Shown: positions 1 to 64,000 of the stretch, one piece after another
Position numbering within the stretch: position 1 is the stretch's first letter
Layout of the letters: every line of letters begins with the position of its first letter
The notes under the pieces: generated by a model
Told to the model about the DNA's origin: nothing
Database searches by the model: none
The model's input: the letters and a program-made list of their open reading frames with translations, nothing else
Made by a program: the position numbers and the translations under genes
Sequence record: OM386655.1
Length of the DNA stretch: 64,000 nt
Strand: one strand, 5' to 3'
Source: Escherichia phage vB_EcoM_ESCO10

Positions 1-473
1 TACACGGCATCGGCTCGCCCGGAACAATCAGCATATTCATCGGTTGTAACTTTATATGATTCTACTGCCTTAATACGAGTCATTGCTTCTCTGAATAAGG
101 TTTCAAATGCTTCACGAAGGGCTTTATTACCTTTTGAGGTAGGACGGAAACGAACTTGGATACCGTCAGCCAGAATATTAATGACTAAGTTACGAGCGGT
201 AAAATTAATATTCTTGATATTAACAGGAACCGTAACAATGCGCCCTGCTGTAGACAAAAGGTCTTTGATATTAGCTCGTAATGTTGCAGCAAATAAATGA
301 GCAGGGCTACGGCAGTAATCATTCAAAGAAGAGATATAAGTTCCTTTACGACCTACGCCATAAGTATAACTACCATTACAAATATAGCCAAAGTCAGCTA
401 GCCGGTCAATAGCGATACGACGAGTCGTGTCATGGTCATATATAGAGTATTCTTTACGTGTTTTAATGTTCAT
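1..473 (-). CDS. hypothetical early protein, 5' part only (gene runs off the left edge)
   Basis: ATG at 471-473 on minus strand; frame stays open to position 1 (checked codon by codon); absent from ORF track because truncated. Confidence 0.45.
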   Translation of the reverse strand, partial: MNIKTRKEYSIYDHDTTRRIAIDRLADFGYICNGSYTYGVGRKGTYISSLNDYCRSPAHLFAATLRANIKDLLSTAGRIVTVPVNIKNINFTARNLVINILADGIQVRFRPTSKGNKALREAFETLFREAMTRIKAVESYKVTTDEYADCSGRADAV

Positions 474-474
474 A

Positions 475-684
475 TTAAAGTCCAAATAATTTTTCATAGA
501 ATTTAGCGATTGGCCACACTATAGCCATAACAATACCGGTAATCCAGAATATAGGCCAGGCGAGGGTAGTGAACACTGCATCATACTCATCACCTCTTTC
601 AAAACGACTATCATATTTGTGGAGTAATACGGTAGTAATAAATCCTAAAATGAAGTAAGTAATAATATAAGCAATAATTTCCAT
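475..684 (-). CDS. small hydrophobic protein (2 predicted TM segments)
   Basis: 69-aa ORF with hydrophobic stretches; tightly packed behind upstream gene. Confidence 0.5.
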   Translation of the reverse strand: MEIIAYIITYFILGFITTVLLHKYDSRFERGDEYDAVFTTLAWPIFWITGIVMAIVWPIAKFYEKLFGL

Positions 685-686
685 GA

Positions 687-1532
687 TTAATCCTTAAGAA
701 GATTTAGAATATCAAGATATTTTTGTCGTTCAGCCTTGGCTTTATCATTCAGACCGGAAAGTCGGAAAATCTCATCGTCTTGGCGCTGGATTTCAACATT
801 CAAGCAAGTAATCAAATTAGTAAAATACTCAATCTGGGTCTGGTGTTTCTCATTGCTACGCACTGGTACAGGTTCCGCTTTAGGAGCTTGTTCTGAATGA
901 TTCTTAACTTCATTGCCTGGCCTAATAAGTTTAATACGCCAACCTGTATTGGTGTGAACATTATCGAAGGTAAGAATACCACTACGTTCAAGTTCGGTCA
1001 ACGCTAATCGGAGATGGAACTTCCAGTTGTCATATTGGCAGCCACTAAAAGTTGAAGTAAGATACTCGTTTTCATTTCCTGGTTGGTTAACAATATTAAA
1101 AATAATCCAATCAGCCGAGCCATTAGTCTTAAATGGCATTTGCTTATCTTGACCTGAAGCCATACGCGCACCTAGTGCTAGTAAACGGCGTTGGTTGGTA
1201 CGAAGGTCTTTAACAACTTCATCAAATGTCATCGCCGGGATTAAACGACCATAGAGGTCATAGCCTTTGTTATAATTTTTAAGAATAATTTTGGCATTAG
1301 CACGAGACAACATACCTGCTCTGTTAAGAGATTTCATGACTCGGTCTTCTAACGTAAATAGGCCTTTAGTCTTGTCAAAGATTTTAGTGAATTCATCTAT
1401 AGCAATAGAAACTTCAAACTTTTCCCACATCATGGCCAAAACCTTTCCAACCACTTCTTTAGTACTTGGAATACTGTTAAATTTAATAGCTTTTTTAACT
1501 TCAGAACGAATTTGATTAATTGCTTGAGACAT
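687..1532 (-). CDS. hypothetical protein
   Basis: Track ORF 687..1571; start placed at internal ATG 1532 behind GAGGAA SD; 1571 is the alternative. Confidence 0.55.
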   Translation of the reverse strand: MSQAINQIRSEVKKAIKFNSIPSTKEVVGKVLAMMWEKFEVSIAIDEFTKIFDKTKGLFTLEDRVMKSLNRAGMLSRANAKIILKNYNKGYDLYGRLIPAMTFDEVVKDLRTNQRRLLALGARMASGQDKQMPFKTNGSADWIIFNIVNQPGNENEYLTSTFSGCQYDNWKFHLRLALTELERSGILTFDNVHTNTGWRIKLIRPGNEVKNHSEQAPKAEPVPVRSNEKHQTQIEYFTNLITCLNVEIQRQDDEIFRLSGLNDKAKAERQKYLDILNLLKD

Positions 1533-1595
1533 AATAATTTCCTCAGTAAGTAAATAAGAACCTAGAACCATTATACCATCCTTGGTATAAAGCGT

Positions 1596-2120
1596 TTATG
1601 CGAGAACCGTCTTTAAACGCTCTTCAAATTTCTGAAGCAGAGCTTGGCGTTCAGCTCGTTGTGATTTGTACTGCTCGATACGTCCTGAAGTGAGGGCGTA
1701 CTGTTCGTTTACTGATTCCCGCATAAATTCAGGAATTTCTTTACAAGCTTTGATTTCGTCAAACTTGTCAATAACAGCTTGTTGTTCAGCAATCATATTA
1801 TCGAAATAAGCGATATCTGATTTAACGTTTGCCAGGTCAGATTCGGTAGGCATTAAACGTTTGTTACGTTCAGCTTGATAAGCTTGGTTGGTTTCACGAC
1901 TCCAGTGAAGAGTACGTTTTTTGTTAGTATTTTTATAGAGCTCTACAATACCTACTGAATCGATGATAGCAATCCAGTTCCAACGGCTTTTGTAAATCTC
2001 TCCTCCAGATACGGTAATCTCATTTCCACAAGCAACATCGTTAAAGAACTTGCTTTGTTTTTCAGATTTGAAATTACCGTTATTAAAATTAATCAGTGAA
2101 AAAATATCTTTAGCGTTCAT
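1596..2120 (-). CDS. hypothetical protein
   Basis: 174-aa ORF; GGAGG SD; early-promoter cassette directly upstream. Confidence 0.6.
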   Translation of the reverse strand: MNAKDIFSLINFNNGNFKSEKQSKFFNDVACGNEITVSGGEIYKSRWNWIAIIDSVGIVELYKNTNKKRTLHWSRETNQAYQAERNKRLMPTESDLANVKSDIAYFDNMIAEQQAVIDKFDEIKACKEIPEFMRESVNEQYALTSGRIEQYKSQRAERQALLQKFEERLKTVLA

Positions 2121-2146
2121 GTTAACCTCCAGTAGTTGATAGGTCT

Positions 2147-2175
2147 ATAGTATCATTCCTACTGGAGATGTAAAC
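2147..2175 (-). promoter_or_regulatory. early promoter cassette (GTTTAC -35, 17 nt, TACTAT -10) inside stem-loop
   Basis: Minus-strand GTTTAC at 2170..2175, TACTAT at 2147..2152; inverted repeat CCAGTAG/CTACTGG (2129..2135, 2159..2165). Confidence 0.6.
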
Positions 2176-2177
2176 AA

Positions 2178-2519
2178 CTAATAGAAACTTTTTTCGCCGG
2201 TTTGTCCGCTAAACCAGGCTGATTGGGTATTAGGTTTCCGTTGTTGCTCAATACGGGTACGATATTCTTTTCTGATGGCACAGAGGTCATCCTGGAAGTC
2301 GCCTGCCAACTTTACCTGCTTACGGTCTAGATTTATTAAGGCCTGAGTCTTAGCGGCCAAGGCCAGTCTCTTGTAGTCTCCTTCTTCACAATCAGTTTTA
2401 TAAACTCTATTAGCGTATCCGTCGATAAATTCTTTATCATAGTCTTTGATAGACTGTTCCATGGCATTAGAGTACTTCAACTCTGCTTTTATAAGGTCAT
2501 AACTAAATTGTTCAAACAT
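2178..2519 (-). CDS. hypothetical protein
   Basis: 113-aa ORF; AAGGTA SD; co-directional packing. Confidence 0.5.
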   Translation of the reverse strand: MFEQFSYDLIKAELKYSNAMEQSIKDYDKEFIDGYANRVYKTDCEEGDYKRLALAAKTQALINLDRKQVKLAGDFQDDLCAIRKEYRTRIEQQRKPNTQSAWFSGQTGEKSFY

Positions 2520-2528
2520 AATTTACCT

Positions 2529-3509
2529 TTATTTTAAAAGTGTAACTTCAGCAATTTCAGCCCAATCATTAGAATCAGTAGCAATGAAATCAGCCAAATA
2601 GAGGGCGGTACGCAATGAAACATTACGCAAACGTGATACATTAGCCTTCATCCATGAGAGTGCCTGGTAAGTCTGAGCGTCAGTCAGACCACGCTTCTGC
2701 ATCATATCTGTAGACAGGATAACGTCTTCAACACGAACCATAATCTCTTCGTTAGAGTGAACACCCAGGTCTAAGTAAACTGAACGTGATACTAAAGCTT
2801 GGAGATGCGGAGAAAGTTTAGTTCCACGTTCCAATTCACGGTCAATATCAACGTTAGTGATGAATACGACGGTGCCTTCATACTCGAATTCTTTATCGAT
2901 ATTTTTATCATCAAGATAAGAACTTGAAGTGCTCCAGCATACCTTACGTTTCTCACCGGTGTCCAATGCCGCTTTCAGAAGGTTCAGGATATCCATGTCA
3001 GAGAATACATCAACATCATCGATAAGAAGAACACTATTAGGGCCGCGGTTATTCCAAAGCTGCTCGTAAAGACCGATTCCACTAATCTTTCCGTTGATTG
3101 ATTTATATTCGATAGTTTCATTTTCGTGGGCATTCTGTAATGCTTTATCCAATGAATATGTTTTACCAATACCTGCGGCACCAGAGATGATAAGGGAACG
3201 AATTTTACCATCGATGATTCCATTAGTCATCATGTTCATTACTTTAAAACGTTTGTTGATGCGGTGTTTCATTTCGTCCTGGGATTCAGTTAAGACGGCA
3301 GGGGTTTCAACACCTTCAGTTTCGATATCAGATTTGAACACCCATACACCACGCTCTACACCATCAATCTGAACAAAGACCTTACCATCGCCGAGGTGGG
3401 CTTCTGATTCATGAATTTTATTAGGGAACCAGGTTTTACCTGAACTCATGAACGTACCAGAGATTTCGTTACCGCGGTAGATGCCTTTGTTGATTTTGAT
3501 AGTTAACAT
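2529..3509 (-). CDS. P-loop NTPase (AAA-like) with ~100-aa N-terminal extension
   Basis: Walker A GAAGIGKT and Walker B LLIDDVD; start moved from GTG 3524 to ATG 3509 behind AAGGA SD; early-promoter cassette upstream. Confidence 0.6.
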   Translation of the reverse strand: MLTIKINKGIYRGNEISGTFMSSGKTWFPNKIHESEAHLGDGKVFVQIDGVERGVWVFKSDIETEGVETPAVLTESQDEMKHRINKRFKVMNMMTNGIIDGKIRSLIISGAAGIGKTYSLDKALQNAHENETIEYKSINGKISGIGLYEQLWNNRGPNSVLLIDDVDVFSDMDILNLLKAALDTGEKRKVCWSTSSSYLDDKNIDKEFEYEGTVVFITNVDIDRELERGTKLSPHLQALVSRSVYLDLGVHSNEEIMVRVEDVILSTDMMQKRGLTDAQTYQALSWMKANVSRLRNVSLRTALYLADFIATDSNDWAEIAEVTLLK

Positions 3510-3544
3510 TTTATTATCCTTCACTCATTTGTTTTGATAGGTCT

Positions 3545-3573
3545 ATCTTAACACGATTAATCAGGTTGTAAAC
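3545..3573 (-). promoter_or_regulatory. early promoter (GTTTAC -35, TAAGAT -10)
   Basis: GTTTAC at 3568..3573, 17-nt spacer, TAAGAT at 3545..3550; conserved leader TAGACCTATCAAAAC. Confidence 0.5.
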
Positions 3574-3592
3574 AATTTTTTGCACTAAACCC

Positions 3593-3618
3593 AAAAAAAG
3601 GAACCCGAAGGTTCCTTG
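3593..3618 (-). terminator. rho-independent terminator
   Basis: Minus-strand hairpin AGGAACC-TTCG-GGTTCCT followed by a U7 run, directly after the stop of gene 3621..3905. Confidence 0.7.
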
Positions 3619-3620
3619 TA

Positions 3621-3905
3621 TTATTTCTTACAACCTACATATTTAGGCATATGGCAGAAAACAGAATCGGTAACTACTCGACCTTTGGCCCATGCTTCCT
3701 GTGCTTTACCGTGAGTAGTATTCACATAGCTGGATTTAATATTCTCGATACCTTGAGAATGTGATGCGTGTGCAGAACCATTAGAAGGACCTGCTGACTG
3801 ACTTGAACCTTGACCGCCCGGGCCTGATGTGCCTTCAGTAGCCAGTACACCAAAAGACATAACAGCGGCCAACAGGCCTATAGCCACTTTTAATTTTAAT
3901 TTCAT
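3621..3905 (-). CDS. small secreted protein (signal peptide, Gly/Ser-rich)
   Basis: N-terminal MKLKLKVAIGLLAAVMSFGVLA; AAAGGTG SD; hairpin+T-run terminator just downstream. Confidence 0.6.
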   Translation of the reverse strand: MKLKLKVAIGLLAAVMSFGVLATEGTSGPGGQGSSQSAGPSNGSAHASHSQGIENIKSSYVNTTHGKAQEAWAKGRVVTDSVFCHMPKYVGCKK

Positions 3906-3924
3906 ATTTTCACCTTTTATTAAC

Positions 3925-4137
3925 TCAACATTGAGTAAGATTATTGTATACTAAAGTTTTAAAGCATTTAAATAGCGCTCCAATAATTATGGAAGCGGAT
4001 ATCATTGATTGCCCAGTTAACAAACCTGCGAGTTTGCTTGGGAGTTGGTTTACATATGTACTTATTGTTGATTCGTCTGCCGGTTTCCCGACAGACTGCT
4101 TCGAGATACCAGCGCCGACCTTTATTGGGTCTTCCAT
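3925..4137 (-). CDS. hypothetical small protein
   Basis: 70-aa ORF in a gap between better-supported genes; weak SD; competing overlapping ORFs. Confidence 0.3.
   Translation of the reverse strand: MEDPIKVGAGISKQSVGKPADESTISTYVNQLPSKLAGLLTGQSMISASIIIGALFKCFKTLVYNNLTQC
3943..3966 (-). promoter_or_regulatory. putative MotA-dependent middle promoter
   Basis: Minus-strand TGCTTTA box (3960..3966), 11-nt spacer, TACAAT -10 (3943..3948), upstream of gene 3621..3905. Confidence 0.4.
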
Positions 4138-4163
4138 ATGATAAGAAGACCTTCATTTCTTCA

Positions 4164-5174
4164 TTAACGATAATAGGAATTGTGGTTGTCAAGATATACC
4201 TCTTCAACAAACTTGTCCCAGAACTTCATGTCTACCTTATCGGGCATACCGTTCTTAGCCGCCCAGACGGCATTGGTTTCGACTTCATCGACGATTGCTT
4301 CAAGTTCAGCTTGTACATCTTTAAAAGCGTGTAGGCCTTGTTTGATTTCAAGGATAAATGGAGCCGTACGTAAAGGATATTGGAGATCGCCGGTTTGGTA
4401 AATTTCTTTCAACTGGTATCCAGCACGATAAGCATGGCTCAGAGCTTTCCAGTCAATACCTTCATTGGCTTCGGCCTTACGAGCACGCTCACCGTATTCG
4501 GCATCGAGCTTATTCAGAGATTGCTTGAGCTCGATTAATGACAAAGTGGTCTGGTATTTGCGTCCTAAGACAGTATAGAACGTTTGTGGGCCGGTTTTCT
4601 CATGGTTATGGAATACCCATTCACAGAATTCGTTTTCAGGGAGTCGATGCTTAATATCTTCAACTTTAGTACGACGTTGTTTAGTCGAACCATCTTCTTG
4701 GTAGTCAACCCACTGTTCAGGAATCTGGTTAACAATTGACAGTACACCACGTAATGCAGCTAAACGAGAACCCTTAACACCATACTTAGAAGCTTGCTTA
4801 CGGACGTACCCTAAATATGCTTTCATGTTAGTTGTATAGAACCGAGAACGGTTGTCTTGGATAAATTTCCATACATCTGGTAAATCGGATTTGACTACCA
4901 GGTTAGCCGGAGTATGAATCATATCCAGAGCTACAGTTTCACCTTCAGCGGCCAGTTTAAAGAAATATTTAAGGCTGTAAAGCTCGTGGTCAACATCGTC
5001 TTTAGTGTTTTTGGATGCCGTGTTATTCGTGTTCAAGTTGGTATGGTTCATAGCCGTACCCAACAGAATATCACGCGGGTGTGGAACAAAGATTTCCTTA
5101 AAATCGATATCAGATTCCGGAGTACTTGTTCCATAAAGATGGCTACCGAAGTAGCCCTTCATAACTGTTCTCAT
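4164..5174 (-). CDS. putative nucleotidyltransferase (Pol-beta-type NTase signature)
   Basis: GSHLYGTSTPESDIDF fits G[SG]-x(9-13)-DxD; ATGA overlap with upstream stop; GAGG SD. Confidence 0.45.
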   Translation of the reverse strand: MRTVMKGYFGSHLYGTSTPESDIDFKEIFVPHPRDILLGTAMNHTNLNTNNTASKNTKDDVDHELYSLKYFFKLAAEGETVALDMIHTPANLVVKSDLPDVWKFIQDNRSRFYTTNMKAYLGYVRKQASKYGVKGSRLAALRGVLSIVNQIPEQWVDYQEDGSTKQRRTKVEDIKHRLPENEFCEWVFHNHEKTGPQTFYTVLGRKYQTTLSLIELKQSLNKLDAEYGERARKAEANEGIDWKALSHAYRAGYQLKEIYQTGDLQYPLRTAPFILEIKQGLHAFKDVQAELEAIVDEVETNAVWAAKNGMPDKVDMKFWDKFVEEVYLDNHNSYYR

Positions 5175-5623
5175 TTCTTCGCCTCAAAATGGATTACCGG
5201 ACAGACCTTAGATTTACGAGCTTTGATATATTGAATGAAAACGTTTTCTTTAGTTTCTCTGCCTTCACGCTCAGCTTTAATTCGTTCCCATTCCTTTTCT
5301 TCTTTACGTGTATCGTACCAGGACCATAAATTCATCAGACCATACACTAAACCAAATGCTACCGCCAGAATAATAGCCATTGTAGCCAGTCCTAAAATAA
5401 ACCCTAACCCTAAACCAACAGGAATACTTAATACAAAGAACTGGTCTAATACACCAGCACCTGCAACAGTTAAGGCGAAGATTGTACTACCTGCAATCAC
5501 AGAACAAATAAAGCAGGCCCATACAATTTTCCAGAAGTAAGCACATAAAGAGTGTGGTCGAGAATAATGGCTATAAAAACGGTCGTGTAATTTAGTGTGC
5601 CAGGCGTTTTCATTAATAATCAT
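5171..5623 (-). CDS. membrane protein (2-3 TM helices), charged C-terminal tail
   Basis: Long hydrophobic core then RKEEKEWERIKAEREGRETKE; AAGGAA SD. Confidence 0.55.
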   Translation of the reverse strand: MIINENAWHTKLHDRFYSHYSRPHSLCAYFWKIVWACFICSVIAGSTIFALTVAGAGVLDQFFVLSIPVGLGLGFILGLATMAIILAVAFGLVYGLMNLWSWYDTRKEEKEWERIKAEREGRETKENVFIQYIKARKSKVCPVIHFEAKK

Positions 5624-5632
5624 TGTAATTCC

Positions 5633-6187
5633 TTAAGAGTTCATAGTTGGGATAATAGTGTTCAGGTATTTTACCAGAACTTTTAATTCGTCTTTAGTGA
5701 ATACTACTTCAGCTTCACCGTCGTGGGTCTGGATGATAGATAACATATCGCGACCTTGATGTTGGTAGACACTGAATTCAGTATTATAATCACCTTCTTC
5801 ATCACCTTCAAAGGTTTCGCTTGAATGCATAATAGCATCACAACCAGGGATTTTCCACTCGAGCTCAGGTACACACTCTTCTTGGAACAGTTTAAAAATT
5901 TTCTCTAAAAATTCTGAACGGTTTTTAATGGATAAACAAGCCCATTCGGTTTCCAGATTAAAGCCATTTTCACCTCGATACAACCAAGCCATATCTTCAT
6001 CGTTAATTTTAAAGACCCGATTATGAGTTCGAATATACTGCTCTGCATCAATAACAGACAAGTCGTACAGGTTCTGAATATCCTGAATGGTCAAAACGAC
6101 TGTATCATCTTCTTGTTTAAGCACGATTGCATTATCAATTACATCGGCAGTCAGGTCACCAAACAACCCAGATTTTTCAATAATCAT
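5633..6187 (-). CDS. hypothetical acidic protein
   Basis: 184-aa ORF; GAGGAAA SD. Confidence 0.55.
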   Translation of the reverse strand: MIIEKSGLFGDLTADVIDNAIVLKQEDDTVVLTIQDIQNLYDLSVIDAEQYIRTHNRVFKINDEDMAWLYRGENGFNLETEWACLSIKNRSEFLEKIFKLFQEECVPELEWKIPGCDAIMHSSETFEGDEEGDYNTEFSVYQHQGRDMLSIIQTHDGEAEVVFTKDELKVLVKYLNTIIPTMNS

Positions 6188-6198
6188 TTTCTATTTCC

Positions 6199-6381
6199 TC
6201 ATTTCACATTTTGTTTAATAAAATTTAGTAATTCTTTAAGGGCCTTATCTTCTTCTTTAGAAAGCCTAGTACAATCATCAACCGAGTATTGGTGACAAAA
6301 TGCGGTTTCGAATCTAGCAACTGTACCTGCATAGGCCTCGATAAGCTCTTCAAGCTTTAAGTGCTTTTCTTTAGTTTTCAT
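6199..6381 (-). CDS. hypothetical protein
   Basis: 60-aa ORF; GGTGA SD. Confidence 0.4.
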   Translation of the reverse strand: MKTKEKHLKLEELIEAYAGTVARFETAFCHQYSVDDCTRLSKEEDKALKELLNFIKQNVK

Positions 6382-6384
6382 AAA

Positions 6385-6594
6385 TCACCGGTTATGTTTT
6401 AAAATACTATAAAGCTCTTCAACTTGGCTCGCATCCAGATAAATGACCTCGTCATCTTGTTCTAGGACAATCCCACCCTTAACAATATTCCACTCTACTA
6501 CTTCAACAGTCATATCATCACCAGAGCCTGCTAATGTTTCAGGTTCTAAAACAATAATACCATCTTCAGAATTACCACTCGGGTCATATAACAT
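6385..6594 (-). CDS. hypothetical small acidic protein
   Basis: Track ORF 6385..6669; start placed at ATG 6594 behind GAGGAAA SD; 5' boundary uncertain. Confidence 0.4.
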   Translation of the reverse strand: MLYDPSGNSEDGIIVLEPETLAGSGDDMTVEVVEWNIVKGGIVLEQDDEVIYLDASQVEELYSILKHNR

Positions 6595-6685
6595 TACAGT
6601 TTCCTCGCTAACCATGAAAAGAATAAACCAATTAAAACAGGCCCTACAGCCATTGTTAACCAAGCCCAAGGTTCAAGATAGTAAA

Positions 6686-6943
6686 TCATCTCATGCTCCT
6701 ATGCCAACAGTTACGTGGCTCGCGTTTAAAAATTTCATCATGCATCGCTTGACAACCTACACAGTATATCACACCCTTGATAGCTTGACGTCGTGCTTCA
6801 GGAATCTCTTCATCACAATCAAAACAATATTCAGCGGATTCACGTTCAACCGCTACTTGCTTACGAGCGTGTACTATAGCAGCCTGGACGACGGCTTCCA
6901 TTTCGAGCTGTTCGGCTCCATCCTTCGCAAATCCAACAGCCAT
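6686..6943 (-). CDS. TraR/DksA-type C4 zinc-finger protein
   Basis: CFDC...CVGC (CxxC-x17-CxxC) in an 85-aa protein. Confidence 0.55.
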   Translation of the reverse strand: MAVGFAKDGAEQLEMEAVVQAAIVHARKQVAVERESAEYCFDCDEEIPEARRQAIKGVIYCVGCQAMHDEIFKREPRNCWHRSMR

Positions 6944-7125
6944 TATATTTTTATCTCGTTTAGATAAGCGACCAATTTTTCTTTAGAATTCTTTAAGTCA
7001 CGGTTACATGCCTCTATCCCGGAGTATGAATATCCTTCGCAATGTTCAACAGCCAGTTCATAAGAGGTAATTTCAATATCACGAGCGAGTTTAATAATTT
7101 TTTCAATCTGTTCAGTGGTTAACAT
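6943..7125 (-). CDS. hypothetical protein
   Basis: 60-aa ORF abutting upstream stop. Confidence 0.45.
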   Translation of the reverse strand: MLTTEQIEKIIKLARDIEITSYELAVEHCEGYSYSGIEACNRDLKNSKEKLVAYLNEIKI

Positions 7126-7129
7126 AATA

Positions 7130-7366
7130 TCACCAGTATTTGTTGATGGTAGAAATTAATTCTTGGGCTTGAGTAGTCTTCAGCTTACACCCACATCCAT
7201 TTAATGTATCTTTAAGGAGCCATGGCTCCTTGAGCTCGTCCTTTTCTAGACGAATTCTGTATCCTCGGTAATCAGCAAAGATACTTCGGTCATCAAATAT
7301 CTTAATCTCAAGGAGACGGTTATTGATTTCGTATTCCAACGAAACCATAGTACTTGTAAGTTTCAT
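7130..7366 (-). CDS. hypothetical protein
   Basis: 78-aa ORF; GAGGAGAA SD; early-promoter cassette upstream. Confidence 0.55.
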   Translation of the reverse strand: MKLTSTMVSLEYEINNRLLEIKIFDDRSIFADYRGYRIRLEKDELKEPWLLKDTLNGCGCKLKTTQAQELISTINKYW

Positions 7367-7393
7367 AATATTCTCCTCATTAGTTGATAGGTC

Positions 7394-7422
7394 TATAGTA
7401 TCATGTTCCTAGAGGATGTAAA
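7394..7422 (-). promoter_or_regulatory. early promoter cassette with SD-pairing stem
   Basis: GTTTAC 7417..7422, TACTAT 7394..7399; TCCTC in the spacer is complementary to the downstream GAGGA SD. Confidence 0.6.
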
Positions 7423-7431
7423 CACCTAAAC

Positions 7432-7458
7432 GAAAAAAGGTCCCACCGAAGTGAGACC
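7432..7458 (-). terminator. rho-independent terminator
   Basis: Minus-strand hairpin GGTCTCAC-TTCG-GTGGGACC followed by a U6 run after gene 7464..7850. Confidence 0.65.
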
Positions 7459-7463
7459 TTTGA

Positions 7464-7850
7464 TTATTCTAACGTTAACAAATACTTAGTTTGGTAAAAG
7501 ACACCAGTGATGTCGTCCAAAGTCGATTGGATGGCCTTAGGAAGATTTTTGTAGATTTTATCAGATGCTTTAATAAGTTCATCAAGAAAATCTATAGGGT
7601 CTTTAGGCAGTTCTGAAGCAGACGGCAGTGATGCTTTATATTCTTTGCCACTAAATCCTAGATACTGCTCACTGAACTGGTCTAGTGGTCCTTGAACTTC
7701 CGTATAATAGAAGTCGTATGCTTTGTGTCTTGCATAGCTTTTGGTTTCCAAATGGGCTGACTTAAAATAGGCTAAAGAAACCAATAGCCAGCCAATATAA
7801 GAATCTACTTCAGTCCCTCGACTAAGTACGAAATCATTGAATTTCATCAT
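7464..7850 (-). CDS. hypothetical protein (position of T4 rI.-1)
   Basis: 128-aa ORF downstream of rI-like gene; hairpin terminator follows. Confidence 0.5.
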   Translation of the reverse strand: MMKFNDFVLSRGTEVDSYIGWLLVSLAYFKSAHLETKSYARHKAYDFYYTEVQGPLDQFSEQYLGFSGKEYKASLPSASELPKDPIDFLDELIKASDKIYKNLPKAIQSTLDDITGVFYQTKYLLTLE

Positions 7851-8127
7851 CTACCTTCATTAGTTTAGCGTATCGTTCTCCGACCGCCCGACCTTCAATC
7901 GAGCAAGACTCTATTGTATTGCAATTTGAAAGTTTCCAAGAAGCAGTTACATAAGCCCAGTAGTCTTCAGAGGCCTTTACGCTAGGTTTACTCATTTGCG
8001 CATAAACTGGCATCGCACTACTAGCAAAGGCGTCCATCAATTTAGGATCGGATTTGTTTGCTAGTGAAACTGTTGGGCTTAAACATCCAATCATAAGGAT
8101 ACAAGCCACTGTACGGAAAATACCCAT
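7834..8127 (-). CDS. rI: lysis-inhibition regulator RI-like protein
   Basis: 97 aa as in T4 RI; N-terminal hydrophobic signal-anchor; adjacent to tk as in T4. Confidence 0.55.
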   Translation of the reverse strand: MGIFRTVACILMIGCLSPTVSLANKSDPKLMDAFASSAMPVYAQMSKPSVKASEDYWAYVTASWKLSNCNTIESCSIEGRAVGERYAKLMKVDDEIQ

Positions 8128-8217
8128 ACAAAAGTCCTTTGTTATTTTATACGAATTTGCCTTTCGGCCTTAACCGATAGCGTTTTCCAAAAGCAAAAGC
8201 TCTATGGTTAGTAATTG

Positions 8218-8225
8218 TATTTATA
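8218..8225 (-). promoter_or_regulatory. possible late promoter (TATAAATA) upstream of rI-like gene
   Basis: Exact minus-strand TATAAATA about 90 nt upstream of the start; overlaps the stop of the upstream ORF. Confidence 0.3.
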
Positions 8226-8499
8226 GCTTTTTAAGCTTACTACAATAAGCATAAAATACATCGTTAAAATTTTCAGAAACCCATCCACGCTGTATAGGCG
8301 AAGTAATTGAAAGCAGATAATGTGCTTTAATTAACTCCATCCCATTTTTATTAGGGCATTCTTTATTATTAGCATTATACGTCGCTGCTACAACCTCTAT
8401 CTCTCTTTTGTAAGCCGTATCATCCATGATAGGCAAAAGAACAATATAAGAAATAGCCACAGCTACCGCTAGAATTAAAATCTTTGAATTTAGGTCCAT
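8221..8499 (-). CDS. small membrane protein
   Basis: 92-aa ORF with N-terminal TM helix, between tk and rI-like gene. Confidence 0.5.
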   Translation of the reverse strand: MDLNSKILILAVAVAISYIVLLPIMDDTAYKREIEVVAATYNANNKECPNKNGMELIKAHYLLSITSPIQRGWVSENFNDVFYAYCSKLKKL

Positions 8500-8506
8500 A
8501 GTACCC

Positions 8507-9079
8507 TCAACTCGTTATTTCTATCCAATGCTTCCTGCACAATGACACGTAAGAATCGTTGCCACCTATAGAAACTTGGTCGCCGTCCTTAATTGCGATA
8601 CCATTTTGGATACGAGCTGTCATAGTAGCCTTACGTCCACAATGGCACACACCTTTGTACTCAACGAGTTTATCTGCTGTAGCTAATAATTCAGCAGAGC
8701 CAGGAAACAGTTTACCCTGAAAATCAGTTCTTAGACCGTAACACATGACCGGTATATTATAATTATCTACTATCTTTGCTAATTGTTTTATTTGCAAAGG
8801 TTCTAAGAACTGTGCTTCATCCACAAACACACAGTGGATATCTTTTTGAGATTCAGCCCAACGATAGAACTCGTATAGGTCCATATCTGGAGTCACTGCA
8901 TTAGCCTCTTGGCTAATCCCTATACGAGACGAAATTCTATGGCTTGATTCTCTATTATCTATCGCAGGCTTTAAAAGGAGTACACCCATACCACGTTCTT
9001 TGTAGTTATGGGCCGCCGTTAGCAATGAAGAGGTCTTCCCAGAATTCATCGCAGCATAATGGAAATAAAGTTGGGCCAT
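8507..9079 (-). CDS. tk: thymidine kinase
   Basis: P-loop AAMNSGKT; strong similarity to E. coli Tdk / T4 Tk (MAQLYF..., CYGLRTDF, CRKH) from memory. Confidence 0.95.
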   Translation of the reverse strand: MAQLYFHYAAMNSGKTSSLLTAAHNYKERGMGVLLLKPAIDNRESSHRISSRIGISQEANAVTPDMDLYEFYRWAESQKDIHCVFVDEAQFLEPLQIKQLAKIVDNYNIPVMCYGLRTDFQGKLFPGSAELLATADKLVEYKGVCHCGRKATMTARIQNGIAIKDGDQVSIGGNDSYVSLCRKHWIEITS

Positions 9080-9088
9080 ATTACCTTC

Positions 9089-9277
9089 TTAAAGACTATT
9101 TACATAAGCAATTAATTCGTTTTCTTTCTCATCAAACTGTTCGGCGATTTTTTCGTAATCTTCAGCGCTCACAGGACCCCATTCATCGTATGATTGCATT
9201 CCAGAATTCTCTTCTAGAAGCTCATGGATAAGCTCAAACAATTTATCTTTTTGTTCTTTACTTAGACTCATAACCAT
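9089..9277 (-). CDS. hypothetical small acidic protein
   Basis: Track ORF 9089..9292 starts at TTG; start moved to ATG 9277 behind AAGG SD. Confidence 0.45.
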   Translation of the reverse strand: MVMSLSKEQKDKLFELIHELLEENSGMQSYDEWGPVSAEDYEKIAEQFDEKENELIAYVNSL

Positions 9278-9480
9278 TGCACCTTTAAACAATATTCATC
9301 TACGTGTTGGACACGTTTGTTTTTGTCAATAAAAGTATATTCAACATACTCGCCAATATACCGCTTATCCACATTGTGAGGACTTTTTATAGGACACTTG
9401 GTTACTCGGGTTTCAGTCCAGTGTCGAATAATTTCTGCTTTGTTTTTAGGGTCAAACGGATGTGGGTAATGGGCTTTCAT
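9268..9480 (-). CDS. hypothetical protein
   Basis: 70-aa ORF; overlaps 3' end of macro-domain gene by 29 nt. Confidence 0.4.
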   Translation of the reverse strand: MKAHYPHPFDPKNKAEIIRHWTETRVTKCPIKSPHNVDKRYIGEYVEYTFIDKNKRVQHVDEYCLKVQWL

Positions 9481-9922
9481 AATCTACCACCACTAAATTA
9501 ATATCAGGAGTAAACAAATTAATCAATTGATAAACATTGTCCCAATCACCACCAGCAATACCACAGCCAATGCGAGGAATATAAATTCTCGGTTTAAACA
9601 AAAGACCCTTTGCAGTACGGTTTAATTCTATCATACAGTTTACTAAAGCACCATAATCAAGATTAGGACCTGGTTCATATTGCGTATAAAGATTATAGCA
9701 AATTTGGCCATTATTGCCTGTGGCTTGAGTAAATGTCCCAAGTTTTGCCGCATCACCTAAATAAGTGGCTTCTCTATCAATGGCAAGAATAGGTGAATAA
9801 GCCTTAGCCAATTGACCTGCTACGCCCGAACCCATAGTATGAAAACAGTTACACCCATGAGCAACGTTATTACCTTGAAGAAACAGGGCGACGATATCGC
9901 CCTTAATATAATCAATAATCAT
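9452..9922 (-). CDS. macro-domain protein (putative ADP-ribose binding/processing)
   Basis: N-x(5)-MGSGVAGQLAKA and IGCGIAGGDW resemble the two Gly-rich macro-domain motifs; ATGA overlap with upstream gene. Confidence 0.55.
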   Translation of the reverse strand: MIIDYIKGDIVALFLQGNNVAHGCNCFHTMGSGVAGQLAKAYSPILAIDREATYLGDAAKLGTFTQATGNNGQICYNLYTQYEPGPNLDYGALVNCMIELNRTAKGLLFKPRIYIPRIGCGIAGGDWDNVYQLINLFTPDINLVVVDYESPLPTSV

Positions 9923-10275
9923 TTAGAGTTTAGTCCTCGGTTGTAAGAGTCAACGAGTCTGTCTACCATAGACGCGCACATTTCTTTATACTTTTTATCA
10001 GATGGAACACATTCAGTAACATTTAGACGTTGCTCGTATCTTTTAGAAAGGGTTTTCTCTTTCATTCGACGATGCTCGACGTCATTCTGCCCGTCTTTAA
10101 AAGCAGCTGTTATTTTTGAACTGAATTCAATAACACATTCAGTATTACTTGGATGACAATAATCTTTTGCTGTACGGGTAGCATACTCGACAATTGAATT
10201 ATTGGTATCATCAACCTGTGACGCTAATACTCCCGGAGCAATCAACATAAGCGCTATAGTCATCTGTTTAATCAT
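9919..10275 (-). CDS. secreted Cys-containing protein (signal peptide)
   Basis: N-terminal MIKQMTIALMLIAPGVLASQV; abuts upstream stop. Confidence 0.5.
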   Translation of the reverse strand: MIKQMTIALMLIAPGVLASQVDDTNNSIVEYATRTAKDYCHPSNTECVIEFSSKITAAFKDGQNDVEHRRMKEKTLSKRYEQRLNVTECVPSDKKYKEMCASMVDRLVDSYNRGLNSK

Positions 10276-10815
10276 TTAATATACCGCCTCAAACATCTTT
10301 TTAGATTTTAGGTAATTGGCCTTTTCTAGAACTTCCGAAGCATATTTACTACCTGCTTTGGCATTCCAGCCTGCATTATAAGAAGCAATCGCTTTTCTCA
10401 GGTCACCTTTGTGAACATTAATCCAATACGACAGTTCAATGTAGGCCCAAGAGGCACTGTTCTGTCGGTTTTGGACCATACGAATTATTTCTTTATCTGA
10501 CATCTTCCAACCTACCTGTTTAACACGACTTCTTAACGTAGGCAAGTAATTTTGGAACATGCCATAAGCATGGTGCTTATCTTTATTTAAACCTTGATTA
10601 ATCCCAGCAGATGATTCCTGCCATAATAATCCAGCCATTATATATCCTAATCCTTTTTGATTAGGGGTTTCTTTGAACTTTCCCGACTTTTGGTATTGTT
10701 CACCGAAAGCATACGCGTAATGTAAATTATCGAGTTGTTCATTACTGAAAGTAGGCTCTACGCTATAGGCAGACATACTAACTGTCAATAGTAAAGTGGC
10801 TAATACTTTTTTCAT
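10276..10815 (-). CDS. lytic transglycosylase-like protein with signal peptide
   Basis: Signal peptide MKKVLATLLLTVSMSAYS; catalytic-region-like LWQESSAG...AYGMFQ and AYNAG motif typical of SLT domains. Confidence 0.6.
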   Translation of the reverse strand: MKKVLATLLLTVSMSAYSVEPTFSNEQLDNLHYAYAFGEQYQKSGKFKETPNQKGLGYIMAGLLWQESSAGINQGLNKDKHHAYGMFQNYLPTLRSRVKQVGWKMSDKEIIRMVQNRQNSASWAYIELSYWINVHKGDLRKAIASYNAGWNAKAGSKYASEVLEKANYLKSKKMFEAVY

Positions 10816-10827
10816 GAGACCTCATTA

Positions 10828-11286
10828 TTAAAGATAGATTACTTTAGTGCTCGTTTTACCTTCTAAACGTTTAGAGTTAACAAATGCCATACGACATTTT
10901 AATGAATATCCTTTATCAGGATGTTTACGATCTACAGTCATACCTAACCATAAGGTTTTATCGGTAATCTCGAGACGCAGTGGACGATACACTTTACCTG
11001 GGACAATTTCAGATTCTACATCAGGCATAGGTTCCTGGATTAAAAATTCATGGATTTCTTTAACATGGTTATGGAGTTGCTTGAATAAAGCAAAAACGTA
11101 TTTTTCGTCAATTTCACGTTGGATAGCACGGTCCAATAGGTGATTAGAGTACTTAATAAAGAAAGCTGGGACTCCACTCTTAATGGCGGCTTTTTTGATG
11201 GATGTATTCAGTTCACGAAATTCGGTTTCGAACTGACGACGTAATTTGTTGCGGCGGATGAATACTTCTGAATTAATTTCTGACAT
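10828..11286 (-). CDS. regB: RegB site-specific endoribonuclease
   Basis: 152 aa; strong similarity to T4 RegB (EVFIRRNKLRR...HLLDRAIQREIDE) from memory; AGGAGAAA SD; early-promoter cassette. Confidence 0.85.
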   Translation of the reverse strand: MSEINSEVFIRRNKLRRQFETEFRELNTSIKKAAIKSGVPAFFIKYSNHLLDRAIQREIDEKYVFALFKQLHNHVKEIHEFLIQEPMPDVESEIVPGKVYRPLRLEITDKTLWLGMTVDRKHPDKGYSLKCRMAFVNSKRLEGKTSTKVIYL

Positions 11287-11313
11287 TTTGTTTCTCCTGT
11301 AGTTGATAGGTTT

Positions 11314-11342
11314 ATAGTATCATGCCTACAGGAGATGTAAAC
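11314..11342 (-). promoter_or_regulatory. early promoter cassette upstream of regB
   Basis: GTTTAC 11337..11342, TACTAT 11314..11319; inverted repeat CCTGTAG/CTACAGG (11296..11302, 11326..11332) overlapping the SD. Confidence 0.6.
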
Positions 11343-11346
11343 TGCT

Positions 11347-11556
11347 TTATTCTTGGAATGGTGTGAGTTTTCCAGCTATCGAACAAATTTCTACCATTGC
11401 AGGATAAAACTCTTTCACTTGTTCAAGGCGCTGGACAGCGTACCGCATTTCGCCTTCTTCAAGACAAGCAACCTGGTCATCGAGCAAATATTTGTGGTAA
11501 CCGGTACAGGCTTCGCTAATGATACGTTGGAATTCTTGCAAACTTTCAATTTTCAC
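11347..11556 (-). CDS. hypothetical protein
   Basis: Track ORF 11347..11598 overlaps upstream gene; proposed GTG start at 11556 behind GAGGAAAAA SD; start uncertain. Confidence 0.4.
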   Translation of the reverse strand: MKIESLQEFQRIISEACTGYHKYLLDDQVACLEEGEMRYAVQRLEQVKEFYPAMVEICSIAGKLTPFQE

Positions 11557-11819
11557 TAGTATTTTTCCTCGGGTCGAAATACTGCACGACATGCCCACAT
11601 GCTGGCTTCTTTTAGATGTTGCTTAGCATACTTAAGAGCCTGCACCGCATCCATATCTTCTTTGGTTTGTTGCTCTGTTTCATTTTCTTTCAAGATATAT
11701 GCTTCTTCAATCAGAGCATCAAACATCAATCCAAGACGGACTTCTGCATCTTTAATAGCGTTCACTTTACCGATTTTATCGTCGGTATGCGGCTTGTAAC
11801 CTTTGATGTCTTCAATCAT
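11556..11819 (-). CDS. hypothetical protein
   Basis: 87-aa ORF; ATGA overlap with upstream gene. Confidence 0.5.
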   Translation of the reverse strand: MIEDIKGYKPHTDDKIGKVNAIKDAEVRLGLMFDALIEEAYILKENETEQQTKEDMDAVQALKYAKQHLKEASMWACRAVFRPEEKY

Positions 11820-12034
11820 TTCACTTCCTCACCAGTTGCGATATCATATTCTACCAAACGAAGCCCATCCGTCCAACCTTGTACGGAGATATAAGTGGTC
11901 GGATAAACCATTTCTTTACCATTCCATTGACCACCGTCCCAGACTTCCAGAAAGTCTTGTTCACCGGGTCCATTAAACCATTCAACGAATCTTTTCAAGG
12001 CTACATCAGAGCCTTCAATCGTCAGTTTAGACAT
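11816..12034 (-). CDS. hypothetical protein
   Basis: Track ORF 11816..12073; start placed at ATG 12034 overlapping upstream stop; alternatives 12049, 12073. Confidence 0.4.
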   Translation of the reverse strand: MSKLTIEGSDVALKRFVEWFNGPGEQDFLEVWDGGQWNGKEMVYPTTYISVQGWTDGLRLVEYDIATGEEVK

Positions 12035-12323
12035 ATTTTTTCCAGTCATTAACCATACGAATCTCTTGGTCATATGTCAAGAGGCTACGAGTTATAATAC
12101 CCTTACATGGTCCTGAGATGAACTCTAGAGTGAAGTAAGGAACTTGTTTCATTAATCGGATACTTGGGGCATGGCATCTAAAACGAGAGCCTGTAAATGG
12201 CCCTGACATGAACACGTATTCTAATGGATAGAAATATGCGTATTCAAAATTTATAGTAAGGTCTTCTCTTCGAACCTTACGTGAGAAATAGCAGAACTCA
12301 AAAAGCTCTTCATCAGTCATCAT
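12027..12323 (-). CDS. hypothetical protein
   Basis: 98-aa ORF; ATGA overlap with upstream gene. Confidence 0.5.
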   Translation of the reverse strand: MMTDEELFEFCYFSRKVRREDLTINFEYAYFYPLEYVFMSGPFTGSRFRCHAPSIRLMKQVPYFTLEFISGPCKGIITRSLLTYDQEIRMVNDWKKYV

Positions 12324-12859
12324 TGCATTCCAATCACAAAAAATTGAGGTCGAGTATTACCACCAATGCAAAATTTACTATCGCAGCAGTACTGTACAGT
12401 GTCAATATGGGCACTATAAATCTTATCCATATCAGGAGATTTAATAGGCTCATCAATTATATACAAAATTCGCGAAAGCTTTAAACCTCTGAACTTGCTT
12501 CCTTTATTACCGATAAAGCTACGTAATGAATCATGGAAAAGCCGGTAACGAATATCTTCCGCGCTAAAACGAATAAAATCATTTTTGATAGAATCGGATG
12601 AAATTTTAGCGTAAGCTGAAGTATTAGAAAGAACAATAACTGTTCCGCCATCATATAACCAATTGGCAGCAAAGTTAGTCACAGCAATTGATTTACCGGA
12701 TTGACGTCCACCATCTATACGAAGTGTGCAATACTGTTTAAGTACGTCTTCAAATGGCGGGATATAATCGTTTTTACAAAGTTCTTCTATTCGAGCATCA
12801 GAATGGTGGGTAAAAGCATTCATCAGGGATAGATAAGGTCCGGTTAAAAAAGTTCTCAT
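12320..12859 (-). CDS. P-loop protein (Walker A/B)
   Basis: GGRQSGKS and ILYIIDE motifs; start placed at ATG 12859 behind AAGAGAAA SD (track start 12910). Confidence 0.5.
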   Translation of the reverse strand: MRTFLTGPYLSLMNAFTHHSDARIEELCKNDYIPPFEDVLKQYCTLRIDGGRQSGKSIAVTNFAANWLYDGGTVIVLSNTSAYAKISSDSIKNDFIRFSAEDIRYRLFHDSLRSFIGNKGSKFRGLKLSRILYIIDEPIKSPDMDKIYSAHIDTVQYCCDSKFCIGGNTRPQFFVIGMQ

Positions 12860-13021
12860 ATTGTTTCTCTTAAGGTTTTGGGGCCATTCCTTGGCACATA
12901 ATTCATCCATGTATCCGTATGTAACCCTTTACCGCACTTGGGCTCGACCTTATTACAGGTAGGGAAAGGTCCATCACTCAGAGGACGCGACGTTCATGAG
13001 GAGAGGGCCGGCTTGCCTTTA

Positions 13022-13321
13022 TTAGAAAGAACCAGAGCCTTTAATTGTATTCTGACGTCCTTTATTTTCTACTTCAGAGTGGTCGATTTCGTAAGCTTGT
13101 GCTACACCAAAGGATTTTTTAATTTTAGCCAATGAGCCTTTAGAAATAACAATGTTAAAGGTGTTGCCTTTAGAAAAATCAACCAACTCTACAGTAACAC
13201 CGTTATTGGTTAAACTATTAACAATAGCATCAACATATTGCTGGTCTAAAGTTCCCTGAACGCCAATTTGAAAAGCTTTAGGTGCTTTAGCTTCAGTGAT
13301 AAATTCTTGATATGTTTTCAT
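13022..13321 (-). CDS. internal-protein-like head cargo protein (capsid-targeting N-terminus)
   Basis: Begins MKTYQEFITEAK, matching the T4 IPI/II/III capsid targeting sequence MKTYQEFIAE; AAGGAATAAT SD. Confidence 0.7.
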   Translation of the reverse strand: MKTYQEFITEAKAPKAFQIGVQGTLDQQYVDAIVNSLTNNGVTVELVDFSKGNTFNIVISKGSLAKIKKSFGVAQAYEIDHSEVENKGRQNTIKGSGSF

Positions 13322-13329
13322 ATTATTCC

Positions 13330-13689
13330 TTAAAGATGGTCAAGGGCTGGGTTATGAGGTTTTTCTGCTTTAGTAGTGTTTTTATGCCAATCTGATTTAG
13401 AAACACGGATGGCATCAGCGCCATAAGAACTCTTAAGGAGACCTTTTTTATTGTACACACTTATTGAAGTAAGAGAATCACCATTCCATGTAGCATGAAT
13501 GAAGTTAGATTTAGATTTAAGTTCTTTAGCCAAGCTCTGGTTAGTGGCCATGGAAGCAAAGTCTATACCTGTAACTTTAAAAACTTCAGATGGGTTCAGC
13601 CCTTCTTTAGCCTTAGCCAATTGTTCAGGAGACATACCTTCGTTAATGCGCTGAGTAGATTCAGTAATAAATTGTTTGTAAGTTTTCAT
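13330..13689 (-). CDS. internal-protein-like head cargo protein
   Basis: Begins MKTYKQFITEST; AAGGAATAAT SD; early-like promoter upstream. Confidence 0.7.
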   Translation of the reverse strand: MKTYKQFITESTQRINEGMSPEQLAKAKEGLNPSEVFKVTGIDFASMATNQSLAKELKSKSNFIHATWNGDSLTSISVYNKKGLLKSSYGADAIRVSKSDWHKNTTKAEKPHNPALDHL

Positions 13690-13713
13690 ATTATTCCTTA
13701 AGTTGATAGAAGT

Positions 13714-13743
13714 ATTCTATCACGGATTTAATTAAGCGTAAAT
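13714..13743 (-). promoter_or_regulatory. early-like promoter upstream of IP-like gene
   Basis: ATTTAC (-35 variant), 18-nt spacer, TAGAAT -10. Confidence 0.35.
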
Positions 13744-14148
13744 AGCCTTACCATAATGTTTGTACCAGGTAGGGCGTTGTGCAATTTTTTCGTCTAAACG
13801 GGCTTGTGATATAGCGATAGAAGCTTCATGGGGAATATAATCACCACGGAATTCCTGAGGAATATCACTAATATCCTGGACTGTAGTATCCTTGATATTA
13901 AACCCGCGTTTTAGACATTCGGCTATAAGCTCAATTTGACGTTTACGTAAGAACTCAAGCTTATCGTAAAAGAATGTAACATGACCCGTGCCAAGGATAA
14001 AACCTGAGCTGATTTTAAAATCACGAACACGTTTACCATTAGCAACATGCTTACGAACTGCACTGAAAACACGTGGTAATTCACGATATTCAGCCATTAA
14101 GTGTTGGTCAGCCAATTCAGATACTAAAGTAAGGTTGATACGAGTCAT
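13732..14148 (-). CDS. denV: endonuclease V (pyrimidine-dimer DNA glycosylase)
   Basis: 138 aa, near-identical to T4 DenV as recalled ([28 protein letters not shown]...); start corrected from track 14325 to ATG 14148. Confidence 0.95.
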
Positions 14149-14176
14149 TTTTAATCTCCTGTGTCGGTATGAGAGT

Positions 14177-14205
14177 ATCATATCACAACTACAGGAGATG
14201 TAAAC
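14177..14205 (-). promoter_or_regulatory. early promoter cassette upstream of denV
   Basis: GTTTAC 14200..14205, 17 nt, TATGAT 14177..14182; CCTGT/ACAGG stem pairs into the SD. Confidence 0.6.
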
Positions 14206-14209
14206 AACT

Positions 14210-14704
14210 TTATAGATTTTTATACGCGTCCCAAGTACCAGTTCTAAACGTTGAAATGACTCGCTTAGCTCGGTTGGGGGTCTGTTTGTACCAACGAGAC
14301 TGTGCCAGGTTAACTGCGGCCTCATCCCAACGTTTTTGTTGGAGCATACGAAGAGAGTTAGTAAATCCTGCTACACCAGCTTCACCCATTTGGAAGACCA
14401 TATTAATTAGTGCGCAACGACGAACTTCGTCAAGCACATCATAAACAGGTTTCAATTTAGGATTACGCAGAATAGCTCTACGAGCATTTTCCACTGAACG
14501 ATTAAAGAGTTGTTCTGCTTCAGTCATTGTAATACGACCATTACAAACTCGACCCATAAGTTTATCAAGTTCAGCACGAGCAACATCTTTAGAAGGATTC
14601 TTGGTTATCAATTGACCGATGCCAATAGTCCAATAACCTTCGGTGTCTTTATAAAGATTTAAATCAAGACCTTCGTCTTGACGTAACATATCAAAAATAT
14701 CCAT
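14210..14704 (-). CDS. e: lysozyme (endolysin)
   Basis: 164 aa, near-identical to T4 lysozyme ([17 protein letters not shown], ...[11 protein letters not shown]). Confidence 0.97.
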
Positions 14705-14734
14705 AATACCTCCTGAGTATAGGAGGTATTTATT
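14705..14734 (-). promoter_or_regulatory. SD-sequestering hairpin and late-promoter-like box in front of lysozyme gene e
   Basis: mRNA ACCUCCU-AUACUC-AGGAGGU (14708..14727) holds the SD in the 3' arm 4 nt before AUG; AAUAAAUA box (14727..14734) abuts the 5' arm. Confidence 0.6.
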
Positions 14735-14738
14735 ATTC

Positions 14739-15188
14739 TTAGAACATCGAGCTCAGAACCTTATACATCGACTGGCCCATGACATATTCCCATTGTGGAC
14801 GTTTAATCAAGGCGAAAGCATCGAACTCAGGAATACTACGACCGTCAGGGAACGTATGATAAGCAGTACATTTGCAATTCTTGAACTGCTCGTGTTCCAC
14901 AGGCACAGTATATAAGAACAGGTGTAGATTCTTATTGCTAGAATATTTGAACTCACCTAGGTCTTTCAGGAACGCAGGGTCATATGCAGTGAATCCAATC
15001 TCTTCTTCGGTTTCACGCATAGCGGCTTGAATTGGTTCTTCACCCAGTTCAACATGACCTTTAGGAATGTCCCATTTATGACGCATATTCTCTGGATTAC
15101 GAGAACCTGTTACACGGCCCATGACTAGTTCTTTATCAACGGTCATGAACAAAATACCTGCTGATAGTTCTTTAACTTTCTTACTCAT
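14739..15188 (-). CDS. nudE: Nudix hydrolase
   Basis: Nudix box [23 protein letters not shown]; 149 aa (T4 NudE about 151); start moved to ATG 15188; directly downstream of e as in T4. Confidence 0.8.
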
Positions 15189-15417
15189 CGTCTCGTTTCC
15201 ATGATTGGTTAAAAATATCTTGCATAATAATTTCAAGGCGGGTTTCTGTTGATGGACTTTCACTATTAGATACTTGAACCATATAGTCGGAAATAGGACG
15301 GAACATATCCAAGTCACTTTCTAAATCTTCTTTTATTTTCTCTTCCGATGCTCCAGTATCATAGGAATACAGATAAGAATCGCATGATTCAGATTTAACA
15401 TAAATCGCAATACTCAT
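15181..15417 (-). CDS. hypothetical acidic protein
   Basis: Start by ATGA overlap with upstream stop (alternative ATG 15426). Confidence 0.45.
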   Translation of the reverse strand: MSIAIYVKSESCDSYLYSYDTGASEEKIKEDLESDLDMFRPISDYMVQVSNSESPSTETRLEIIMQDIFNQSWKRDDE

Positions 15418-16007
15418 TTTCGACATTCCTCAATAAAATCATTTAAATTCTGTTTAGTTTTACCTTCGTCATAAAGACGTTGTTGACGACGTAATCGCCA
15501 TGGCATTTCAATAGCCAAACACCAGATACTTAAAGCAGCACCAGCAGTAAAAAGGTTCATTAACCCAGCGCCAATAATAGTTCGTTCTAACGCATCATTC
15601 CAGTTGACATCAATTAAAAACGAGCTCAGCACTAGCATCGGAAATAAAGTAATAAGATATGCCACTACATATCGTCCAAACGTAAGCCATTCAGTATCAA
15701 TGAGCTTGGCCTTCCCATCTTGGAGGCAAATATACTTATCGTCAGTGCGAGTAATTTTCTTTGCGGGTTGCCATCCATTAACGATATATCCCATTTTATA
15801 TTCCTCAATTAAAAGCTCTTTCATATGACGGTTACAGTGCGACCAATCTACTGTACTGGCTGAAAGACCTTCATCACCATCATCAAGATTTCGCCAGGAC
15901 TTTTTAATAACCATATTTTCACCGCTTGGTACAATGATTCCGGCGTTTTCAGAACGCCGGACGAAGTTCACATCAAGGCCCATACATCCGGGTTCATAAA
16001 GAGCCAT
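15414..16007 (-). CDS. membrane protein (C-terminal TM helices)
   Basis: 197-aa ORF; GGAGGG SD; TAATG start/stop overlap with upstream gene. Confidence 0.55.
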   Translation of the reverse strand: MALYEPGCMGLDVNFVRRSENAGIIVPSGENMVIKKSWRNLDDGDEGLSASTVDWSHCNRHMKELLIEEYKMGYIVNGWQPAKKITRTDDKYICLQDGKAKLIDTEWLTFGRYVVAYLITLFPMLVLSSFLIDVNWNDALERTIIGAGLMNLFTAGAALSIWCLAIEMPWRLRRQQRLYDEGKTKQNLNDFIEECRK

Positions 16008-16693
16008 TACCAGCCCTCCATAGGGAATTCAAGATAAACCTGAGCATTAACACGAATTTCATTGGTAATATTTTTAACACGGTCAGTGTTACGAGATACA
16101 CGACCAAACCAACGCCATCCATTACTTACCGTACGAGAACCAGTATGCCAGGTTTGCCAATCAAACTGCAAGAGTGTACGGTCTGGAGCTTCCCACTGCT
16201 CTAATTCACCTGATTCAATTTTAGCCAAGACTTCTTTGTGCCATTGACGATAAATCAATTCACCTTCCGGGATTTCACTAAAGGTAGCTTCACCTGTAGC
16301 AAAATGGGTAGGACACACATCAGCGTTAACAAGACCAAGAATGTGTTCAGATAAATAGAGAGGATTGTCATAATCAGGTTGTCCTGCAGTAATAAAATGT
16401 TGGCCTGTTGGAATAGGTGGACGAGGAACATCGTCGTGGTGATAACCTGGGATAGCCGGATACCAGCCAGGCATCAACATATGCACACGCGAATCAAACA
16501 CTACTTGGTCATTGTTCCAATCATCAGGCAAGTTCATAATAAAAGAGCGCGTAATAGGGCCGCCATTATTATAAGCAAATTCTAAACTACAGTTGAAGAA
16601 CATCGGTTCGTTCTTGATTTTATCATTAGAAATGCCACCAGCAAAACCACCTACTGCACGAGCTTGACTATTAAAAGTTTTAGGACCGTTCAT
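16007..16693 (-). CDS. hypothetical protein
   Basis: Track ORF to 16777; start placed at ATG 16693 behind GAGGAAAA SD. Confidence 0.5.
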   Translation of the reverse strand: MNGPKTFNSQARAVGGFAGGISNDKIKNEPMFFNCSLEFAYNNGGPITRSFIMNLPDDWNNDQVVFDSRVHMLMPGWYPAIPGYHHDDVPRPPIPTGQHFITAGQPDYDNPLYLSEHILGLVNADVCPTHFATGEATFSEIPEGELIYRQWHKEVLAKIESGELEQWEAPDRTLLQFDWQTWHTGSRTVSNGWRWFGRVSRNTDRVKNITNEIRVNAQVYLEFPMEGW

Positions 16694-16706
16694 AATATTT
16701 TCCTCA

Positions 16707-16919
16707 TTACTTTTTATTGAAAAAGTACATTTTACCTTTAGGAGATAAAGATACACGAAGTGCGTTACCGATACCAACTGAACATTTAACCAGGTCGGCA
16801 GATTTCAATTCACCGAACGCTTGACGAAGGTCACCATCACGAGTGTTAACCATCAGGCATTTAGCACCAGCTGCACGAACTTCGTTTAACATGTTGATTG
16901 CTTGGTTAGAAAGTTTCAT
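16707..16919 (-). CDS. hypothetical small protein
   Basis: Start placed at ATG 16919 behind GGAGAA SD, downstream of early-promoter cassette; track start 16997 lies inside the promoter. Confidence 0.5.
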   Translation of the reverse strand: MKLSNQAINMLNEVRAAGAKCLMVNTRDGDLRQAFGELKSADLVKCSVGIGNALRVSLSPKGKMYFFNKK

Positions 16920-16956
16920 TTTATTCTCCATTTCACTCTGTTGTTTTGATAGGTCT

Positions 16957-16985
16957 ATAGTATCACACCTATAGACCTTGTACAC
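16957..16985 (-). promoter_or_regulatory. early promoter cassette (GTGTAC -35 variant, TACTAT -10)
   Basis: Inverted repeat GGTCTATAG/CTATAGACC brackets the -10; conserved leader. Confidence 0.5.
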
Positions 16986-16997
16986 TGTTTTGTGCAT

Positions 16998-24569: not shown

Positions 24570-24594
24570 ATAATAACACACTGCTCTTAAAGCA
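24570..24594 (-). promoter_or_regulatory. putative MotA-dependent middle promoter
   Basis: Minus-strand TGCTTTA box (24588..24594), 12-nt spacer, TATTAT -10 (24570..24575), upstream of gene 24072..24491. Confidence 0.45.
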
Positions 24595-24603
24595 TATTAC
24601 TTG

Positions 24604-24984
24604 TTAACCTTCGTCAACAATAGTATGGGTGTTGGCATTAACAATCTGCCACCAGTCAAAACGGTTGGAACCATATTGAGGCTTATTCTCGTTTTCTTTA
24701 ATGATATCACGCAGTTCGTCTTCAGTAGCAGCTTTTGCAATTAAATCTGCATAACCGCCACGGGGATAATAGCTATCGCCAGCAAAGAGTAAAAAGTTTG
24801 TTTTAATATTCTTGAATTCTTCAAGAGTAATAACCGTTCCAGATGGTTGAACAATATCTACGTAACTATATCCTAATTTCTGGGCTTCATTTACTGCTTC
24901 AAGCAGGGTGTCATGGGCCCATCCGATTTGACAATCCGGTTTTTCAGATGGGTTGGCTTGATAATCTGCGTACACTTTATACAT
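24604..24984 (-). CDS. hypothetical protein
   Basis: Start placed at ATG 24984 behind AAAGGTGAG SD (track 25032). Confidence 0.5.
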   Translation of the reverse strand: MYKVYADYQANPSEKPDCQIGWAHDTLLEAVNEAQKLGYSYVDIVQPSGTVITLEEFKNIKTNFLLFAGDSYYPRGGYADLIAKAATEDELRDIIKENENKPQYGSNRFDWWQIVNANTHTIVDEG

Positions 24985-24985
24985 T

Positions 24986-25171
24986 TTACTCACCTTTAGA
25001 GATTTTATCCATAACGAAAGAGATTGAACCAATTAAAAATGCCACTACTAAAGAGATTGTATTCTCAGAAGTTGAAAGCAAATTCAACATGAATCCTGCA
25101 AACATACTAAAACCAAAAGCAGTAATAGCGACCAGTGCAGTAACATTTCTAATTAATTCACAACGTTTCAT
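24986..25171 (-). CDS. small membrane protein
   Basis: Start moved from TTG to ATG 25171 behind GGAGAA SD; two hydrophobic segments. Confidence 0.5.
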   Translation of the reverse strand: MKRCELIRNVTALVAITAFGFSMFAGFMLNLLSTSENTISLVVAFLIGSISFVMDKISKGE

Positions 25172-25207
25172 TTTATTCTCCAATCACTCATTTGTTTTGA
25201 TAGGGCT

Positions 25208-25237
25208 ATAGTATCATCACTAGAGCCCGTTGTAAAC
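25208..25237 (-). promoter_or_regulatory. early promoter cassette
   Basis: GTTTAC 25232..25237, TACTAT 25208..25213; GGGCTCTAG/CTATAGCCC inverted repeat. Confidence 0.55.
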
Positions 25238-25240
25238 AAT

Positions 25241-25465
25241 TTATTCAACACCAGCTGCTTTCAAAAGTTTTTTAAGATTGGCTGTGCCCTGAGCAGAAAA
25301 CGTGACCTTGCCACCTTTTTCACTGATAGAACCAACCAATTTGGCAAGTTTATCATTAGGAATTTTTTTAAAATCGGCCAATGTTCCATCAAAGGTTTTT
25401 GAAACAAAAGGCAGTTCGTCTTCGTGTCTTTTAGCTTCTGTGATAAATTCTTGATATGTTTTCAT
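25241..25465 (-). CDS. internal-protein-like head cargo protein (position of T4 ipI)
   Basis: Begins MKTYQEFITEAK at ATG 25465; overlapping early and late (TATAAATA) promoters upstream; adjacent to 57B as ipI is in T4. Confidence 0.7.
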   Translation of the reverse strand: MKTYQEFITEAKRHEDELPFVSKTFDGTLADFKKIPNDKLAKLVGSISEKGGKVTFSAQGTANLKKLLKAAGVE

Positions 25466-25502
25466 TTTGATTTCCATTTGGTTGGTTTGTTTTGATAGGG
25501 TA

Positions 25503-25531
25503 ATAGTATCATATTTATAAATGCTGTAAAC
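25503..25531 (-). promoter_or_regulatory. overlapping early and late (TATAAATA) promoters for IP-like gene
   Basis: GTTTAC 25526..25531 and TACTAT 25503..25508; exact TATAAATA (25512..25519) sits inside the spacer. Confidence 0.55.
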
Positions 25532-25543
25532 AACTTTTTGAAA

Positions 25544-26221
<678 letters not shown>

Positions 26222-26229
<8 letters not shown>

Positions 26230-26980
26230 TTTTATTTCCTAATAATTTATCAATAGTAGTGTATAGTTCAGAAAGGGTTCCGTTATTTTCAATAACAACG
26301 TCACCCGGTAAAATTGGTAGACCCGCTTCAGTAATGTGCGAGTCTTGTACTTGACCGGTATCAGCGCGAACTACGTGAATAATCGTAGCACCCATCGCCC
26401 TGAGCGAATCAATTTCATGTGTTTGACGAACATCAGGTACGACATAGTATTTCGCATCAGAATATATTCTATCAAAATAGTCTAAAGCGAATAACTTAAC
26501 CCAATACATCTTATCAAATTGGTTAACAATAACATCGGTCCCAAGGGTCTGCATGAGACGACGTACTGACCAATTGTTAATATTATTTATTACTTCAAAC
26601 AGGTAGTCTTTTGTTTCTTCAGACAAATACTGGATAGTAGGGCCGTAATGATACTGGGTACAGACATCAATTCCTTTAATAGGAAGTATATTATTCAGTT
26701 TAACGATAGCATGTTCAAAGATGTCAATAACATCATATGGTTTTAAAGGAAGGATTTCTTCGCGGTTGTATCCAATACCTTCAAAACAATTAAAATCTAA
26801 TTTAGGCATATAGCTACGATCGAATACGGGGTCATCAGATATGTATTCGTAAGCTTCTGCTAGATACTTTTTAATAGGCCCAGCGAGCTGGAATTTAACA
26901 GAATCCATATTCTCAATTACATAGTTAGCAACGGTGTCCTTACCGCTACGTTTGAGTCCTACAATTGATATTAGTTTCAT
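26222..26980 (-). CDS. 1: gp1 deoxynucleoside monophosphate kinase
   Basis: MKLI...G.KRSGKDT P-loop; strong similarity to T4 gp1 (...WSVRRLMQ.LGTD..VN.FD.MYWVKLFALDY...). Confidence 0.9.
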
Positions 26981-27570
26981 TATTTTCTCATAGATGGATG
27001 CATAGACATACGTGCCACACGTTGTTCGGCATACGAATCAATTTGTGGACGACCTGTAACTATTGTACCATCTATTTCTACAGCAAACGACTTGAAGTTG
27101 AATGTTGCTGTGGCAATTATTGCAGGGTCAGAATCTTCTTTATAAGAGTACTGGATCTCGGAAAGGTCCGACGGCCATCCACCATAGTAATGGATGCTCA
27201 TTACGATTTTCTGTTTATTGTTATCAAGGATATGAAGCGTAATCGCTTCAGGCAGGCCTTTAGGATGCCATGCTTCAGATTCATGGGTTACATAGTTGTT
27301 TAATGATAACATCCATTTATAAATGTCCATCCATGATTTCAATTCACGGTCTACAAGAAAGTTTACAATCAAGGGGTCGAATTCTACAGTAGAACCTGGC
27401 AGCTTAGCACGATGTATACCCTGGGTCGATCCTGGGACATCTGAAATCGGAATATGGATACCTGGTAGTGTTACATCTTGCACGTTTAATTTGAATGACT
27501 GAGTCATTCCAGAGTCACTAACCTCTAAGATAAAGTTAGTAGTGTTAGTTTGGTTAAATAAACCGTTCAT
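26980..27570 (-). CDS. 3: gp3 tail completion / sheath stabilizer (by synteny)
   Basis: 196-aa ORF between genes 1 and 2 as in T4; sequence itself not recognised with certainty. Confidence 0.65.
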   Translation of the reverse strand: MNGLFNQTNTTNFILEVSDSGMTQSFKLNVQDVTLPGIHIPISDVPGSTQGIHRAKLPGSTVEFDPLIVNFLVDRELKSWMDIYKWMLSLNNYVTHESEAWHPKGLPEAITLHILDNNKQKIVMSIHYYGGWPSDLSEIQYSYKEDSDPAIIATATFNFKSFAVEIDGTIVTGRPQIDSYAEQRVARMSMHPSMRK

Positions 27571-27658
27571 AGTATTCCTATATTGCTTAAACCCTAGCCA
27601 GTGTATAATGGTCCTAGGTCTGTTCCATTCAATAACTGGCTGGGATAATAGATTAAGA

Positions 27659-28495
27659 TTATGCGTTCTTCCAAACTTTCTGAGCTGAGTAACGCTTACC
27701 TTTAGACATGAACTGCTGGAGAGGCATCATTACTACATTAGCCCAATCAGATGGTTTTATCTCTACCAAAGGACCTTTTATATTTCCTGGGATATAAGCT
27801 TTAATCATCATGTCGGCACCAGCGAATCCTTTAACTTTACTCCAATCGATTTTTAATTTTGTCGAGTTAGTAATGGTAGGCGTACTCGCGTATTGCTTCA
27901 GCAATTCTTCTAGAAATTGTTGGCGTGCTTTAGGTGGAATATAGTGTAAGTTCAACCCGTACATAAGATTATGCTTACCAAGCCCTAGATAAATGATTAA
28001 AGGATATTTGTCCCAATACGGTAATGTATCCTTGTGTTTGGCATCATAAATATAAGCATAAAGCTTGCCAGGAGACGGTTTAGATACCTGGTGTCCACGA
28101 ATTCCTTTCTTTAACGTTTCTGTAAACCATTTAGCCGATTTATTGTTTACAGCAGCGCCTTCATTAGCAATCTTATCACGAATACTCTTTCTAAAACTAT
28201 TTACCAAAATTAATTGACGTTCAGCTTTGGTTAATTTATTGCCAGGTTTCTTCTGGAGTTTTTCGACTTGTACAGCGGTTTTAATTCGACTCGAGTATCG
28301 AGACATCGCAGATGTAAAGCTAGAATACTTGATGCCTTTATCTTCAGCGAATTTCTTAGCCGAGGCACCTTTAGCCTTAGCTTTGGCATATTCAACACCT
28401 AAAGCTATCCATTGTTGTTCCGAACGAGTAGGCTTAGAACCTTTTGTGGTTTCAGTAGCCTCATTGATGTAGGAAAATATACTCATCCTTTCCAT
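27659..28495 (-). CDS. 2: gp2 DNA end protector
   Basis: 278 aa (T4 gp2 about 274); synteny 3-2-4; basic protein. Confidence 0.75.
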
Positions 28496-28932
28496 CCTAA
28501 TTTTTTCAGTGAGTTTTCAGTTATCAATCTAAAATTGATTCCCATTTTATCTGCTGTAGCTTTAGCAGCTTTCCATTTATCTTTATTTACACTCCATGTA
28601 TAATGTTCGTTGATATATCTCTTTTTAGCGGCTGTAGTCATTTTAGCAGGCGCCGCTGGAGGATGGGTTTCTTTAAAAGGTTTGACTTCAAAAAAGAATT
28701 GTTGGCCATTATCAAACTTAACCCAGAAGTCCATAAAATAACGACGTTTCTTTCCATCCGCATTACTAAAATATGGGATAACCACCTCTTCAGAGTTCCA
28801 TTGGACCACGTTAGGATGGTTATCAAGCCAACGCATGAGCCATGCTTCCCATGAAGAACGATATTGGATTTTCTTCCAGTCACCTTTATATTTTTGTAAG
28901 TTAGTAGGTTTAAATTTCCCTGAGTAAGCCAT
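28483..28932 (-). CDS. 4: gp4 head completion protein
   Basis: 149 aa; similar to T4 gp4 (MAYSGK...GKKRRYFMD...TTAAKKR...YTWSVN.DKWKAA); AAGGAGG SD; minus-strand late promoter upstream. Confidence 0.85.
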
Positions 28933-28943
28933 AGTTGCCTCCT

Positions 28944-28951
28944 TATAAATA
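28944..28951 (+). promoter_or_regulatory. late promoter (TATAAATA) for gene 53
   Basis: Exact TATAAATA 27 nt upstream of the gene 53 ATG. Confidence 0.65.
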
Positions 28952-28958
28952 TTAATAT

Positions 28959-28966
28959 TATTTATA
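28959..28966 (-). promoter_or_regulatory. late promoter (TATAAATA) for gene 4, divergent from the gene 53 promoter
   Basis: Exact minus-strand TATAAATA 27 nt upstream of the gene 4 ATG. Confidence 0.6.
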
Positions 28967-28978
28967 CTCGGAGGCCCT

Positions 28979-29581
28979 ATGCTCTTCTCATTTTTCGATC
29001 CTATCGATTACGAATCAAAAACAGTCAAGCCGGATTCGGGCTCATTAACTAATGCCGATGTATTGAGCGTGCCGATGACTGATATATTTAGAAATTATAA
29101 AGAATATTTTGATAAAGTGGCTAAAAATTATACACTAAAAACTTATTACATCAACGGAGCCCCTCGCCCAGAAGAATTAGCTAATCAACTTTATGGTAAC
29201 GTTCAATTGTATTGGGTCCTTTTGATGTGTAACAATATCTATGACCCATATTACGGATGGATTACAGGACAGGAATCTGCCTATCAAGCGGCCATTCAAC
29301 GTTATGCTACCGCAGGTGGAAACCAAGTCCTTTATCATGTTAATGAAAAGGGTGAGAAATTCTGGAATCTTGTTAACACACCAGAAAATCCATATACTTG
29401 GTATGACAAAGGTGATACAGAAAAACGTTATCCTCAGTACGAAGGCCCATTGGCCGCAGTAGATATTTACGAGGATGCTATTCGTAAAAATGAATATAAG
29501 CGCGAAATAAAAATAATCGACCCTAATGATATTGAGTCTTTTATTTCTGCTCTTATTCGCGAAATGGAGAAAGCCCTCTAA
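28979..29581 (+). CDS. 53: gp53 baseplate wedge protein
   Basis: 200 aa; similar to T4 gp53 (MLF.FFDPI.Y..KTV...PMTDIFRNYK.YF); late promoter + GGAGG SD. Confidence 0.85.
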   Translation: MLFSFFDPIDYESKTVKPDSGSLTNADVLSVPMTDIFRNYKEYFDKVAKNYTLKTYYINGAPRPEELANQLYGNVQLYWVLLMCNNIYDPYYGWITGQESAYQAAIQRYATAGGNQVLYHVNEKGEKFWNLVNTPENPYTWYDKGDTEKRYPQYEGPLAAVDIYEDAIRKNEYKREIKIIDPNDIESFISALIREMEKAL

Positions 29582-31323
29582 TGATTAACATGTCTGATAA
29601 CGTAAGTTGGTTCGTCGGTGTAGTTGAAGACCGAATGGACCCACTACAACAAGGCCGAGTACGTGTACGTGTATGGGGTATGCATCCGTATGAAAAAGTA
29701 CAAGGCCCTGTAAAAGGCCTTCGTACAGAAGATTTACCATGGATGTCTGTATTGATGCCTACATCTTCTGCATCTGTTTCAGGTATCCAAACTGCCATGA
29801 CAGGCATGGTCCCAGGCACACAAGTTTATGGTCATTTTCTTGATAAATGGAAATTAAACGGGCTTGTCCTCGGTACATATGGGTCTGCTTCAAAACAAAA
29901 AGCAAACCCTAATGAAGGTTTTAGTGACCCTACAGGACAGTATCCACTTTATTTAGGTAATGACGCTGCTGCACTAAACAGAGGTGGTGAAGTTGGATAC
30001 GACGCCACGTCTAATATAATACAAGATGCAAACACCGATGTAGGTATTAATCCTGATGGATTAGACTTAAGCCAAGTCAAGCCTGATGATAATCCTAATT
30101 TCACAATAGAAAACATGCTTCATCGTGATGAGGGCCTTCGTCTTAAGGTATATTGGGACACAGAAGGATATCCTACTATAGGTATAGGCCATCTTATTAC
30201 TCCACAACCTATTAGAGATATGAACCAGATAAACAAAATATTATCTAATCAGGTAGGACGAGAAGTTAAAGGTAACCCCGGTGCAATATCAATGGACGAG
30301 GCTTCTAAATTATTCCAAGAAGACCTTAAAAAAGTCCAAAATGATATAGGCCGGCATAGTGTTGTAGGTCCTGTTTACAATAAAGAAAACCGTTCAAGAC
30401 AAATGGCTCTTGAAAACATGGCTTTCCAAATGGGATTAGGTGGATTGGCTAAATTCCGTGGAATGCTTAGTGCAATGCTAATAGGCGATTATAAAAAGGC
30501 ATTTGAAGAAGCTCGTAATTCAGTGTGGTTTAACCAAACTAAGGGGCGTGCATCAAGGGTGTCAATGATTATCCTCACAGGTAACGTGGAATCATATGGT
30601 ATTATGGCCCCTAAAGAAAGAGAATTTAAAGGGCGCTCATATAGAATGATTCAAACCTTTGCAGCTCCTGCGAATTCCGACCCAGCAGATCCGTGGACGC
30701 CAGAAGATACAAGAATTCTTTTTAAAGAACCTGATTCTAGTTATAAAGGTGAATACCCATATGTCCAAACCATGCAGACCGAAGGTGGACACATCCAAGA
30801 ATTTGATAACACCCCAGGGCAAGAACGTTATCGTTTAATCCATCCAACCGGTAGTTATGAAGAGGTTGCTCCTGATGGTCGTAAAACTTCTAAGACGGTG
30901 GCTGATGGGTATTATATGACCCAAGGCGATTCTAATACTTATGTTGGCGGTAATAATAAAGTCAACATAGGTGGTGATGAAACATATTATAATATGGCAA
31001 ACGTGCGCCGTCAAACTGACGGGTCTGAAAGCATCCATATTCGTGGTAATGAAACCAAAACAGTAGAAGGTGATGGAACCCTTATTGTTAAAGGAAACGT
31101 CACAATTCTTGTTGAGGGTAATGCAGATATAACTGTTAAGGGTGACGCAAAAACATTAGTTGAAGGCAACCATGATTATACAGTAAATGGAAACGTTAAA
31201 TGGTCTGTAAATGGAAACGTTGATATGGCTGTTGCAGGCAATTGGTCTGAAACAATGAGTACGATGAGTTCAATTGCTTCAGGCCAGTACACTATTGATG
31301 GTTCGAGGATTGACATTGGCTAA
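29581..31323 (+). CDS. 5: gp5 baseplate hub / tail lysozyme
   Basis: 580 aa; internal lysozyme domain DEGLRLKVYWDTEGYPTIGIGHLI paralogous to gene e; C-terminal beta-helix VxGxxxxx repeats. Confidence 0.95.
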   Translation: MINMSDNVSWFVGVVEDRMDPLQQGRVRVRVWGMHPYEKVQGPVKGLRTEDLPWMSVLMPTSSASVSGIQTAMTGMVPGTQVYGHFLDKWKLNGLVLGTYGSASKQKANPNEGFSDPTGQYPLYLGNDAAALNRGGEVGYDATSNIIQDANTDVGINPDGLDLSQVKPDDNPNFTIENMLHRDEGLRLKVYWDTEGYPTIGIGHLITPQPIRDMNQINKILSNQVGREVKGNPGAISMDEASKLFQEDLKKVQNDIGRHSVVGPVYNKENRSRQMALENMAFQMGLGGLAKFRGMLSAMLIGDYKKAFEEARNSVWFNQTKGRASRVSMIILTGNVESYGIMAPKEREFKGRSYRMIQTFAAPANSDPADPWTPEDTRILFKEPDSSYKGEYPYVQTMQTEGGHIQEFDNTPGQERYRLIHPTGSYEEVAPDGRKTSKTVADGYYMTQGDSNTYVGGNNKVNIGGDETYYNMANVRRQTDGSESIHIRGNETKTVEGDGTLIVKGNVTILVEGNADITVKGDAKTLVEGNHDYTVNGNVKWSVNGNVDMAVAGNWSETMSTMSSIASGQYTIDGSRIDIG

Positions 31324-31357
31324 TATTTTACCTATGAGCACAGATTTAGGAGATTCC

Positions 31358-31855
31358 ATGGAAGGAAGCTCTATCGATGTTACGTTTACAGCTCAATTAG
31401 AAACAAACGAAACATTAGTTGAAATAAATATAACAGAATATGAGCCTACAGAAGGCATTATTGTCGATGGAGCTCGTTTATATGGAACCTACGAATCTGT
31501 ATTTGGATTCTCTGAGGATGCATTAAAATACCGATTAGGAGATGAATTTAAAACTGCCGGTTCATGGAAAGACCTACCAACTGATAGTAATGCTCAATTA
31601 TACCTCTGGAAAGCTCCTGGTAATCTTCAGAAGACATTTTCTTACACAGTCACATTAACCTATGACTTTCAAGAAGAGACGTCAGGAGGCGATACAGGGA
31701 ACTCAGGCGGCAGTAACTCTAGGGCTGGCGCTGAAACCGATCCACCTCCTGCTCCTGTAAGAAAAACTCTTACCAAGGTTTATACCAAGGTTATAGTCGG
31801 AAATTGGAGCAAGTGGGCTAACCAATTAAGAGAATATGTATATGCGAGGCCATAA
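31358..31855 (+). CDS. 5.1: gp5.1-like baseplate-associated protein
   Basis: Track ORF 31274..31855 overlaps gp5; start placed at ATG 31358 behind AGGAGA SD (alternative 31334). Confidence 0.6.
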
Positions 31856-32148
31856 TGTCTGGGTTAAGTTATAACCAATGTGTGACAGCAGGTCATGAAG
31901 CATGGCCTCCTACCATAATTAACGCCACCCAAGGTAAAGTATTTACCGGTGGAATTCCTGTATTAGTTGATGGGGACCCTATTACAGAACATACAGAAAT
32001 TAAAAAACCATATGAAACCCACGGTGGGGTAACCCAACCTAGAACATCAAAGGTGTATGTTACAGGCAAAAAGGCTGTCCAGATGGCAGACCCGATTTCA
32101 TGTGGTGATACAGTCGCCCAAGCCTCAGCAAAAGTGTTTATAAAATAG
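31855..32148 (+). CDS. 5.4: gp5.4 PAAR-repeat spike tip protein
   Basis: 97 aa, near-identical to T4 gp5.4 as recalled ([19 protein letters not shown]...). Confidence 0.9.
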
Positions 32149-32156
32149 GAAAACTA

Positions 32157-34115
32157 ATGGCTACTCCTACGAATTACCAATTAACAAGAACCGTTAACGC
32201 TATCCCAAAAGTATTTGTGGGAGCTACGTTTGAAGAAATTAAAAAGAACATCATTGACTGGCTTTCTAGCCAGGAAGAATTTAAGGATTATGATTTCGTT
32301 GGTTCTCGAATGAATATTCTTATCGATATGCTTGCTTATAATACGTTGTATATGCAGCAGTTTGCTAACACAGCTTTATACGAATCTTTTATAGGAACGG
32401 CAAACCTTCGTTCTTCGGTTGTCCAGGCTGCACAAGATAACGGATATCTCCCTAGTTCTAAATCAGCGGCAAAAACTACGGTAATGCTTACTTGTACCCA
32501 GGCCCTTAATGAAAAGAATATCCGTATCCCTAGAGGTACTAAATTCCTGGCTTATGCCCGTGATACATCAGCGGACCCGTATTCTTTTGTGACCACTGAT
32601 AACGTTATTGCCGTACGCGATGTTAATAACCAATATTGGCCTATTGTTTCTTTGGCCCAGGGACGTATTATTCGTACTGAACTTAAATATGACCCTAAAA
32701 CTCCTATTCTTATTCGTGACCCGGATATTGATAGACAAGAAGTTAAACTTTATGTTGATGGGGCCGAATGGATTAACTGGACTAATAAATCAATGGTCCA
32801 TGCAGGCAGTACTTCAACAATTTATTATATGCGTGAAACCGTAGATGGTAATACAGAATTCTTCTTTGGTGAAGGTGAAGCCGAGAAATCCGTTGCCGGT
32901 GGAGTATTAGAAGCTAATTATATCGGTGGTCTGAAACCTGTTAAAGATTCTACTATTGTTATCGAATATCTTCGTACAGACGGTGAAGTTGCTAACGGTG
33001 CAGTGGATTTCAGTTATGCAGACTCATTGGCTTATATAACCGTAGAAAAAATTACAGAAAACTATAATGACGACCCGGATTATGTGGGTGCTGACGGTGG
33101 CGGCGACCCTGAAGATATTGAACGCATTCGAGAGCTGGCTGTAGTTAAGCGTGAAGCCCAGATGCGTGCTGTTACAGGAACCGACTATGATACATTCGTG
33201 TCTGAACGTTTTGGTTCTATTGTACAGGCAGTACAAACCTTTACAGACTCAAATAAACCAGGTTATGCTTTTGTTACCATTAAACCTAAATCAGGGCTGT
33301 ATTTGACCGCTGTTCAACGTGAAGATATCCAAGATTATCTAAAAGAATTTAACTTAGCACCTATTACCCCTTCTGTTATTTCTCCCGACTATTTGTTCTT
33401 AAAGCATAAAATTAAAGTTTCTTATGCTCTGAATAAATTACAGGAATCTGAACAGTGGTTATCGGCTCAAATTCTTTCTCAGATAGATCGTTATTATATT
33501 AACGAAGTAGAAATTTTTAACCACGGTTTCGCTAAGTCTAAAATGTTGACTTATATTGATAATGCAGACCACAGTATTTTAGGTTCTTCGGCTACAGTAA
33601 CAATGGTTCGTGAGGTATTGAACTTTTTCAAAACTCCTGAGTCAGGTATTAAATACTATAATCAATACACTAACCGTTCTGTGGTTTCTAGTGAATTTGA
33701 GTTTGTCCCTACTAACGTTTCTGAAGACCTCCCATCATATAATGTCAGAATTGCTGCTACAGATAAAGATGAGCGTGGTGATGGTAAAATAATTATTGGT
33801 CCTTTCCGTCCAGGAGATGTGATTGAAAACCAATATATTAAACCTTATACAGGAAATGACTTTGATAAAATGCCGGCTCCTGCGGACCAATCTGTTTATT
33901 ACGTTATAGGTGAAATCGATTATTATTCGGATTTCATTTTCTGGGACATTGCGGCTATCGGTTTAACGTCTGATCGTTTTGAAGTTCAATCTATAGAACT
34001 TTATGCAGGACCTGACCAAGATAACATCTTTACAAAAGACGGTTCGTTAATTGTATTTGAAGATGACCTCCGCCCTCAATACACGACCATTGAATTAGAA
34101 CCTATTACAATATAA
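32157..34115 (+). CDS. 6: gp6 baseplate wedge protein
   Basis: 652 aa; synteny and size (T4 gp6 660 aa). Confidence 0.9.
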   Translation: MATPTNYQLTRTVNAIPKVFVGATFEEIKKNIIDWLSSQEEFKDYDFVGSRMNILIDMLAYNTLYMQQFANTALYESFIGTANLRSSVVQAAQDNGYLPSSKSAAKTTVMLTCTQALNEKNIRIPRGTKFLAYARDTSADPYSFVTTDNVIAVRDVNNQYWPIVSLAQGRIIRTELKYDPKTPILIRDPDIDRQEVKLYVDGAEWINWTNKSMVHAGSTSTIYYMRETVDGNTEFFFGEGEAEKSVAGGVLEANYIGGLKPVKDSTIVIEYLRTDGEVANGAVDFSYADSLAYITVEKITENYNDDPDYVGADGGGDPEDIERIRELAVVKREAQMRAVTGTDYDTFVSERFGSIVQAVQTFTDSNKPGYAFVTIKPKSGLYLTAVQREDIQDYLKEFNLAPITPSVISPDYLFLKHKIKVSYALNKLQESEQWLSAQILSQIDRYYINEVEIFNHGFAKSKMLTYIDNADHSILGSSATVTMVREVLNFFKTPESGIKYYNQYTNRSVVSSEFEFVPTNVSEDLPSYNVRIAATDKDERGDGKIIIGPFRPGDVIENQYIKPYTGNDFDKMPAPADQSVYYVIGEIDYYSDFIFWDIAAIGLTSDRFEVQSIELYAGPDQDNIFTKDGSLIVFEDDLRPQYTTIELEPITI

Positions 34116-34132
34116 GCCTCTTAGGAGGCTTT
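34114..34132 (+). other. intergenic stem-loop overlapping the gene 6 stop
   Basis: AAGCCTC-TTAG-GAGGCTT immediately before the GAGGAG SD of gene 7. Confidence 0.4.
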
Positions 34133-34143
34133 GAGGAGATTTA

Positions 34144-37100
34144 ATGTCTGTACAAGCGCCTTCCGTTACTAGTTTGAGAATCGATAAACTCTCGGCTAAC
34201 CATGTAAGTATTCTTTGGGATGACGTAGGCGCCAATTTCTATTATTTCGTAGAACTGGCCCAAACCAAGGATGCGGGTGAATCTATACCCGATGATAAGT
34301 TATTTTGGAGAAATTTAGGTTATACCCCGAACAACAATTGGTTCGAAGAAAGATTTATTTCTCCTAATTCGTTTTATAAAATGCGTGTCGCTGTAGCAGC
34401 TCAAGGATTTGAACAATCTGACTGGGTTTATACAGAAGAATTCGAGACATTTTCTACCAACGCATATACCTTCGAGCATATGCGAGAATTCACTTTATCT
34501 AATAAATTCATTGAAGAAAAATTTACCAAAAATAACCAGAGTTACGTGGATTTTAATAGTGACGCCATTATGGCTTCTATGATGGCCGAAGATTTTACTT
34601 GGACTCCGGCATATTCGCACCTTTCTTCAATTTCTAATTATGTATTAAAGGCCGACCGCTTCCATGAGATTCAAGGAAGTATCCAAGCTGTTTGTAAAGA
34701 CCCTAATCGTTCCATTTTAATGGAGCTTGGTGGAGTACTTTATCTTTTAGAAAGATTTCAGAACACTGCTAAGGTATCTAATGACAAAGCTCAAAACTGG
34801 CACTATATTCGCCTGTTTAACGACCGAGTTGGTAATCCGGTTTCACGTACGGCCCATTACCAAACAGACACCACAACTTATGTTTTAGGTTATGATCGTA
34901 TATTTTACGGACGTAAATCGAGCGATATCAGATGGTCTGCTGATGATGTACGTTTTAGCTCGCAAGATGTGACTTTTGCTAAAATTGGTAGTGATATTGA
35001 CCTTGATTTTGAAATTGAAATTTTTGGTTCTTATGCTCGTTTACCGTTAGCTATTTCTACTATAGCAGAGGCAATATGTGCTTCGGATGATTTTATTTAC
35101 GTAGCTGCTAGAGACAGAGTTTATAAAGCAAAAACCACTGATGCCCCTATTGACACCGATCCAGGTTCACCTACTTACGGTGAAAAAATATTTGAAAGTG
35201 GATATTCTTCTATAACAGGTAATCCTAAAGCGGTTTGTTATAAACTGGATTCTATTCAGGGAAATACCTTTGCCTTAATTACAGGCGAAGTTAAAGAAGA
35301 AAGAATGGACCCTACTAAAGAAGAAAACGTGGTTGATTCTGAATCTAAAGGTGTTTATTGGCTTGATGTCGAAACCGATACATGGACCCGAGTATTTGGT
35401 AATACTGAAGAAGAGAGACGCCGTATTGAGCATGGTTATACCAGCATGTCTACAGATGGTGAAGAAATATTCTTTAGTTCTAGCAACTTCAAATATGAGG
35501 TAGAAGTTGACAATGAATTGCCTTTAGAATACCCTATCGTGGCTTCTGCAGTAAAATACGTTAAGGATGAGCAGTGGATTCACGATAAACACTATCTTAT
35601 GATGAGCTTTAGGGCTAACAGTAAATCAGATTTTAAAGAATTCAAACCTGGTAGAATGGCTTATTATGCTGAACCGTTCTTTAGTTGGTCTAGACGTGAT
35701 GGGACCCGCTCTTGGATTACCACAAGTAATCATGTAATGGTGGTTTATAATGATGCTTTATATCAGAAAATTATTGATTTAAACAGTGGTTCTTCTCCTG
35801 AACGTATTATCCGTGAAATTTGGAATAAAGGCTTTTGTACTGTAACATGCCCTAACATCGAATTCAATGGGTTTAAAAAATATTCTTCAGGTATCATGAT
35901 TCATAAATCATCAGGTGAATTGGTAGGATATTTTGAGTTCGATTATCGAGTTCGAGACGAGGTTAGAATAATTTGGAAGCCTAAAGAAATAATGTTTACG
36001 GCTGAGCTCCAAAACCAAGAGCATGAGATTCCATGGACTCCTAAAGAAGAAACCGGTGAACAGGACCCTGATTTGCGTCCTTTATTGGTTAAAATGGTTC
36101 CTGATAGTTATTTGCTTCAAGATTCTAACTTTGAAAAATTCTGCGAATATTATCTTCAATTTATTAGTGATGGCTCCGGCACCCATTATAATAATCTATT
36201 AAATCTTATTCGCAACCAATATCCTAGAGAAGAAGATGCATGGGAATACTTATGGTCCGAAATCTATAAACGTAATATCTATTTGTCTAAAGAAAAGCGT
36301 GATGAAGTAGTTCGTTTCTTCCAGGCTCGACAATCTGATTTCTGGTCTACAAAAGGTACCGAAGCTTCTTATAAGTTCTTGTTTAAATTGCTTTATAACG
36401 AAGATGTTGAAATTGATATCGAGTCTAAAAACTCTATTGAATACGATATCATCGTAGAATCTGATAATATCAGTGAAGATATAGTCGGCCAAACAATTTA
36501 TACTCCTACAGGAAGAAGTAATGTTACTTATATAGAACGAAATTATAAAGATGGTAAATTGCAATGGCGTTTAACCATTCATAATCTTTTAGGTCGTTTT
36601 ATAGTGGGTCAAGAGATTAAATCTGAACGCACATCATTTAAAGGTATGATAGTGCAGGGTGTACGCGGTAAAGAATTGTTAAGTAACAATATCGATTATA
36701 TTAACCGCAACCGTTCTTATTATGTTATGACTATTAAATCAAACCTCCCAACTTCTCGCTATCGTAATGACGTGTTGAGATTTGTCCATCCGGTAGGATT
36801 TGGTTTTATAGGGATTACATTGCTTTCTATGTTTGTTAATGTCGGTTTGACATTAAAGCACACGGAAACCATTATTAATATACTTAAGAACTATAAGTGG
36901 GACTCGGGACTTCCGTCAGAATGGTATGATAGAGTTGCTGTAATCGGATTTGATGGTAATATAGAACGAGACCCTAGAACAGGGCTCCCGGTTTATAATG
37001 TCGGTCCGAAAGCAGGTGAACCATTCCCTATTCCGGCAGATTATGATACAGAAAATGATTTCTCTGTATTCCAAGGCCAATTACCTCATGAACGTATTAA

Positions 37101-37236
37101 AAAGCACAGTCCTTTATTTGACCAAAGCGCGGTAACATTTTCAAAATGGCGAGCTTTAGTTGACGACAGACTTAAAGCTGATATCGGAAACCCTAGAGAC
37201 CCACAAGACCCAACTCAGGTAAAAATTGATGATTAA
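34144..37236 (+). CDS. 7: gp7 baseplate wedge initiator
   Basis: 1030 aa (T4 gp7 1032); synteny. Confidence 0.9.
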   Translation: MSVQAPSVTSLRIDKLSANHVSILWDDVGANFYYFVELAQTKDAGESIPDDKLFWRNLGYTPNNNWFEERFISPNSFYKMRVAVAAQGFEQSDWVYTEEFETFSTNAYTFEHMREFTLSNKFIEEKFTKNNQSYVDFNSDAIMASMMAEDFTWTPAYSHLSSISNYVLKADRFHEIQGSIQAVCKDPNRSILMELGGVLYLLERFQNTAKVSNDKAQNWHYIRLFNDRVGNPVSRTAHYQTDTTTYVLGYDRIFYGRKSSDIRWSADDVRFSSQDVTFAKIGSDIDLDFEIEIFGSYARLPLAISTIAEAICASDDFIYVAARDRVYKAKTTDAPIDTDPGSPTYGEKIFESGYSSITGNPKAVCYKLDSIQGNTFALITGEVKEERMDPTKEENVVDSESKGVYWLDVETDTWTRVFGNTEEERRRIEHGYTSMSTDGEEIFFSSSNFKYEVEVDNELPLEYPIVASAVKYVKDEQWIHDKHYLMMSFRANSKSDFKEFKPGRMAYYAEPFFSWSRRDGTRSWITTSNHVMVVYNDALYQKIIDLNSGSSPERIIREIWNKGFCTVTCPNIEFNGFKKYSSGIMIHKSSGELVGYFEFDYRVRDEVRIIWKPKEIMFTAELQNQEHEIPWTPKEETGEQDPDLRPLLVKMVPDSYLLQDSNFEKFCEYYLQFISDGSGTHYNNLLNLIRNQYPREEDAWEYLWSEIYKRNIYLSKEKRDEVVRFFQARQSDFWSTKGTEASYKFLFKLLYNEDVEIDIESKNSIEYDIIVESDNISEDIVGQTIYTPTGRSNVTYIERNYKDGKLQWRLTIHNLLGRFIVGQEIKSERTSFKGMIVQGVRGKELLSNNIDYINRNRSYYVMTIKSNLPTSRYRNDVLRFVHPVGFGFIGITLLSMFVNVGLTLKHTETIINILKNYKWDSGLPSEWYDRVAVIGFDGNIERDPRTGLPVYNVGPKAGEPFPIPADYDTENDFSVFQGQLPHERIKKHSPLFDQSAVTFSKWRALVDDRLKADIGNPRDPQDPTQVKIDD

Positions 37237-38233
37237 CTCAACAGTAATATACCGTTCTATTGTTACTTCTAAATTTAGAACGGAAAAAATGTACAACTTT
37301 TACAGAACAATCGGTGATGGCGAAGACCAGAACACGATGTATGTATCTTTCGGAAGAGCCCAACCATGGGCTCCTAACGAAAACGACCCAGGCTTTGCTC
37401 CGCCGTATCCTGTGGATGATTCTGAGGGCGTAGAGGATGTCTGGACAAACATGATGGGTTGTGTTAAGGTTTATAAGAGTATGCTGGATTGTGTTGTTCC
37501 TCGCAAAGACTGGGGCGATACCTCTTATCCTAATCCTTTCACATTCCAGATTGGTGAAATTGTAGTGGCGAATAGCCAGCCACAAAACCGTACTGATGTC
37601 GGTGCAGGTTGGATGGTTTATCGTTGTGTAGACGTTCCTGAATCTGGAGCATGCTCTATTTTATCTCTTGATAACAAAACAGAGTGTATTAAACTTGGTG
37701 GTAAATGGACCGCTAATGTCCCTTCAGTTAAAGCCCCAGCTGGACAAGGTGACACTGAAGGTATGGTTGATACAGGCGACGGTTATCTTTGGGAATATCT
37801 TTATGAGATTCCACCTGATGTGAGCATTAACCGTTGTACCAATGAATACATTGTGGTTCCATGGCCGGAAGAAATTGCTGAAGACCCCGAACGTTGGGGA
37901 TATGAAAATAACCTCACTTGGCAACAAGATGATTATGGGTTGATTTATCGTATTAAAGGCAATACTATTCGTTTTAAAGCATTCCTAGATTCGGTTTATT
38001 TCCCTGAATTTAGTTTGCCAGGGAATAAAGGATTTAGACAACTTTCAATAATTTCTAACCCATTGGAAGCTAAAGCCCACCCATCCGATCCGATCATTAA
38101 AGCCGAAAAAGAGTACTATGATGTTATAGACCTCTCCCGCCACTCAGGTGAAATGATTTATATGGAAAACCGTCCTCCGGTTATTCGTTCCATGGACCAA
38201 ACCGAAGAAATTAACATTATCTTCGAATTCTAG
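37226..38233 (+). CDS. 8: gp8 baseplate wedge protein
   Basis: 335 aa (T4 gp8 334); synteny. Confidence 0.9.
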   Translation: MMINSTVIYRSIVTSKFRTEKMYNFYRTIGDGEDQNTMYVSFGRAQPWAPNENDPGFAPPYPVDDSEGVEDVWTNMMGCVKVYKSMLDCVVPRKDWGDTSYPNPFTFQIGEIVVANSQPQNRTDVGAGWMVYRCVDVPESGACSILSLDNKTECIKLGGKWTANVPSVKAPAGQGDTEGMVDTGDGYLWEYLYEIPPDVSINRCTNEYIVVPWPEEIAEDPERWGYENNLTWQQDDYGLIYRIKGNTIRFKAFLDSVYFPEFSLPGNKGFRQLSIISNPLEAKAHPSDPIIKAEKEYYDVIDLSRHSGEMIYMENRPPVIRSMDQTEEINIIFEF

Positions 38234-38256
38234 AAAGGGGCCGCAAGGCCCTTTCG
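38233..38256 (+). terminator. possible terminator/attenuator after gene 8
   Basis: GC-rich hairpin AGGGGCC-GCAA-GGCCCTT with only a short T tract. Confidence 0.4.
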
Positions 38257-38260
38257 GGGG

Positions 38261-38268
38261 TATAAATA
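38261..38268 (+). promoter_or_regulatory. late promoter (TATAAATA) for gene 9
   Basis: Exact TATAAATA 26 nt upstream of ATG, preceded by a GC hairpin. Confidence 0.65.
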
Positions 38269-38294
38269 CGTTATATCAATAATGAGGCATACCT

Positions 38295-39155
38295 ATGATT
38301 AAGCAAACTGGTAAATTACTAATTGACGTTGGTGAAATTGGTAATGCTAGCACCGGCGACATCTTATATGACGGTGGTGTTAAACTAAACACCGACTTAA
38401 ACAACATCTATAATACCTTTGGTGACCAACGTAAGGCATCTCTTACAGGCGAAACTACCGGCCAGAAATTACACGCCACCGGATATTACCAAAAATTCGG
38501 CGATTCAGACCAAGCAGGTTCTGTTGACCTTGGCTCCTTGGTTGATATTGATGCTTCCACAGGCTCTATAGTTTTAACTACGGTAAAAGGGGCTGTGGGT
38601 GAAGGTATTGAAATAATTAACTCTAATGGAAGTATTTCAGCTACTAATTATCTTGAAATCCGTATATTGGACTCGTTTTTAAACCACCCTACATCAACTC
38701 TAAGAATAGTAACCCCTTATACTCGAGTTCTGTTATGGTGCGTAAGTGATATAAACGGGATAGCTGTATGGGATTATTCTATTGAGAGTATGTTTGGTGA
38801 TAAACGAGTACCGTTAAATAGAACATATAACATTTCTGACGTATCTAGAGATATCCCGGTGGTTTTTTCAGGACAATATTCTTTGGTCAAGCTTTTAGTT
38901 ACAGCAGTAAATGCTAATGAAACCATTTATAAAGCTTCTGAATATCTTTTGTTTATGGATAACCAAGCTAAAAAAATATATTCTACAGAATATGCCGTTA
39001 TCCGTCGTGGACAGGCCACTGATGAAGACGAAATTTACAAACTCGATTTTAAATTTGATACCTCTAACTATATAGTGGCTACGGCATCATCTGAAACCCC
39101 TATGAGATTAGCAATTAAAGTCGTAGATACCCAAACTATTGGAGTTCCAGTATAA
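38295..39155 (+). CDS. 9: gp9 baseplate wedge / long-tail-fiber socket
   Basis: 286 aa (T4 gp9 288); TATAAATA late promoter and GAGG SD upstream. Confidence 0.85.
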   Translation: MIKQTGKLLIDVGEIGNASTGDILYDGGVKLNTDLNNIYNTFGDQRKASLTGETTGQKLHATGYYQKFGDSDQAGSVDLGSLVDIDASTGSIVLTTVKGAVGEGIEIINSNGSISATNYLEIRILDSFLNHPTSTLRIVTPYTRVLLWCVSDINGIAVWDYSIESMFGDKRVPLNRTYNISDVSRDIPVVFSGQYSLVKLLVTAVNANETIYKASEYLLFMDNQAKKIYSTEYAVIRRGQATDEDEIYKLDFKFDTSNYIVATASSETPMRLAIKVVDTQTIGVPV

Positions 39156-40966
39156 TGAAACAAGAATTAAAAATAGGCCAGGCCGTTGACGATGGCTCCG
39201 GAGATTACCTGCGTGCAGGTGGTCTAAAAATCAATAATAACTTTAATGAGTTATACTATCAATTAGGTGATGGAGATAATCCTCACGCGGCTGGTGCCTG
39301 GAAACAATATTCTACTGCAGATGGTCCTTTACTTAATGCTGTTATGGGTCATAGCTATACGTTGAATACCCAAGGTGGAAGGATTAACGTTCAGCTTCCT
39401 AAAGGCACCCCTTCAGAGTATAACTTTGTAATTCGTTTGCGTGATGTTTATTCTTCTTGGCAAGCGAACCCTGTAACAATTATACCTGCTCCAGGCGATA
39501 CGATTAAAGGCTCTGCTGTTCAAGTTGAAATAGCACGTAATTTCGCTGACCTTGAACTTGTTTATTGTGCTCCAGGGCGTTGGGAATATGTTGAGAATAA
39601 GCAAGTTAACCGTATCCCAAATAACGACCTCGCTACTGTAGCAACCAAACAGTTTATTGCTACTGAAGGTCAAACTGATTTCTTGGATATTTTCCCAGGA
39701 TTGACCTATAATATTTCTAGTCTTAGTGTAATTCAACGCGGTAACACCCTGTTTTATGGTGTAGATGATATATTTGATGAAGCCACTTCAGAGTTTGGTA
39801 GCCCAGGCACTAACCCGGGTGAATTGGTTGAATTGAATGGTAAAGATATCCGTTTGAAATATCCATGTGAAGCCGGTGATACAGTAATCATTAAATCATA
39901 TAATGATGGGTTGGCTCAATGGCGTAGTTCTTACAATCGTCGTGATATTACAATTTTAGATAAAGCTTTGACTCACGAAACATCAGTCAATGGTTCTAAA
40001 ATAGTATTAGACCTTTCTACTATACAAACCATTACAGCAGTAGAATTAAATGTTTCTCCTACAAGCCCTATTAACCCTAATGCTTGCCAGGTAATGCTTA
40101 ACAGTACATTAATGCATCAAGCAGGCACCGCAGGTTATCCAGCATTTTATTGTGAAGGTGTTGATACGGATGATGCAGGCCTTTGTGCTGATTCAGGCGG
40201 CGTGTGGACCCAATCTAAATCTGATTATATTTTGAATATTGCAGATGACGATAAAATTGAATCATTCGAATTTGGACGTAAATTAGAACATGGTGATATC
40301 CTTACCGTAATTTGGTACAATAATGATATTGGTACTACCATGACTATTGACGAGATTTTAGATACTACAAATGATATCTACATTTCTCAAGGACCTTCGG
40401 TGTCTTTAACAGGACAAGTTCGTATTACTGACGTAGATAATCCGTTTTCTCCTAACTTTGAACCGGTGGCAGAATCCGAAGTTTCTATTAATACAGCTGC
40501 AGTTATGTTTGATTTGTTCCACCCAATAGGGACGATTTATGAAAACACCGTGAACCCTAATAACCCTGCAACTTATATGGGTATGGGCAGTTGGAAACGT
40601 TTATCAGATAGTTTCCTTGTAGGTTGGTCACCAGATGCAGATTCGTTGTTCAATGCGAACAATAATGATTTGGATTCTGCAGGTGTTCCGCAGTCTACTG
40701 CAGGTGGTACAGGTGGCTCTCATAATATTTCTATTAAGTATGAAAACGTTCCTGAACTTACTACCGATGAAAAGGTTCTTGTTGCTGATGATAATGGTAC
40801 TGTGGTTGTTGGTGGCTGTTTGGTTGACCCGGATGCACAAGGCCCTGCTTATACTAAATATCGTGAAGATAATGCCACGATTAATAAACAACAATCTACC
40901 ACGCCTATTCCAATTGGTACTTTGCCTCCATATACAACCGTTTATCGCTGGGTGAGGATTGCGTAA
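39155..40966 (+). CDS. 10: gp10 baseplate wedge / pin protein
   Basis: 603 aa (T4 602); synteny. Confidence 0.9.
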   Translation: MKQELKIGQAVDDGSGDYLRAGGLKINNNFNELYYQLGDGDNPHAAGAWKQYSTADGPLLNAVMGHSYTLNTQGGRINVQLPKGTPSEYNFVIRLRDVYSSWQANPVTIIPAPGDTIKGSAVQVEIARNFADLELVYCAPGRWEYVENKQVNRIPNNDLATVATKQFIATEGQTDFLDIFPGLTYNISSLSVIQRGNTLFYGVDDIFDEATSEFGSPGTNPGELVELNGKDIRLKYPCEAGDTVIIKSYNDGLAQWRSSYNRRDITILDKALTHETSVNGSKIVLDLSTIQTITAVELNVSPTSPINPNACQVMLNSTLMHQAGTAGYPAFYCEGVDTDDAGLCADSGGVWTQSKSDYILNIADDDKIESFEFGRKLEHGDILTVIWYNNDIGTTMTIDEILDTTNDIYISQGPSVSLTGQVRITDVDNPFSPNFEPVAESEVSINTAAVMFDLFHPIGTIYENTVNPNNPATYMGMGSWKRLSDSFLVGWSPDADSLFNANNNDLDSAGVPQSTAGGTGGSHNISIKYENVPELTTDEKVLVADDNGTVVVGGCLVDPDAQGPAYTKYREDNATINKQQSTTPIPIGTLPPYTTVYRWVRIA

Positions 40967-41631
40967 TGACTTTAACAGAAATGAAAAGCGGGTTAAAATC
41001 CCGCCTTGCCGACTTTTTAGAATTTTCTTTTACAACTAATCAACCTGCCGCTGTGGCAGGTCAACGCCCTATTGGTGGACCGTCAGCAAACCAAACCCGA
41101 AAAGGTGTTTATTATCCTACGGTCCAAAGCGCTATTGATGATATTGCTTTCCGCGCAGAACTTCCTGTTAATGCAGTGATAACTACTACTGAAAACAGAG
41201 CACCGGGTTTTATCCAACAATCAGATAAATTAACTTTCTCTGGTTCCATTTCTTCCGGTGGCGAATTAGGCGATACGGTTATAATTAAGGTATTTGGCCT
41301 ACCGGTAGAAGTTATTGTGGGTGATTCTTCTGTTCTGGTTGCTTCTAAAGTTAACGATGTTTTTATAAGCGCTATTGCTAATAGTTATATTTTGGCAGAA
41401 ACCTCTATCGACCCTCTGGACCAATCTACTTTAAACATTAAATATAACGACTACCAAAACCATATTTTTGAGCCATTTAAACAAGCAGGATGTACCATTT
41501 CCCAAACCATAGTCCAAGAGCCTCGTGCAGGTTATGGGTACTGGGAATATTTAGGTTCTACTACAGAATCTATGACTGGTGGAACTATAAATGGAACAAC
41601 AACTTTATATCACTATAAGCGAGTAAGTTAA
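40966..41631 (+). CDS. 11: gp11 baseplate wedge / short-fiber attachment protein
   Basis: 221 aa (T4 219); synteny. Confidence 0.85.
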   Translation: MTLTEMKSGLKSRLADFLEFSFTTNQPAAVAGQRPIGGPSANQTRKGVYYPTVQSAIDDIAFRAELPVNAVITTTENRAPGFIQQSDKLTFSGSISSGGELGDTVIIKVFGLPVEVIVGDSSVLVASKVNDVFISAIANSYILAETSIDPLDQSTLNIKYNDYQNHIFEPFKQAGCTISQTIVQEPRAGYGYWEYLGSTTESMTGGTINGTTTLYHYKRVS

Positions 41632-43163
41632 TGTCTACAAATACACTAAAACATATAAGTGATAAATCAGAATTTAAAACATTCGACCCTACTGGGTCGA
41701 ATTTTGACCCCAGTATTACCAACGTCCAAGACGCATTATCATCCATTTCCGCTATAGGTGTTACAGGTGATATTCCAGCTGCATCTGAAACAGAACAAGG
41801 TATTATTAGATTAGCCACCCAACAAGAAGTTATTGATGGTACTGATACTTTCACTGCGGTGACCCCTGCTACTTTAAAAGGACGCTTGGATATCCCTACT
41901 CAAGCAACAGAAACTTATGTAGGTATTACTCGTTATGCTACTAATGGCGAGGCCATCGCCGGGACAGAGACCCAGGCTGCAATCGTAGCATCATCTTTGA
42001 AGGCTACTATAGATTATACATTCACTAATCGTTTAGCCACAGAGAACACTACAGGCGTACTCAAGATTTCAACCCTGCCAGCGGCTTTAGCGGGTACAGA
42101 TGATACTACGGCTATGACACCTCTGAAAACCGCACAGGCAATTGGAGCTGCTACATCGGCTTTACCTACTTATGCAAGTGCCACGCAAACCACTGAAGGT
42201 ATTGTTAGAATCGCAACAAATGCTGAAGTGGCAAACGGTACATTGACCAATGGTGTGGCAATTTCTCCTTCAGGGTTAAAATCCCTAACTTCTACCCAAG
42301 GACGTGCAGGTATTATTAGATTGGCCACTCCACAAGAAGCTTCTGCCGGTAGTAATTCTAATATAGCTTTATCTCCTTCAACTCTTCTTTCTCGTACTGG
42401 TACTACCGGAAGGGTTGGTGTTGTTAAATTGACTACCACGGTAGGTTCTGGTGACGGAAGTACAGCATTGGCATATAATGCTAACGTTATTTCTACCACC
42501 GGCGGTACTATTAATGGTACTTTAAACGTTAATGGTACTTTACGTCGTAATGGGCGTGATGTTGTTACTGTCGACCAATTAAAAGATTCTGTTCCTATTG
42601 GTACTATCGTTATGTGGGGAGGCCAAATTAATAATATCCCTGCAGGTTGGGCCGTTTGTGATGGCGGTAACTCTGGTGAGCAAGGATTCCGGAACGTAGT
42701 TGGTAGTAAATGGGGTTCAACCGGTGCTCGTCCTGACTTCCGTGGATTATATCCTAGAGGTGCAAACCAAACTAATGACGGTGGATTAAAAGAATGGGAC
42801 GCTAACGTTAGAATCAGAGACGCCAAAGGTAACGACGCTAAAGGCAAACCTAAATTGGGTGTTGGTGTAGGCTCTTATGGTCATGGTACTGTACAAGCTC
42901 AACAACTTCGTTTCCATAAACATGCCGGTGGTTTTGGTGAGCATGATAACTCAGGTGCTTTTGGTAACACGGTTCGTTCTAACTTTGCAGGTACTCGTAA
43001 AGGATTGGACTGGGATAACCGTTCTTACTTTACAAACGAAGGATACGAAATTGACGGTTCAGGTTCACGAGATTCAAGAACCACCCTAAATAGTGAAGGG
43101 TTAATTGGTAACGAAAACCGTCCTTGGACTATGTCCATTCTATTCATTATTAAAGTTGCTTAA
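41631..43163 (+). CDS. 12: gp12 short tail fiber
   Basis: 510 aa; about six ~35-aa fibre repeats (GIIRLATQQEV..., GIVRIATNAEV..., GIIRLATPQEA...); synteny. Confidence 0.85.
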   Translation: MSTNTLKHISDKSEFKTFDPTGSNFDPSITNVQDALSSISAIGVTGDIPAASETEQGIIRLATQQEVIDGTDTFTAVTPATLKGRLDIPTQATETYVGITRYATNGEAIAGTETQAAIVASSLKATIDYTFTNRLATENTTGVLKISTLPAALAGTDDTTAMTPLKTAQAIGAATSALPTYASATQTTEGIVRIATNAEVANGTLTNGVAISPSGLKSLTSTQGRAGIIRLATPQEASAGSNSNIALSPSTLLSRTGTTGRVGVVKLTTTVGSGDGSTALAYNANVISTTGGTINGTLNVNGTLRRNGRDVVTVDQLKDSVPIGTIVMWGGQINNIPAGWAVCDGGNSGEQGFRNVVGSKWGSTGARPDFRGLYPRGANQTNDGGLKEWDANVRIRDAKGNDAKGKPKLGVGVGSYGHGTVQAQQLRFHKHAGGFGEHDNSGAFGNTVRSNFAGTRKGLDWDNRSYFTNEGYEIDGSGSRDSRTTLNSEGLIGNENRPWTMSILFIIKVA

Positions 43164-43172
43164 GGAAATAAA

Positions 43173-45335
43173 ATGATTGACAAACTGAGTATTAAAGAAC
43201 TTCCGTTTGTCGATGGTGTACCTGATGCATCCCAAGAGCGTATCCGTTGGATACGCAATGGTGAATGTATTGAAGGAGCCACGACTAAATACGGCCACGA
43301 CGGTAATTTGAATGCTCCTGCTTTAGGAGTACAAACTAACGTAGTTAGATTAGAAGAAAACGGCATAGCTTCTAAAGACAAAATTAATGAGCTTGTAGAT
43401 AACGTTAATTTAATTAATGAAGCCCTGGATATTTCTACTGATACAGCTGTTATTCAGCAAATTGAAAAGAACCGTGTCGATATATTGGCCGTAGATGAAA
43501 AGGCTTCCGAGACTAAAAAGGAATTAAGTGACTTAACAGTTAATTTTAATTTTTTAGAAGAAGACGTCGGTTATTATGACCCGACTTTAGATGGTCCATA
43601 TCTCACTGTTAGAGAAAATATAAATCTTCTTAAATCAGAAATTGGTCATTATGCAAACCAAGATATAAACAGTCAGCCGCTTCCTCCGGGTGAAACTTCT
43701 GAAGCCACCGGTATGAAACGCCGTATTATGGATAATACCAGTGCTATTGTCGACCATTCACAACGTATAGATACCCTTGAAAAGAATTATGAAGATTCTG
43801 ATGTAGGTCAACTCGGGCTTAAACTTAACGAAATTCGTGAAGAACTCGGTCCACACATTGATACGGTAGGTAAACAACCCGCTTATACTAGAATTTCCAC
43901 TCTCGAGACGGCGGCCGTAAGCTTTAACGAATCTATAGATTCTATCAAATCCAGCATAGGCTTTGATACGGGTCCTATTGATACCAGAGTAACTACATTA
44001 GAAACTAAAACATCCGTCCTAGAAAACACCGTTAATAACAGTTTGGTCCCTAGGGTTACTGCAGTAGAAACTGCCATCGGTGCTGCCGATACCCCTACTT
44101 CTATTAATGGCAGATTAGGTGGCTTGCGTACTGATGTTAACGAGTTAAAAACTATAGTTGGTGCTAGTTCATCTGAAGGGCTTCGTTTTCAGGTTTCTGA
44201 TATAGATCGTAAAATCGGCGCTGACGTAAGCCCAGCGGCCGGAACTATCAATAAACGTTTGAACGACCTTACAACTCAAGGTAATACTTCAGCCTCTACT
44301 ATTCAGGATTTGCAGGCAGAAATTGGTAATAACCAGACAGGTATCAAAGGTTCTATTCTTAAAATCACCAACCAAGTTGAAGGAACAAACCCCAACGGTA
44401 GTACTGTAGAAGAACGAGGGTTAATAAACTCTGTTAAAGGCCTTGAAGCTCAGATGACTACAAAATTGGGCGAAGCACCGACTGATGGTAAAATGTACGG
44501 ACGTAAGGATGCAGCATGGACTGAAATTCTTGACAGCACTACAGAGGTCGATGCGGTAAAAGCTTCTTTATTGGTTACTGACGGTAAGGTATCAGCTTTA
44601 ACGGCTAGAGTCGATACTAATGACGCTTCCATTTCTTCTCTTGATACCAGAACAGGTGCTTTAAACACCTCAGTAGGAGAAATTAAAGCCGATATTGTTT
44701 TGTTAAAATCTAAAGATACGGAGCAAGATAATCGTATTACTGCTTTGGAAGAAAGTGACGTAACAATTAATGGCAAAATAACGGCATTAGAAACCAAGAC
44801 CGATACCACTGATTCTGACGTTACTGCTTTGGCTTTAGATGTGAGTTCTATAGAATCACAATTAACTCCTATTAAAGCCGATATAAGCAAGAATAAAGGT
44901 GATATCGTTACTTTAACAGGACGAGTAGCGGCTAATGAAGGTGAAATTACTGATATTAAATTAGATACCGCTAAAATAACTCCTTTAACAACTCGTGTAA
45001 CCACAGCTGAAGGTAAAATAACTACCCTTGAAACGGGTTTAGCCGCAGTTAAAGTTGAATCGGATAAAGTAGCAGGAATTGATACCCGTTTAGGTACGGT
45101 CGAAGGTAAAGTTGGTACTCTTGAAACAGGTTTGGCTGCAGTTAAGGTCGAATCTGATAAAGTTGCTGATTTAGGGACCCGTTTAACTGCTGCTGAAGCA
45201 AAAATTACTGCTTTAGAAACAGAATTGACCAAACGTCCACCTGCTGCCCCTGTTGCAGACGGACTCCCGTATGTTCTGGTTGATAACGCATGGGTATTAT
45301 TGTCCGATTTTGTGACTTTAAACCCGGCACCATAA
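43173..45335 (+). CDS. wac: fibritin (whisker antigen control), elongated
   Basis: 720 aa coiled-coil protein; C-terminal foldon-like ...YVLVDNAWVLLSDFV; T4 Wac is 487 aa. Confidence 0.8.
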   Translation: MIDKLSIKELPFVDGVPDASQERIRWIRNGECIEGATTKYGHDGNLNAPALGVQTNVVRLEENGIASKDKINELVDNVNLINEALDISTDTAVIQQIEKNRVDILAVDEKASETKKELSDLTVNFNFLEEDVGYYDPTLDGPYLTVRENINLLKSEIGHYANQDINSQPLPPGETSEATGMKRRIMDNTSAIVDHSQRIDTLEKNYEDSDVGQLGLKLNEIREELGPHIDTVGKQPAYTRISTLETAAVSFNESIDSIKSSIGFDTGPIDTRVTTLETKTSVLENTVNNSLVPRVTAVETAIGAADTPTSINGRLGGLRTDVNELKTIVGASSSEGLRFQVSDIDRKIGADVSPAAGTINKRLNDLTTQGNTSASTIQDLQAEIGNNQTGIKGSILKITNQVEGTNPNGSTVEERGLINSVKGLEAQMTTKLGEAPTDGKMYGRKDAAWTEILDSTTEVDAVKASLLVTDGKVSALTARVDTNDASISSLDTRTGALNTSVGEIKADIVLLKSKDTEQDNRITALEESDVTINGKITALETKTDTTDSDVTALALDVSSIESQLTPIKADISKNKGDIVTLTGRVAANEGEITDIKLDTAKITPLTTRVTTAEGKITTLETGLAAVKVESDKVAGIDTRLGTVEGKVGTLETGLAAVKVESDKVADLGTRLTAAEAKITALETELTKRPPAAPVADGLPYVLVDNAWVLLSDFVTLNPAP
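45027..45212 (+). repeat. tandem 93-bp (31-codon) duplication inside wac
   Basis: cttgaaacgggtttagccgcagttaaagttgaatcggataaagt... at 45027 recurs at 45120 with few substitutions; protein TLETGLAAVKVESDKVA twice. Confidence 0.8.
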
Positions 45336-45336
45336 T

Positions 45337-45358
45337 AAAAGGGCTTCGGCCCTTTTTT
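45337..45358 (+). terminator. rho-independent terminator after wac
   Basis: AAAAGGGC-TTCG-GCCCTTTTTT. Confidence 0.75.
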
Positions 45359-45360
45359 GC

Positions 45361-45368
45361 TATAAATA
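45361..45368 (+). promoter_or_regulatory. late promoter (TATAAATA) for gene 13
   Basis: Exact TATAAATA 21 nt upstream of ATG, directly after the wac terminator. Confidence 0.65.
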
Positions 45369-45389
45369 CGGTTATTAGAGGAATAAAAC

Positions 45390-46322
45390 ATGGCAAGCGA
45401 ATCATTTAACCCTAAGCAACTCAAGGACGCTATCCTGCGCCGCCTGGGTGCGCCGATTACAAATATTGAAGTAACTACAGACCAAGTATACGATTGCATC
45501 CAGCGAGCCCTAGAGCTCTACGGTGAGTATCATTATAACGGGTATAACAAAGGCTATCAGGCTTTTTATATCGGTCATGACGATGAAGAAAAATTCCGTA
45601 ATGGGGTATTTGACCTTAAAGGCCGTAATATATTTGCAGTGACACAAATTTTGAGAACCAATGTAGGTTCTTTAACATCTATGGATGGGCAAGCAACTTA
45701 TCCATGGTTTACTGATTTTGTATTAGGCTTAGCAGGTATTAATGGCGGGTTAGGGTCTTCGTGTAACAGTTTTGGACCTAATGCCTTCGGTGCTGACCTT
45801 GGTTATTTTACCCAACTAATGCAATATCGTTCTATGATGCAGGACCTTTTGGTTCCACTACCTGATTATTGGTATAACGACGCCACCGAACAGTTGAAGG
45901 TAATGGGTAACTTTGTTAAAGGTGATTTTATTGTAATTGAAGTTTATACTCGCTCTTTTAATGGAGTGGATTCTATGGTAGGAAATACCGTAGGATATGG
46001 TTATGCTTCATCTTGTGGTGAAGATGCATGGAGTCCAGGTGCTGTTTGGGATAATCCGGCTCGTCGTATTTCTGGTATGCGTGTAGGTGAGGACCTTGGT
46101 CTTCAAGATGGTGCATATAATAACCGTTGGGTTAAAGATTATGCTACTGCATTGGTTAAAGAAGTCAATGGTAATATTTTAGCCAAACACCAAGGCATGC
46201 AACTTGCAGGTGGAACCACCGTAGATGGTATTCGATTGATTGAAGAAGCTCGTTTAGAAAAAGAACGTCTTCGCGAAGAATTGGATTTACTCGACCCACC
46301 AACACCTATTTTAATTGGATAA
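45390..46322 (+). CDS. 13: gp13 neck protein
   Basis: 310 aa (T4 309); TATAAATA late promoter and GAGGAA SD. Confidence 0.85.
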
Positions 46323-46324
46323 TT

Positions 46325-46969
46325 ATGAACTATAATAAGATTTACAAATCTTTAATAAATAAGGGCCTCGAAAGAGGTCTAAATAAAAAGAAGGTAGGGT
46401 TTTATACAGAGAAGCATCATATTGTCCCTAAATCCATGGGTGGTAGTGAAGACAAATCTAATTTTGTTCTTTTAACCGCTAGAGAACATTTTGTAGCTCA
46501 TCAATTATTGTATAAAATACACAAAAACCGTTCTATGGCCCATGCTATGATTAATATGTGTGCTGATAGCACAGGTAATAGGGTTAATTCTAAGTTATTA
46601 GATTGGCACCGTAAAGCTAAGGCTAAGGCCCAAAGTGAGATGGTTTCAGGTGAAAACCATCCTATGTATAACAAGAAACATAAAAAAGAAACATTAGAAA
46701 AAATGAGATTGGCCAAATTAGGCGTCCCATGGACTGAAGAAGTTAAGGAATCTAGAAGAGAAGAATTACTTAAAACCTCTGAACACGCTAGGACTTTCAT
46801 CGACTATAAATCTGGCGGAGAAAATCCAGCCGCAAAGAAAATATGTATAGAAGGTATAGTATTTGATTATATGGAAGAAGCGGTTCCTTGGTGTAATATA
46901 ACAAGAAGAACTCTTTTAAATAGAATCAAATCTTCAGACCCTAAATGGAGGGATTGGAATTATGTCTAA
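46325..46969 (+). CDS. HNH homing endonuclease (free-standing)
   Basis: H-N-H motif region [31 protein letters not shown]; inserted between genes 13 and 14, which are adjacent in T4. Confidence 0.75.
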
Positions 46970-47738
46970 CACTTTTGATTCAAGCTTATTTGCTAGGCTT
47001 GAGGATGGTTCAGGTTACGTTAATACAAATAAAAGCGAAATTCTCAATCCGTTCGTCAACTTTTATCGCCATGAGAATACTCAAACATTGGCCGATGCTT
47101 TAGTTGCAGAATCTATCCAAATGAGGGGAATTCCTTTATATTATATCCCTAGACAGTATGTTAAGCCTGACCAATTGTTCGGCGAAGACCTCCAAAACAA
47201 GTTTACAGTGGCCTGGAAGTTTGCGGGTTATTTGGATTCCTTTGAAGGATATTCTGGTGACAATACTTATTTCAGTAAGTTTGGTATGATGGTTAATGAT
47301 GAAGTAACAATCACAATTAACCCTAACCTTTTTAAACATCAATGCAACGGTACTGAACCAGCTTCAGGTGATTTGATTTATTTCCCTATGGACAACAGCC
47401 TATTTGAAATTAACTGGGTTCAACCTTACGACCCGTTCTATCAAGTTGGTACAAACGTCCAGCGTCGTATTACTGCTACCAAGTTCATTTATAATGGTGA
47501 AGAACTTCGTCCTGAATTACAGAGAAATGAAGGTATTAATATTCCTGAATTCAGTGAGCTTGATTTAATGCCTGTTAAGAATATTGATGGGTTGGCTGAT
47601 ATCTCAGATATCCAATACGAAGAGGTTAATGAGATTAATGCTGAAGCGGCGGAATTCGTACACCCTTATGTGGTGATTAATGGTAGAGGAGAAGATGCTC
47701 CTCCTACAGCATTTGATGATGCTTTTTTAGATGATTAA
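46962..47738 (+). CDS. 14: gp14 neck protein
   Basis: 258 aa (T4 256); synteny. Confidence 0.85.
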
Positions 47739-47776
47739 ATAATACATGGCGCATAGTGCGCCATTTAGGAGGTTTG

Positions 47777-48639
47777 ATGTTTGGACATTGGTATAATAGT
47801 TCGCTACGTCGCTATATTGTTTTGATGGGTGATTTATTTTCCCATGTTCAAGTAGCGCGTCAAAGAGAAGACACAGGGCTTAAATTTATTAAAGTTCCTA
47901 TTACATATGCTTCTAAAGAAAGATTTATGGCTAATTTAGGTAAGTGGACGGCAGTTCAAAATATCCCAAATCCTAATATGTCTCCTAAAGAAAGGGCTGA
48001 ACAAAAAGCTAAAGTGGAAACTGTTCTTCCACGTATGAACCTTCAAATGGTTGACATGCTTTATAACTCACAATACAAAACAGCCCTTCAAAATAGAACA
48101 CAAATACAATTTGAGAACGGAGACCCGCGAAAACGAGTCAGCCAATATTCTCCTACTCCAGTAAAAATGATTTTTGAACTAGGAATTTACACTAGAACTC
48201 AAGATGATATGTTCCAAATTGTGGAACAAATTATGCCATATTTCCAACCTCACTTTAATACAACAATTACCGAACTCTATACAAACGAAATTAAATTTGA
48301 CCGCGACATTCGTATTGTATTTCAATCTATAGCAATGGACGAACAATTAGAAGGTGATACCAGTTCACGTCGTCGCTTGGAATGGTCTATGATGTTTGAG
48401 GTTAACGGATGGCTGTATCCTCCTGTTAAAGAAATGGAAGGCGAAATCAAAACCATTTATCTTGATTTCTTTGCCAACTCTAAAGAACTCGCTCCTGAAG
48501 GTAATTTTGAATCTGTTGATAGCGAAGTGGTTCCTAGAGGTGTAGAAGAAAAAGAATGGGATGGTAGATCCATTCAAACATATTCACAAGATATTCCGGT
48601 GCCTGTTGAACCAGAACCTCCAGCACCAAGGAGAAACTC

Positions 48640-48643
<4 letters not shown>
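47777..48643 (+). CDS. 15: gp15 tail sheath stabilizer / tail terminator
   Basis: Similar to T4 gp15 (MFG..YNSS.RRY..LMGDLFS...); start moved from GTG 47756 to ATG 47777 behind TAGGAGG SD. Confidence 0.9.
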
Positions 48644-50953
<2,310 letters not shown>

Positions 50954-50982
50954 ACAATAAAGCATAACCAAGAGGATTCAAA

Positions 50983-52965
50983 ATGGCTTTATTATCACCG
51001 GGCATTGAGCTCAAAGAAACGTCCGTACAGAGTACTGTCGTTCGTAACGCAACGGGTCGTGCAGCGCTGGTTGGTAAATTCCAGTGGGGCCCTGCTTTCC
51101 AGGTAACTCAGATTACTAATGAAGTTGAACTGGTCGACTTATTTGGTGGCCCTAATAACGAAGTAGCAGATTACTTTATGTCTGGTATGAACTTCCTCCA
51201 GTATGGTAATGACCTTCGTACAGTACGTGTTGTTAGTCGCGACCACGCTAAAAACGCATCTCCAGTTGCAGGTAACATTGAGACCACTATTACTACGGCA
51301 GGTTCTAACTATGCAGTAGGCGATAAAATCAATATCAAATATAACCAGACTGTTGTCGAATCTGAAGGTCGTGTGACTTCCGTAGATACAGATGGTAAAA
51401 TTCTTTCTGTGTTTATTCCATCAGCAAAAATTATTGCTTATGCCCGTTCTTTAAACCAGTATCCTACCCTAGGCCCGGCTTGGACCGCTGAAGTTACTTC
51501 TGCATCTTCTGGTGTGTCTGGTACTATTACTGTTGGTAAAATCGTAACCGATTCCGGTATTCTTTTGACCGAAGCCGAGAATAGTGAAGAAGCTATTACT
51601 TCTCTTGAATTCCAAGCGGCCCTTAAGAAATTTGCTATGCCAGGTGTCGTGGCTCTTTATCCGGGTGAAATTGGTTCTACTCTGGAAGTTGAAATTGTTT
51701 CTAAAGCAGCTTATGATGCTGGTTCTTCTAAAATGTTGGATATTTATCCAAATGGCGGCACTCGTGCTTCTATTGCCAAGGCGGTATTTAATTACGGTCC
51801 ACAAACAGATGACCAATATGCCATTATTGTTAGACGTGATGGTGCTATCGTAGAATCTGTCGTACTTTCTACCAAAGAAGGTGAAAAAGACGTTTACGGT
51901 AATAACATTTATCTTGATGATTATTTCGCTAAAGGTACTTCTAACTATATTTTTGCTACCTCTTTGAATTGGCCTAAAGGCTTTAGTGGTATCATCAATC
52001 TTATGGGTGGTGTATCTGCGAACGATCAAGTTACTGCCGGTGATTTGATGCAGGGTTGGGATTTGTTTGCTGATCGCGAAGCACTCCATATTAACCTGCT
52101 TATTGCTGGTGCTGTTGCAGGTGAAGGTGATGAAGTAGCTTCTACTGTTCAGAAACATGTTGTGAGTATTGCTGATGAACGCCAGGATTGCTTAGCATTT
52201 ATTTCTCCTCCTAAAGGACTGTTGGTTAACGTTCCACTGACTCGTGCAGTAGATAACCTTATTGACTGGCGTACTGGCGCGGCACTGTTCGATACTAACA
52301 ACATGAACATCAGTACTACTTATGCTGCTATTGACGGTAACTATAAATATCAGTATGACAAATATAACGATGTTAACCGTTGGGTTCCGTTAGCTGCTGA
52401 TATGGCTGGCTTGTGTGCACGTACGGATGATGTGTCTCAGCCTTGGATGTCTCCGGCTGGTTATAACCGTGGTCAGATTCTTAACGTTCTGAAATTGGCA
52501 ATTGAACCGCGTCAAGCACAACGTGACCGCATGTACCAGGAAGCTATTAACCCGGTTGTTGGTTTTGCTGGTGGTGATGGTTTCGTATTGTTTGGTGATA
52601 AGACTGCAACTAAAGTTCCATCTCCGATGGACCATATTAACGTTCGCCGTCTGTTCAACATGCTTAAGAAAAATATTGGTGATGCCTCTAAATATAAACT
52701 GTTTGAGTTGAATGATAACTTCACTCGTTCAAGCTTCCGTATGGAAGTTTCTCAGTACTTAGATGGTATTAAGGCACTTGGTGGGATTTATGAAGGACGT
52801 GTGGTTTGTGATACTACAGTGAACACCCCTGCGGTTATTGACCGTAACGAGTTTATTGCTAATATCTATGTTAAGCCTGCTCGTTCTATTAACTACATCA
52901 CGTTGAACTTCGTTGCAACGAGCACTGGTGCTGATTTTGATGAATTGATTGGACCTCTAGTATAA
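50983..52965 (+). CDS. 18: gp18 tail sheath protein
   Basis: 660 aa (T4 659); late promoter TATAAATA upstream. Confidence 0.95.
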   Translation: MALLSPGIELKETSVQSTVVRNATGRAALVGKFQWGPAFQVTQITNEVELVDLFGGPNNEVADYFMSGMNFLQYGNDLRTVRVVSRDHAKNASPVAGNIETTITTAGSNYAVGDKINIKYNQTVVESEGRVTSVDTDGKILSVFIPSAKIIAYARSLNQYPTLGPAWTAEVTSASSGVSGTITVGKIVTDSGILLTEAENSEEAITSLEFQAALKKFAMPGVVALYPGEIGSTLEVEIVSKAAYDAGSSKMLDIYPNGGTRASIAKAVFNYGPQTDDQYAIIVRRDGAIVESVVLSTKEGEKDVYGNNIYLDDYFAKGTSNYIFATSLNWPKGFSGIINLMGGVSANDQVTAGDLMQGWDLFADREALHINLLIAGAVAGEGDEVASTVQKHVVSIADERQDCLAFISPPKGLLVNVPLTRAVDNLIDWRTGAALFDTNNMNISTTYAAIDGNYKYQYDKYNDVNRWVPLAADMAGLCARTDDVSQPWMSPAGYNRGQILNVLKLAIEPRQAQRDRMYQEAINPVVGFAGGDGFVLFGDKTATKVPSPMDHINVRRLFNMLKKNIGDASKYKLFELNDNFTRSSFRMEVSQYLDGIKALGGIYEGRVVCDTTVNTPAVIDRNEFIANIYVKPARSINYITLNFVATSTGADFDELIGPLV

Positions 52966-53091
52966 TCTATTATCCCAGGCTGTAATATAAAGAACCTAAA
53001 ACCATTATACCATGTGTTTGGTTACAGCGTATATCACGCAGGAATTGCGCCTGGGGTTGGTTAACTATCAGGAATATGATTTATCAACTGT

Positions 53092-53099
53092 TATAAATA
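53092..53099 (+). promoter_or_regulatory. late promoter (TATAAATA) for gene 19
   Basis: Exact TATAAATA about 52 nt upstream of ATG; 5' UTR hairpin TTCCTGG-TGTG-GCCAGGAA at 53114..53133. Confidence 0.6.
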
Positions 53100-53151
53100 A
53101 ATTAATCAGAACGTTCCTGGTGTGGCCAGGAACTGACTTATGAGGCATCCC

Positions 53152-53643
53152 ATGGAGTTGACAGATATCACTCGTGCGTTTGAGTCAGGTGACTTTGCAC
53201 GCCCTAACCTTTTCGAAGTGGAAATTCCATTTCTTGGTAAAAACTTTAGCTTTAAATGTAAAGCAGCACCTATGCCGGCTGGCATTGTAGAAAAAGTACC
53301 AGTTGGCTACATGAACCGTAAAATTAACGTAGCTGGTGACCGTACATTTGATGATTGGACCATTACCATTTATAACGATGATGCTCATGACACCCGTCAG
53401 GCAATTGTTGATTGGCAGAACCTCTGTCATGGTATGACTAATGAAATTACCGGTGCTGCACCTGCAGAATATAAGAAACAAGCAATTGTTCGTCAGTTCC
53501 ACCGTGACGGCAAGACTGTGACTAAAGAAGTTACAATTTACGGCTTATGGCCTACTAACGTTGGTGAAGTCCAGATGGATTGGGATTCAAACAACGAGGT
53601 AGAAACTTTCGAATCTACGTTCGCTATCGATTGGTGGGAATGA
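53152..53643 (+). CDS. 19: gp19 tail tube protein
   Basis: 163 aa, highly similar to T4 gp19 (..DITRAFESGDFARPNLF.VEI...); start moved to ATG 53152 behind GAGG SD. Confidence 0.95.
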   Translation: MELTDITRAFESGDFARPNLFEVEIPFLGKNFSFKCKAAPMPAGIVEKVPVGYMNRKINVAGDRTFDDWTITIYNDDAHDTRQAIVDWQNLCHGMTNEITGAAPAEYKKQAIVRQFHRDGKTVTKEVTIYGLWPTNVGEVQMDWDSNNEVETFESTFAIDWWE

Positions 53644-53644
53644 G

Positions 53645-53652
53645 TATAAATA
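53645..53652 (+). promoter_or_regulatory. late promoter (TATAAATA) for gene 20
   Basis: Exact TATAAATA; 5' UTR hairpin AAGGAGC-TTCG-GCTCCTT follows. Confidence 0.65.
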
Positions 53653-53700
53653 GAACTATAAAGGAGCTTCGGCTCCTTATCCCATTCATCGGAGACTCTA

Positions 53701-55275
53701 ATGGCAAACTTTAATACAATATTAAGTTTTCTTAAGCCATGGGCTAATGAAGACGAAAAAGAATATAAACAACAATTAAATAACAATTTAGAGTCTGTCA
53801 CTGCACCTAAGCTTGATGATGGCGCTCGCGAAATTGAAACCCAAGAGCAAAATATCCCTTATAATGCTCTTATGCAACAAATGTTTGGTAGTAATGAGCC
53901 TGAAGTAAAAAACACCAGGGAACTCATTGATACCTACCGTAATTTGATGAATAACTATGAAGTCGATAATGCAGTTCAAGAAATTGTGTCCGATGCTATT
54001 GTCTACGAGGATGATAAAGAAGTAGTTGCATTAAATTTAGACGGGACAGATTTCAGTCAATCAATTAAAGATAAAATTTTGGCTGAATTTAGTGAAGTTT
54101 TGAATCTTTTAAATTTCCAACGTAAAGGCACCGACCATTTCCAGCGTTGGTATGTAGACTCGAGAATATTCTTTCATAAAATTATAAACCCTAAAAAAAT
54201 GAAAGATGGTATACAAGAGCTCCGTCGTTTAGACCCTCGCCAACTCCAATATATCCGTGAAATTGTTACACGTATGGAAGACGGCGTTAAAATCGTTGAT
54301 GGGTATCGCGAGTTTTTCGTTTACGATACGGGTCATGAAAGTTATTGTGCTGATGGACGTGTTTATTCAGCTGGTACTAAAGTTAAAATTCCTCGTGCTG
54401 CAGTGGTTTATGCACATTCCGGATTATTAGATTGTTGTGGTAAAAACATCATAGGTTATTTGCAACGGGCTATCAAACCTGCAAACCAGCTTAAATTGAT
54501 GGAAGACGCAATGGTCATCTATCGTATTACCCGTGCTCCAGACCGTCGTGTATTTTATATCGATACAGGAAATATGCCTTCTCGTAAGGCCGCAGCACAA
54601 ATGCAACATATCATGAACACGATGAAAAACCGTGTAGTATATGATGCTTCGACAGGTAAAATTAAAAACCAACAACACAATATGTCAATGACTGAAGACT
54701 ATTGGTTGCAACGTCGAGACGGTAAAGCAGTTACAGAAGTTGATACTATGCCTGGTGCCACAGGTATGAGTGATATGGATGACGTTCTTTATTTCCGCAC
54801 AGCACTTTATCGTGCGCTGCGTATCCCAGAGTCACGTATCCCTAGTGAATCTAATTCCGGCGTTATGTTTGATGCTGGCACAGCTATAACTCGTGATGAG
54901 TTGAAATTTGCTAAATGGATTCGTCAACTCCAAAATAAATTCGAAGAAATTTTCTTAGACCCATTAAAAACAAACCTCATTCTTAAAAAGATTATTACAG
55001 AAGATGAGTGGGAAAGAGAAATAAATAATATTAAAGTTACGTTCAATCGTGATAGCTATTTCAGTGAAATGAAAGATGCTGAAATCATGGAACGCAGAAT
55101 CAATATGCTAACGATGGCTGAACCATTTATTGGTAAGTATATTTCACATCAAACGGCTATGAAAGATTTCCTTCAGATGACTGACGAAGAAATTAATCAA
55201 GAAGCTAAGCAAATTGAAGAAGAGTCTAAAGAGGCTCGTTTCCAAAACCCAGATGAAGAAGAAGAGGATTTCTAA
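53701..55275 (+). CDS. 20: gp20 portal vertex protein
   Basis: 524 aa as T4 gp20; late promoter and 5' UTR hairpin upstream. Confidence 0.95.
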
Positions 55276-55541
55276 TGGAAGATTTAATCGAAGCTATTAA
55301 ATCAAACGACCTCGTAGCAGTTCGTAAAGCAGCAGGCCCGCTTATCGAATCTCGAGTAGCCGCTTTGATTGAAGCCCGTAAAGCAGAAATTGCTCGCTCC
55401 GTTATGATTGAAGGCGAAGAAGCCGAAGATGACGAAGACGAAGATAAAGACGAAAAATCCGATAAAGCAGATAAGAAAGACAAAAAAGAATCTGATGATG
55501 CGGATGAAGGTGATGACGACGATGACGAGGACGACGAATAA
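55275..55541 (+). CDS. 67: gp67 prohead core protein
   Basis: 88 aa with highly acidic C-terminus; position 20-67-68-21 as in T4. Confidence 0.7.
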
Positions 55542-55969
55542 TGTTCCTTATCCCTGATGATTACGAATTAACTCTAGAAAGTGTAGAGGCCAAAATTCCA
55601 GAAGCACAGGGACGTTTTGCTGCTCTTTCTGAAGCCCTCGAGAAAAGCGATATAAATAATCTTGTAGAGAACATGATTGCTGATGGTGATATTGATACAG
55701 CTATTGCCATCGCCTCTTTGAATGAAAATATGGCTCTTAACGAATTTATCGTTAAGCACGTCTCCTCTAAAGGTGAGCTTACTCGTACTAAAGATATTAA
55801 AACCCGTCAACGCAACGCCTATCAAACGACTGGGTTATCTAAAGCAAAACGCCGTCAGATTGCTCGCAAAGCATCTAAAACCAAGCGTGCTAATCCATCT
55901 ACTCAAGTACGTGCTGAACGTAAGCGTAAAAAAGCTCGTTCTAAACGTAAAGCCTTTGGACTTAACTAA
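55541..55969 (+). CDS. 68: gp68 prohead core protein
   Basis: 142 aa (T4 141); basic C-terminus; synteny. Confidence 0.75.
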
Positions 55970-56604
55970 TGAAACCTGAATTGCTCATCGAACATTGGGG
56001 ACAACCAGGTGAAATTATCGATGGGGTTCCTATGTTGGAATCTCATGATGGAAAAAATTCTGGACTTGCCCCAGGCCTTTATATAGAAGGCGTATTCATG
56101 CAAGCCGAAGTAGTTAACCGTAATAAACGTCTTTATCCAAAACCTATTTTGGAAAAAGCCGTTGCCGATTATATGGCAGAACAAGTTGCTACTAAACAAG
56201 CTTTAGGAGAATTAAATCATCCGCCTCGTGCTAACGTCGACCCTATGCAAGCCGCTATTATTATTGAAGATATGTGGTGGAAAGGTAATGACGTTTATGG
56301 ACGTGCTCGTATTATTGAAGGCGACCATGGTCCTGGTGATAAACTAGCTGCTAATATTAGAGCCGGTTGGGTGCCTGGTGTTAGTTCTCGTGGTCTAGGT
56401 TCTTTAACCGAAACCAATAAAGGATATAAGCGTGTAAACGAAGGTTATAAATTAACCGTCGGTGTTGATGCAGTATGGGGACCATCTGCTCCTGATGCTT
56501 ATGTAACCCCGAAGCAAATTACAGAATCACAAACGGTAGAAACCGATACCAGTGCCGATGACGCCTTTATGGCTCTCGCAGAGGCCATGAAAAAAGCGTT
56601 ATAA
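55969..56604 (+). CDS. 21: gp21 prohead core scaffold / protease
   Basis: 211 aa, highly similar to T4 gp21 (LLIE.WGQPGEIIDGVPMLESHDGK...). Confidence 0.92.
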   Translation: MKPELLIEHWGQPGEIIDGVPMLESHDGKNSGLAPGLYIEGVFMQAEVVNRNKRLYPKPILEKAVADYMAEQVATKQALGELNHPPRANVDPMQAAIIIEDMWWKGNDVYGRARIIEGDHGPGDKLAANIRAGWVPGVSSRGLGSLTETNKGYKRVNEGYKLTVGVDAVWGPSAPDAYVTPKQITESQTVETDTSADDAFMALAEAMKKAL

Positions 56605-56607
56605 ATA
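56600..56607 (+). promoter_or_regulatory. late promoter (TATAAATA) for gene 22
   Basis: Exact TATAAATA 27 nt upstream of ATG. Confidence 0.6.
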
Positions 56608-56634
56608 TTATTATCTAAACAACAGGACTACAAA

Positions 56635-57450
56635 ATGCTTAAAGAACAACTGATCGCCGAAGCACAGAATATTGATGCTTCCGTTGCTCTTGATAGTATT
56701 TTCGAATCAGTTAATATTTCTCCGGAAGCAAAAGAAACTTTCGGCACTGTATTCGAAGCTACCGTCAAGCAACACGCCGTTAAACTGGCTGAATCTCATA
56801 TCGCTAAAATCGCTGAAAAAGCGGAAGAAGAAGTTGAGAAAAATAAAGAAGAAGCTGAAGAGAAAGCTGATAAGAAAATCCAAGAAGCTGCCGGTCGTTT
56901 CCTTGACCACGTCGCTAAAGAATGGATGGCTGAAAACCAGCTGGCTGTTGATAAAGGTATTAAAGCCGAACTGTTCGAATCCATGTTGATGGGTATGAAA
57001 GAACTGTTTGTTGAACACAATGTGGTTGTTCCAGAAGAAGCAGTAGACGTTGTCTCTGAGATGGAAGAAGAATTGGCCGAACAGAAAGCCGAAACAGCCC
57101 GTTTGTTCGAAGAAGTTGGCAAGCGTGAAGCATATATTAATTACGTGCAGCGTGAAGTGGCTGTAACTGAAGCAACTAAAGATTTGACCGAATCTCAGAA
57201 AGAAAAAGTTAGTTCTCTGGTAGAAGGCATGGATTATTCCGATGCATTTGGTAAAAAAATTGGCGCTATCGTTGAAATGGTTAAAGGTCAGACCGACGTT
57301 GAAAAACCAATCACTGAAGCCGCTATAAATAAAACTGAAGACGATGCTGCAGCACTGAATTATATTTCGGAAGCAGTTGAAGAAAAAGGCGCTAAGCCTA
57401 CCCTGTCCTTCGCGGACCTGTCTGCAATCGCAGCATCTCGAATTTCTTAA
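56635..57450 (+). CDS. 22: gp22 prohead core scaffold protein
   Basis: 271 aa acidic coiled-coil protein (T4 269); synteny. Confidence 0.85.
   Translation: MLKEQLIAEAQNIDASVALDSIFESVNISPEAKETFGTVFEATVKQHAVKLAESHIAKIAEKAEEEVEKNKEEAEEKADKKIQEAAGRFLDHVAKEWMAENQLAVDKGIKAELFESMLMGMKELFVEHNVVVPEEAVDVVSEMEEELAEQKAETARLFEEVGKREAYINYVQREVAVTEATKDLTESQKEKVSSLVEGMDYSDAFGKKIGAIVEMVKGQTDVEKPITEAAINKTEDDAAALNYISEAVEEKGAKPTLSFADLSAIAASRIS
57324..57331 (+). promoter_or_regulatory. possible late promoter for gene 23 inside gene 22
   Basis: Exact TATAAATA 140 nt upstream of the gene 23 ATG, within the 3' end of gene 22. Confidence 0.4.
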
Positions 57451-57471
57451 TTTAATAAGGTTATACAACAC

Positions 57472-59031
57472 ATGAAAAAGAATGCATTAGTACAAAAATG
57501 GTCCGCTCTGCTGGAAAACGAAGCTCTTCCTGAAATCGTTGGTGCTTCTAAACAAGCCATCATCGCTAAAATCTTTGAAAACCAGGAACAAGATATTCTG
57601 ACCGCTCCTGAATATCGTGACGAAAAAATCTCTGAAGCATTTGGTTCTTTCCTGACTGAAGCCGAAATCGGTGGTGACCACGGTTATGATGCTACCAATA
57701 TCGCAGCTGGCCAGACCTCTGGTGCAGTAACTCAGATTGGGCCGGCAGTAATGGGTATGGTTCGTCGTGCTATTCCTCATCTGATTGCTTTTGATATTTG
57801 TGGTGTTCAGCCTCTGAATAACCCTACTGGTCAGGTATTTGCACTGCGTGCAGTATATGGTAAAGACCCTGTAGCTGCTGGTGCTAAAGAAGCTTTCCAC
57901 CCGATGTATGCTCCGAACGCTATGTTCTCTGGTCAGGGTGCTGCTGAAGCTTTCGAAGCTCTGGCTGCAAGCAAAGTTCTTACCGTTGGTAAAATTTATT
58001 CTCACTTCTTCGAAGCAACCGGTTCTGCACACTTCCAGGCTGTTGAAGCTGTAACCGTTGATGCCGCCGCTACTGATGCTGCTAAACTTGACGTTGAAGT
58101 TACCAAACTGCTCGAAGCTGGTAAGCTGGCAGAAATCGCTGAAGGTATGGCTACTTCTATCGCCGAACTTCAGGAAGGCTTTAACGGTTCCCAGGATAAC
58201 CCGTGGAACGAAATGGGCTTCCGCATCGATAAACAAGTTATCGAAGCTAAATCCCGTCAGCTGAAAGCAAGCTACTCCATCGAACTGGCACAGGACCTTC
58301 GTGCAGTACACGGTATGGATGCAGATGCTGAACTGAGTGGTATTCTTGCTACTGAAATTATGTTGGAAATCAACCGTGAAGTTATCGATTGGATTAACTA
58401 TTCTGCACAGGTTGGTAAATCTGGTATGACCAACACCGTTGGCGCTAAAGCTGGTGTGTTTGACTTCCAGGACCCGATTGATATCCGTGGTGCTCGTTGG
58501 GCCGGTGAAAGCTTTAAAGCTCTCCTGTTCCAGATTGATAAAGAAGCCGCCGAAATCGCTCGTCAGACCGGTCGTGGTGCTGGTAACTTCATCATCGCTT
58601 CCCGTAACGTAGTTAACGTACTGGCTGCAGTTGATACTTCTGTAAGTTATGCCGCTCAGGGTCTTGGTCAAGGTTTCAACGTTGACACTACCAAAGCAGT
58701 ATTTGCCGGTGTTCTTGGTGGTAAATATCGCGTTTACATCGACCAGTATGCTCGTGCTGATTACTTCACCATCGGTTATAAAGGTTCTAACGAAATGGAC
58801 GCAGGTATTTACTATGCTCCTTACGTTGCACTGACCCCACTGCGTGGTTCCGATCCGAAGAACTTCCAGCCGGTAATGGGCTTCAAAACTCGTTACGGTA
58901 TCGGTATTAACCCGTTCGCTGACCCAGCTGCTCAGGCACCTACCAAACGTATTCAGAATGGTATGCCGGACATCGTTAACAGCCTCGGTCTGAATGGTTA
59001 CTTCCGTCGCGTTTACGTTAAAGGTATCTAA
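57472..59031 (+). CDS. 23: gp23 major capsid protein
   Basis: 519 aa (T4 521); paralogous to the two downstream gp24-like proteins; terminator hairpin after stop. Confidence 0.97.
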   Translation: MKKNALVQKWSALLENEALPEIVGASKQAIIAKIFENQEQDILTAPEYRDEKISEAFGSFLTEAEIGGDHGYDATNIAAGQTSGAVTQIGPAVMGMVRRAIPHLIAFDICGVQPLNNPTGQVFALRAVYGKDPVAAGAKEAFHPMYAPNAMFSGQGAAEAFEALAASKVLTVGKIYSHFFEATGSAHFQAVEAVTVDAAATDAAKLDVEVTKLLEAGKLAEIAEGMATSIAELQEGFNGSQDNPWNEMGFRIDKQVIEAKSRQLKASYSIELAQDLRAVHGMDADAELSGILATEIMLEINREVIDWINYSAQVGKSGMTNTVGAKAGVFDFQDPIDIRGARWAGESFKALLFQIDKEAAEIARQTGRGAGNFIIASRNVVNVLAAVDTSVSYAAQGLGQGFNVDTTKAVFAGVLGGKYRVYIDQYARADYFTIGYKGSNEMDAGIYYAPYVALTPLRGSDPKNFQPVMGFKTRYGIGINPFADPAAQAPTKRIQNGMPDIVNSLGLNGYFRRVYVKGI

Positions 59032-59045
59032 GATATAACCTTATT

Positions 59046-59072
59046 ATGGGAGACTTCGGTCTCCCATTCTTG
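59046..59072 (+). terminator. terminator after gene 23 (UUCG tetraloop hairpin)
   Basis: ATGGGAGAC-TTCG-GTCTCCCAT followed by a T-rich tract; same hairpin occurs at 21006..21025. Confidence 0.65.
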
Positions 59073-59080
59073 TTTCTGTA

Positions 59081-59347
59081 CTATACAATCTTGACTCTGC
59101 GATTGATAATATCGCGGAAGTCAATACGATTTTCTTGGATTTTCAACCAGTTGCCGGATTTGTCTTTGGTGTGGGTAGAATATTCACCGTTCCACCAGAA
59201 GTCAGTAGCATAAGTCATGGTTTCGTATTTCTTAACTAACGCATTAACTGCATTACCGTTAGGATTGCGGCCAAATTTTTCTACCAAGGCTTTGATGTCT
59301 TTATCAAGAGCGGAAAGTGTAGTACGAATAAAGTTTAACTTGTTCAT
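59081..59347 (-). CDS. hypothetical early protein embedded between genes 23 and 24
   Basis: Start placed at ATG 59347 behind GAGGAGA SD; early-promoter cassette at 59377..59406; T4 carries segD at this position. Confidence 0.5.
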   Translation of the reverse strand: MNKLNFIRTTLSALDKDIKALVEKFGRNPNGNAVNALVKKYETMTYATDFWWNGEYSTHTKDKSGNWLKIQENRIDFRDIINRRVKIV

Positions 59348-59376
59348 TTTTAATCTCCTCATGTTTTGATAGGTCT

Positions 59377-59406
59377 ATAGTAACACGTGATAACCTTGGT
59401 GTAAAC
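59377..59406 (-). promoter_or_regulatory. early promoter cassette for the minus-strand gene between 23 and 24
   Basis: GTTTAC 59401..59406, 18 nt, TACTAT 59377..59382; conserved leader. Confidence 0.55.
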
Positions 59407-59412
59407 AACTTT

Positions 59413-59420
59413 TATAAATA
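59413..59420 (+). promoter_or_regulatory. late promoter (TATAAATA) for gene 24
   Basis: Exact TATAAATA 28 nt upstream of ATG; divergent from and abutting the minus-strand early promoter. Confidence 0.65.
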
Positions 59421-59448
59421 AACATATACCCTCAATAAGGAAAGCGCA

Positions 59449-60729
59449 ATGGCAAAGATTAACGAATTACTGCGCGAGTCAACAACTACTACCAGCAACT
59501 CATTGGGTCGCCCTAATCTTGTTGCTTTGACCCGTGCTACCACTAAACTAATTTATCGCGATATCATCGCTGAACAGCGTACAAACCAGCCTATCGCTGC
59601 GTTATACGGTGTCAAATACCTTACCCCTGATAATGAATTTAGCTTCCAGACTGGTGCTACTTACGGTGGTGAAGTTGGTTCTAAAGACCGTGAAACTATC
59701 CCGGAATTAACAGATAAGTCCCAGGCTATTGCCAAGGGTGGCTACTTTAAGTATCAGAATGTGGTTTATAAGGCTCTCGAATCAAGCCCTCTCGCATCTA
59801 CTAGCGCTACAGAATTGTCTGAAGCCCTCCAAGAAGGTTTAGTATCATTAACGTGTCGTTTGGTTCCAGATGCAGCCCACACAGAGAAATTCGAAGCAAA
59901 CGATGTCGAAATTAGCAATGCTGTATTCCAGGTTAATAAATGGAACGCTCCTGTTAAGTCTCGTAAACTTAAAACTTCTTTGACTGTGGAATTAGCCCAA
60001 GATATGGAATCTAATGGCTTCGACGCGCCGGCGTTCTTAGAAGACCTTTTAGCTACTGTAATGGCAGATGAAATCAATAAAGACGTATTACAATCCTTGA
60101 TTACAGTATCTAAACGTTACAGAGTAACAGGTGTATCTGATAACGGAATTATTGATTTATCTTATAATTCTGCTCCAGAAGGCGCACGTAAATTGTACGA
60201 AATGGTTTGTGAGATGAATTCCGAAATTCAGAAAACTACTTCTTATTCCGGTACGTTTGTTGTTGCCTCTAGTCGTGTGGCTGCGATGCTCGCAGGTTCC
60301 GGTTGGTTGAAACATAAACCTGAAGATGAGGCTTGGCTCCCAGAAACAGCTTATGGTTATTTGATTAATGGCTTACCTGTGTTCTGTGATGTGAATAGTC
60401 CATTGGATTATGTTACCGTAGGTGTTAAAGAAGACTACGGCGGTAATGAAGTTGTTGGTTCTATTTTCTACGCCCCGTACACCGAAGGTTTGGATTTAGA
60501 CGATCAAGAACACGTGGGTGCTTATAAGGTTATTGTAGACCCGGATAGTTTACAACCTTCAATTTCTCTAATGGTCCGTTATGCACTTTCGGCTAACCCT
60601 TATACTGTAGCTAAAGACGATAAAGAAGCTCGTATTATCGACGCAACTAATATGGATTTAATGGCAGGCCAGAGTAATATGTCATATCTGCTTGGTGTTA
60701 AACTTCCTCCAATTATTTACGAGGCATAA
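59449..60729 (+). CDS. 24: gp24 capsid vertex protein
   Basis: 426 aa, highly similar to T4 gp24 (MAKINELLRESTTT.SNS.GRPNLVALTRATTKLIY...). Confidence 0.9.
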   Translation: MAKINELLRESTTTTSNSLGRPNLVALTRATTKLIYRDIIAEQRTNQPIAALYGVKYLTPDNEFSFQTGATYGGEVGSKDRETIPELTDKSQAIAKGGYFKYQNVVYKALESSPLASTSATELSEALQEGLVSLTCRLVPDAAHTEKFEANDVEISNAVFQVNKWNAPVKSRKLKTSLTVELAQDMESNGFDAPAFLEDLLATVMADEINKDVLQSLITVSKRYRVTGVSDNGIIDLSYNSAPEGARKLYEMVCEMNSEIQKTTSYSGTFVVASSRVAAMLAGSGWLKHKPEDEAWLPETAYGYLINGLPVFCDVNSPLDYVTVGVKEDYGGNEVVGSIFYAPYTEGLDLDDQEHVGAYKVIVDPDSLQPSISLMVRYALSANPYTVAKDDKEARIIDATNMDLMAGQSNMSYLLGVKLPPIIYEA

Positions 60730-62013
60730 ATGAAAAAGATTAATGCATTAATACAAGAATCAACTTTGACGGCGGCGAACCAGGTCGCCCGTCCTAATCT
60801 TCTTTCATATACCCGAGCAACCAATAAAAGAATTTTTAAAGCCCTTGTTGCTGAACAAAAAACTACTCAGCCTGTAGCAGCATTATATGGCGTCCGTGTT
60901 TTAAACCCAGATGATAAAATGACTTATCTTGGTGGAGCTACCTTCGCAGGTGAAATTGGTATGTTTGAACGTAAAAACATTCCTGAGTTCACTAATAAAG
61001 ACGAAGCCTATGCTGCTGGTGATATGTTCCAATTTGAAAGCATAGTTTTCAAGGTATTAGAAGCTTCTCCATTTGCCGGAACCACTGAAACCGATTTAGG
61101 TGAAGTTATTTCAGAAGCTATTGCAGCGGGTCATATTCGTATGATGTCTGATGCAGCCTTTACCAATAAATTTGAAAAAGGGCATCCTGAGATTGCTGAA
61201 GCCGGGTTCCGTATTGATAAGTGGCAGACTGAAGTTAAATCACGTAAACTTAAAACTTCTTTGACTGTAGAACTGGCTCAGGATTTAGAATCTAACGGGT
61301 TTAATGCTCCGGACTTTATCGACAATATTTTGGCTATCCAAATGGCTGAAGAAATCAATAAAGACGTTCTACAATCTTTAATTACCGTGAGTTCACGTTT
61401 TAAAGTCCAGGGTGTTTCCGAAAAAGGTGTACTTAATCTTACTGATGCCGCTTATGATAATGCTCAGGACCGCGCGCGTACTTTATATTACTATATGTGT
61501 GAAATGAATTCTGCGGTTCAACGCCAGACTTCTTTTGCAGGTACTTATGCAGTAGCTAGTTCGCGTTGTGCCGCTATTTTAGCTGCGTCCGGTTGGGTTG
61601 AGAAAAAAGAAGACCAGGACGAATTGGCTTATGGTATATTAAAGAATGGACTACCTCTTTATGCTGATATGAATAGTCCGTGTGATTATGTTATTGTTGG
61701 TGTAAATGCTGATATGGGTGAAGGACAGACGGTCGCATCTTTGTATTATGCGCCATATGTAGAAGGCCTGGAAAACGTAGATGATGAGGGTGATACTTCT
61801 GTAGGTGAATTTAAGGTTATTGTAGACCCGGAAAGTTTGCAACCTACCGTAGCCCTGTTGGCTCGATATGCACTGACAGCAAACCCGTATACCGTTGCCA
61901 AAGATGATAAAGAAGCTCGTATTATTGATGGGTCCGATATGGATAAGATGGCTAACCAAAGTCAATTGAGTTCTTATCTTGGTGTTAAACTTCCTCCATT
62001 GGATAAAAACTAA
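60730..62013 (+). CDS. gp24 paralog (second capsid vertex-like protein)
   Basis: 427 aa, roughly half identical to the upstream gp24 by eye (shared KSRKLKTSLTVELAQD, YAPY.EGL, ANPYTVAKDDKEARIID). Confidence 0.85.
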   Translation: MKKINALIQESTLTAANQVARPNLLSYTRATNKRIFKALVAEQKTTQPVAALYGVRVLNPDDKMTYLGGATFAGEIGMFERKNIPEFTNKDEAYAAGDMFQFESIVFKVLEASPFAGTTETDLGEVISEAIAAGHIRMMSDAAFTNKFEKGHPEIAEAGFRIDKWQTEVKSRKLKTSLTVELAQDLESNGFNAPDFIDNILAIQMAEEINKDVLQSLITVSSRFKVQGVSEKGVLNLTDAAYDNAQDRARTLYYYMCEMNSAVQRQTSFAGTYAVASSRCAAILAASGWVEKKEDQDELAYGILKNGLPLYADMNSPCDYVIVGVNADMGEGQTVASLYYAPYVEGLENVDDEGDTSVGEFKVIVDPESLQPTVALLARYALTANPYTVAKDDKEARIIDGSDMDKMANQSQLSSYLGVKLPPLDKN

Positions 62014-62036
62014 AAAGGGCCTTGCGGCCCTTTATC
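62012..62036. terminator. bidirectional terminator between gp24 paralog (+) and rnlB (-)
   Basis: AAAAAGGGCC-TTGC-GGCCCTTT with A/T runs on both sides. Confidence 0.7.
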
Positions 62037-62038
62037 GT

Positions 62039-63046
62039 TTATTTGGATACTAATTCAATCCACACAGCTCGTAGCGTATCTTTAACACACTCAATGAGCT
62101 GCTTTTTAACTTCAACAGGATTTTCTGCATCGGTTAATTCTAATTCTTCACGGGACGCCTCTTCCAAAATATCTTGGACTGTTAGTCCCATTACCTTTCC
62201 GAAATCCTTAGGCGTTACTTCACCAATCTTACTGATAACATTGTTAATACGGTTAACAGTCACATAATCAGTGAATTGCCACATCAAGTCCATGTCATCT
62301 TGGGACAACACAACAGCAGCCTTGATAGGCTTATCAGACTTTTTCTTTTCACTGAATTTAGAGTTCTTACATTTAATCGCTACACGATTTCCATTTGGAA
62401 GCCAGGTAGGAACATCAGGTTTCAGTACAAAGCCTTCAGCCGTAAATACTTTGCCTTCAACCTTTGGAATAAAATCAGTCGAGTTTGCGATAGTCAGGCC
62501 TGCATTATCCACTGCAAAATTGTAATCAGGAACCACAGAATCAAAATCATTAGGGAGCTTAATAAGGTCTTCAAAGCTACCAGTAGCCAGACATGGAGCA
62601 ACTTTAAACTTATGGATAATGCAGAATGCTTCCATCAATGTATCAGTCAGAACAGATTCTGTGCCGTCGTCTTTAGTAACGCGGATATCGAACACATAAA
62701 AATCTTTATCACCATAATCAACATTCTTCTGAATACCTGAACCGGCGAACTCACCATAAATCTGGTACGACTGATAATCAATCGATTCAATTAGATGCTG
62801 AACAGATTTAATAGAATCAGCATAATTCTTTAAAACAATTTCATAGCCATAGAAATCTTCGGCTGGGAGAATTGGGCCAGTGCGCTTGGCGCATGTGACT
62901 GCGTCACGTTCTATGATTAGACTAAAGTTCGTACCATGAATCTTTTCACGAGCTACCCATTCACCATCGGTCATACCATGGGTACGGAGTTTTTCAATGA
63001 ACTTATTGTTGTAGTGGTTTTCCAGACTGCTATATTTCTTGAACAT
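62039..63046 (-). CDS. rnlB: RNA ligase 2
   Basis: 335 aa, highly similar to T4 Rnl2 ([19 protein letters not shown]...[13 protein letters not shown]... with KxHG ligase motif). Confidence 0.9.
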
Positions 63047-63133
63047 AAATCACCATAATAAATATAATTAAATAGAAGAGCTAGTAATCTTCTGTCACCA
63101 AGCCAAATGGTTTAACGGAAGGACCTAGACCCA

Positions 63134-63373
63134 TTATAACACACCTAAATTTAAAGCATAATACTTTAGACCAAAAACGCGCTTAGCGCCGACCTTTTTA
63201 TTAATCAAACGTTTACGATACACTACTTTTTCTCGTGCTTTAAATTTCTCTTTGGCATTTTCAACTTCAACCCAGGCCTTACCCATTTCTTTAGCTGTCC
63301 CGCCTAAGAGCTTGGCTATTTCAATAAATGTCATACCAGATTCATGTAAAAAATGTACTTTAATCTTATCCAT
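63134..63373 (-). CDS. small basic protein with possible helix-turn-helix
   Basis: 79-aa ORF; MTFIEIAKLLGGTAKEMGKAW HTH-like segment; early-type promoter upstream. Confidence 0.45.
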   Translation of the reverse strand: MDKIKVHFLHESGMTFIEIAKLLGGTAKEMGKAWVEVENAKEKFKAREKVVYRKRLINKKVGAKRVFGLKYYALNLGVL

Positions 63374-63402
63374 AATGATTCCCGTGTTGAGTTAGTGAAG
63401 CC

Positions 63403-63432
63403 ATCTTAACATGGGATTTTTAACTTGTAAAC
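63403..63432 (-). promoter_or_regulatory. early-type promoter for gene 63134..63373
   Basis: GTTTAC 63427..63432, 18 nt, TAAGAT 63403..63408. Confidence 0.45.
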
Positions 63433-63522
63433 AGGAGTTTTATACCAGATATTCTTGAACGAAAGATTTACTTTACAACCGCTAGTACCTTTAATAAATA
63501 TTAAATTAATAACGGGGGATTT

Positions 63523-64000
63523 ATGACACAAACTACAGGTGAAAAAGAAGGTGTATTTTACGGTTATTCTCTTTATGATTTGAATAAAGAAAAACTAATA
63601 ACTTTTGATGAATTACTTACGGGTATTCGAGGAGAGCCTGGAGAAAATGGCGATATTGGACCAAAAGGTGACCAAGGTCCTGTGGGACCCCAAGGTATTC
63701 AAGGGGAAACAGGGGCCCAAGGTATTCAGGGTATTCAAGGTCTAAAAGGTGATAAGGGTGACCAAGGTATTCAAGGACTAAAAGGAGATAAAGGCGACCA
63801 AGGTATTCAAGGAGTTCCTGGAACTCAGGGTCCACAGGGTATTCAAGGTCTAAAAGGTGATAAGGGTGACCAAGGTATTCAAGGGGAAACAGGGGCCCAA
63901 GGTATTCAGGGTATTCAAGGAGTTCCAGGTGCCAAAGGAGATATAGGCCCAGTCGGTCCGGCAGGTTTAACATGGAAAGGTTCTTGGAATATTGCAACTG
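63523..64000 (+). CDS. collagen-like (Gly-X-Y repeat) protein, 3' truncated by window edge
   Basis: ATG 63523 behind GGGGG SD; frame 1 open to window end; about 38 uninterrupted Gly-X-Y triplets from 63622; missing from ORF track because no stop in window. Confidence 0.7.
   Translation, partial: MTQTTGEKEGVFYGYSLYDLNKEKLITFDELLTGIRGEPGENGDIGPKGDQGPVGPQGIQGETGAQGIQGIQGLKGDKGDQGIQGLKGDKGDQGIQGVPGTQGPQGIQGLKGDKGDQGIQGETGAQGIQGIQGVPGAKGDIGPVGPAGLTWKGSWNIAT
63622..63963 (+). repeat. Gly-X-Y triplet repeat region with longer direct repeats
   Basis: ggtattcaaggtctaaaaggtgataagggtgaccaaggtattcaagg recurs around 63841 and in diverged form around 63721/63766. Confidence 0.8.

Follow-up and report, generated by a model that had tools for sequence, protein, structure and literature searches.

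The wac gene of Escherichia phage vB_EcoM_ESCO10 (OM386655.1) very probably encodes a JS98-type fibritin, in which a T4-like fibritin that includes its foldon is followed by a coiled-coil spacer of variable length and by a second foldon. Both this architecture and its length variability have already been published, and the present protein is an ordinary member of the type. The JS98-type fibritin was described by Letarov's group (Letarova et al. 2013, Ecol Evol, PMC3797505) as having two T4-like foldon motifs and a coiled-coil spacer whose length varies; the same authors consider the T4 and JS98 types interconvertible by a single deletion or duplication, and describe T4 and JS98 fibritins as trimerising unaided through the small foldon motifs alone (PMC3797505). 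That JS98-like fibritins vary in spacer length is stated in that paper, which cites Latypov et al. 2007 on JS98C3 (PMC3797505). A literature search on fibritin repeats and coiled coil in Dhakavirus returned nothing beyond PMC3797505. The finding carries little weight as a discovery, given that near-identical proteins are already annotated as fibritin. The features discussed below (Table 1) lie in a window of 64,000 nt, which is the whole stretch of DNA that was analysed.

Table 1. Features of the wac region, with positions in the window
Feature	Position	Strand	Remarks
GP11 ORF	40966-41631		Upstream of wac; Pfam GP11
gp12 ORF, short tail fibre	41631-43163		Upstream of wac; Pfam gp12 domains
Shine-Dalgarno-like AAGGA	43162..43166	+	6 nt 5' of the wac ATG; sequence reading
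wac CDS	43173..45335	+	720 aa plus stop, ATG start; very probable JS98-type fibritin, neck collar/whisker protein
N-terminal neck-attachment domain, ~aa 1-50	43173..43322	+	Aligns with T4 Wac from residue 5-6; attachment role per PMC3797505
Segmented coiled-coil shaft	43323..44468	+	Collinear with T4 Wac residues ~50-434
Internal foldon-like motif GEAPTDGKMYGRKDAAWTEIL, aa 433-453	44469..44531	+	Where T4 has its terminal foldon
Coiled-coil spacer, aa 454-686, 233 aa	44532..45230	+	Between the foldon motifs
31-codon unit 1 TLETGLAAVKVESDKVAGIDTRLGTVEGKVG, aa 618-648	45024..45116	+	TRF, repeat search, translation
31-codon unit 2 TLETGLAAVKVESDKVADLGTRLTAAEAKIT, aa 649-679	45117..45209	+	TRF, repeat search, translation
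C-terminal foldon-like domain APVADGLPYVLVDNAWVLLSDFV, aa 692-714	45246..45314	+	BLASTP, AF2
Intrinsic-terminator-like hairpin AAAGGGC-TTCG-GCCCTTT with T run	45338..45358	+	Directly after the wac stop; GC-rich; sequence reading, predicted
T4-type late promoter consensus TATAAATA	45361..45368	+	5' of gene 13; pattern search, sequence reading
gp13 neck-protein homologue	45390-46322		Downstream of wac; 310 aa; position and size as annotated gp13 in relatives

Genomic context

The wac reading frame is continuous, without interruption in the ORF list, and sits between gp12 and gp13 in the order found in T4-type phages; the list contains no additional ORF between wac and gene 13. The same gp12-wac-gp13 position, together with the N-terminal domain and the T4-collinear shaft, is found in the JS98-type fibritins of JS98, JS10, IME08, dhabil and other Dhakavirus phages. 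At the nucleotide level wac is 92.6% identical to its counterpart in dhabil, where it is annotated as a fibritin gene, 92.5% to that of CLB_P2 and 92.4% to that of dhaeg, while at the protein level Wac shares 95% identity with dhabil Wac and 72% with JS98 Wac. The 13 kb on the 5' side of wac show about 93% identity to the same three phages, dhabil, CLB_P2 and dhaeg, so that the window belongs to a T4-type coliphage of Dhakavirus-like character. The AAGGA ahead of wac overlaps the gp12 stop codon (43161-43163), and the TATAAATA motif ahead of gene 13 is one which we take, as established knowledge, to be the T4 late promoter.

A complete T4-like fibritin followed by an extension

T4 Wac has a full collinear equivalent in residues 1-453 of the present protein. 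The protein matches the T4 fibritin entries 2bsg/3j2o with an E value of 7e-72 (phmmer), and a single unbroken phmmer alignment joins query residues 6-432 to T4 residues 5-434, so that homology extends over the T4 Wac N-terminal domain and the segmented shaft alike, as in JS98-type fibritins. Residues 6-84 also match the PDB fragments of the fibritin N-terminus, 1ox3/2ibl (phmmer, E~1e-14), and the invariant columns of this portion in an alignment of 45 sequences include P11, P17, Q21, R23, W26, T38, G41, G44 and N47. In an AF2 model of one chain, for which a 45-sequence alignment served as input, the shaft helices are broken by loops. The confidence of this model is modest (mean pLDDT 70.8, pTM 0.21), as is to be expected when an obligate trimer is modelled as a monomer.

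The T4-like part includes the foldon. Pfam Fibritin_C, a family that describes the C-terminal region of T4 fibritin with the foldon included, matches Wac internally, at aa 373-452 (model positions 4-90 of 93, 2.8e-22), and a second phmmer domain pairs aa 416-450 with the foldon region of T4 (residues 442-478). Because of this internal T4-foldon match we read the protein as a full T4-like fibritin that is followed by 233 aa of extra shaft and a second foldon-like domain. T4 fibritin itself (gpwac, 487 aa; PDB 2BSG, 3J2O, 1AA0, 1AVY, 1OX3) is homologous and collinear over aa 6-450, and shares with the present Wac the neck location in the gene order and a foldon at the equivalent position. It differs in stopping just past that foldon, as a T4-type protein does within about 10 residues, whereas here aa 433-453 are followed by 267 residues that comprise the 233-aa coiled coil, the second foldon and a short tail. 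The sequence-only reading had reported a product of 720 aa against 487 in T4 and a foldon-like C-terminus; both are borne out, the first by the T4 fibritin chains in the PDB, which Wac exceeds by 48%, and the second by the terminal foldon comparison given below. It had overlooked the internal foldon at aa 433-453 and with it the two-foldon architecture.

The two foldon motifs

Each polypeptide carries two T4-like foldon motifs, both with the DG, Tyr and Trp motifs and a hairpin as judged from the sequence and from the low-pTM monomer model. The internal motif GEAPTDGKMYGRKDAAWTEIL is identical to the T4 foldon at 10 of 19 positions (BLASTP, E=3e-7) and retains its Glu, Ala-Pro, Asp-Gly, Tyr, Arg-Lys-Asp and Trp; a beta-hairpin, E442-445/E448-451, is predicted there at a pLDDT of about 55-65. 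The Trp of this motif is residue 449 in all 12 Dhakavirus Wacs compared, and its AP-DG-Y-R-W pattern is retained in double-foldon fibritins from several genera. The terminal domain APVADGLPYVLVDNAWVLLSDFV has 14 of 26 residues identical to the T4 foldon over aa 689-714 (BLASTP, E=9e-8), and its predicted hairpin, E700-703/E706-709, is followed by a short helix. It differs from the T4 foldon in a 1-residue insertion and in the replacement of the Glu/Arg pair by A and L, and it is near-identical across the 12 Dhakavirus Wacs.

Double-foldon fibritins extend beyond this genus. The extension matches 93 phage records in a tblastn search, and proteins of this kind also occur in Gaprivervirus Bp7, Enterobacter phage CIP9, Serratia phage CHI14 and Yersinia phage P8 (558 aa), and on numerous metagenomic contigs. 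Those with a short spacer, of about 27-90 aa, share both motifs and the T4-like part with the present Wac but are without the 31-aa repeat array (AnYang, fDHCT2 and JS98-C3, 514-515 aa; Bp7/Gaprivervirus, 529; CIP9, 548; CHI14, 584); the JS98-C3 wac entry EU224420 was placed in this short class by a nucleotide search. In the fibritin P0038 (607 aa) of Escherichia phage EcS1 foldon-like motifs likewise stand as internal modules, after a TVEERG segment, the difference being that six of them follow one another in close tandem and that there is no long coiled-coil spacer.

The coiled-coil spacer

The spacer is predicted as two nearly continuous helices, at residues 455-596 and 599-686. Its heptad a/d register, which conforms to that of a coiled coil, is mostly steady over aa 451-590 and is then shifted by +3 on three occasions, near aa 595, 617 and 655. 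Each 31-residue module amounts to four heptads plus three residues (31 = 4 x 7 + 3), which fits a +3 register shift, that is, one stammer-like discontinuity per module. At about 0.15 nm per residue we estimate the contribution of a fully helical 233-aa spacer at some 35 nm. Several coiled-coil Pfam families scored in the protein and were discarded as coiled-coil noise, namely DUF7310 at aa 450-506, whose 37.3 bits fall short of a cut-off of 40, and HMMR_N, CENP-F and others, all under their own cut-offs.

The extension can be aligned collinearly, though weakly, with aa 175-454 (identity 20.7% in 290 columns; E~8e-7, composition correction switched off). Such a match hints at an old duplication of half the gene, a reading which we did not retain as a firm one, the composition bias of coiled coils being too strong.

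The 93-bp repeat units

The spacer contains a tandem repeat with a period of 93 bp (TRF: 45009-45185, 1.9 copies, score 226, 78% matches, 2% indels; repeat search: a 93-nt pair, family D3, at 44991-45176), and it is far above chance: the best identity at lag 93 is 69 of 93 positions, against 39.4 +/- 2.5 and a maximum of 48 in 500 codon shuffles. Shorter coiled-coil motifs recur as families D1, D2 and D4 at 61-74% identity, in agreement with the shorter segment repeats that had been noticed from the sequence. The same reading had described the 93-bp repeat as a near-perfect tandem duplication. Two in-frame 31-codon units are indeed present at 45027-45119 and 45120-45212, but they are not near-perfect copies, since they agree at 67 of 93 nt (72%) and 21 of 31 aa. 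Complete identity of the protein is limited to a 17-aa core, TLETGLAAVKVESDKVA (aa 618-634 and 649-665), and even there the DNA shows several synonymous differences. The 31-aa duplication is also a small share of the added length, the extension past the T4-equivalent foldon being 267 aa.

Compared with the other phages, unit 1 is nearest to unit 1 of MX01 and to the last unit but one in JS10, IME08 and B-01 (89-91% nt identity), while unit 2 is nearest to the last unit of most relatives (MX01, JS98, IME08, JS10, CLB_P2, dhabil and B-01, 87-89%) and stands at about 81% to the last unit of VR5 and dhaeg. Units inside one genome are 67-83% identical, against 87-91% for positional counterparts between phages. 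The duplication is thus old, because either unit resembles the equivalent unit of other phages more than its own neighbour, and judging from these identities the units are diverged paralogues that are positionally orthologous across the genus. The repeat region of the present phage is nearer to units of the MX01/JS10 type than to those of dhabil. In number of units (two here, against three in JS98, four in JS10 and IME08 and one in dhaeg) the differences are allelic only.

It could be argued that wac has simply been lengthened by a recent 93-bp slippage duplication peculiar to this phage, which would make the gene hypermutable in the manner of a contingency locus. A tandem repeat of period 93 and a unit copy number that varies between relatives are what such an event would leave, but it is very improbable here: recent slippage would give near-identical adjacent DNA copies, while the two units have diverged to 72% identity, down to synonymous changes inside the 17-aa core, each has 87-91% identity with the unit at the corresponding position in other phages, and dhabil and MX01 have an equal two-unit layout. 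That the extra length is an artefact of assembly, to which repeats are liable, or a fusion of two ORFs is scarcely credible, considering that units which are 28% diverged are unlikely to collapse or expand in assembly, that the reading frame is uninterrupted, and that the same architecture has been found in at least 11 independently sequenced phages, with 720 aa in three genomes.

Length variation among Dhakavirus fibritins

The wac genes of 11 relatives were compared with that of the present phage, giving 12 Dhakavirus Wacs. Their lengths are 514 aa in AnYang, 515 in fDHCT2, 689 in dhaeg, 720 in this phage, dhabil and MX01, 751 in JS98, 768 in VR5, 772 in CLB_P2, 799 in IME08 and JS10, and 827 in B-01. 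Both foldons are common to all 12 and only the spacer differs in length, measuring 27-28, 202, 233, 264, 281, 285, 312 or 340 aa, which is the variable coiled-coil spacer of the JS98 type. The series 202-233-264 corresponds to one, two and three units of 31 aa, and the remaining lengths to whole units together with partial units of 7, 14, 17 or 24 aa.

The pair dhabil and dhaeg isolates a single step of this variation. dhabil has the two-unit layout of the present phage, as does MX01, and its wac agrees with that of dhaeg at every position of the 1851 nt on the 5' side of the unit region and the 126 nt on its 3' side; the sole difference between the two genes is exactly one 93-nt unit. The single unit of dhaeg is a chimera, its 5' half corresponding to unit 1 of dhabil and its 3' half to unit 2, with the switch lying within the shared GAATCGGATAAAGT, and it is this chimeric structure that points to an unequal crossover between the two. 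Length change through recombination between units is, from the evidence of these sequences, still ongoing. The proneness of wac to length variation that had been suspected from the repeats is therefore supported, by relatives of 514-827 aa that differ unit by unit and by a pair that stands one 93-bp unit apart; a uniform length among related phages, without repeat expansion, would have spoken against it, and the lengths compared are not uniform.

Whisker length, tail fibres and the role of each foldon

In T4 the N-terminal domain anchors the fibritin trimer to the neck, and the whisker aids attachment of the long tail fibres and keeps the fibres retracted (PMC3797505). The sequence-only reading had conjectured that a change in whisker length could alter fibre retraction. 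The fibre genes do not follow the whisker. The gp34-gp35-gp36 block, which encodes the proximal half-fibre and the hinge, measures 5716-5905 nt in all compared phages, whether their Wac has 514 or 827 aa; it comes to 5750 nt both in C6, whose Wac is short, and in IME08, whose Wac has 799 aa, and the two blocks are 95% identical. Whisker length is thus unmatched by fibre length, given the constancy of this block, which at the level of gene sequence argues against a tight coupling of whisker length to fibre geometry. Either the whisker may be flexible, with the terminal foldon finding the knee of the fibre, or the internal foldon may serve as the T4-equivalent node.

The internal motif might be what is left, in decay, of a former C-terminus or of an old duplication of half the gene, and now form no more than part of the shaft, leaving the terminal foldon alone to trimerise the protein and contact the fibre; the whisker would then simply be longer. 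Where the T4 foldon has VLLSTFL as its final strand the internal copy has TEILDST, AF2 confidence is low at this motif, and the weak similarity of the extension to aa 175-454 would fit an old duplication. We nonetheless regard a relic as rather unlikely, since AP-DG-Y-R-W, including the Glu/Arg pair and the core Trp, is kept in genera whose overall identity is no higher than 40-50%, W449 keeps its position over a more than tenfold range of spacer lengths, and phages with a short spacer retain both motifs merely 27 aa apart. The conservation across such distant genera argues that the internal motif would be a functional fold. A possible reading, if a less probable one than not, goes further and takes the internal foldon as the T4-equivalent registration node and fibre docking site, with the spacer and the second foldon forming a distal arm that would have a separate role, such as contact with the distal half-fibre, with another part of the virion or with the environment. 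It would agree with an internal foldon that in every relative is as far from the neck as the foldon of T4, with the constant length of the gp34-36 block, and with the serial foldon motifs of EcS1 P0038, up to six, by which foldons appear to serve as internal modules; on the other hand, conservation within the genus is higher for the terminal foldon than for the internal one, which would also fit fibre binding by the terminal foldon on a flexible whisker.

For the JS98-type fibritin of the present phage, the following mechanism can be proposed by analogy. The N-terminal domain would anchor the trimer at the neck, the foldon motifs would nucleate and register trimerisation, as extrapolated from T4 and from biochemical work published on JS98, and the distal coiled coil would lengthen the whisker, by about 35 nm if it is fully helical. 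The fibritin would help in long-tail-fibre assembly and keep the fibres retracted. As the compared sequences show, members of the genus gain or lose whole modules or parts of them through homologous (unequal) recombination, resulting in spacers of 27 to 340 aa. More speculatively, and in our opinion improbably, the whisker could consist of two parts, a constant proximal part up to the internal foldon that docks the fibre knee and a distal antenna of coiled coil, with the second foldon as its cap and a separate role. The length of such an antenna may be reset in quanta of 31 residues by recombination between diverged modules, and its role may be, for example, to touch the distal half-fibre or to sense the surroundings; a Wac of 514-827 aa set against a constant gp34-36 block would be the signature of a whisker in two parts.

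The mechanism of length change in wac is documented here to the nucleotide level, with dhabil and dhaeg as a clean natural example. The use of foldons as internal modules is of possible interest for engineers who employ the T4 foldon as a trimerisation tag. For the biology of these phages, whisker length as given by Wac covers an approximately 1.6-fold range within one genus, without a compensating change in the proximal fibre and hinge genes, and the respective roles of the internal and the terminal foldon thereby become a testable question.

Genes neighbouring the fibritin gene

An ORF for a 214-aa endonuclease of the HNH/NUMOD3/I-TevI-DNA-binding type follows the gp13 neck-protein gene and overlaps the start of gp14 by 8 nt. 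In a megablast search of phages its sole match was vB_EcoM_FB, with 99.2% identity over 645 nt at the same site. The genome around the ORF shows only about 93% identity to its nearest relatives. The gp13/gp14 site lacks it in dhabil, dhaeg, CLB_P2, IME08, JS98 and JS10, and the ORF has the appearance of a homing endonuclease gene acquired by recent transfer.

Features considered and their window coordinates
Feature	Position	Strand	Location
Endonuclease ORF	46325-46969	+	between gp13 and gp14
3′ 500 bp of wac	44823-45335		

Over the whole window the motif TATAAATA occurs in 16 copies against about 8 expected, and downstream of 28900 11 of the 12 copies lie on the + strand, a bias that fits late promoters of the T4 type serving the structural gene cluster.

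Length and conservation of fibritins

The short wac forms of AnYang, fDHCT2 and JS98-C3 lack, as a single block, the counterpart of aa ~469-680 of the ESCO10 product. At their junction VKASLL[V/E] is joined to AEGKITALETEL, and both foldon motifs are kept with only 27-28 aa between them. The gp34-gp36 long-tail-fibre block (IME08 152104-157853 and its homologues) is of near-constant length, 5716-5905 nt, in phages whose Wac proteins range from 514 to 827 aa.

Other architectures were observed among the fibritins retrieved by protein search. The 607-aa protein of Escherichia phage EcS1 (P0038) is an extreme multi-foldon fibritin, with a tight tandem array of six foldon-like motifs (…APxxGKxYVRKxxAW…) at residues ~430-607, C-terminal to the conserved TVEERG segment. 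A metagenomic fibritin of 644 aa (P0037) carries a repetitive long coiled coil of VSALETSNT-type units from TVEERG to its one, terminal foldon and is without an internal foldon. Here a long whisker has been reached independently, by a different route.

Compared with MX01, the 3′ 500 bp of the ESCO10 wac gene is 84-92% identical and the remainder of the gene only 57-76%. Either genus-wide conservation is far stronger in the distal spacer and terminal foldon than in the T4-like shaft, or recombination exchanges these distal parts.

Follow-up and report, generated by a model that had tools for sequence, protein, structure and literature searches.

The closest described relatives of the gene considered here are the free-standing homing endonuclease genes of coliphage T4. 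Seven of the seg and mob genes of this phage are promoter-less cassettes, an arrangement reviewed together with the translationally coupled start of mobE and with co-conversion (PMC2988022). MobE is a 141-aa protein encoded between nrdA and nrdB, within the early/middle nrd operon, from such a cassette, and its start codon abuts the upstream stop codon in the sequence UAAUGA (PMC2988022). SegF, SegG and SegB are likewise free-standing between conserved genes, and a tract of the neighboring gene travels along with them (PMC2988022; PMC2330249). I-TevI of the td intron is intron-encoded and couples a GIY-YIG nuclease through a linker to a helix-turn-helix DNA-binding domain. More generally, homing endonuclease genes occur at the borders of recombination, in the vicinity of structural genes (PMC10448857).

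Here, we examine an open reading frame (ORF) of Escherichia phage vB_EcoM_ESCO10, a Dhakavirus that was isolated against avian-pathogenic E. coli and used in a phage therapy cocktail, and whose published description does not discuss this gene (PMC10269720). The analysis covers a stretch of 64,000 nucleotides of its genome (OM386655.1), referred to below as the window. With a probability of roughly 85%, we consider the ORF to be a free-standing homing endonuclease gene of the T4 Mob kind (MobE-like HNH), located at the junction of neck genes 13 and 14 in a JS98-like Dhakavirus. Such a gene is a rare addition to a known class, that of the free-standing Mob-type HNH homing endonucleases, and conceptually nothing new; its location is of a known kind and its co-conversion footprint a textbook one, neither of which would surprise a specialist.

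Organization of the locus

The features around the ORF are as follows:

45390–46322, + strand: gene 13 (neck / head-tail adaptor Ad2), from PHROG, with annotated orthologues in FB, C6, MX01 and JS98
46325–46969, + strand: probable HNH homing endonuclease gene, 214 aa, from the ORF list and from domain and family searches
46962–47738, + strand: gene 14 (neck / head closure Hc2), from Pfam (T4_neck-protein)

The ORF begins with an ATG that is separated from the TAA stop of gene 13 (46320–46322) by two spacer bases (tt), and it ends with a TAA (46967–46969) that lies beyond the gene 14 start at 46962, producing an 8-nt overlap within ATGTCTAA. Both borders agree with the initial annotation, which had placed the ORF 3 nt past the gene 13 stop (the ATG begins at the third base after it) and had reported the 8-nt overlap, here read again from the raw sequence. 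The same annotation had named the flanking genes as 13 and 14, and profile searches identify them accordingly: the gene 13 product matches the PHROG head-tail adaptor Ad2 family (6.8e-41), the gene 14 product matches Pfam T4_neck-protein (1.7e-103), and the ORF 3′ of gene 14 matches gp15 (2.6e-100). As had also been noted, gene 14 directly follows gene 13 in T4; the spacer there is 1 nt. The small terminase subunit gene lies two genes downstream of the HNH gene, in the late morphogenesis operon. The G+C content of the HNH gene is 34.4%, compared with 41.3% in gene 13 and 39.4% in the window as a whole.

Within positions 45000–48000, a search for group I introns and other Rfam families (E ≤ 1) returned nothing beyond one chance-level hit. 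Because no intron or other RNA family is present there, and because genes 13 and 14 are separate ORFs, the HNH gene is free-standing; an intron-encoded endonuclease is ruled out.

Domains and family of the protein

The protein has a three-part build, in which an HNH nuclease is followed by a NUMOD3 linker motif and a probable I-TevI-type helix-turn-helix:

46409–46501, + strand: catalytic H-N-H core, aa 29–59 (E29 H31 H32 ... N46 ... H55 H59), invariant in the family alignment
46634–46708, + strand: NUMOD3 DNA-binding motif, aa 104–128 (Pfam PF07460, 30 bits against a cut-off of 20.4, 5e-07)
46829–46963, + strand: probable C-terminal I-TevI-type helix-turn-helix module, aa 169–213 (Pfam PF20987, phmmer, Foldseek)

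The match to PHROG 655, ‘homing endonuclease’ (3.8e-49), the NUMOD3 motif and 243 homologues (E ≤ 1e-5) show that this reading frame has not arisen by chance. An alignment of 44 sequences, comprising the window protein and 43 homologues from a search of 5.8 billion proteins, contains ten invariant columns (E29, H31, H32, P35, G39, G40, N46, H55, H59 and L62), and the window protein retains every one of them. The clear H-N-H motif region recognized at first sight thus withstands alignment, with all catalytic His and Asn residues intact. The motif also aligns with the HNH of a group II intron maturase (6me0_C) and with Cas8-HNH fusions, and Pfam HNH (PF01844) scores 20.1 bits over aa 28–50, just under its curated cut-off of 21.4. 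The homology search among mob and HNH families that had been proposed for this gene leads to T4 MobE, which is 49% identical over aa 1–79 (E 3e-24), and the nearest phage homologues are mobE-position genes beside nrdA, at about 39% identity. MobE differs in having neither the NUMOD3 motif nor the I-TevI-type helix-turn-helix tail.

Evidence for this tail comes from several methods. The I-TevI DNA-binding profile (PF20987, I-TevI_DNA-bd) gives 1.4e-3 and 18.9 bits, under its cut-off of 27, and the copy in phage FB gives 23.5 bits. On an AF2 model (pLDDT 90.7), the best Foldseek match is the DNA-binding domain of I-TevI (1i3j_A, probability 1.00, E 3e-3), and whole-chain Foldseek matches to HNH domains are only weak. 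Moreover, phmmer matches the C-terminal module to 1i3j, weakly (E 0.06, 23% identity). The protein and I-TevI therefore appear to share a nuclease–linker–helix-turn-helix layout, whereas their nucleases and genetic settings differ.

In GenBank, the identical ESCO10 protein (UPW37879.1, 100% identity) is labeled ‘baseplate hub subunit and tail lysozyme’ and its FB counterpart (QLF81369.1) ‘hypothetical protein’. Pfam and PHROG searches find no lysozyme or baseplate domain in the protein. For an HNH/NUMOD3 endonuclease both labels are wrong or uninformative, and the present assignment corrects the public annotation of both records.

Distribution and the empty site

The HNH gene is rare, and phages without it are the rule. 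Among about 15 billion proteins, its cluster at 90% identity has three members, namely the ESCO10 protein, the FB protein QLF81369.1 and one metagenomic sequence; in IMG/VR, no close copy was found, the best match reaching 55% over the N-terminus. A megablast of the stretch from gene 13 through the HNH gene to gene 14 matched 110 phage records, with the insert in FB only. For the remaining close relatives, the alignment is split in two and extends over about 1710 nt rather than 2349. When a 200-nt probe of the empty junction from phage C6 was used, the 13/14 junction was fully covered in 47 of 50 related phage records (a number that includes GenBank/RefSeq duplicates), the exceptions being FB and the two accessions of MX01. 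A further copy was located in the metagenome contig OERM01001490.1 (L026) with a 24-mer taken from the overlap of the HNH gene and gene 14.

In the empty alleles the junction reads TAA-tt-ATG, the ATG being that of gene 14, and the left flank up to the ATG is identical between filled and empty alleles. The window, FB and the metagenome contig are filled at this same nucleotide, and the HNH ORF is intact in all copies. Insert-free alleles at this position, whose absence among close relatives would have spoken against an insertion, are therefore plentiful. Together with the mobile block described below and the intact catalytic residues, they support the original proposal of an HNH homing endonuclease gene inserted between genes 13 and 14.

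A mobile block with a foreign gene 14 tract

Comparison of the window with FB and with the metagenome contig delimits a block that is larger than the gene itself:

46284–47218, + strand: mobile block, in which the HNH gene is flanked by the final 41 nt of gene 13 and the initial 257 nt of gene 14
46962–47218, + strand: foreign (putatively co-converted) 5′ tract of gene 14, about 79% identical to insert-free Dhakavirus alleles

Between the window and FB, gene 13 up to 46283 contains 78 mismatches in 894 nt (8.7%). The following 935 nt (46284–47218) contain five, all inside the HNH ORF, and from 47219 onward the divergence returns to about 8%. In gene 13 the window is close to C6 (about 2.8% divergence) and FB is close to MX01, so the same block lies in different backbones. 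Throughout the HNH gene and the 5′ end of gene 14, the metagenome contig matches FB without a single difference. Given the divergence of the flanks, the chance of finding no mismatch in the 298 nt of the block outside the endonuclease gene is about 1e-11 to 1e-14. As judged from these comparisons, an identity of 99.5–100% across three backbones that differ by 8–12% in gene 13 shows that the block has moved horizontally.

The gene 14 tract is itself unusual, being 77–79.5% identical to every insert-free allele in the phage collection; a blastn search of this collection for its donor found nothing closer than 79.5%. Its changes are mostly synonymous; about 11 amino acids differ within residues 1–83, and hardly any further on. 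A near-identical block with a linked foreign tract of the adjacent gene is the pattern expected of homing with co-conversion, although it is a footprint and not an observed event. It also agrees with the reported position of nuclease genes at recombination borders (PMC10448857). SegF, SegG and SegB of T4 differ in this respect, as their cleavage sites and marker exclusion have been shown experimentally, whereas the present evidence is genomic. The locus nonetheless offers a very clean natural footprint of intronless homing: the empty site is exact, the block has sharp edges, and a foreign tract is linked to it that belongs to an essential structural gene. Such a footprint could help in mapping the target site of a Mob-type enzyme; few sites of this kind are known. 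In phage therapy cocktails, such elements would bias the inheritance of neighboring structural genes during mixed infections.

The contig shows a peculiarity just upstream of the block, where 540 nt of gene 13 (45729–46268) differ from FB at 68 positions (12.6%). It is also identical to FB in the 3′ end of wac and the first 340 nt of gene 13, and the divergent stretch is a second recombination tract abutting the endonuclease gene.

Candidate target site and insert ends

Four diverse empty alleles have the same first 21 nt in gene 14 (ATGGCTACTTTCGATTCGAGT). These are altered in both endonuclease-carrying lineages, that of the window and FB and that of MX01, which carries a different gene at the junction (see “Other occupants of the junction”). 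The remaining differences of MX01 from C6 are ordinary polymorphisms, present also in the empty allele of PSD2002. Because these 21 nt are altered in both carrier lineages, the target site most likely lies at the junction and the start of gene 14. It could reach up to about 250 nt into gene 14, and the window and FB share a second cluster of unique substitutions at 47117–47210. The change in codon 2 of gene 14 is partly forced by the C-terminal codons of the endonuclease (…W-N-Y-V-stop).

An imperfect direct repeat was also observed at the ends of the insert, with ATTGGATAATTATG (46307–46327) on the left and ATTGGA--ATTATG (46951–46964) on the right. The last codons of the endonuclease therefore recreate a near copy of the native initiation region of gene 14. 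Such a repeat could have been selected because it preserves the translation of gene 14, or it could be a microhomology that the original insertion exploited.

Other occupants of the junction

In MX01 and vB_EcoM_005, the nucleotide position of the HNH gene is taken by another gene, of 208 aa. Homologues of the MX01 gene with 57–62% identity lie between genes 13 and 14, again overlapping gene 14, in Mosigvirus, Gaprivervirus (SP18 ‘segC’) and Krischvirus, and the family comprises 78 matching records across several genera. In three genomes the gene was placed as follows (positions in the extracted loci):

MX01 (L003), 2439–3065: seg-like gene at the 13/14 junction, overlapping the gene 14 start
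moskry (L027), 1198–1833: seg-like gene at the 13/14 junction, overlapping the gene 14 start
G5211 (L028), 1177–1821: seg-like gene at the 13/14 junction, overlapping the gene 14 start

The N-terminus of these proteins (YRLY…KIYGGK) is unrelated to HNH and belongs to PHROG 314, and some records label them GIY-YIG or seg. Since Pfam detects no GIY-YIG domain in the proteins of MX01, moskry and G5211, the family name used here draws on these annotations and on the YRLY...KIYGGK motif.

Members of the family (MX01 ORF161, vB_EcoM_005, Mosigvirus moskry_190, Krischvirus G5211_00151 and SP18 ‘segC’) share with the HNH gene the insertion site and the overlap with gene 14. They also share NUMOD3 and a probable I-TevI-type helix-turn-helix, 36–42% identical to that of the HNH protein, and an ending of the form ...PKW[RK][DE]W.YV, whose codons supply the Shine-Dalgarno sequence of gene 14; in both lineages the first ~21 nt of gene 14 are changed. 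The two differ in their unrelated nuclease domains and in abundance, the 78 seg-like records contrasting with an HNH occupant in only 3–4 known genomes. The 13/14 junction is thus a multi-genus hotspot (Dhakavirus, Mosigvirus, Gaprivervirus and Krischvirus) for endonuclease genes of two families, to which ESCO10 adds a rare HNH occupant.

Among phage genomes, the closest relatives of aa 101–214 of the HNH protein are the seg-like proteins of the same site, and the helix-turn-helix (aa 160–214) scores 48–50 bits with these proteins as against at most 35 bits with the 120 closest HNH-family proteins. The HNH protein might accordingly be a chimera of a MobE-type HNH nuclease and the helix-turn-helix of the seg-like family, in which case two nuclease chemistries would recognize, and compete for, one homing site. 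We regard this origin as possible but rather doubtful, because a HMMER search of 1.84 billion representatives returned several GIY-YIG-type metagenomic proteins that tie at 48–51 bits, and an HNH-linked helix-turn-helix that reaches 44 bits at best. A homologous-protein search with the C-terminal half of the HNH protein alone gave no match.

The same region of vB_EcoM_005 (MK295203.1) is arranged unusually. The record (L022, 833–1400 and 1402–2275) first shows an empty-type 13/14 junction with about 100 nt of gene 14; the 3′ end of gene 13 then appears again, this time leading into the MX01-type endonuclease gene and gene 14. In addition, 230 nt of gene 13 occur twice, and the annotation splits the neck genes into fragments. 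This is either a misassembly of a mixed population of filled and empty alleles or a real partial duplication at the homing site.

Transcription and translation

The following elements bear on the expression of the HNH gene and of gene 14:

45337–45358, + strand: hairpin resembling a terminator, 3′ of wac (AAAAGGGC-TTCG-GCCCTTTT and then a T run), read from the sequence
45361–45368, + strand: T4-type late promoter motif TATAAATA, 22 nt upstream of the gene 13 ATG
46947–46952, + strand: Shine-Dalgarno sequence GGAGGG of gene 14, 9 nt before the ATG and inside the HNH codons for K-W-R-D-W

From the wac stop onward, the order is hairpin and T run, TATAAATA, a Shine-Dalgarno sequence and the gene 13 ATG. 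The hairpin, which is absent from the list of the consensus terminator scan, probably marks the end of the upstream transcription unit. The motif at 45361 presumably serves as the promoter of genes 13, HNH and 14, the next TATAAATA on the + strand being at 50444. Between 43137 and 49449, no terminator was predicted on the + strand, and the scan for sigma-70 promoters and terminators yielded no more sites than expected and, within the insert, none that is relevant. Because neither a nearer promoter motif nor a predicted terminator is present, the HNH gene can be described as a promoter-less cassette in a late 13–14 unit. In this it resembles mobE, which is also a promoter-less cassette inside a host operon, although the operon is a late neck operon here.

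The overlap with gene 14 had been taken to imply both co-transcription and translational coupling of gene 14 to the endonuclease gene. Co-transcription is borne out as far as the sequence can tell, given one late promoter and no terminator. Coupling, however, is not implied, since gene 14 has a strong Shine-Dalgarno sequence of its own, GGAGGG, in place of which the seg-like gene of MX01 has AAGGAG; it is possible nevertheless. By comparison with insert-free phages, where the TAA-tt-ATG junction and the sequence before it serve gene 14, it is the HNH gene that appears to have taken both over, and thereby to have itself inherited the coupled arrangement. The abutting stop and start codons of this gene (TAAttATG) and of mobE suggest, by analogy, coupled and limited translation in both. 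RNA folding around the starts of the HNH gene and of gene 14 revealed no structure beyond shuffled controls (z 0.82 and −1.07, respectively), and hence gave no evidence for a mobE-like hairpin sequestering the ribosome-binding site. The locus accordingly differs from mobE, as neither an internal terminator nor such a hairpin was found in the scan and in RNA folding.

Proposed homing mechanism and alternative explanations

The proposed mechanism is as follows. Having no promoter of its own, the HNH gene would be transcribed late from the late promoter of gene 13 and translated from the TAA-tt-ATG junction that was originally that of gene 14. During mixed infection, the enzyme would bind the insert-free 13/14 allele of the other phage and cut it, either at the junction itself or up to ~250 nt inside gene 14. 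Recombination-dependent repair of the T4 type would then copy the endonuclease gene from the donor together with adjacent gene 14 sequence, resulting in co-conversion. The carrier would be protected, as the insert splits the site and the 5′ tract of gene 14 is heavily substituted. The element would further pay its way by providing, in its own last codons, the replacement ribosome-binding site GGAGGG for the essential gene 14.

The most serious alternative, which we nonetheless consider unlikely, is a gene derived from a homing endonuclease that no longer homes, being inactive or domesticated, so that its patchy distribution would stem from ordinary recombination with crossovers forced to the block edges. 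These phages commonly share mosaic blocks in which several hundred bases are identical, as seen in gene 13 between the window and C6 and between FB and MX01. Since such blocks are common, the footprint demonstrates horizontal movement of the block and not a cut by the enzyme itself; general recombination could have moved it. The constant edges could likewise arise from suppressed crossing-over inside non-homologous or 21%-diverged DNA, which would give the same block boundaries in all pairs, and homing is not inferable from sequence alone, as has been cautioned (PMC10448857). Against a gene that has ceased to home, no copy has a disrupted ORF, every catalytic residue that is invariant in the family is retained, the near-identity of the block across diverged backbones points to recent spread, and the linked foreign flank is the specific footprint of gene conversion initiated by a break (PMC2988022).

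Two further readings are far less probable. An HNH gene that is ancestral at the 13/14 junction and was deleted in most relatives would accord with presence and absence, which by themselves lack polarity, and with the different endonuclease found at this site in several genera. We judge it very improbable, as Dhakavirus (TAA-tt-ATG, 47 records) and T4 (1-nt spacer) have the same compact empty junction, and as repeated exact deletions that also restored a native-looking 5′ end of gene 14 are implausible; moreover, the insert is AT-richer than its flanks and the gene 14 tract is foreign to the genus. Least likely of all is a protein that serves the phage, either as a packaging-associated HNH nuclease like those beside the terminase genes of HK97-like phages or as a virion protein in keeping with the GenBank label. 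The position in a late morphogenesis operon close upstream of the small terminase subunit gene fits such a role, and HNH helpers of the HK97 type are discussed in PMC10448857. Nearly all relatives and T4 are viable without the gene, however, and its domains are HNH, NUMOD3 and I-TevI-type DNA-binding rather than lysozyme or baseplate. A homing endonuclease of the Mob kind thus remains the preferred reading.

Neighboring genes

Several observations concern the genes on either side. A perfect GC-rich palindrome, ATGGCGCA-TAG-TGCGCCAT (47746–47764), lies in the 38 nt that separate the gene 14 stop from the ribosome-binding site of gene 15 (AGGAGG, 47767–47772). This hairpin has no T run on the + strand and may be an RNA stability or processing element. 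The mechanically called gene 15 ORF (47756–48643) begins at a GTG at 47756; the real start is likely the in-frame ATG at 47777, which has the AGGAGG ahead of it. Upstream, the fibritin gene wac (43173–45335) encodes 720 aa, compared with 487 aa in T4 (a 1464-nt gene), and in its product TLETGLAAVKVESDKVA occurs two times as a near-exact internal repeat. No other gene nearby comes close to it in mosaicism, identity to relatives being 50–90% in 60-nt windows.

Follow-up and report, generated by a model that had tools for sequence, protein, structure and literature searches.

A reversed, putatively early transcription unit between late genes 23 and 24 of a JS98-like Dhakavirus

Escherichia phage vB_EcoM_ESCO10 probably has a self-contained early transcription unit, running in the reverse direction, between its late genes 23 and 24. 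We analysed a stretch of 64,000 nucleotides of this phage (sequence record OM386655.1; hereafter the window), for which an earlier note had claimed an 88-aa open reading frame (ORF) on the minus strand between the two genes, equipped with a GTTTAC/TACTAT cassette of its own that abuts and diverges from the gene 24 late promoter. These claims hold: the ORF is present at 59081-59347, the two hexamers at 59406-59401 and 59382-59377 on the minus strand score as a member of the early-promoter family of the phage, and the late promoter, TATAAATA, is separated by 6 bp from the -35 hexamer and by 28 nt from the downstream ATG of gene 24a (Table 1). The locus is that of a JS98-like Dhakavirus (Tevenvirinae). 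The 600 bp surrounding the unit share 98% identity with Escherichia phage vB_EcoM-VR5 and 92-94% with JS98, Bp7, QL01 and IME08. Tandem gp24 paralogs, as seen here downstream of the unit, are also present in JS98, IME08, VR7 and a metagenomic T4-like contig (L011); T4, G28 and PhAPEC2 have a single gene 24.

Table 1. Features of the gene 23/24 region, numbered from the first nucleotide of the window
Feature	Position	Strand	Basis
Gene 23, major capsid protein, 519 aa	57472..59031	+	ORF list; gp23 annotated at the homologous place in JS98, VR5 and IME08
Stem-loop AUGGGAGAC-UUCG-GUCUCCCAU	59046..59067	both	Terminator call on the + strand; folding
88-aa ORF, including stop codon	59081..59347	-	ORF list; phrog_6003 match; dN/dS
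Shine-Dalgarno sequence AGGAG	59355..59359	-	Sequence; GGAG kept at equal spacing in relatives
Start-site/initial transcribed motif AGACCTATCAAAAC	59363..59376	-	Alignment of 13 promoter sites
Predicted extended -10, TGT + TACTAT	59377..59385	-	TGn-TAnnAT kept in PhAPEC2, RB69, L011 and T4
Predicted -35 element GTTTACA, T4-type early hexamer	59400..59406	-	Pattern, PWM and conservation
Gene 24 late promoter TATAAATA	59413..59420	+	Present in all loci compared
Gene 24a, vertex protein	59449..60729	+	ORF list; downstream late-gene flank
Gene 24b, gp24 paralog	60730..62013	+	Next after 24a

Judged by its pattern of substitutions, the 88-aa ORF is coding and subject to purifying selection at the protein level. 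Comparison with JS98, G28 and IME08 yielded dN/dS ratios of 0.05-0.09 (dS 0.44-0.51, dN 0.02-0.04). The longest minus-strand reading frame covers 59081-59362 and would encode 93 aa from its first ATG (59362). The 88-aa form begins at the ATG at 59347, 7 nt downstream of the Shine-Dalgarno (SD) sequence, in the order ATG-AGGAG-ATTAAAA-ATG. The upstream ATG overlaps the SD sequence, conservation is seen for the 88-aa start only, and the 93-aa start is probably unused. The 88-aa start and its SD sequence are kept in VR7, PhAPEC2 and L011, and GGAG is found at equal spacing in RB69, too. The predicted protein (MNKLNF...RRVKIV) has a mass of 10.4 kDa and a pI of 9.8. It matches the profile of phrog_6003 from end to end (E = 1.1e-48; residues 1-87 versus positions 1-87 of 90), that is the family of JS98 orf173, VR7ORF190c and RB69ORF188c/189c, and contains all residues that are invariant in this family (K3, F6, N30-G31-N32 and Q71). 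The base composition of the unit does not look foreign, with 38.6% GC as compared to 39.4% for the window.

By tblastn, the ORF was detected in 225 phage records. Alignments that span just residues 1-72 are likely to be artefactual, as the IME341 copy could be aligned over residues 1-86 and that of the closely related IME08 translates at full length. The earlier note had called for a homology search and conceded that its reading would fail if the ORF were not conserved; in view of the phrog_6003 match and these records, this objection falls. Lengths of family members stay within 83-93 aa down to 25% identity. Roughly 29 family clusters exist among 5.8 billion proteins, with sizes of 51-104 aa bar one assembly chimera of 160 aa, and a Pfam domain is on record for none of the 29. 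The search with all representatives also returned the long repeat proteins P0009 and P0012, which we rejected as multi-repeat, low-complexity matches, and P0010, which is the 160-aa chimera. No relatives were found in the genomes of 185,579 bacterial and archaeal species, and the family thus appears to be confined to phages. Scanning of IMG/VR retrieved nine loci on contigs of 155-172 kb, every one at the equivalent position. Paralogs of the protein were not found when the window and two regions of T4 (1-50 kb and 104-116 kb) were scanned.

The sequence in front of the gene has the architecture GTTTACA-N14-TGT-TACTAT (59377-59406, minus strand), with a spacer of 18 nt between the hexamers and a TG at -15/-14. 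The consensus for early promoters comprises a -35 box GTTTAC(A), a spacer of 17-18 nt and a -10 box TAnnnT, often with a TG upstream (PMC1524935), and the site agrees with T4-type early promoters in -35 box, spacer and -10 box. It also possesses an A/T-rich, UP-like region: TATTTATAAAAGTT directly precedes GTTTACA, in agreement with the aaaGTT-GTTTACA arrangement seen at the window's other promoters, and the late box TATAAATA, when read on the minus strand, covers about -43 to -50, which is the position of an A/T-rich UP-element. A generic sigma-70 scanner reported about as many sites in the window as in shuffled sequences and is hence uninformative on its own. The window contains 15 matches to GTTTAC-N16-19-TANNNT versus 3.8 expected; none of 100 shuffles reached this number, and 12 of the 15 sites are on the minus strand. 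Alignment of the sites at their -10 boxes revealed a long common consensus, aaaGTT-GTTTACA-N14-TGa-TACTAT-AGACCTATCAA, all of which is carried by the site at 59406; the motif AGACCTATCAAAAC following the -10 box is likewise common to this site and other promoters of the window. We also scored the site with a two-block position weight matrix (PWM) in a leave-one-out scheme, that is with a matrix trained on the 11 other minus-strand sites. The held-out site reached 47.8 bits as compared to a maximum of 7.1 bits in shuffled windows, ranking eighth in 128 kb (the window, both strands) and outscoring four of the training sites. When a core-only PWM was used, its score was 29.9 bits. By these measures, the 59377-59406 site is a regular member of the phage's own early-promoter family. 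Neither a MotA box (TGCTT) at -30 nor a minus-strand copy of TATAAATA is present in front of the ORF.

The promoter can be followed through the relatives of the phage. PhAPEC2 and RB69 have GTTTACA-N14-TGA-TACTAT, the metagenomic contig L011 has GTGTACA-N14-TGT-TATTAT, and VR7 has GTTTACA-N17-CATAAT, lacking the TG. The -35 box GTTTACA is also kept in JS98 and G28, and T4 carries ATTTACA-N14-TGA-TATTAT. Overall, hexamers and TG are kept and the spacer sequence diverges in the four genera represented (Dhakavirus, Gaprivervirus, Mosigvirus and Tequatrovirus) as well as in a metagenomic T4-like phage with a protein of just 25% identity. Conserved boxes that flank a variable spacer are the pattern expected of a functional promoter. 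For RB69, an early promoter (Pe:109605; minus strand, 109555-109605) has been predicted together with a late promoter (Pl:109573) that overlaps it (Nolan et al. 2006, PMC1524935), and the supplement of the same study lists a TransTerm terminator at 109234-109251 with the label '23-><-RB69ORF188c'. With this trio, the architecture is already in the literature as a prediction. In a time-resolved omics study of T4, segD was classified as 'early-RNA_middle-Protein', with SegD protein intensities rising during infection (Wolfram-Schauerte et al. 2022, PMC9697503). From membership in the promoter family, the conserved hexamers with variable spacer and the early class of segD RNA in T4, we infer that early expression is the most reasonable expectation for the 88-aa gene.

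Several observations were made on other early-type promoters of the window. A second one within the late region, GTTTACA-N-TGT-TAAGAT at 63403-63432 (minus strand; 22.6-35 bits), is located upstream of a 79-aa minus-strand ORF (63134-63373) and an rnlB-like ORF (62039-63046). Thus, backward early-type units among late genes are not unique to the 23/24 gap. The PWM found further early-promoter-like sites at ~16985 and ~18504, both on the minus strand, which were missed by the exact GTTTAC pattern and have the variant -35 boxes GTGTACA and GATGTACA. In addition, the spacer of several early promoters (e.g. ATCTCCTGTAG) is complementary to the downstream SD region (CTACAGGAGA), as seen at 11285-11345 and 2120-2178 on the minus strand, where the predicted stems have free energies of -18 and -19.4 kcal/mol (z = -5.3 and -3.7), respectively. 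Similar complementarity is found at 7395-7423 and 14177-14205. Such pairing would hide the SD sequence in transcripts reading through from upstream and leave it free in locally started ones. The 59377-59406 promoter has no complementarity of this kind.

On the side of gene 23, the unit is bordered by a hairpin (59046-59067) with predicted folding energies of -15.9 kcal/mol on the plus strand and -14.8 kcal/mol on the minus strand. A T-rich tail follows on the plus strand only, a terminator is called there, and the hairpin is predicted to act as gene 23 terminator in this direction. Its stem is kept in VR7, T4 and T2 with compensatory changes. An Rfam search with the hairpin yielded a sub-threshold match to PhrS only. 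For the ORF transcript, the same structure provides a 3' hairpin, but without U-tract, and the 3' end of this RNA is therefore uncertain. The leftward early transcript may stop inefficiently at the hairpin and continue as antisense RNA to the end of gene 23.

The 23/24 slot is a polymorphic cassette site with five occupancy states. All loci compared have the gene 23 hairpin and the gene 24 late promoter as conserved borders and differ in what these enclose. The slot is empty in T2, SA20RB and most Tequatrovirus phages, where the hairpin is followed by 17 nt and TATAAATA, and the early promoter is missing as well; this state was counted as the ~450 Tequatrovirus records that match only the flanks of the T4 query at 95-99% identity. 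The ORF alone is present in the window, in JS98 and VR5, in G28 (Tequatrovirus), VR7 (Gaprivervirus) and PhAPEC2 (Mosigvirus), and in the metagenomic T4-like phage with the 25% identical protein. ORF and segD occur together in IME08 and IME341 as a two-gene unit behind one promoter; segD begins 3 nt past the stop codon of the ORF, whose last codons are changed (KIA* -> KAA*), and IME08 SegD is 56% identical to T4 SegD. T4 and 52 other records carry segD only, directly behind the homologous promoter. Finally, the ORF has decayed in the RB69 reference (NC_004928, 109,249-109,559), where frameshifts split it into RB69ORF189c (29 aa) and RB69ORF188c (41 aa). An intact 89-aa gene is found in other Mosigvirus phages, e.g. 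PhAPEC2, and truncated copies exist in phages mogra and 310Ecol104PP. This comparison with T4 and relatives, which the earlier note had suggested, returned the same slot with the same flanks in each case and confirmed that T4 has segD at the equivalent position. The idea of a gene-replacement site survives in part: it agrees with the presence of segD alone in T4, but the empty, two-gene and decayed states do not fit a simple either/or. The promoter-plus-gene unit behaves as a cassette. It resembles a moron in having its own promoter, gene and putative terminator and in being present or absent between collinear relatives, T2 and SA20RB having neither promoter nor gene. With no copy in T2 and T4 and a decayed one in RB69, the gene is probably dispensable.

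The site upstream of T4 segD (~107,240-107,290 of NC_000866, with the -35 box at ~107,282) is at the position homologous to that of the ORF promoter. A portable core-only PWM derived from the window assigns it 25.0 bits, more than any other site in the 104-116 kb late region of T4 and as much as the top four sites of the 1-50 kb early region. Read counts for segD are also available in an RNA-seq table (PMC6024815). However, a review of T4 from 2010 stated that a segD-specific promoter could not be found by bioinformatics and that transcript levels are possibly vanishingly low (PMC2988022), which conflicts with reading the T4 site as an early promoter. The comparative case made here is that T4 segD would sit behind a conserved, inherited early promoter. 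A more far-reaching proposal combines two claims, namely that, with the 88-aa protein, phages possess a new structural family of early effectors directed against host defence or competing phages, and that its cassette is the 'missing' segD promoter of T4. According to this proposal, which as a whole we rate as unlikely, a homing endonuclease gene would have inserted downstream of the ORFan, giving the state seen in IME08, and subsequent loss of the ORFan would have produced the T4 state with segD inheriting the early promoter.

Regarding the protein itself, AlphaFold2 modelling with 24 sequences gave a confident prediction (pLDDT 94.8, pTM 0.80) consisting of helices at residues 3-25 and 31-48, a β-hairpin (52-61/67-71) and a C-terminal helix (77-87). 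Searches for relatives of known function returned little: Pfam reported only DUF5380 (E = 0.13) and nothing consistent among 24 members, PADLOC gave no meaningful match, and a sequence-profile search of the PDB retrieved de novo helical proteins only (E > 0.05). Foldseek found no match in the PDB with a first, low-confidence model as query, and a single protein in BFVD that is 39% identical and probably a family member. Outside T4-type phages, one homolog resides among small hypothetical genes of an rV5-like phage. Another (83 aa; L013:3890-4252) is encoded on a metagenomic phage contig of ~50 kb, after a primase-helicase gene and before Ead/Ea22-like genes. This copy is preceded by a terminator hairpin and then its own TTGACG-N17-TATACT promoter, and thus represents an independent unit in a non-T4 phage. 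The autonomous promoter, the early-region context elsewhere, the dispensability and the small size without catalytic motifs suggest that the 88-aa protein probably serves as an early accessory factor, dispensable and acting through binding to some partner; we make this assignment with low confidence. A role specifically in host takeover or counter-defence is a tentative suggestion, and a rather doubtful one. Strand, promoter class and the absence of the gene from T2 and T4 make a role in head assembly unlikely.

Our preferred model for the unit is as follows. Just after infection, unmodified host RNA polymerase containing sigma-70 would recognize the GTTTACA/TGT-TACTAT promoter, whose A/T-rich upstream region would double as the complement of the gene 24 late promoter. 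Transcription would start near 59370 and generate an RNA of ~320 nt in which a 22-nt leader containing AGGAG precedes the 88-aa ORF; this RNA would be ended at or stabilized by the 59046-59067 hairpin. Later in infection, one and the same hairpin would terminate the strong late transcription that proceeds rightward through gene 23. The small basic product, like other early ORFans of T4-type phages, might bind a macromolecule of the host or of a competitor and thereby contribute to takeover or counter-defence in some hosts.

Alternative explanations of the locus were considered. The unit could be chiefly regulatory, either by providing antisense RNA to the 3' end of gene 23 via read-through of the U-less hairpin or by holding polymerase at the early promoter, which would block the abutting gene 24 late promoter as long as the early one is active. 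Such a function would be in keeping with the missing U-tract on the minus strand, with a late box that falls within the upstream part of the early promoter, where 6 bp separate it from the -35 hexamer, and with the fact that T4 retains the promoter though the ORF is gone. However, strong purifying selection acts on the encoded protein, its homologs occur in unrelated genomic contexts, and T2-type phages run genes 23 and 24 without any such unit, all of which renders a chiefly regulatory role improbable. A second possibility is a tie between the 88-aa protein and SegD, as partner or modulator of the nuclease or as landing site or target in homing, in place of a role as independent accessory factor. 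More than 200 phages have the ORF without segD, T4 has segD without the ORF, and no seg gene is adjacent to the homologs in the rV5-like and 50-kb phages. What would speak for the tie is the arrangement in IME08 and IME341, with segD starting 3 nt past the stop codon of the ORF and altered last codons, and the position of T4 segD behind the ORF's promoter. This proximity, however, is explained by the habit of free-standing homing endonuclease genes to insert in intergenic gaps beside conserved genes (PMC2988022), and we judge a functional link to be highly improbable.

It may also be asked whether the cassette is used early at all, the gene being expressed at middle or late times, for instance as an accessory of head assembly, or being silent. 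The location inside the head-gene cluster could be taken in favour of this, and early timing in the present phage is an expectation derived by analogy. Against it, a TGCTT box at -30 and a minus-strand TATAAATA are both missing before the ORF, the site scores as a typical early promoter, the strand is opposite to that of all head genes, and the gene is absent from T2 and T4 and has an early or replication-region location in other phages. Of the explanations considered, we regard this one as the most improbable. A self-contained early unit remains our preferred reading.

This arrangement is an ordinary feature that has already been annotated and, in relatives, predicted: the gene is recorded as hypothetical protein in the GenBank entries of JS98, VR5, VR7 and others, and the ORF names and the PHROG identifier are not mentioned in the literature searched. 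The closest counterparts, RB69 Pe:109605/RB69ORF189c-188c, JS98 orf173, VR7ORF190c and PhAPEC2 gp220, share family, 23/24 position, orientation and hairpin with the unit in the window. For RB69, the early promoter has likewise been predicted and overlaps the late promoter of gene 24 (PMC1524935), but frameshifts have left two short ORFs in its reference copy, whereas the copy in the window is intact. The T4 segD locus is alike in slot, minus-strand orientation, homologous hairpin and homologous promoter position. However, segD encodes a 223-aa GIY-YIG homing endonuclease that is unrelated to the 88-aa protein, and both coexist in IME08. Pfam detected no GIY-YIG domain in the 88-aa protein or in 23 homologs, and the predicted fold comprises three helices and the β-hairpin.

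The unit can further be compared to the PeSL + ORFan cassettes of RB49 and phi1 (Arbiol et al. 2010, PMC2839356) and to the 'morons' of lambdoid phages, with which it shares presence or absence between collinear genomes and, putatively, transcriptional insulation from its neighbours. In a PeSL cassette, however, a stem-loop is located in or adjacent to the early promoter, forming one intergenic motif of ~100 bp (PMC2839356). This is not the case here: the promoter region (59340-59410, minus strand) folds with -7.3 kcal/mol, which is no better than shuffled sequences (z = +0.69), and the only hairpin of the unit is ~300 bp away past the ORF rather than inside the promoter motif. Moreover, there is no pair of PeSLs around the unit, whose location is the conserved virion module and not a hyperplastic region. 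Thus, it works like a PeSL or moron ORFan cassette with its own early promoter, yet it is not classed as a PeSL.

Taken together, our data describe a unit whose practical value is modest. The 88-aa protein is an orphan with a confidently predicted fold that would be cheap to test for effects on host range or anti-defence; there is no sign yet of anything unusual. The analysis also illustrates that promoter classes of T4-type phages are recognizable from sequence alone. For the biology of these phages, the 23/24 slot provides a clean example of a cassette slot, with its five states of occupancy, in an otherwise rigid virion module. In addition, it yields a comparative argument that T4 segD lies behind a conserved early promoter that a review called not found (PMC2988022). 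If true, inheritance of this promoter would explain why segD is the only seg gene of T4 that faces backwards and is made early.

Follow-up and report, generated by a model that had tools for sequence, protein, structure and literature searches.

The genome of Escherichia phage vB_EcoM_ESCO10 carries two adjacent genes, 24a and 24b, whose products are identified by full-length similarity as T4 gp24-type capsid vertex proteins and as true paralogues of each other. Both lie in the 64,000-nucleotide stretch analysed here (the window; sequence record OM386655.1), where an initial annotation had described them as a tandem duplication of the vertex gene. Such a two-gene vertex module is already known, having been present in GenBank annotation since the JS98 genome record, and a 2004 J. 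Bacteriol. paper on JS98 is said to have noted the gene 24 duplication in that phage. Added here are the orthology between T4 gp24 and 24a, the age of 24b and the constraint upon it, the conserved coupled operon, the location of the 24b-specific changes, and evidence for a swapping of modules between lineages. We consider it probable that 24a and 24b form a JS98-type two-gene module that is an exchangeable allele of the T4-type single gene 24, with both products serving as vertex subunits and with separate homopentamers as the favoured arrangement.

The gene pair and its late transcription unit

The initial annotation placed two gp24-like genes of 426 and 427 aa side by side, and the coordinates proved exact (Table 1). 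BLASTP aligns 24a and 24b over their full length with 236 identities in 428 positions (55%, with 75% positives; E 4e-178), bearing out the estimate by eye that the copies are roughly half identical. At the DNA level they are 62% identical, and the longest exact run is 26 nt. The product of gene 23, gp23, is ~28% identical to either copy, and all three proteins are members of Pfam family PF07068 (Gp23 family): 24a scores 328.7 bits over residues 19–417 and 24b 332.1 bits over residues 19–419, against a curated cut-off of 24.4 bits. Within this family both copies are far nearer to gp24 than to gp23 along their whole length. T4 gp24 (PDB 1YUE) aligns end-to-end with 24a at 665 bits, and with residues 1–424 of 24b at 505 bits, whereas the gp23 chains reach only 49 and 47 bits, respectively; the first copy is thus the closer one to T4 gp24, as the initial annotation had stated. 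Since each copy matches the solved T4 gp24 structure over its full length, we regard the fold of both as settled, and the same alignment reveals no domain gain or loss in 24b relative to gp24.

Table 1. Genes and predicted expression signals of the gene 24 region, numbered from the first letter of the window
Feature	Position	Strand	Remarks
Gene 23 (gp23)	57472–59031		upstream of 24a
Intrinsic-terminator-like hairpin, ATGGGAGAC TTCG GTCTCCCAT	59046–59067	+	3' of gene 23; followed by a T-rich tail
T4-type late promoter box, TATAAATA	59413–59420	+	28 nt 5' of the 24a ATG
24a ribosome-binding site, AAGGAAAG	59437–59444	+	relatives keep (A)AGGAAA
Gene 24a (ORF list)	59449–60729	+	426 aa; T4 gp24 orthologue, predicted capsid vertex protein precursor
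24b ribosome-binding site, GAGG	60721–60724	+	inside the last 24a codons, five bases upstream of the 24b ATG
Gene 24b (ORF list)	60730–62013	+	427 aa; second, earlier-diverged paralogue, predicted vertex protein
Bidirectional terminator hairpin, AAAGGGCC TTGC GGCCCTTT	62014–62033		common to 24b and convergent rnlB
rnlB	62039–63046	minus	convergent with 24b

The signals around the two genes are those of a single late operon. The predicted hairpin behind gene 23 parts the end of the gene 23 transcript from the gene 24 unit. The late promoter box TATAAATA upstream of 24a is the sole exact match within positions 59000–62020; it lies 5' of 24a in 7/7 two-copy genomes compared, and is also seen ahead of the lone gene 24 of the Gaprivervirus P479 and of a T4-like phage. 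A promoter of its own for 24b was considered and rejected, as no exact TATAAATA box occurs inside or after 24a; the nearest variant, with one mismatch, is a single site inside 24b at 61668. Sigma-70-like matches in the region were no commoner than in shuffled sequence. At the junction between the genes, the 24a stop codon TAA (60727–60729) directly abuts the ATG of 24b, and an abutting or overlapping stop and start with an upstream GAG(G) recurs in 7/7 two-copy genomes compared. We read this TAA-ATG junction behind GAGG as a translational-coupling arrangement. Judged by its one TATAAATA promoter, the terminators on both sides and the coupled junction, the pair constitutes one late transcription unit, from which we infer that both genes are read from one late bicistronic mRNA and are translationally coupled. 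A single coupled mRNA suggests that the two proteins may be made in comparable amounts. Codon usage is alike (ENC 42.1 for 24a vs 40.8 for 24b; CAI against gp23 0.41 vs 0.42); both codon usage and coupling are weak proxies for stoichiometry.

Distribution, age and probable exchange of the two-gene module

A Megablast search with positions 59000–62100 returned full-length matches of ~90% from Escherichia phages MN04, JS98, IME341, IME281 and LHE83, and matches of 85–88% DNA identity from VR5, JS10, Bp7 and others; the matches place the window phage among the JS98-like (Dhakavirus-like) T-even phages. JS98 itself (GenBank EF469154, Dhakavirus) has genes 24a and 24b, annotated as 'gp24 head vertex protein', in the identical order, with identical lengths of 426 and 427 aa and an identical abutting junction. 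Protein identity between the two phages is 96.0% for 24a and 96.5% for 24b, and DNA identity ~90%; the difference is one of sequence divergence only (~10% of DNA) and suits a separate species or strain within one group. The same pair appears under other names elsewhere: 24a/24b in IME08, 'capsid vertex protein I/II' in VR5, VR20 and VR26, 24(1)/24(2) in VR7, gp108/gp109 in Salmonella phage S16, and 'head vertex protein I/II' in CGG4-1.

A tblastn search with 24b as query found gp24 homologues at 1536 places in 1418 phage records and, with the cut-off set so that single-copy gp24 drops out, a 24b orthologue in 116 phage records. The possibility, raised at the outset, that close relatives would expose the second copy as a recent assembly artefact is contradicted by the presence of the same pair in these 116 independent records; along with the 62% DNA identity and the 26-nt longest run, they rule out an artefact and a recent duplication alike. 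We inspected the two-copy genomes of JS98 (Dhakavirus), VR20 (Gaprivervirus), S16 and CF-SP2 (Gelderlandvirus), CIP9 (Kanagawavirus), F48 (Marfavirus) and Cronus (Roskildevirus), in every one of which 24b lies directly 3' of 24a. The module is thus present in six sampled genera, Dhaka-, Gapriver-, Gelderland-, Kanagawa-, Marfa- and Roskildevirus, as the string gene 23, 24a, 24b and convergent rnlB, each copy being orthologous to its own clade. A single gene 24 occurs in Tequatrovirus, Mosigvirus, Moonvirus, Karamvirus, Jiaodavirus and Krischvirus, and also in Acinetobacter phage Ac42 and Aeromonas phage 44RR, so that the statement that T4-type phages have one such gene holds in the genomes compared. 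At an identity of at least 80%, 24a and 24b were each found in 91 records, with nearly equal organism counts; these numbers, compared as totals and not as record-by-record lists, give no sign of a JS98-type 24a without 24b.

To place the two copies relative to single-copy gp24, we applied neighbour joining to 23 gp24-type proteins, with 500 bootstrap replicates (all trees here are distance-based, with 13–23 taxa). The seven 24b sequences form a clade with 100% bootstrap at the end of a long stem branch. The 24a sequences of six genera form another (100%), as do the single genes of Tequatro-, Mosig-, Moon- and Karamvirus, the T4 group (100%). The 24a clade, the P479 gene and the T4 group are joined at 98.8%, and with Cronus 24a at 95.2%; all gp24 and 24a sequences of Tevenvirinae, including Jiaodavirus and without 24b, are held together at 77%. 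The tree fixes no order of the 24b clade versus Jiaodavirus and Acinetobacter phage Ac42. T4 gene 24 accordingly falls with 24a (98.8%) and 24b in a clade of its own, a topology that identifies T4 gp24 as the orthologue of 24a, and 24b as an ancient paralogue, older than the divergence of the Tevenvirinae genera in which it is found. Phages of the T4 group have one gene, orthologous to 24a, and no counterpart of 24b; a Tequatrovirus gp24 is 71% identical to 24a, and the T4-type gene resembles 24a in its place after gene 23 and in its late promoter.

Within genomes, 24a and 24b are 52–57% identical in 7/7 cases. Because this value is constant, the copies must have diverged before the genera separated, without homogenisation; gene conversion between them is ruled out by the same constancy across the seven genomes. 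The initial proposal of two gene 24 paralogues therefore stands in so far as these are true paralogues, but the pair is neither peculiar to ESCO10 nor recent, given its spread over six genera at this identity.

The distribution of the module conflicts with the relationships of the surrounding genes. As gp23 was too conserved and gave a poorly resolved tree, we discarded it as a species-tree marker and used concatenated gp17, gp18, gp20, gp21 and gp22 (2264 columns) instead. In this flanking-gene tree the two-copy phage S16 is sister to the one-copy Moonvirus CF1 (100%), the two-copy F48 is sister to the one-copy JD18 (87%), and P479 is nearly identical to VR20. In the gene 24 tree, by contrast, the 24a sequences of S16 and F48 lie within the two-copy clade, and the Moonvirus gene goes with the T4 group. 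P479 shows this best: its gp23 is 97.7% identical to that of the window, its gp17 and gp20 are virtually identical to their VR20 counterparts, and yet it has a single intact gene 24 of 426 aa followed directly by rnlB. This gene is 69% identical to 24a and 53.5% to 24b. A blastn hint that it might be a 24a/24b hybrid was not upheld, the protein being 24a-like throughout in a sliding-window comparison. One divergent gene 24 in the place of the module argues for an exchange of one- and two-gene modules by recombination, and the most economical reading is that the two would be alternative cassettes swapped by homologous recombination via their conserved flanks. Some independent losses of 24b may have occurred as well.

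Constraint on both copies and the sites where they differ

Purifying selection on both copies is strong. In a comparison of the window with JS98, dN/dS is 0.039 for 24a and 0.052 for 24b, and between the window and VR20 it is 0.040 and 0.024, respectively; gp23, at 0.085, is equally or less constrained than either. These values of 0.02–0.05 rule out pseudogenisation or relaxed selection of 24b, and across genera the protein divergence rates of the two copies are approximately the same. The paralogues are least alike across the I domain with its linkers (35–53% identical over residues ~60–160) and most alike in the spine-helix region and towards the C terminus (68–71% identical). Within each clade, too, variation is highest in the I domain, as would be expected for an exposed protrusion. 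We then counted as fixed those changes that are the same in all 24b (or all 24a) sequences and differ from a residue invariant in all single-copy gp24. There are 17 such changes in 24b, and five, all conservative, in 24a.

These data bear on the alternative that the copies are redundant or a backup, either being able to build all vertices; retention of both would then reflect dosage, antigenic or surface variation in the exposed I domain, or evasion of a host defence that recognises a vertex protein. With no more than five changes, all conservative, 24a looks able to do the whole job alone; both copies vary most in the exposed I domain; and a single-gene module works in almost the same background (P479 vs VR20). 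In T4, moreover, point mutants of gp23 can replace gp24, which is thereby bypassed altogether (PMC3012670, PMC9546572). Redundancy is, however, not expected to hold both copies at dN/dS 0.02–0.05 across lineages with saturated synonymous sites, nor does it lead one to expect that this type of 24a would seemingly never occur without 24b (91 vs 91 records). As to host defence, gp24 is not known to be sensed by any such system. On balance we regard redundancy as unlikely, although it is the strongest of the alternatives.

The positions of the 24b-specific changes bear on how the subunits might be arranged. Nine of the 17 fall in residues 8–68 (L8I, V25L, A26S, T32N, L34R, Y36F, K56R, Y57V and T68G), and the changes are concentrated in the N-terminal arm and first I-domain linker. 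Within a pentamer of the expanded T4 head, gp24 residues 26–29 form a parallel beta pairing with an I-domain linker of the next subunit, and residues 11–20 extend onto the neighbouring gp23 hexamer (PMC9546572). With seven sequences per clade, and with the structural positions taken from that study (PMC9546572), the pattern suggests a retuning in 24b of the contact between neighbouring subunits, with which self-matched pentamers would fit better than free mixing. Obligate heteropentamers, in which 24a and 24b co-assemble in each vertex at a mixed stoichiometry, would account for the strict co-occurrence of the copies and for coupled translation from one mRNA, which is typical for subunits of one complex. 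A symmetric five-fold ring cannot take two subunit types, though, and changes in the contact of N-arm and I-linker between pentamer neighbours would point to self-matched interfaces (PMC9546572), which leaves co-assembly quite improbable.

The propeptides bear on whether 24b reaches the head. Residues 1–10 are MAKINELLRE in 24a, where LRE at positions 8–10 is the L-x-E motif of the prohead protease, and MKKINALIQE in 24b, with the I-x-E motif IQE at the same positions. An L/I-x-E motif is found at residues 8–10 in all seven 24a (LRE, LKE) and all seven 24b sequences (IQE, IHE, IRE, IYE). In T4, the first 10 residues of gp24 are cut off by the prohead protease gp21, and mature gp24* begins at residue 11 (PMC9546572); the T4 gp24 PDB chains likewise align from residue 11 of 24a and 24b. 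T4 gp24 (PDB 1YUE, 5VF3, 7VS5) resembles both copies in family, length and 10-residue propeptide motif. Because a cleavage site that acts only inside proheads has been kept, we take it as an indirect indication that 24b enters them. Co-transcription, coupled translation, the protease site, purifying selection and strict co-occurrence make the expression of 24b and its incorporation into proheads likely. The initial reading of the two paralogues as vertex heterogeneity or a specialised vertex subunit stays a hypothesis. In the searchable literature we found no virion proteomics or cryo-EM of a two-copy phage, and nothing in full text on the function of the second copy or its presence in virions; T4 gp24 was the only gp24 recovered in a PDB sequence search. 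That 24b has left the vertex, as a prohead-only assembly factor or a capsid-fold protein elsewhere, e.g. near the portal, would suit the more derived copy (17 fixed differences vs 5 for 24a) and its long stem branch, but is barely credible given full-length alignment to gp24 without domain gain or loss, a retained propeptide motif, and a rate and constraint equal to those of 24a.

Two proposed vertex subunits in a prolate head

The explanation that we favour, a two-gene module specifying two vertex subunits, would run as follows. Late in infection, 24a and 24b would be made in similar amounts as precursors, both of which would enter the prohead, where the gp21 protease would take the first 10 residues off each. 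Both would then be subunits of the 11 non-portal pentameric vertices, and the two would be jointly required in phages with the two-gene cassette. Two kinds of homopentamer at different vertices of the prolate head would be favoured over freely mixed pentamers, because the 24b-specific changes hit elements that lock neighbouring subunits of one T4 pentamer; this is the weakest step. The module as a whole would act as an exchangeable allele of the T4-type single gene 24. A more specific form, which we put forward tentatively, has three capsid-fold proteins in the shell, with 24a and 24b pentamers occupying different vertex classes, e.g. the apical vertex vs the two rings of five, and with one- and two-protein alleles swapped by recombination.

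Against the favoured explanation stands the uniformity of the T4 vertices: across the 11 of them, all 55 gp24* subunits adopt practically one conformation (PMC9546572), so there is no obvious structural need for two proteins. P479 manages with one gene 24 beside a near-identical gp23, and the shell protein therefore does not dictate a second one. A parallel is the gp23/gp24 paralogy of T4-like phages, which follows the same principle of a tandem capsid-fold duplicate specialised for a subset of lattice positions; gp23 and gp24 are ~28% identical and have distinct known roles, in hexamers and pentamers, whereas 24a and 24b are 55% identical.

The puzzle that emerges is why over 100 T-even-type phages should retain a pair of vertex proteins, both strongly constrained, where T4 needs one and can bypass even that. 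The natural swap in P479 offers a ready-made genetic test. If the paralogues do mark different vertices, nature would have supplied a simple case of capsid subunits specialised by position in a prolate head, and this, if true, would bear on models of head length and vertex placement as well as on capsid engineering and display on T4-like phages.

Synonymous divergence of gene 23 and the gene 24 pair

Measured against the two-gene Dhakavirus JS98, dS is 0.19 for gene 23 (major capsid protein) and 0.55 and 0.52 for 24a (the T4 gp24 orthologue) and its paralogue 24b, placing gene 23 roughly threefold below both. Codon bias is also much stronger in gene 23, with an ENC of 33 versus 41–42 for 24a and 24b. 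The low dS reflects either very strong codon selection on gene 23 or a shared history for gene 23 that is more recent than that of the gene 24 module.

Features of the window and of comparison records
Feature	Location	Strand	Remark
Gene 23	window 57472-59031		
ORF, function unassigned	window 59081-59362	-	93 aa; between gene 23 and 24a
24a and 24b	window 59449-62013	+	
Collagen-like ORF	window 63520-64000	+	extends past window end
Tandem DNA repeat	window 63727-63926		within collagen-like ORF
Single gene 24, P479 (MW269952)	L015 2001-3281		
I-TevIII-like homing endonuclease gene, Salmonella phage S16	L017 9211-9816		between prohead core genes and gene 21
Split portal gene, Citrobacter phage CF1	L023 7654-9215		two CDS
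Split rnlB, CF1	L012 3856-4856		two CDS

Small and mobile genes around the head cluster

The 93-aa ORF, which has no Pfam match, is kept in JS98 (orf173), VR20 ('similar to VR7 gp190') and P479, and in one Mosigvirus the corresponding position is occupied by a small ORF resembling it. In IME08 and IME341 the gene 23–24 interval additionally holds a homing endonuclease gene, that of IME08 being segD; the S16 insertion is a further case of mobile endonucleases within the head-gene cluster.

At the window end, the collagen-like ORF begins MTQTTGEKEGVFYGYSLYDL... and continues into a long G-X-Y repeat (GEPGENGDIGPKGDQGPVGPQGIQGETGAQ...), and its DNA is tandemly repetitive with periods of 36, 72 and 108 bases. 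The same gene is present in VR5 (91%) and VR7 (88%), labelled 'hypothetical' or 'tail fiber protein' in the records. At this position JS98 has hoc, on the opposite strand.

Gene 24 replacement in P479

Because the CF1 gene splits are probably frameshift sequencing errors, the CF1 portal protein was excluded from the concatenated tree of flanking genes.

In Escherichia phage P479, a single, intact but divergent gene 24 (69% to 24a) replaces the 24a–24b pair, while the flanking genes are nearly identical to those of its fellow Gaprivervirus VR20; the P479 record annotates neither this gene nor rnlB. This replacement is a natural module swap, and as such offers a handy genetic test.

Follow-up and report, generated by a model that had tools for sequence, protein, structure and literature searches.

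A collagen-like fibre gene among the head genes of T4-type phages, seen at the edge of a sequence from Escherichia phage vB_EcoM_ESCO10

We describe here a collagen-like gene lying across the 3' end of the window, i.e. the whole stretch of 64,000 nucleotides from Escherichia phage vB_EcoM_ESCO10 (sequence record OM386655.1) that was analysed. Judging from its sequence, the plus-strand frame is a real gene and represents a new allele of a family of collagen-like fibre proteins, one member of which has been found in purified virions. The gene is already on record, having been annotated in related genomes since that of VR7, in 2010. Our overall interpretation, to which we give an even chance, is that it encodes a trimeric collagen-like virion fibre, probably expressed late, most likely borne by the head and dispensable, as an accessory structure.

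The gene and its closest relatives

Over 23.5 kb, the identity of the window to the Dhakavirus genomes VR5, IME08, IME341, dhaeg and CLB_P2 is about 91-93%, and nothing closer to it than these five was found among 50,697 phage genomes. To reach the sequence beyond 64000, the exact products of rnlB, 24.3 and the two gp24 genes were looked up and IMG/VR, JGI metagenomes and GTDB genomes were scanned for exact or degenerate DNA matches, which brought up VR5, VR25 and VR26 alone. The interval 63000-64000 is matched by VR5 with 100% coverage and 92% nucleotide identity; for the 1 kb around the gene, the match of VR7 extends over 81%, and in VR25, VR26 and KIT01 it is the N-terminal part that is matched. 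The full-length orthologue is VR5 gp229 (YP_009205873), a protein of 433 aa, which matches phrog_5073 with E=1.5e-111; the same PHROG is the best one for all the family members tested, namely VR5 gp229, A7_1 gp112, dhaeg_81 and JS10 gp176. The VR7 orthologue, ORF196w (YP_004063877), is annotated as 'collagen triple helix repeat domain protein', and its annotators likened it to a protein with collagen repeats from B. cereus; the VR26 (508 aa) and KIT01 (KIT01_184, 520 aa) proteins are found under the RefSeq label 'tail fiber protein'. VR5, VR7, VR25/VR26 and KIT01, which belong to Dhakavirus and Gaprivervirus, have locus, orientation and 33-aa N-terminus in common with the window, and VR5 and VR7 also the start of the knob described below. 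In the searchable literature, which does not extend to the papers that first described the VR7 and JS98 genomes, neither an experimental characterisation of the VR5, VR7, VR25, VR26 and KIT01 orthologues nor a paper discussing the gene was found.

The features of the locus, by position in the window, are the following.

62039..63046, minus strand: rnlB (RNA ligase 2), annotated as rnlB at the syntenic place in VR5 and VR7
63134..63373, minus strand: homologue of gene 24.3 (DUF2774; Pfam PF11242, E=7.2e-30), divergent from the fibre gene
63493..63500, plus strand: AATAAATA, late-promoter-like, matching the T4 late promoter TATAAATA at 7 of 8 positions and ending 22 nt before the ATG
63514..63518, plus strand: Shine-Dalgarno-like GGGGG, as read from the sequence; GGAGG in VR7 and VR26
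63523..64000, plus strand: collagen-like fibre gene (PHROG 5073), 5' part; orthologous to VR5 gp229 and to VR7 ORF196w
63523..63621, plus strand: conserved N-terminal motif of 33 aa, a putative virion-attachment or trimer-nucleation segment
63622..63972, plus strand: collagen block 1, an uninterrupted run of 39 Gly-X-Y triplets
63967..64000, plus strand: first 11 residues, LTWKGSWNIAT, of a CBM5/12-like middle knob, the same as in VR5 and VR7
63617..63997, minus strand: antisense frame of 126 aa, a by-product of the repeat and not a gene

The first codon is the ATG at 63523, and an in-frame TAA at 63502 precludes an earlier start. Translation from 63523 to 64000 gives 159 codons with no stop, the frame being open to the window end, while each of the five remaining frames of the same interval contains from 2 to 13 stops. 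The sequence-only reading had placed the start at this ATG, behind a GGGGG Shine-Dalgarno sequence, and the latter indeed lies at 63514-63518; it had described an N-terminal segment of about 33 aa followed by at least 38 triplets, and residues 1-33 are non-repeat while residues 34-150 form 39 continuous Gly-X-Y triplets, 38 canonical ones and a final GLT. Its statement that the gene continues past the window end is correct for the open reading frame, and not for the Gly-X-Y run, which ends within the window and is followed by LTWKGSWNIAT. It was also right in noticing that the mechanical list of open reading frames misses the plus-strand frame, giving the antisense one at 63617-63997 in its place: the former is absent from the list because it runs past the window end. 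By analogy with the orthologues, the visible frame would be the first 37% or so of the gene, the remainder being predicted.

Two alternatives bear on whether the plus-strand frame is a functional gene at all. According to the more radical one, it is an artefact driven by the repeats, and the real gene is the antisense frame at 63617-63997, the only one that the mechanical list offers. We regard this as refuted. Counted by codon position in the plus frame (first, second, third), the differences between the window and VR5 number 18/14/41, a substitution bias towards third positions; orthologous plus-strand frames of 335-527 aa, open across non-repeat domains, are found in 10 related phages, and a family member read in the plus frame has been detected as a protein. 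The antisense translation is of low complexity, of the LEYLG type, and the longest antisense open stretch among homologues goes from 71 to 181 aa, its length not being conserved; a stretch so variable is the expected by-product of GGN-rich repeats.

The other alternative sees in the ESCO10 gene a remnant, truncated or in decay, whose repeats have no functional consequence there. The stop codon and the 3' part do lie beyond the window, and the cassette to which the gene belongs is dispensable, phage AnYang being devoid of both its genes. Moreover, defective copies are on record in related phages: in the VR7 record the frame is shifted within the C-terminal domain, and in L011, a Logan short-read contig of a related phage, the fibre gene is interrupted by an in-frame TGA, its repeat region is collapsed, and the knob and the second collagen block are missing, so that intactness of the ESCO10 gene cannot be assumed. 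Both defective copies, however, may result from sequencing error and from short-read collapse of repeats. Within the window, 159 out of 159 codons are open while all other frames are closed; the N-terminal part is nearly identical to that of VR5 (2 nt differ over the 99-nt segment), the substitutions show the third-position bias mentioned above, and the final 150 nt, 95% identical to VR5 and VR7 (143/150), lead in frame into the conserved knob. A remnant is, in our opinion, very improbable, and the gene is predicted to be intact beyond the window.

Repeats, domain architecture and expression signals

The collagen nature of the repeated region is clear-cut, Pfam Collagen (PF01391) being matched with E=7.6e-21 and 74.1 bits, against a gathering threshold of 27.2. 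The most represented triplets in block 1 of the window are GIQ (9 times), GDQ (4), GLK and GDK (3 each). At the DNA level, TRF detects periods of 9, 36, 72 and 108 nt, and two exact internal duplications are present, one of 51 nt at 63690 and 63870, the other of 50 nt at 63727 and 63835: the block is thus built from DNA repeats, as had been claimed. The further claim, that the tandem repeats make the length hypervariable, is borne out by the relatives, since block 1 consists of 39 triplets in the window and in VR5, 50 in VR7 and 38 in both VR26 and KIT01, and a second collagen block, found in the relatives, ranges from 27 to 60. Over the aligned 477 nt, the window and VR5 are 85% identical overall; identity is 92-100% at both ends, while the central repeats of block 1 are rearranged, so that an ungapped comparison there gives 47-74%. 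The 50- and 51-nt duplications are the window's own.

Composition of the collagen region varies within the family. Pro occupies 12% of the X and Y positions in the window and 12-15% in VR5, against 26-32% in Kosakonia 305, CR3 and W70 (26-31% in the W70 protein, W70_129), and charged residues make up 29% of the window collagen. A triple-helical trimer is predicted for the fibre protein from its sequence, its stability being left open by the 12% of Pro and the 29% of charged residues.

Full-length relatives are made of five parts: an N-terminal motif of about 33 aa, collagen block 1, a knob of about 50 aa, collagen block 2 and a C-terminal domain of 125-160 aa. The N-terminal motif of the window, G-x3-G-V-F-Y-G-Y-S-L-Y-D-L...K-L-I-x-F, conforms to the family pattern G-x3-G-[VI]-[FY]-[YF]-G-x-[AS]-[LF]-Y-D-L...K-x-I-x-F, which directly precedes collagen block 1; in the alignment, G6, G10, G14 and F28 are invariant, also in the longer N-terminal variant of JS10 and dhaeg. 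When the entire 159-aa fragment of the window was the query, the repeat dominated the homology search, and what came back were 3866 collagen proteins of a generic kind, none of them a true orthologue. The sequence-only reading had advised searching with the non-repeat parts, and this was effective: tblastn with a 46-aa query covering the N-terminal motif found it in 24 phage records. Identity over the query is 91-98% in VR5, VR7, VR25, VR26 and KIT01, and 53% in Kosakonia 305; it is 46-63% in a number of Vequintavirinae, which include Cronobacter phages CR3, CR8 and PBES02, Pectobacterium phages P7_Pc and POP15/17/18, E. coli phages A7_1 and A5-4, and Salmonella phage SSBI34.

The knob is defined by the pattern W-[KR]-G-x-[WY]...Y...[ND]-[ED]-[AT]-V...G-[SA]-x-Y-F...W, and its first 11 residues, the only ones falling within the window, are identical to those of VR5 and VR7. 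For the middle domains of five relatives, the sole Pfam family matched is CBM_5_12 (PF02839): against a cut-off of 26.2, the score reaches 27.7 bits for the copy of JS10 and stays at 14-19 bits for those of VR5, VR26, Kosakonia 305 and CR3. Sequence searches of the PDB with the knob and with the C-terminal domain gave no significant match.

The C-terminal domain is the most changeable part of the protein. The VR5 type was found by tblastn in VR5 and VR7 only; larger searches added 1 further protein among 5.8 billion, 3 by profile, and 5 among 1.84 billion representatives. This type of domain is rare, and gene calls in the databases are mostly fragmentary. The same N-terminus is found with different C-terminal types, and the same C-terminal types recur in unrelated phages: of the two rV5-like phages A7_1 and W70, the former has the type of VR26 and JS10, the latter that of Kosakonia 305. 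Such an exchange among phages is the pattern expected of a distal ligand-binding domain. A single-sequence AF2 model of the domain was discarded (pLDDT 54; Foldseek search of the PDB empty). When an alignment of 5 sequences was supplied, AF2 proposed an eight- to nine-stranded beta structure of moderate confidence (pLDDT 69, pTM 0.62), for which the matches in BFVD are C-termini of other phage collagen-like proteins, that of JS10 included. The model points, with moderate confidence, to a variable Ig-like beta-sandwich. The layout with a collagen stalk and a beta-rich C-terminal head is common also to Bacillus BclA and to C1q-type proteins; the jelly-roll trimer typical of C1q/TNF C-termini was not found in the fibre family.

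As to expression, the element AATAAATA is retained in VR5, VR7 and VR26. The canonical TATAAATA lies 21-48 nt upstream of gp23, gp24 and the other late genes recognised in the window, and no plus-strand sigma-70-like site was found in the 149-nt intergenic region separating the fibre gene from the divergent 24.3 homologue. Late expression of the fibre gene from AATAAATA, an imperfect match, is plausible on these sequence grounds.

Gene order, presence in virions and place on the particle

The earlier reading had set the gene next to rnlB, in the place where T4 carries 24.2, 24.3 and hoc. The first part of this picture has to be corrected, because the 24.3 homologue, at 63134-63373, lies between rnlB and the fibre gene; by the same token, 24.3 is present, and 24.2 is the only one missing. 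The remark that orientation and content differ from T4 was well taken: AnYang has the T4-like order, in which 24.3 is directly followed by hoc on the minus strand, while the window and its closest relatives have a plus-strand insertion. Elsewhere in the window, fibritin (wac) is encoded, and gp24 is found in two copies.

In T4-type relatives, the gene lies within the 23-24-...-hoc-inh head cluster, and the window gene agrees with them both in its position after the 24.3 homologue and in its strand. A co-oriented second Hoc-like gene, encoding a protein of 272-288 aa, is located downstream in all 7 relatives considered (VR5, VR7, VR26, KIT01, JS10, dhaeg and Kosakonia 305), at a distance of 9-30 nt except in VR7, whose record has the frameshift in the fibre gene. 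This second Hoc, or Hoc2, keeps Hoc's C-terminal domain for binding the capsid, with the sequence VQESRNG, a known Hoc motif, and phages with two Hocs are on record (PMC10385173). Since the fibre gene and the second Hoc-like gene are absent together from AnYang, they behave as one dispensable cassette. In Vequintavirinae, the gene is found between the major capsid protein gene and those for head-completion, adaptor and terminator proteins, far from baseplate and fibre genes. In a T1-like siphophage (Rogunavirinae), the genes for prohead protease and major capsid protein flank a collagen/CBM-like gene, a likeness of position and content alone.

That the product is a fibre or decoration protein, as suggested by the sequence-only reading, gains support from an architectural twin. 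In purified virions of Escherichia phage W70, mass spectrometry detected W70_129, a 53-kDa member of phrog_5073, as an abundant protein with 728 spectra, to be compared with 1596 for the major head protein and 311 for the sheath; the protein was also visible by SDS-PAGE of the virions (PMC11370258). W70_129 comes from a member of the Vequintavirinae, and its N-terminal motif (GVFYGNAFYDL), five-part architecture and PHROG 5073 assignment are those of the full-length T4-type family members. The two systems differ in that W70, of a different subfamily, has an rV5-type capsid and no Hoc-like neighbour of the fibre gene, and in that W70_129 is richer in Pro than the window collagen and ends with a C-terminal domain of the Kosakonia 305 type. 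This is the sole experimental datum found for the family, and it speaks for presence in the virion, not for the site on the particle. CB7_10, a collagen-domain protein from the CB7 virion proteome, was also considered and is not a member of the family: its 112 kDa correspond to the large neighbour, of the type of CR3 gp008 and W70_131.

Gene order is what leads us to favour the head as the likely site, and some considerations run against it. The PHROG, RefSeq and W70 GenBank labels read 'tail fiber' or 'side tail fiber', labels which look automatic. An anchor of about 30 aa remains about 50% identical in spite of very different capsid proteins (T4 gp23 vs the rV5-type MCP), which does not sit easily with a fibre that binds the capsid lattice directly. 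A common docking partner was sought as well, and none was found: in A7_1 and CR3 the fibre gene is immediately preceded by the genes for proteins of 211 and 216 aa, to which Hoc2 has no similarity.

In agreement with the database labels, the protein might instead be an accessory side fibre of the tail or baseplate, a secondary receptor-binding protein docked to the tail by its N-terminal motif and setting host range by its C-terminal domain. A motif conserved across two myovirus subfamilies would more easily bind a conserved tail part than divergent capsids, and swapping of C-termini between phages of the same host is typical of receptor-binding proteins. Collagen segments and the same CBM-like knob recur in many proteins whose labels are those of tail fibres or minor tail proteins (in 197 phage records, and in the 'tail' categories of PHROG), and in micrographs of W70 the tail fibres are thin and flexible and form a bundle (PMC11370258). 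Yet in every genome examined, be it of Straboviridae, Vequintavirinae or Rogunavirinae, the gene belongs to the head module and lies outside the tail, baseplate and fibre ones; the fibre proteins adjacent to the W70 baseplate are different ones, W70_107 and W70_112 (PMC11370258). Known tail-fibre attachment domains are also missing: PfN and Pf2 domains of the Stf type are not found, and Pfam detects only Collagen, here as in the VR5 orthologue. Finally, the gene is absent from close relatives, such as AnYang, which infect E. coli normally. A tail location is a real possibility, which we place well below an even chance. A whisker-like trimer near the head-tail joint, that is to say a fibre of the neck or collar in a position similar to that of T4 fibritin, would likewise fit a conserved short N-terminal anchor, neck proteins being better conserved than capsid surfaces, and in Vequintavirinae the gene is immediately upstream of those for head completion, adaptor and tail terminator. 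In T4-type genomes, however, the gene adjoins hoc and not the neck genes, and the window already has its own fibritin, which makes this location improbable.

Returning to the head-borne fibre, its working may be envisaged as follows. The conserved N-terminal segment of about 33 aa would fix the fibre to the particle, nucleate the trimer, or both; collagen block 1 would act as a triple-helical spacer, whose length drifts by repeat slippage; the CBM5/12-like knob, a second collagen helix and the distal Ig-like beta-sandwich would come next. The latter, being variable, could contact a surface ligand, probably a glycan. In related T4-type phages, the fibre would be deployed along with the shorter Hoc-like decoration protein encoded immediately downstream, and might bring about an initial contact, weak and reversible, with surfaces of the host or of the environment. 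A contact of this sort has been proposed for Hoc, for the phi29 head fibres and for SPP1 gp12.

Comparison with known systems and possible significance

The closest functional model for a head-borne collagen fibre is SPP1 gp12, likened to the present family by function, not by sequence: a trimeric collagen-like protein, it binds the capsid at the centres of hexamers and is dispensable, and this binding is reported to be temperature-dependent and reversible (PMC5292684, PMC7602432). Its layout is different, an N-terminal collagen motif being followed by a helical C-terminal part, with neither a CBM-like knob nor a beta-sandwich tip. T4 Hoc is linked to the fibre gene by genomic neighbourhood; both are non-essential and would hold adhesive domains of the beta-sandwich type outwards from the particle. 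The Hoc anchor is used by some phages to display other domains (PMC10385173); the anchor of the fibre protein, if any, would instead be N-terminal. A further term of comparison is provided by EPclA-D, encoded by E. coli O157 prophages, collagen-like trimers with modular capping domains and an automatic tail-fibre annotation (PMC3368898). The EPclPs carry the PfN and Pf2/PfC domains common to lambda Stf, have Pro at about half of the X positions and are very thermostable (PMC3368898); none of these domains, and very little Pro, is found in the window family.

A more ambitious reading would unite these elements into a portable 'plug-in' head fibre, combining an N-terminal anchor, a distal domain traded among phages and a Pro-poor stalk acting as a thermal switch. 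The anchor of about 30 aa, common to T4-like and rV5-like myoviruses, would mount the collagen stalk on the capsid, in T4-type phages together with, or through, the second Hoc; unrelated phages infecting the same hosts would exchange the distal Ig-like domain; and the Pro-poor helix of the window and of the VR-type phages would melt near body temperature, providing a thermal switch for adhesion similar to that of SPP1 gp12. The idea of a thermolabile stalk is a speculation, prompted by the low Pro content, by the temperature dependence of SPP1 gp12 and by the description of VR5 and VR7 as low-temperature phages, as given in the title of Kaliniene et al. 2010, cited in PMC6266253. Taken jointly, these proposals are rather doubtful.

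At the level of annotation, a missed gene is recovered and a false antisense frame removed at the window edge, and the gene context gives no support to the 'tail fiber' label that RefSeq and PHROG attach to the family. Capsid decoration, by Hoc and Soc, and phage display both have a model in the T4-type phages. The interest of the fibre as a display system, not yet established, would be the greater for its exchangeable distal domains and variable stalk length. If the proposal is true, the hoc locus would harbour a second display system, based on collagen, and this would lend itself to the study of phage adhesion to surfaces and mucus, of the modulation of host range and of adaptation to temperature.

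Sequences upstream of the fibre gene

Upstream of the collagen-like fibre gene, the window carries tandem paralogues of gp24, the capsid vertex protein:

59449-60729, plus strand, gp24 paralogue, 426 aa
60730-62013, plus strand, gp24 paralogue, 427 aa

Two gp24 copies are also found in VR5, VR7, VR26, JS10, dhaeg and Kosakonia phage 305, and a single one in KIT01 and AnYang. The window lacks gene 24.2 between rnlB and 24.3 (63047-63133), unlike VR7 and VR26, where it is present. An extra ATG lies 5' of the fibre gene in VR5, VR7, VR26 and the Logan contig SRR22213611 of a related phage (L011); in VR5 it opens a 17-codon mini-ORF (ATGCCAGATATT...) preceding the fibre gene. The corresponding window position (63442-63444, within 63374-63522) reads ATA, and the mini-ORF is therefore missing ahead of the window fibre gene.

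Apart from the copy ahead of the fibre gene, the non-canonical late-promoter-like element AATAAATA lies 5' of an ORF of at least 60 aa at just one place in the window, 14727-14734 on the minus strand. There it is followed, at a distance of 22 nt, by a 164-aa ORF on the same strand whose start is at 14704.

Variation within the fibre family

The window collagen (63622-63972) is unusually poor in Pro, which makes up 12% of X and Y positions as compared with 26-32% in Kosakonia phage 305, CR3 and W70. Gln and charged residues are abundant in it, at 24% and 29%, respectively. VR5 collagen has a similar composition; VR5 is described as a low-temperature phage in the title of Kaliniene et al. 2010.

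A second N-terminal variant, starting with GHDGRG.F.G and having about 45 additional residues, and two copies defective in the available records, were identified:

L015:5444-6949, dhaeg_81, second N-terminal variant
L005:3716-4723, JS10 gp176, second N-terminal variant
L002:6332-7615, VR7 fibre gene, frameshift within the C-terminal domain
L011:1845-2597, Logan SRR22213611 fibre gene, in-frame TGA in collagen block 1

dhaeg_81 features two CBM-like knobs and a further, different C-terminal domain, and the collagen of JS10 gp176 is limited to 5 + 18 triplets. In the Logan contig, collagen block 1 is fused straight to the C-terminal domain, a junction which may reflect short-read collapse of the repeats.

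Neighbouring genes and distal domain exchange

Genes of related loci, and the fibre genes compared for C-terminal type, are:

L012:2463-6263, A7_1 gp110, homologue of W70_131, 1266 aa, two genes past the major capsid protein (MCP)
L006:6032-7246, plus strand, Kosakonia phage 305 Hoc-like gene, following the collagen gene
L012:6977-8560, A7_1 fibre gene
L017:3269-4852, W70 fibre gene
L003:5332-6858, VR26 fibre gene
L006:4593-6002, Kosakonia phage 305 fibre gene

A7_1 gp110 contains about nine collagen segments, separated by small repeated globular units. Its homologue W70_131 has the top spectral count in W70 virions, 2032 against 1596 for the MCP (PMC11370258). These proteins, labelled 'tail fiber', may represent another unrecognised head fibre. 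In Kosakonia phage 305, no minus-strand hoc is annotated from the plus-strand Hoc-like gene to inh, and the former appears to be the sole Hoc at this locus.

C-terminal domain types are common to rV5-like and T4-like phages: A7_1 has the VR26/JS10 type, and the rV5-like W70 that of Kosakonia phage 305. Because the same types occur in both groups, the comparison implies that the distal domain has been swapped horizontally between phage subfamilies.
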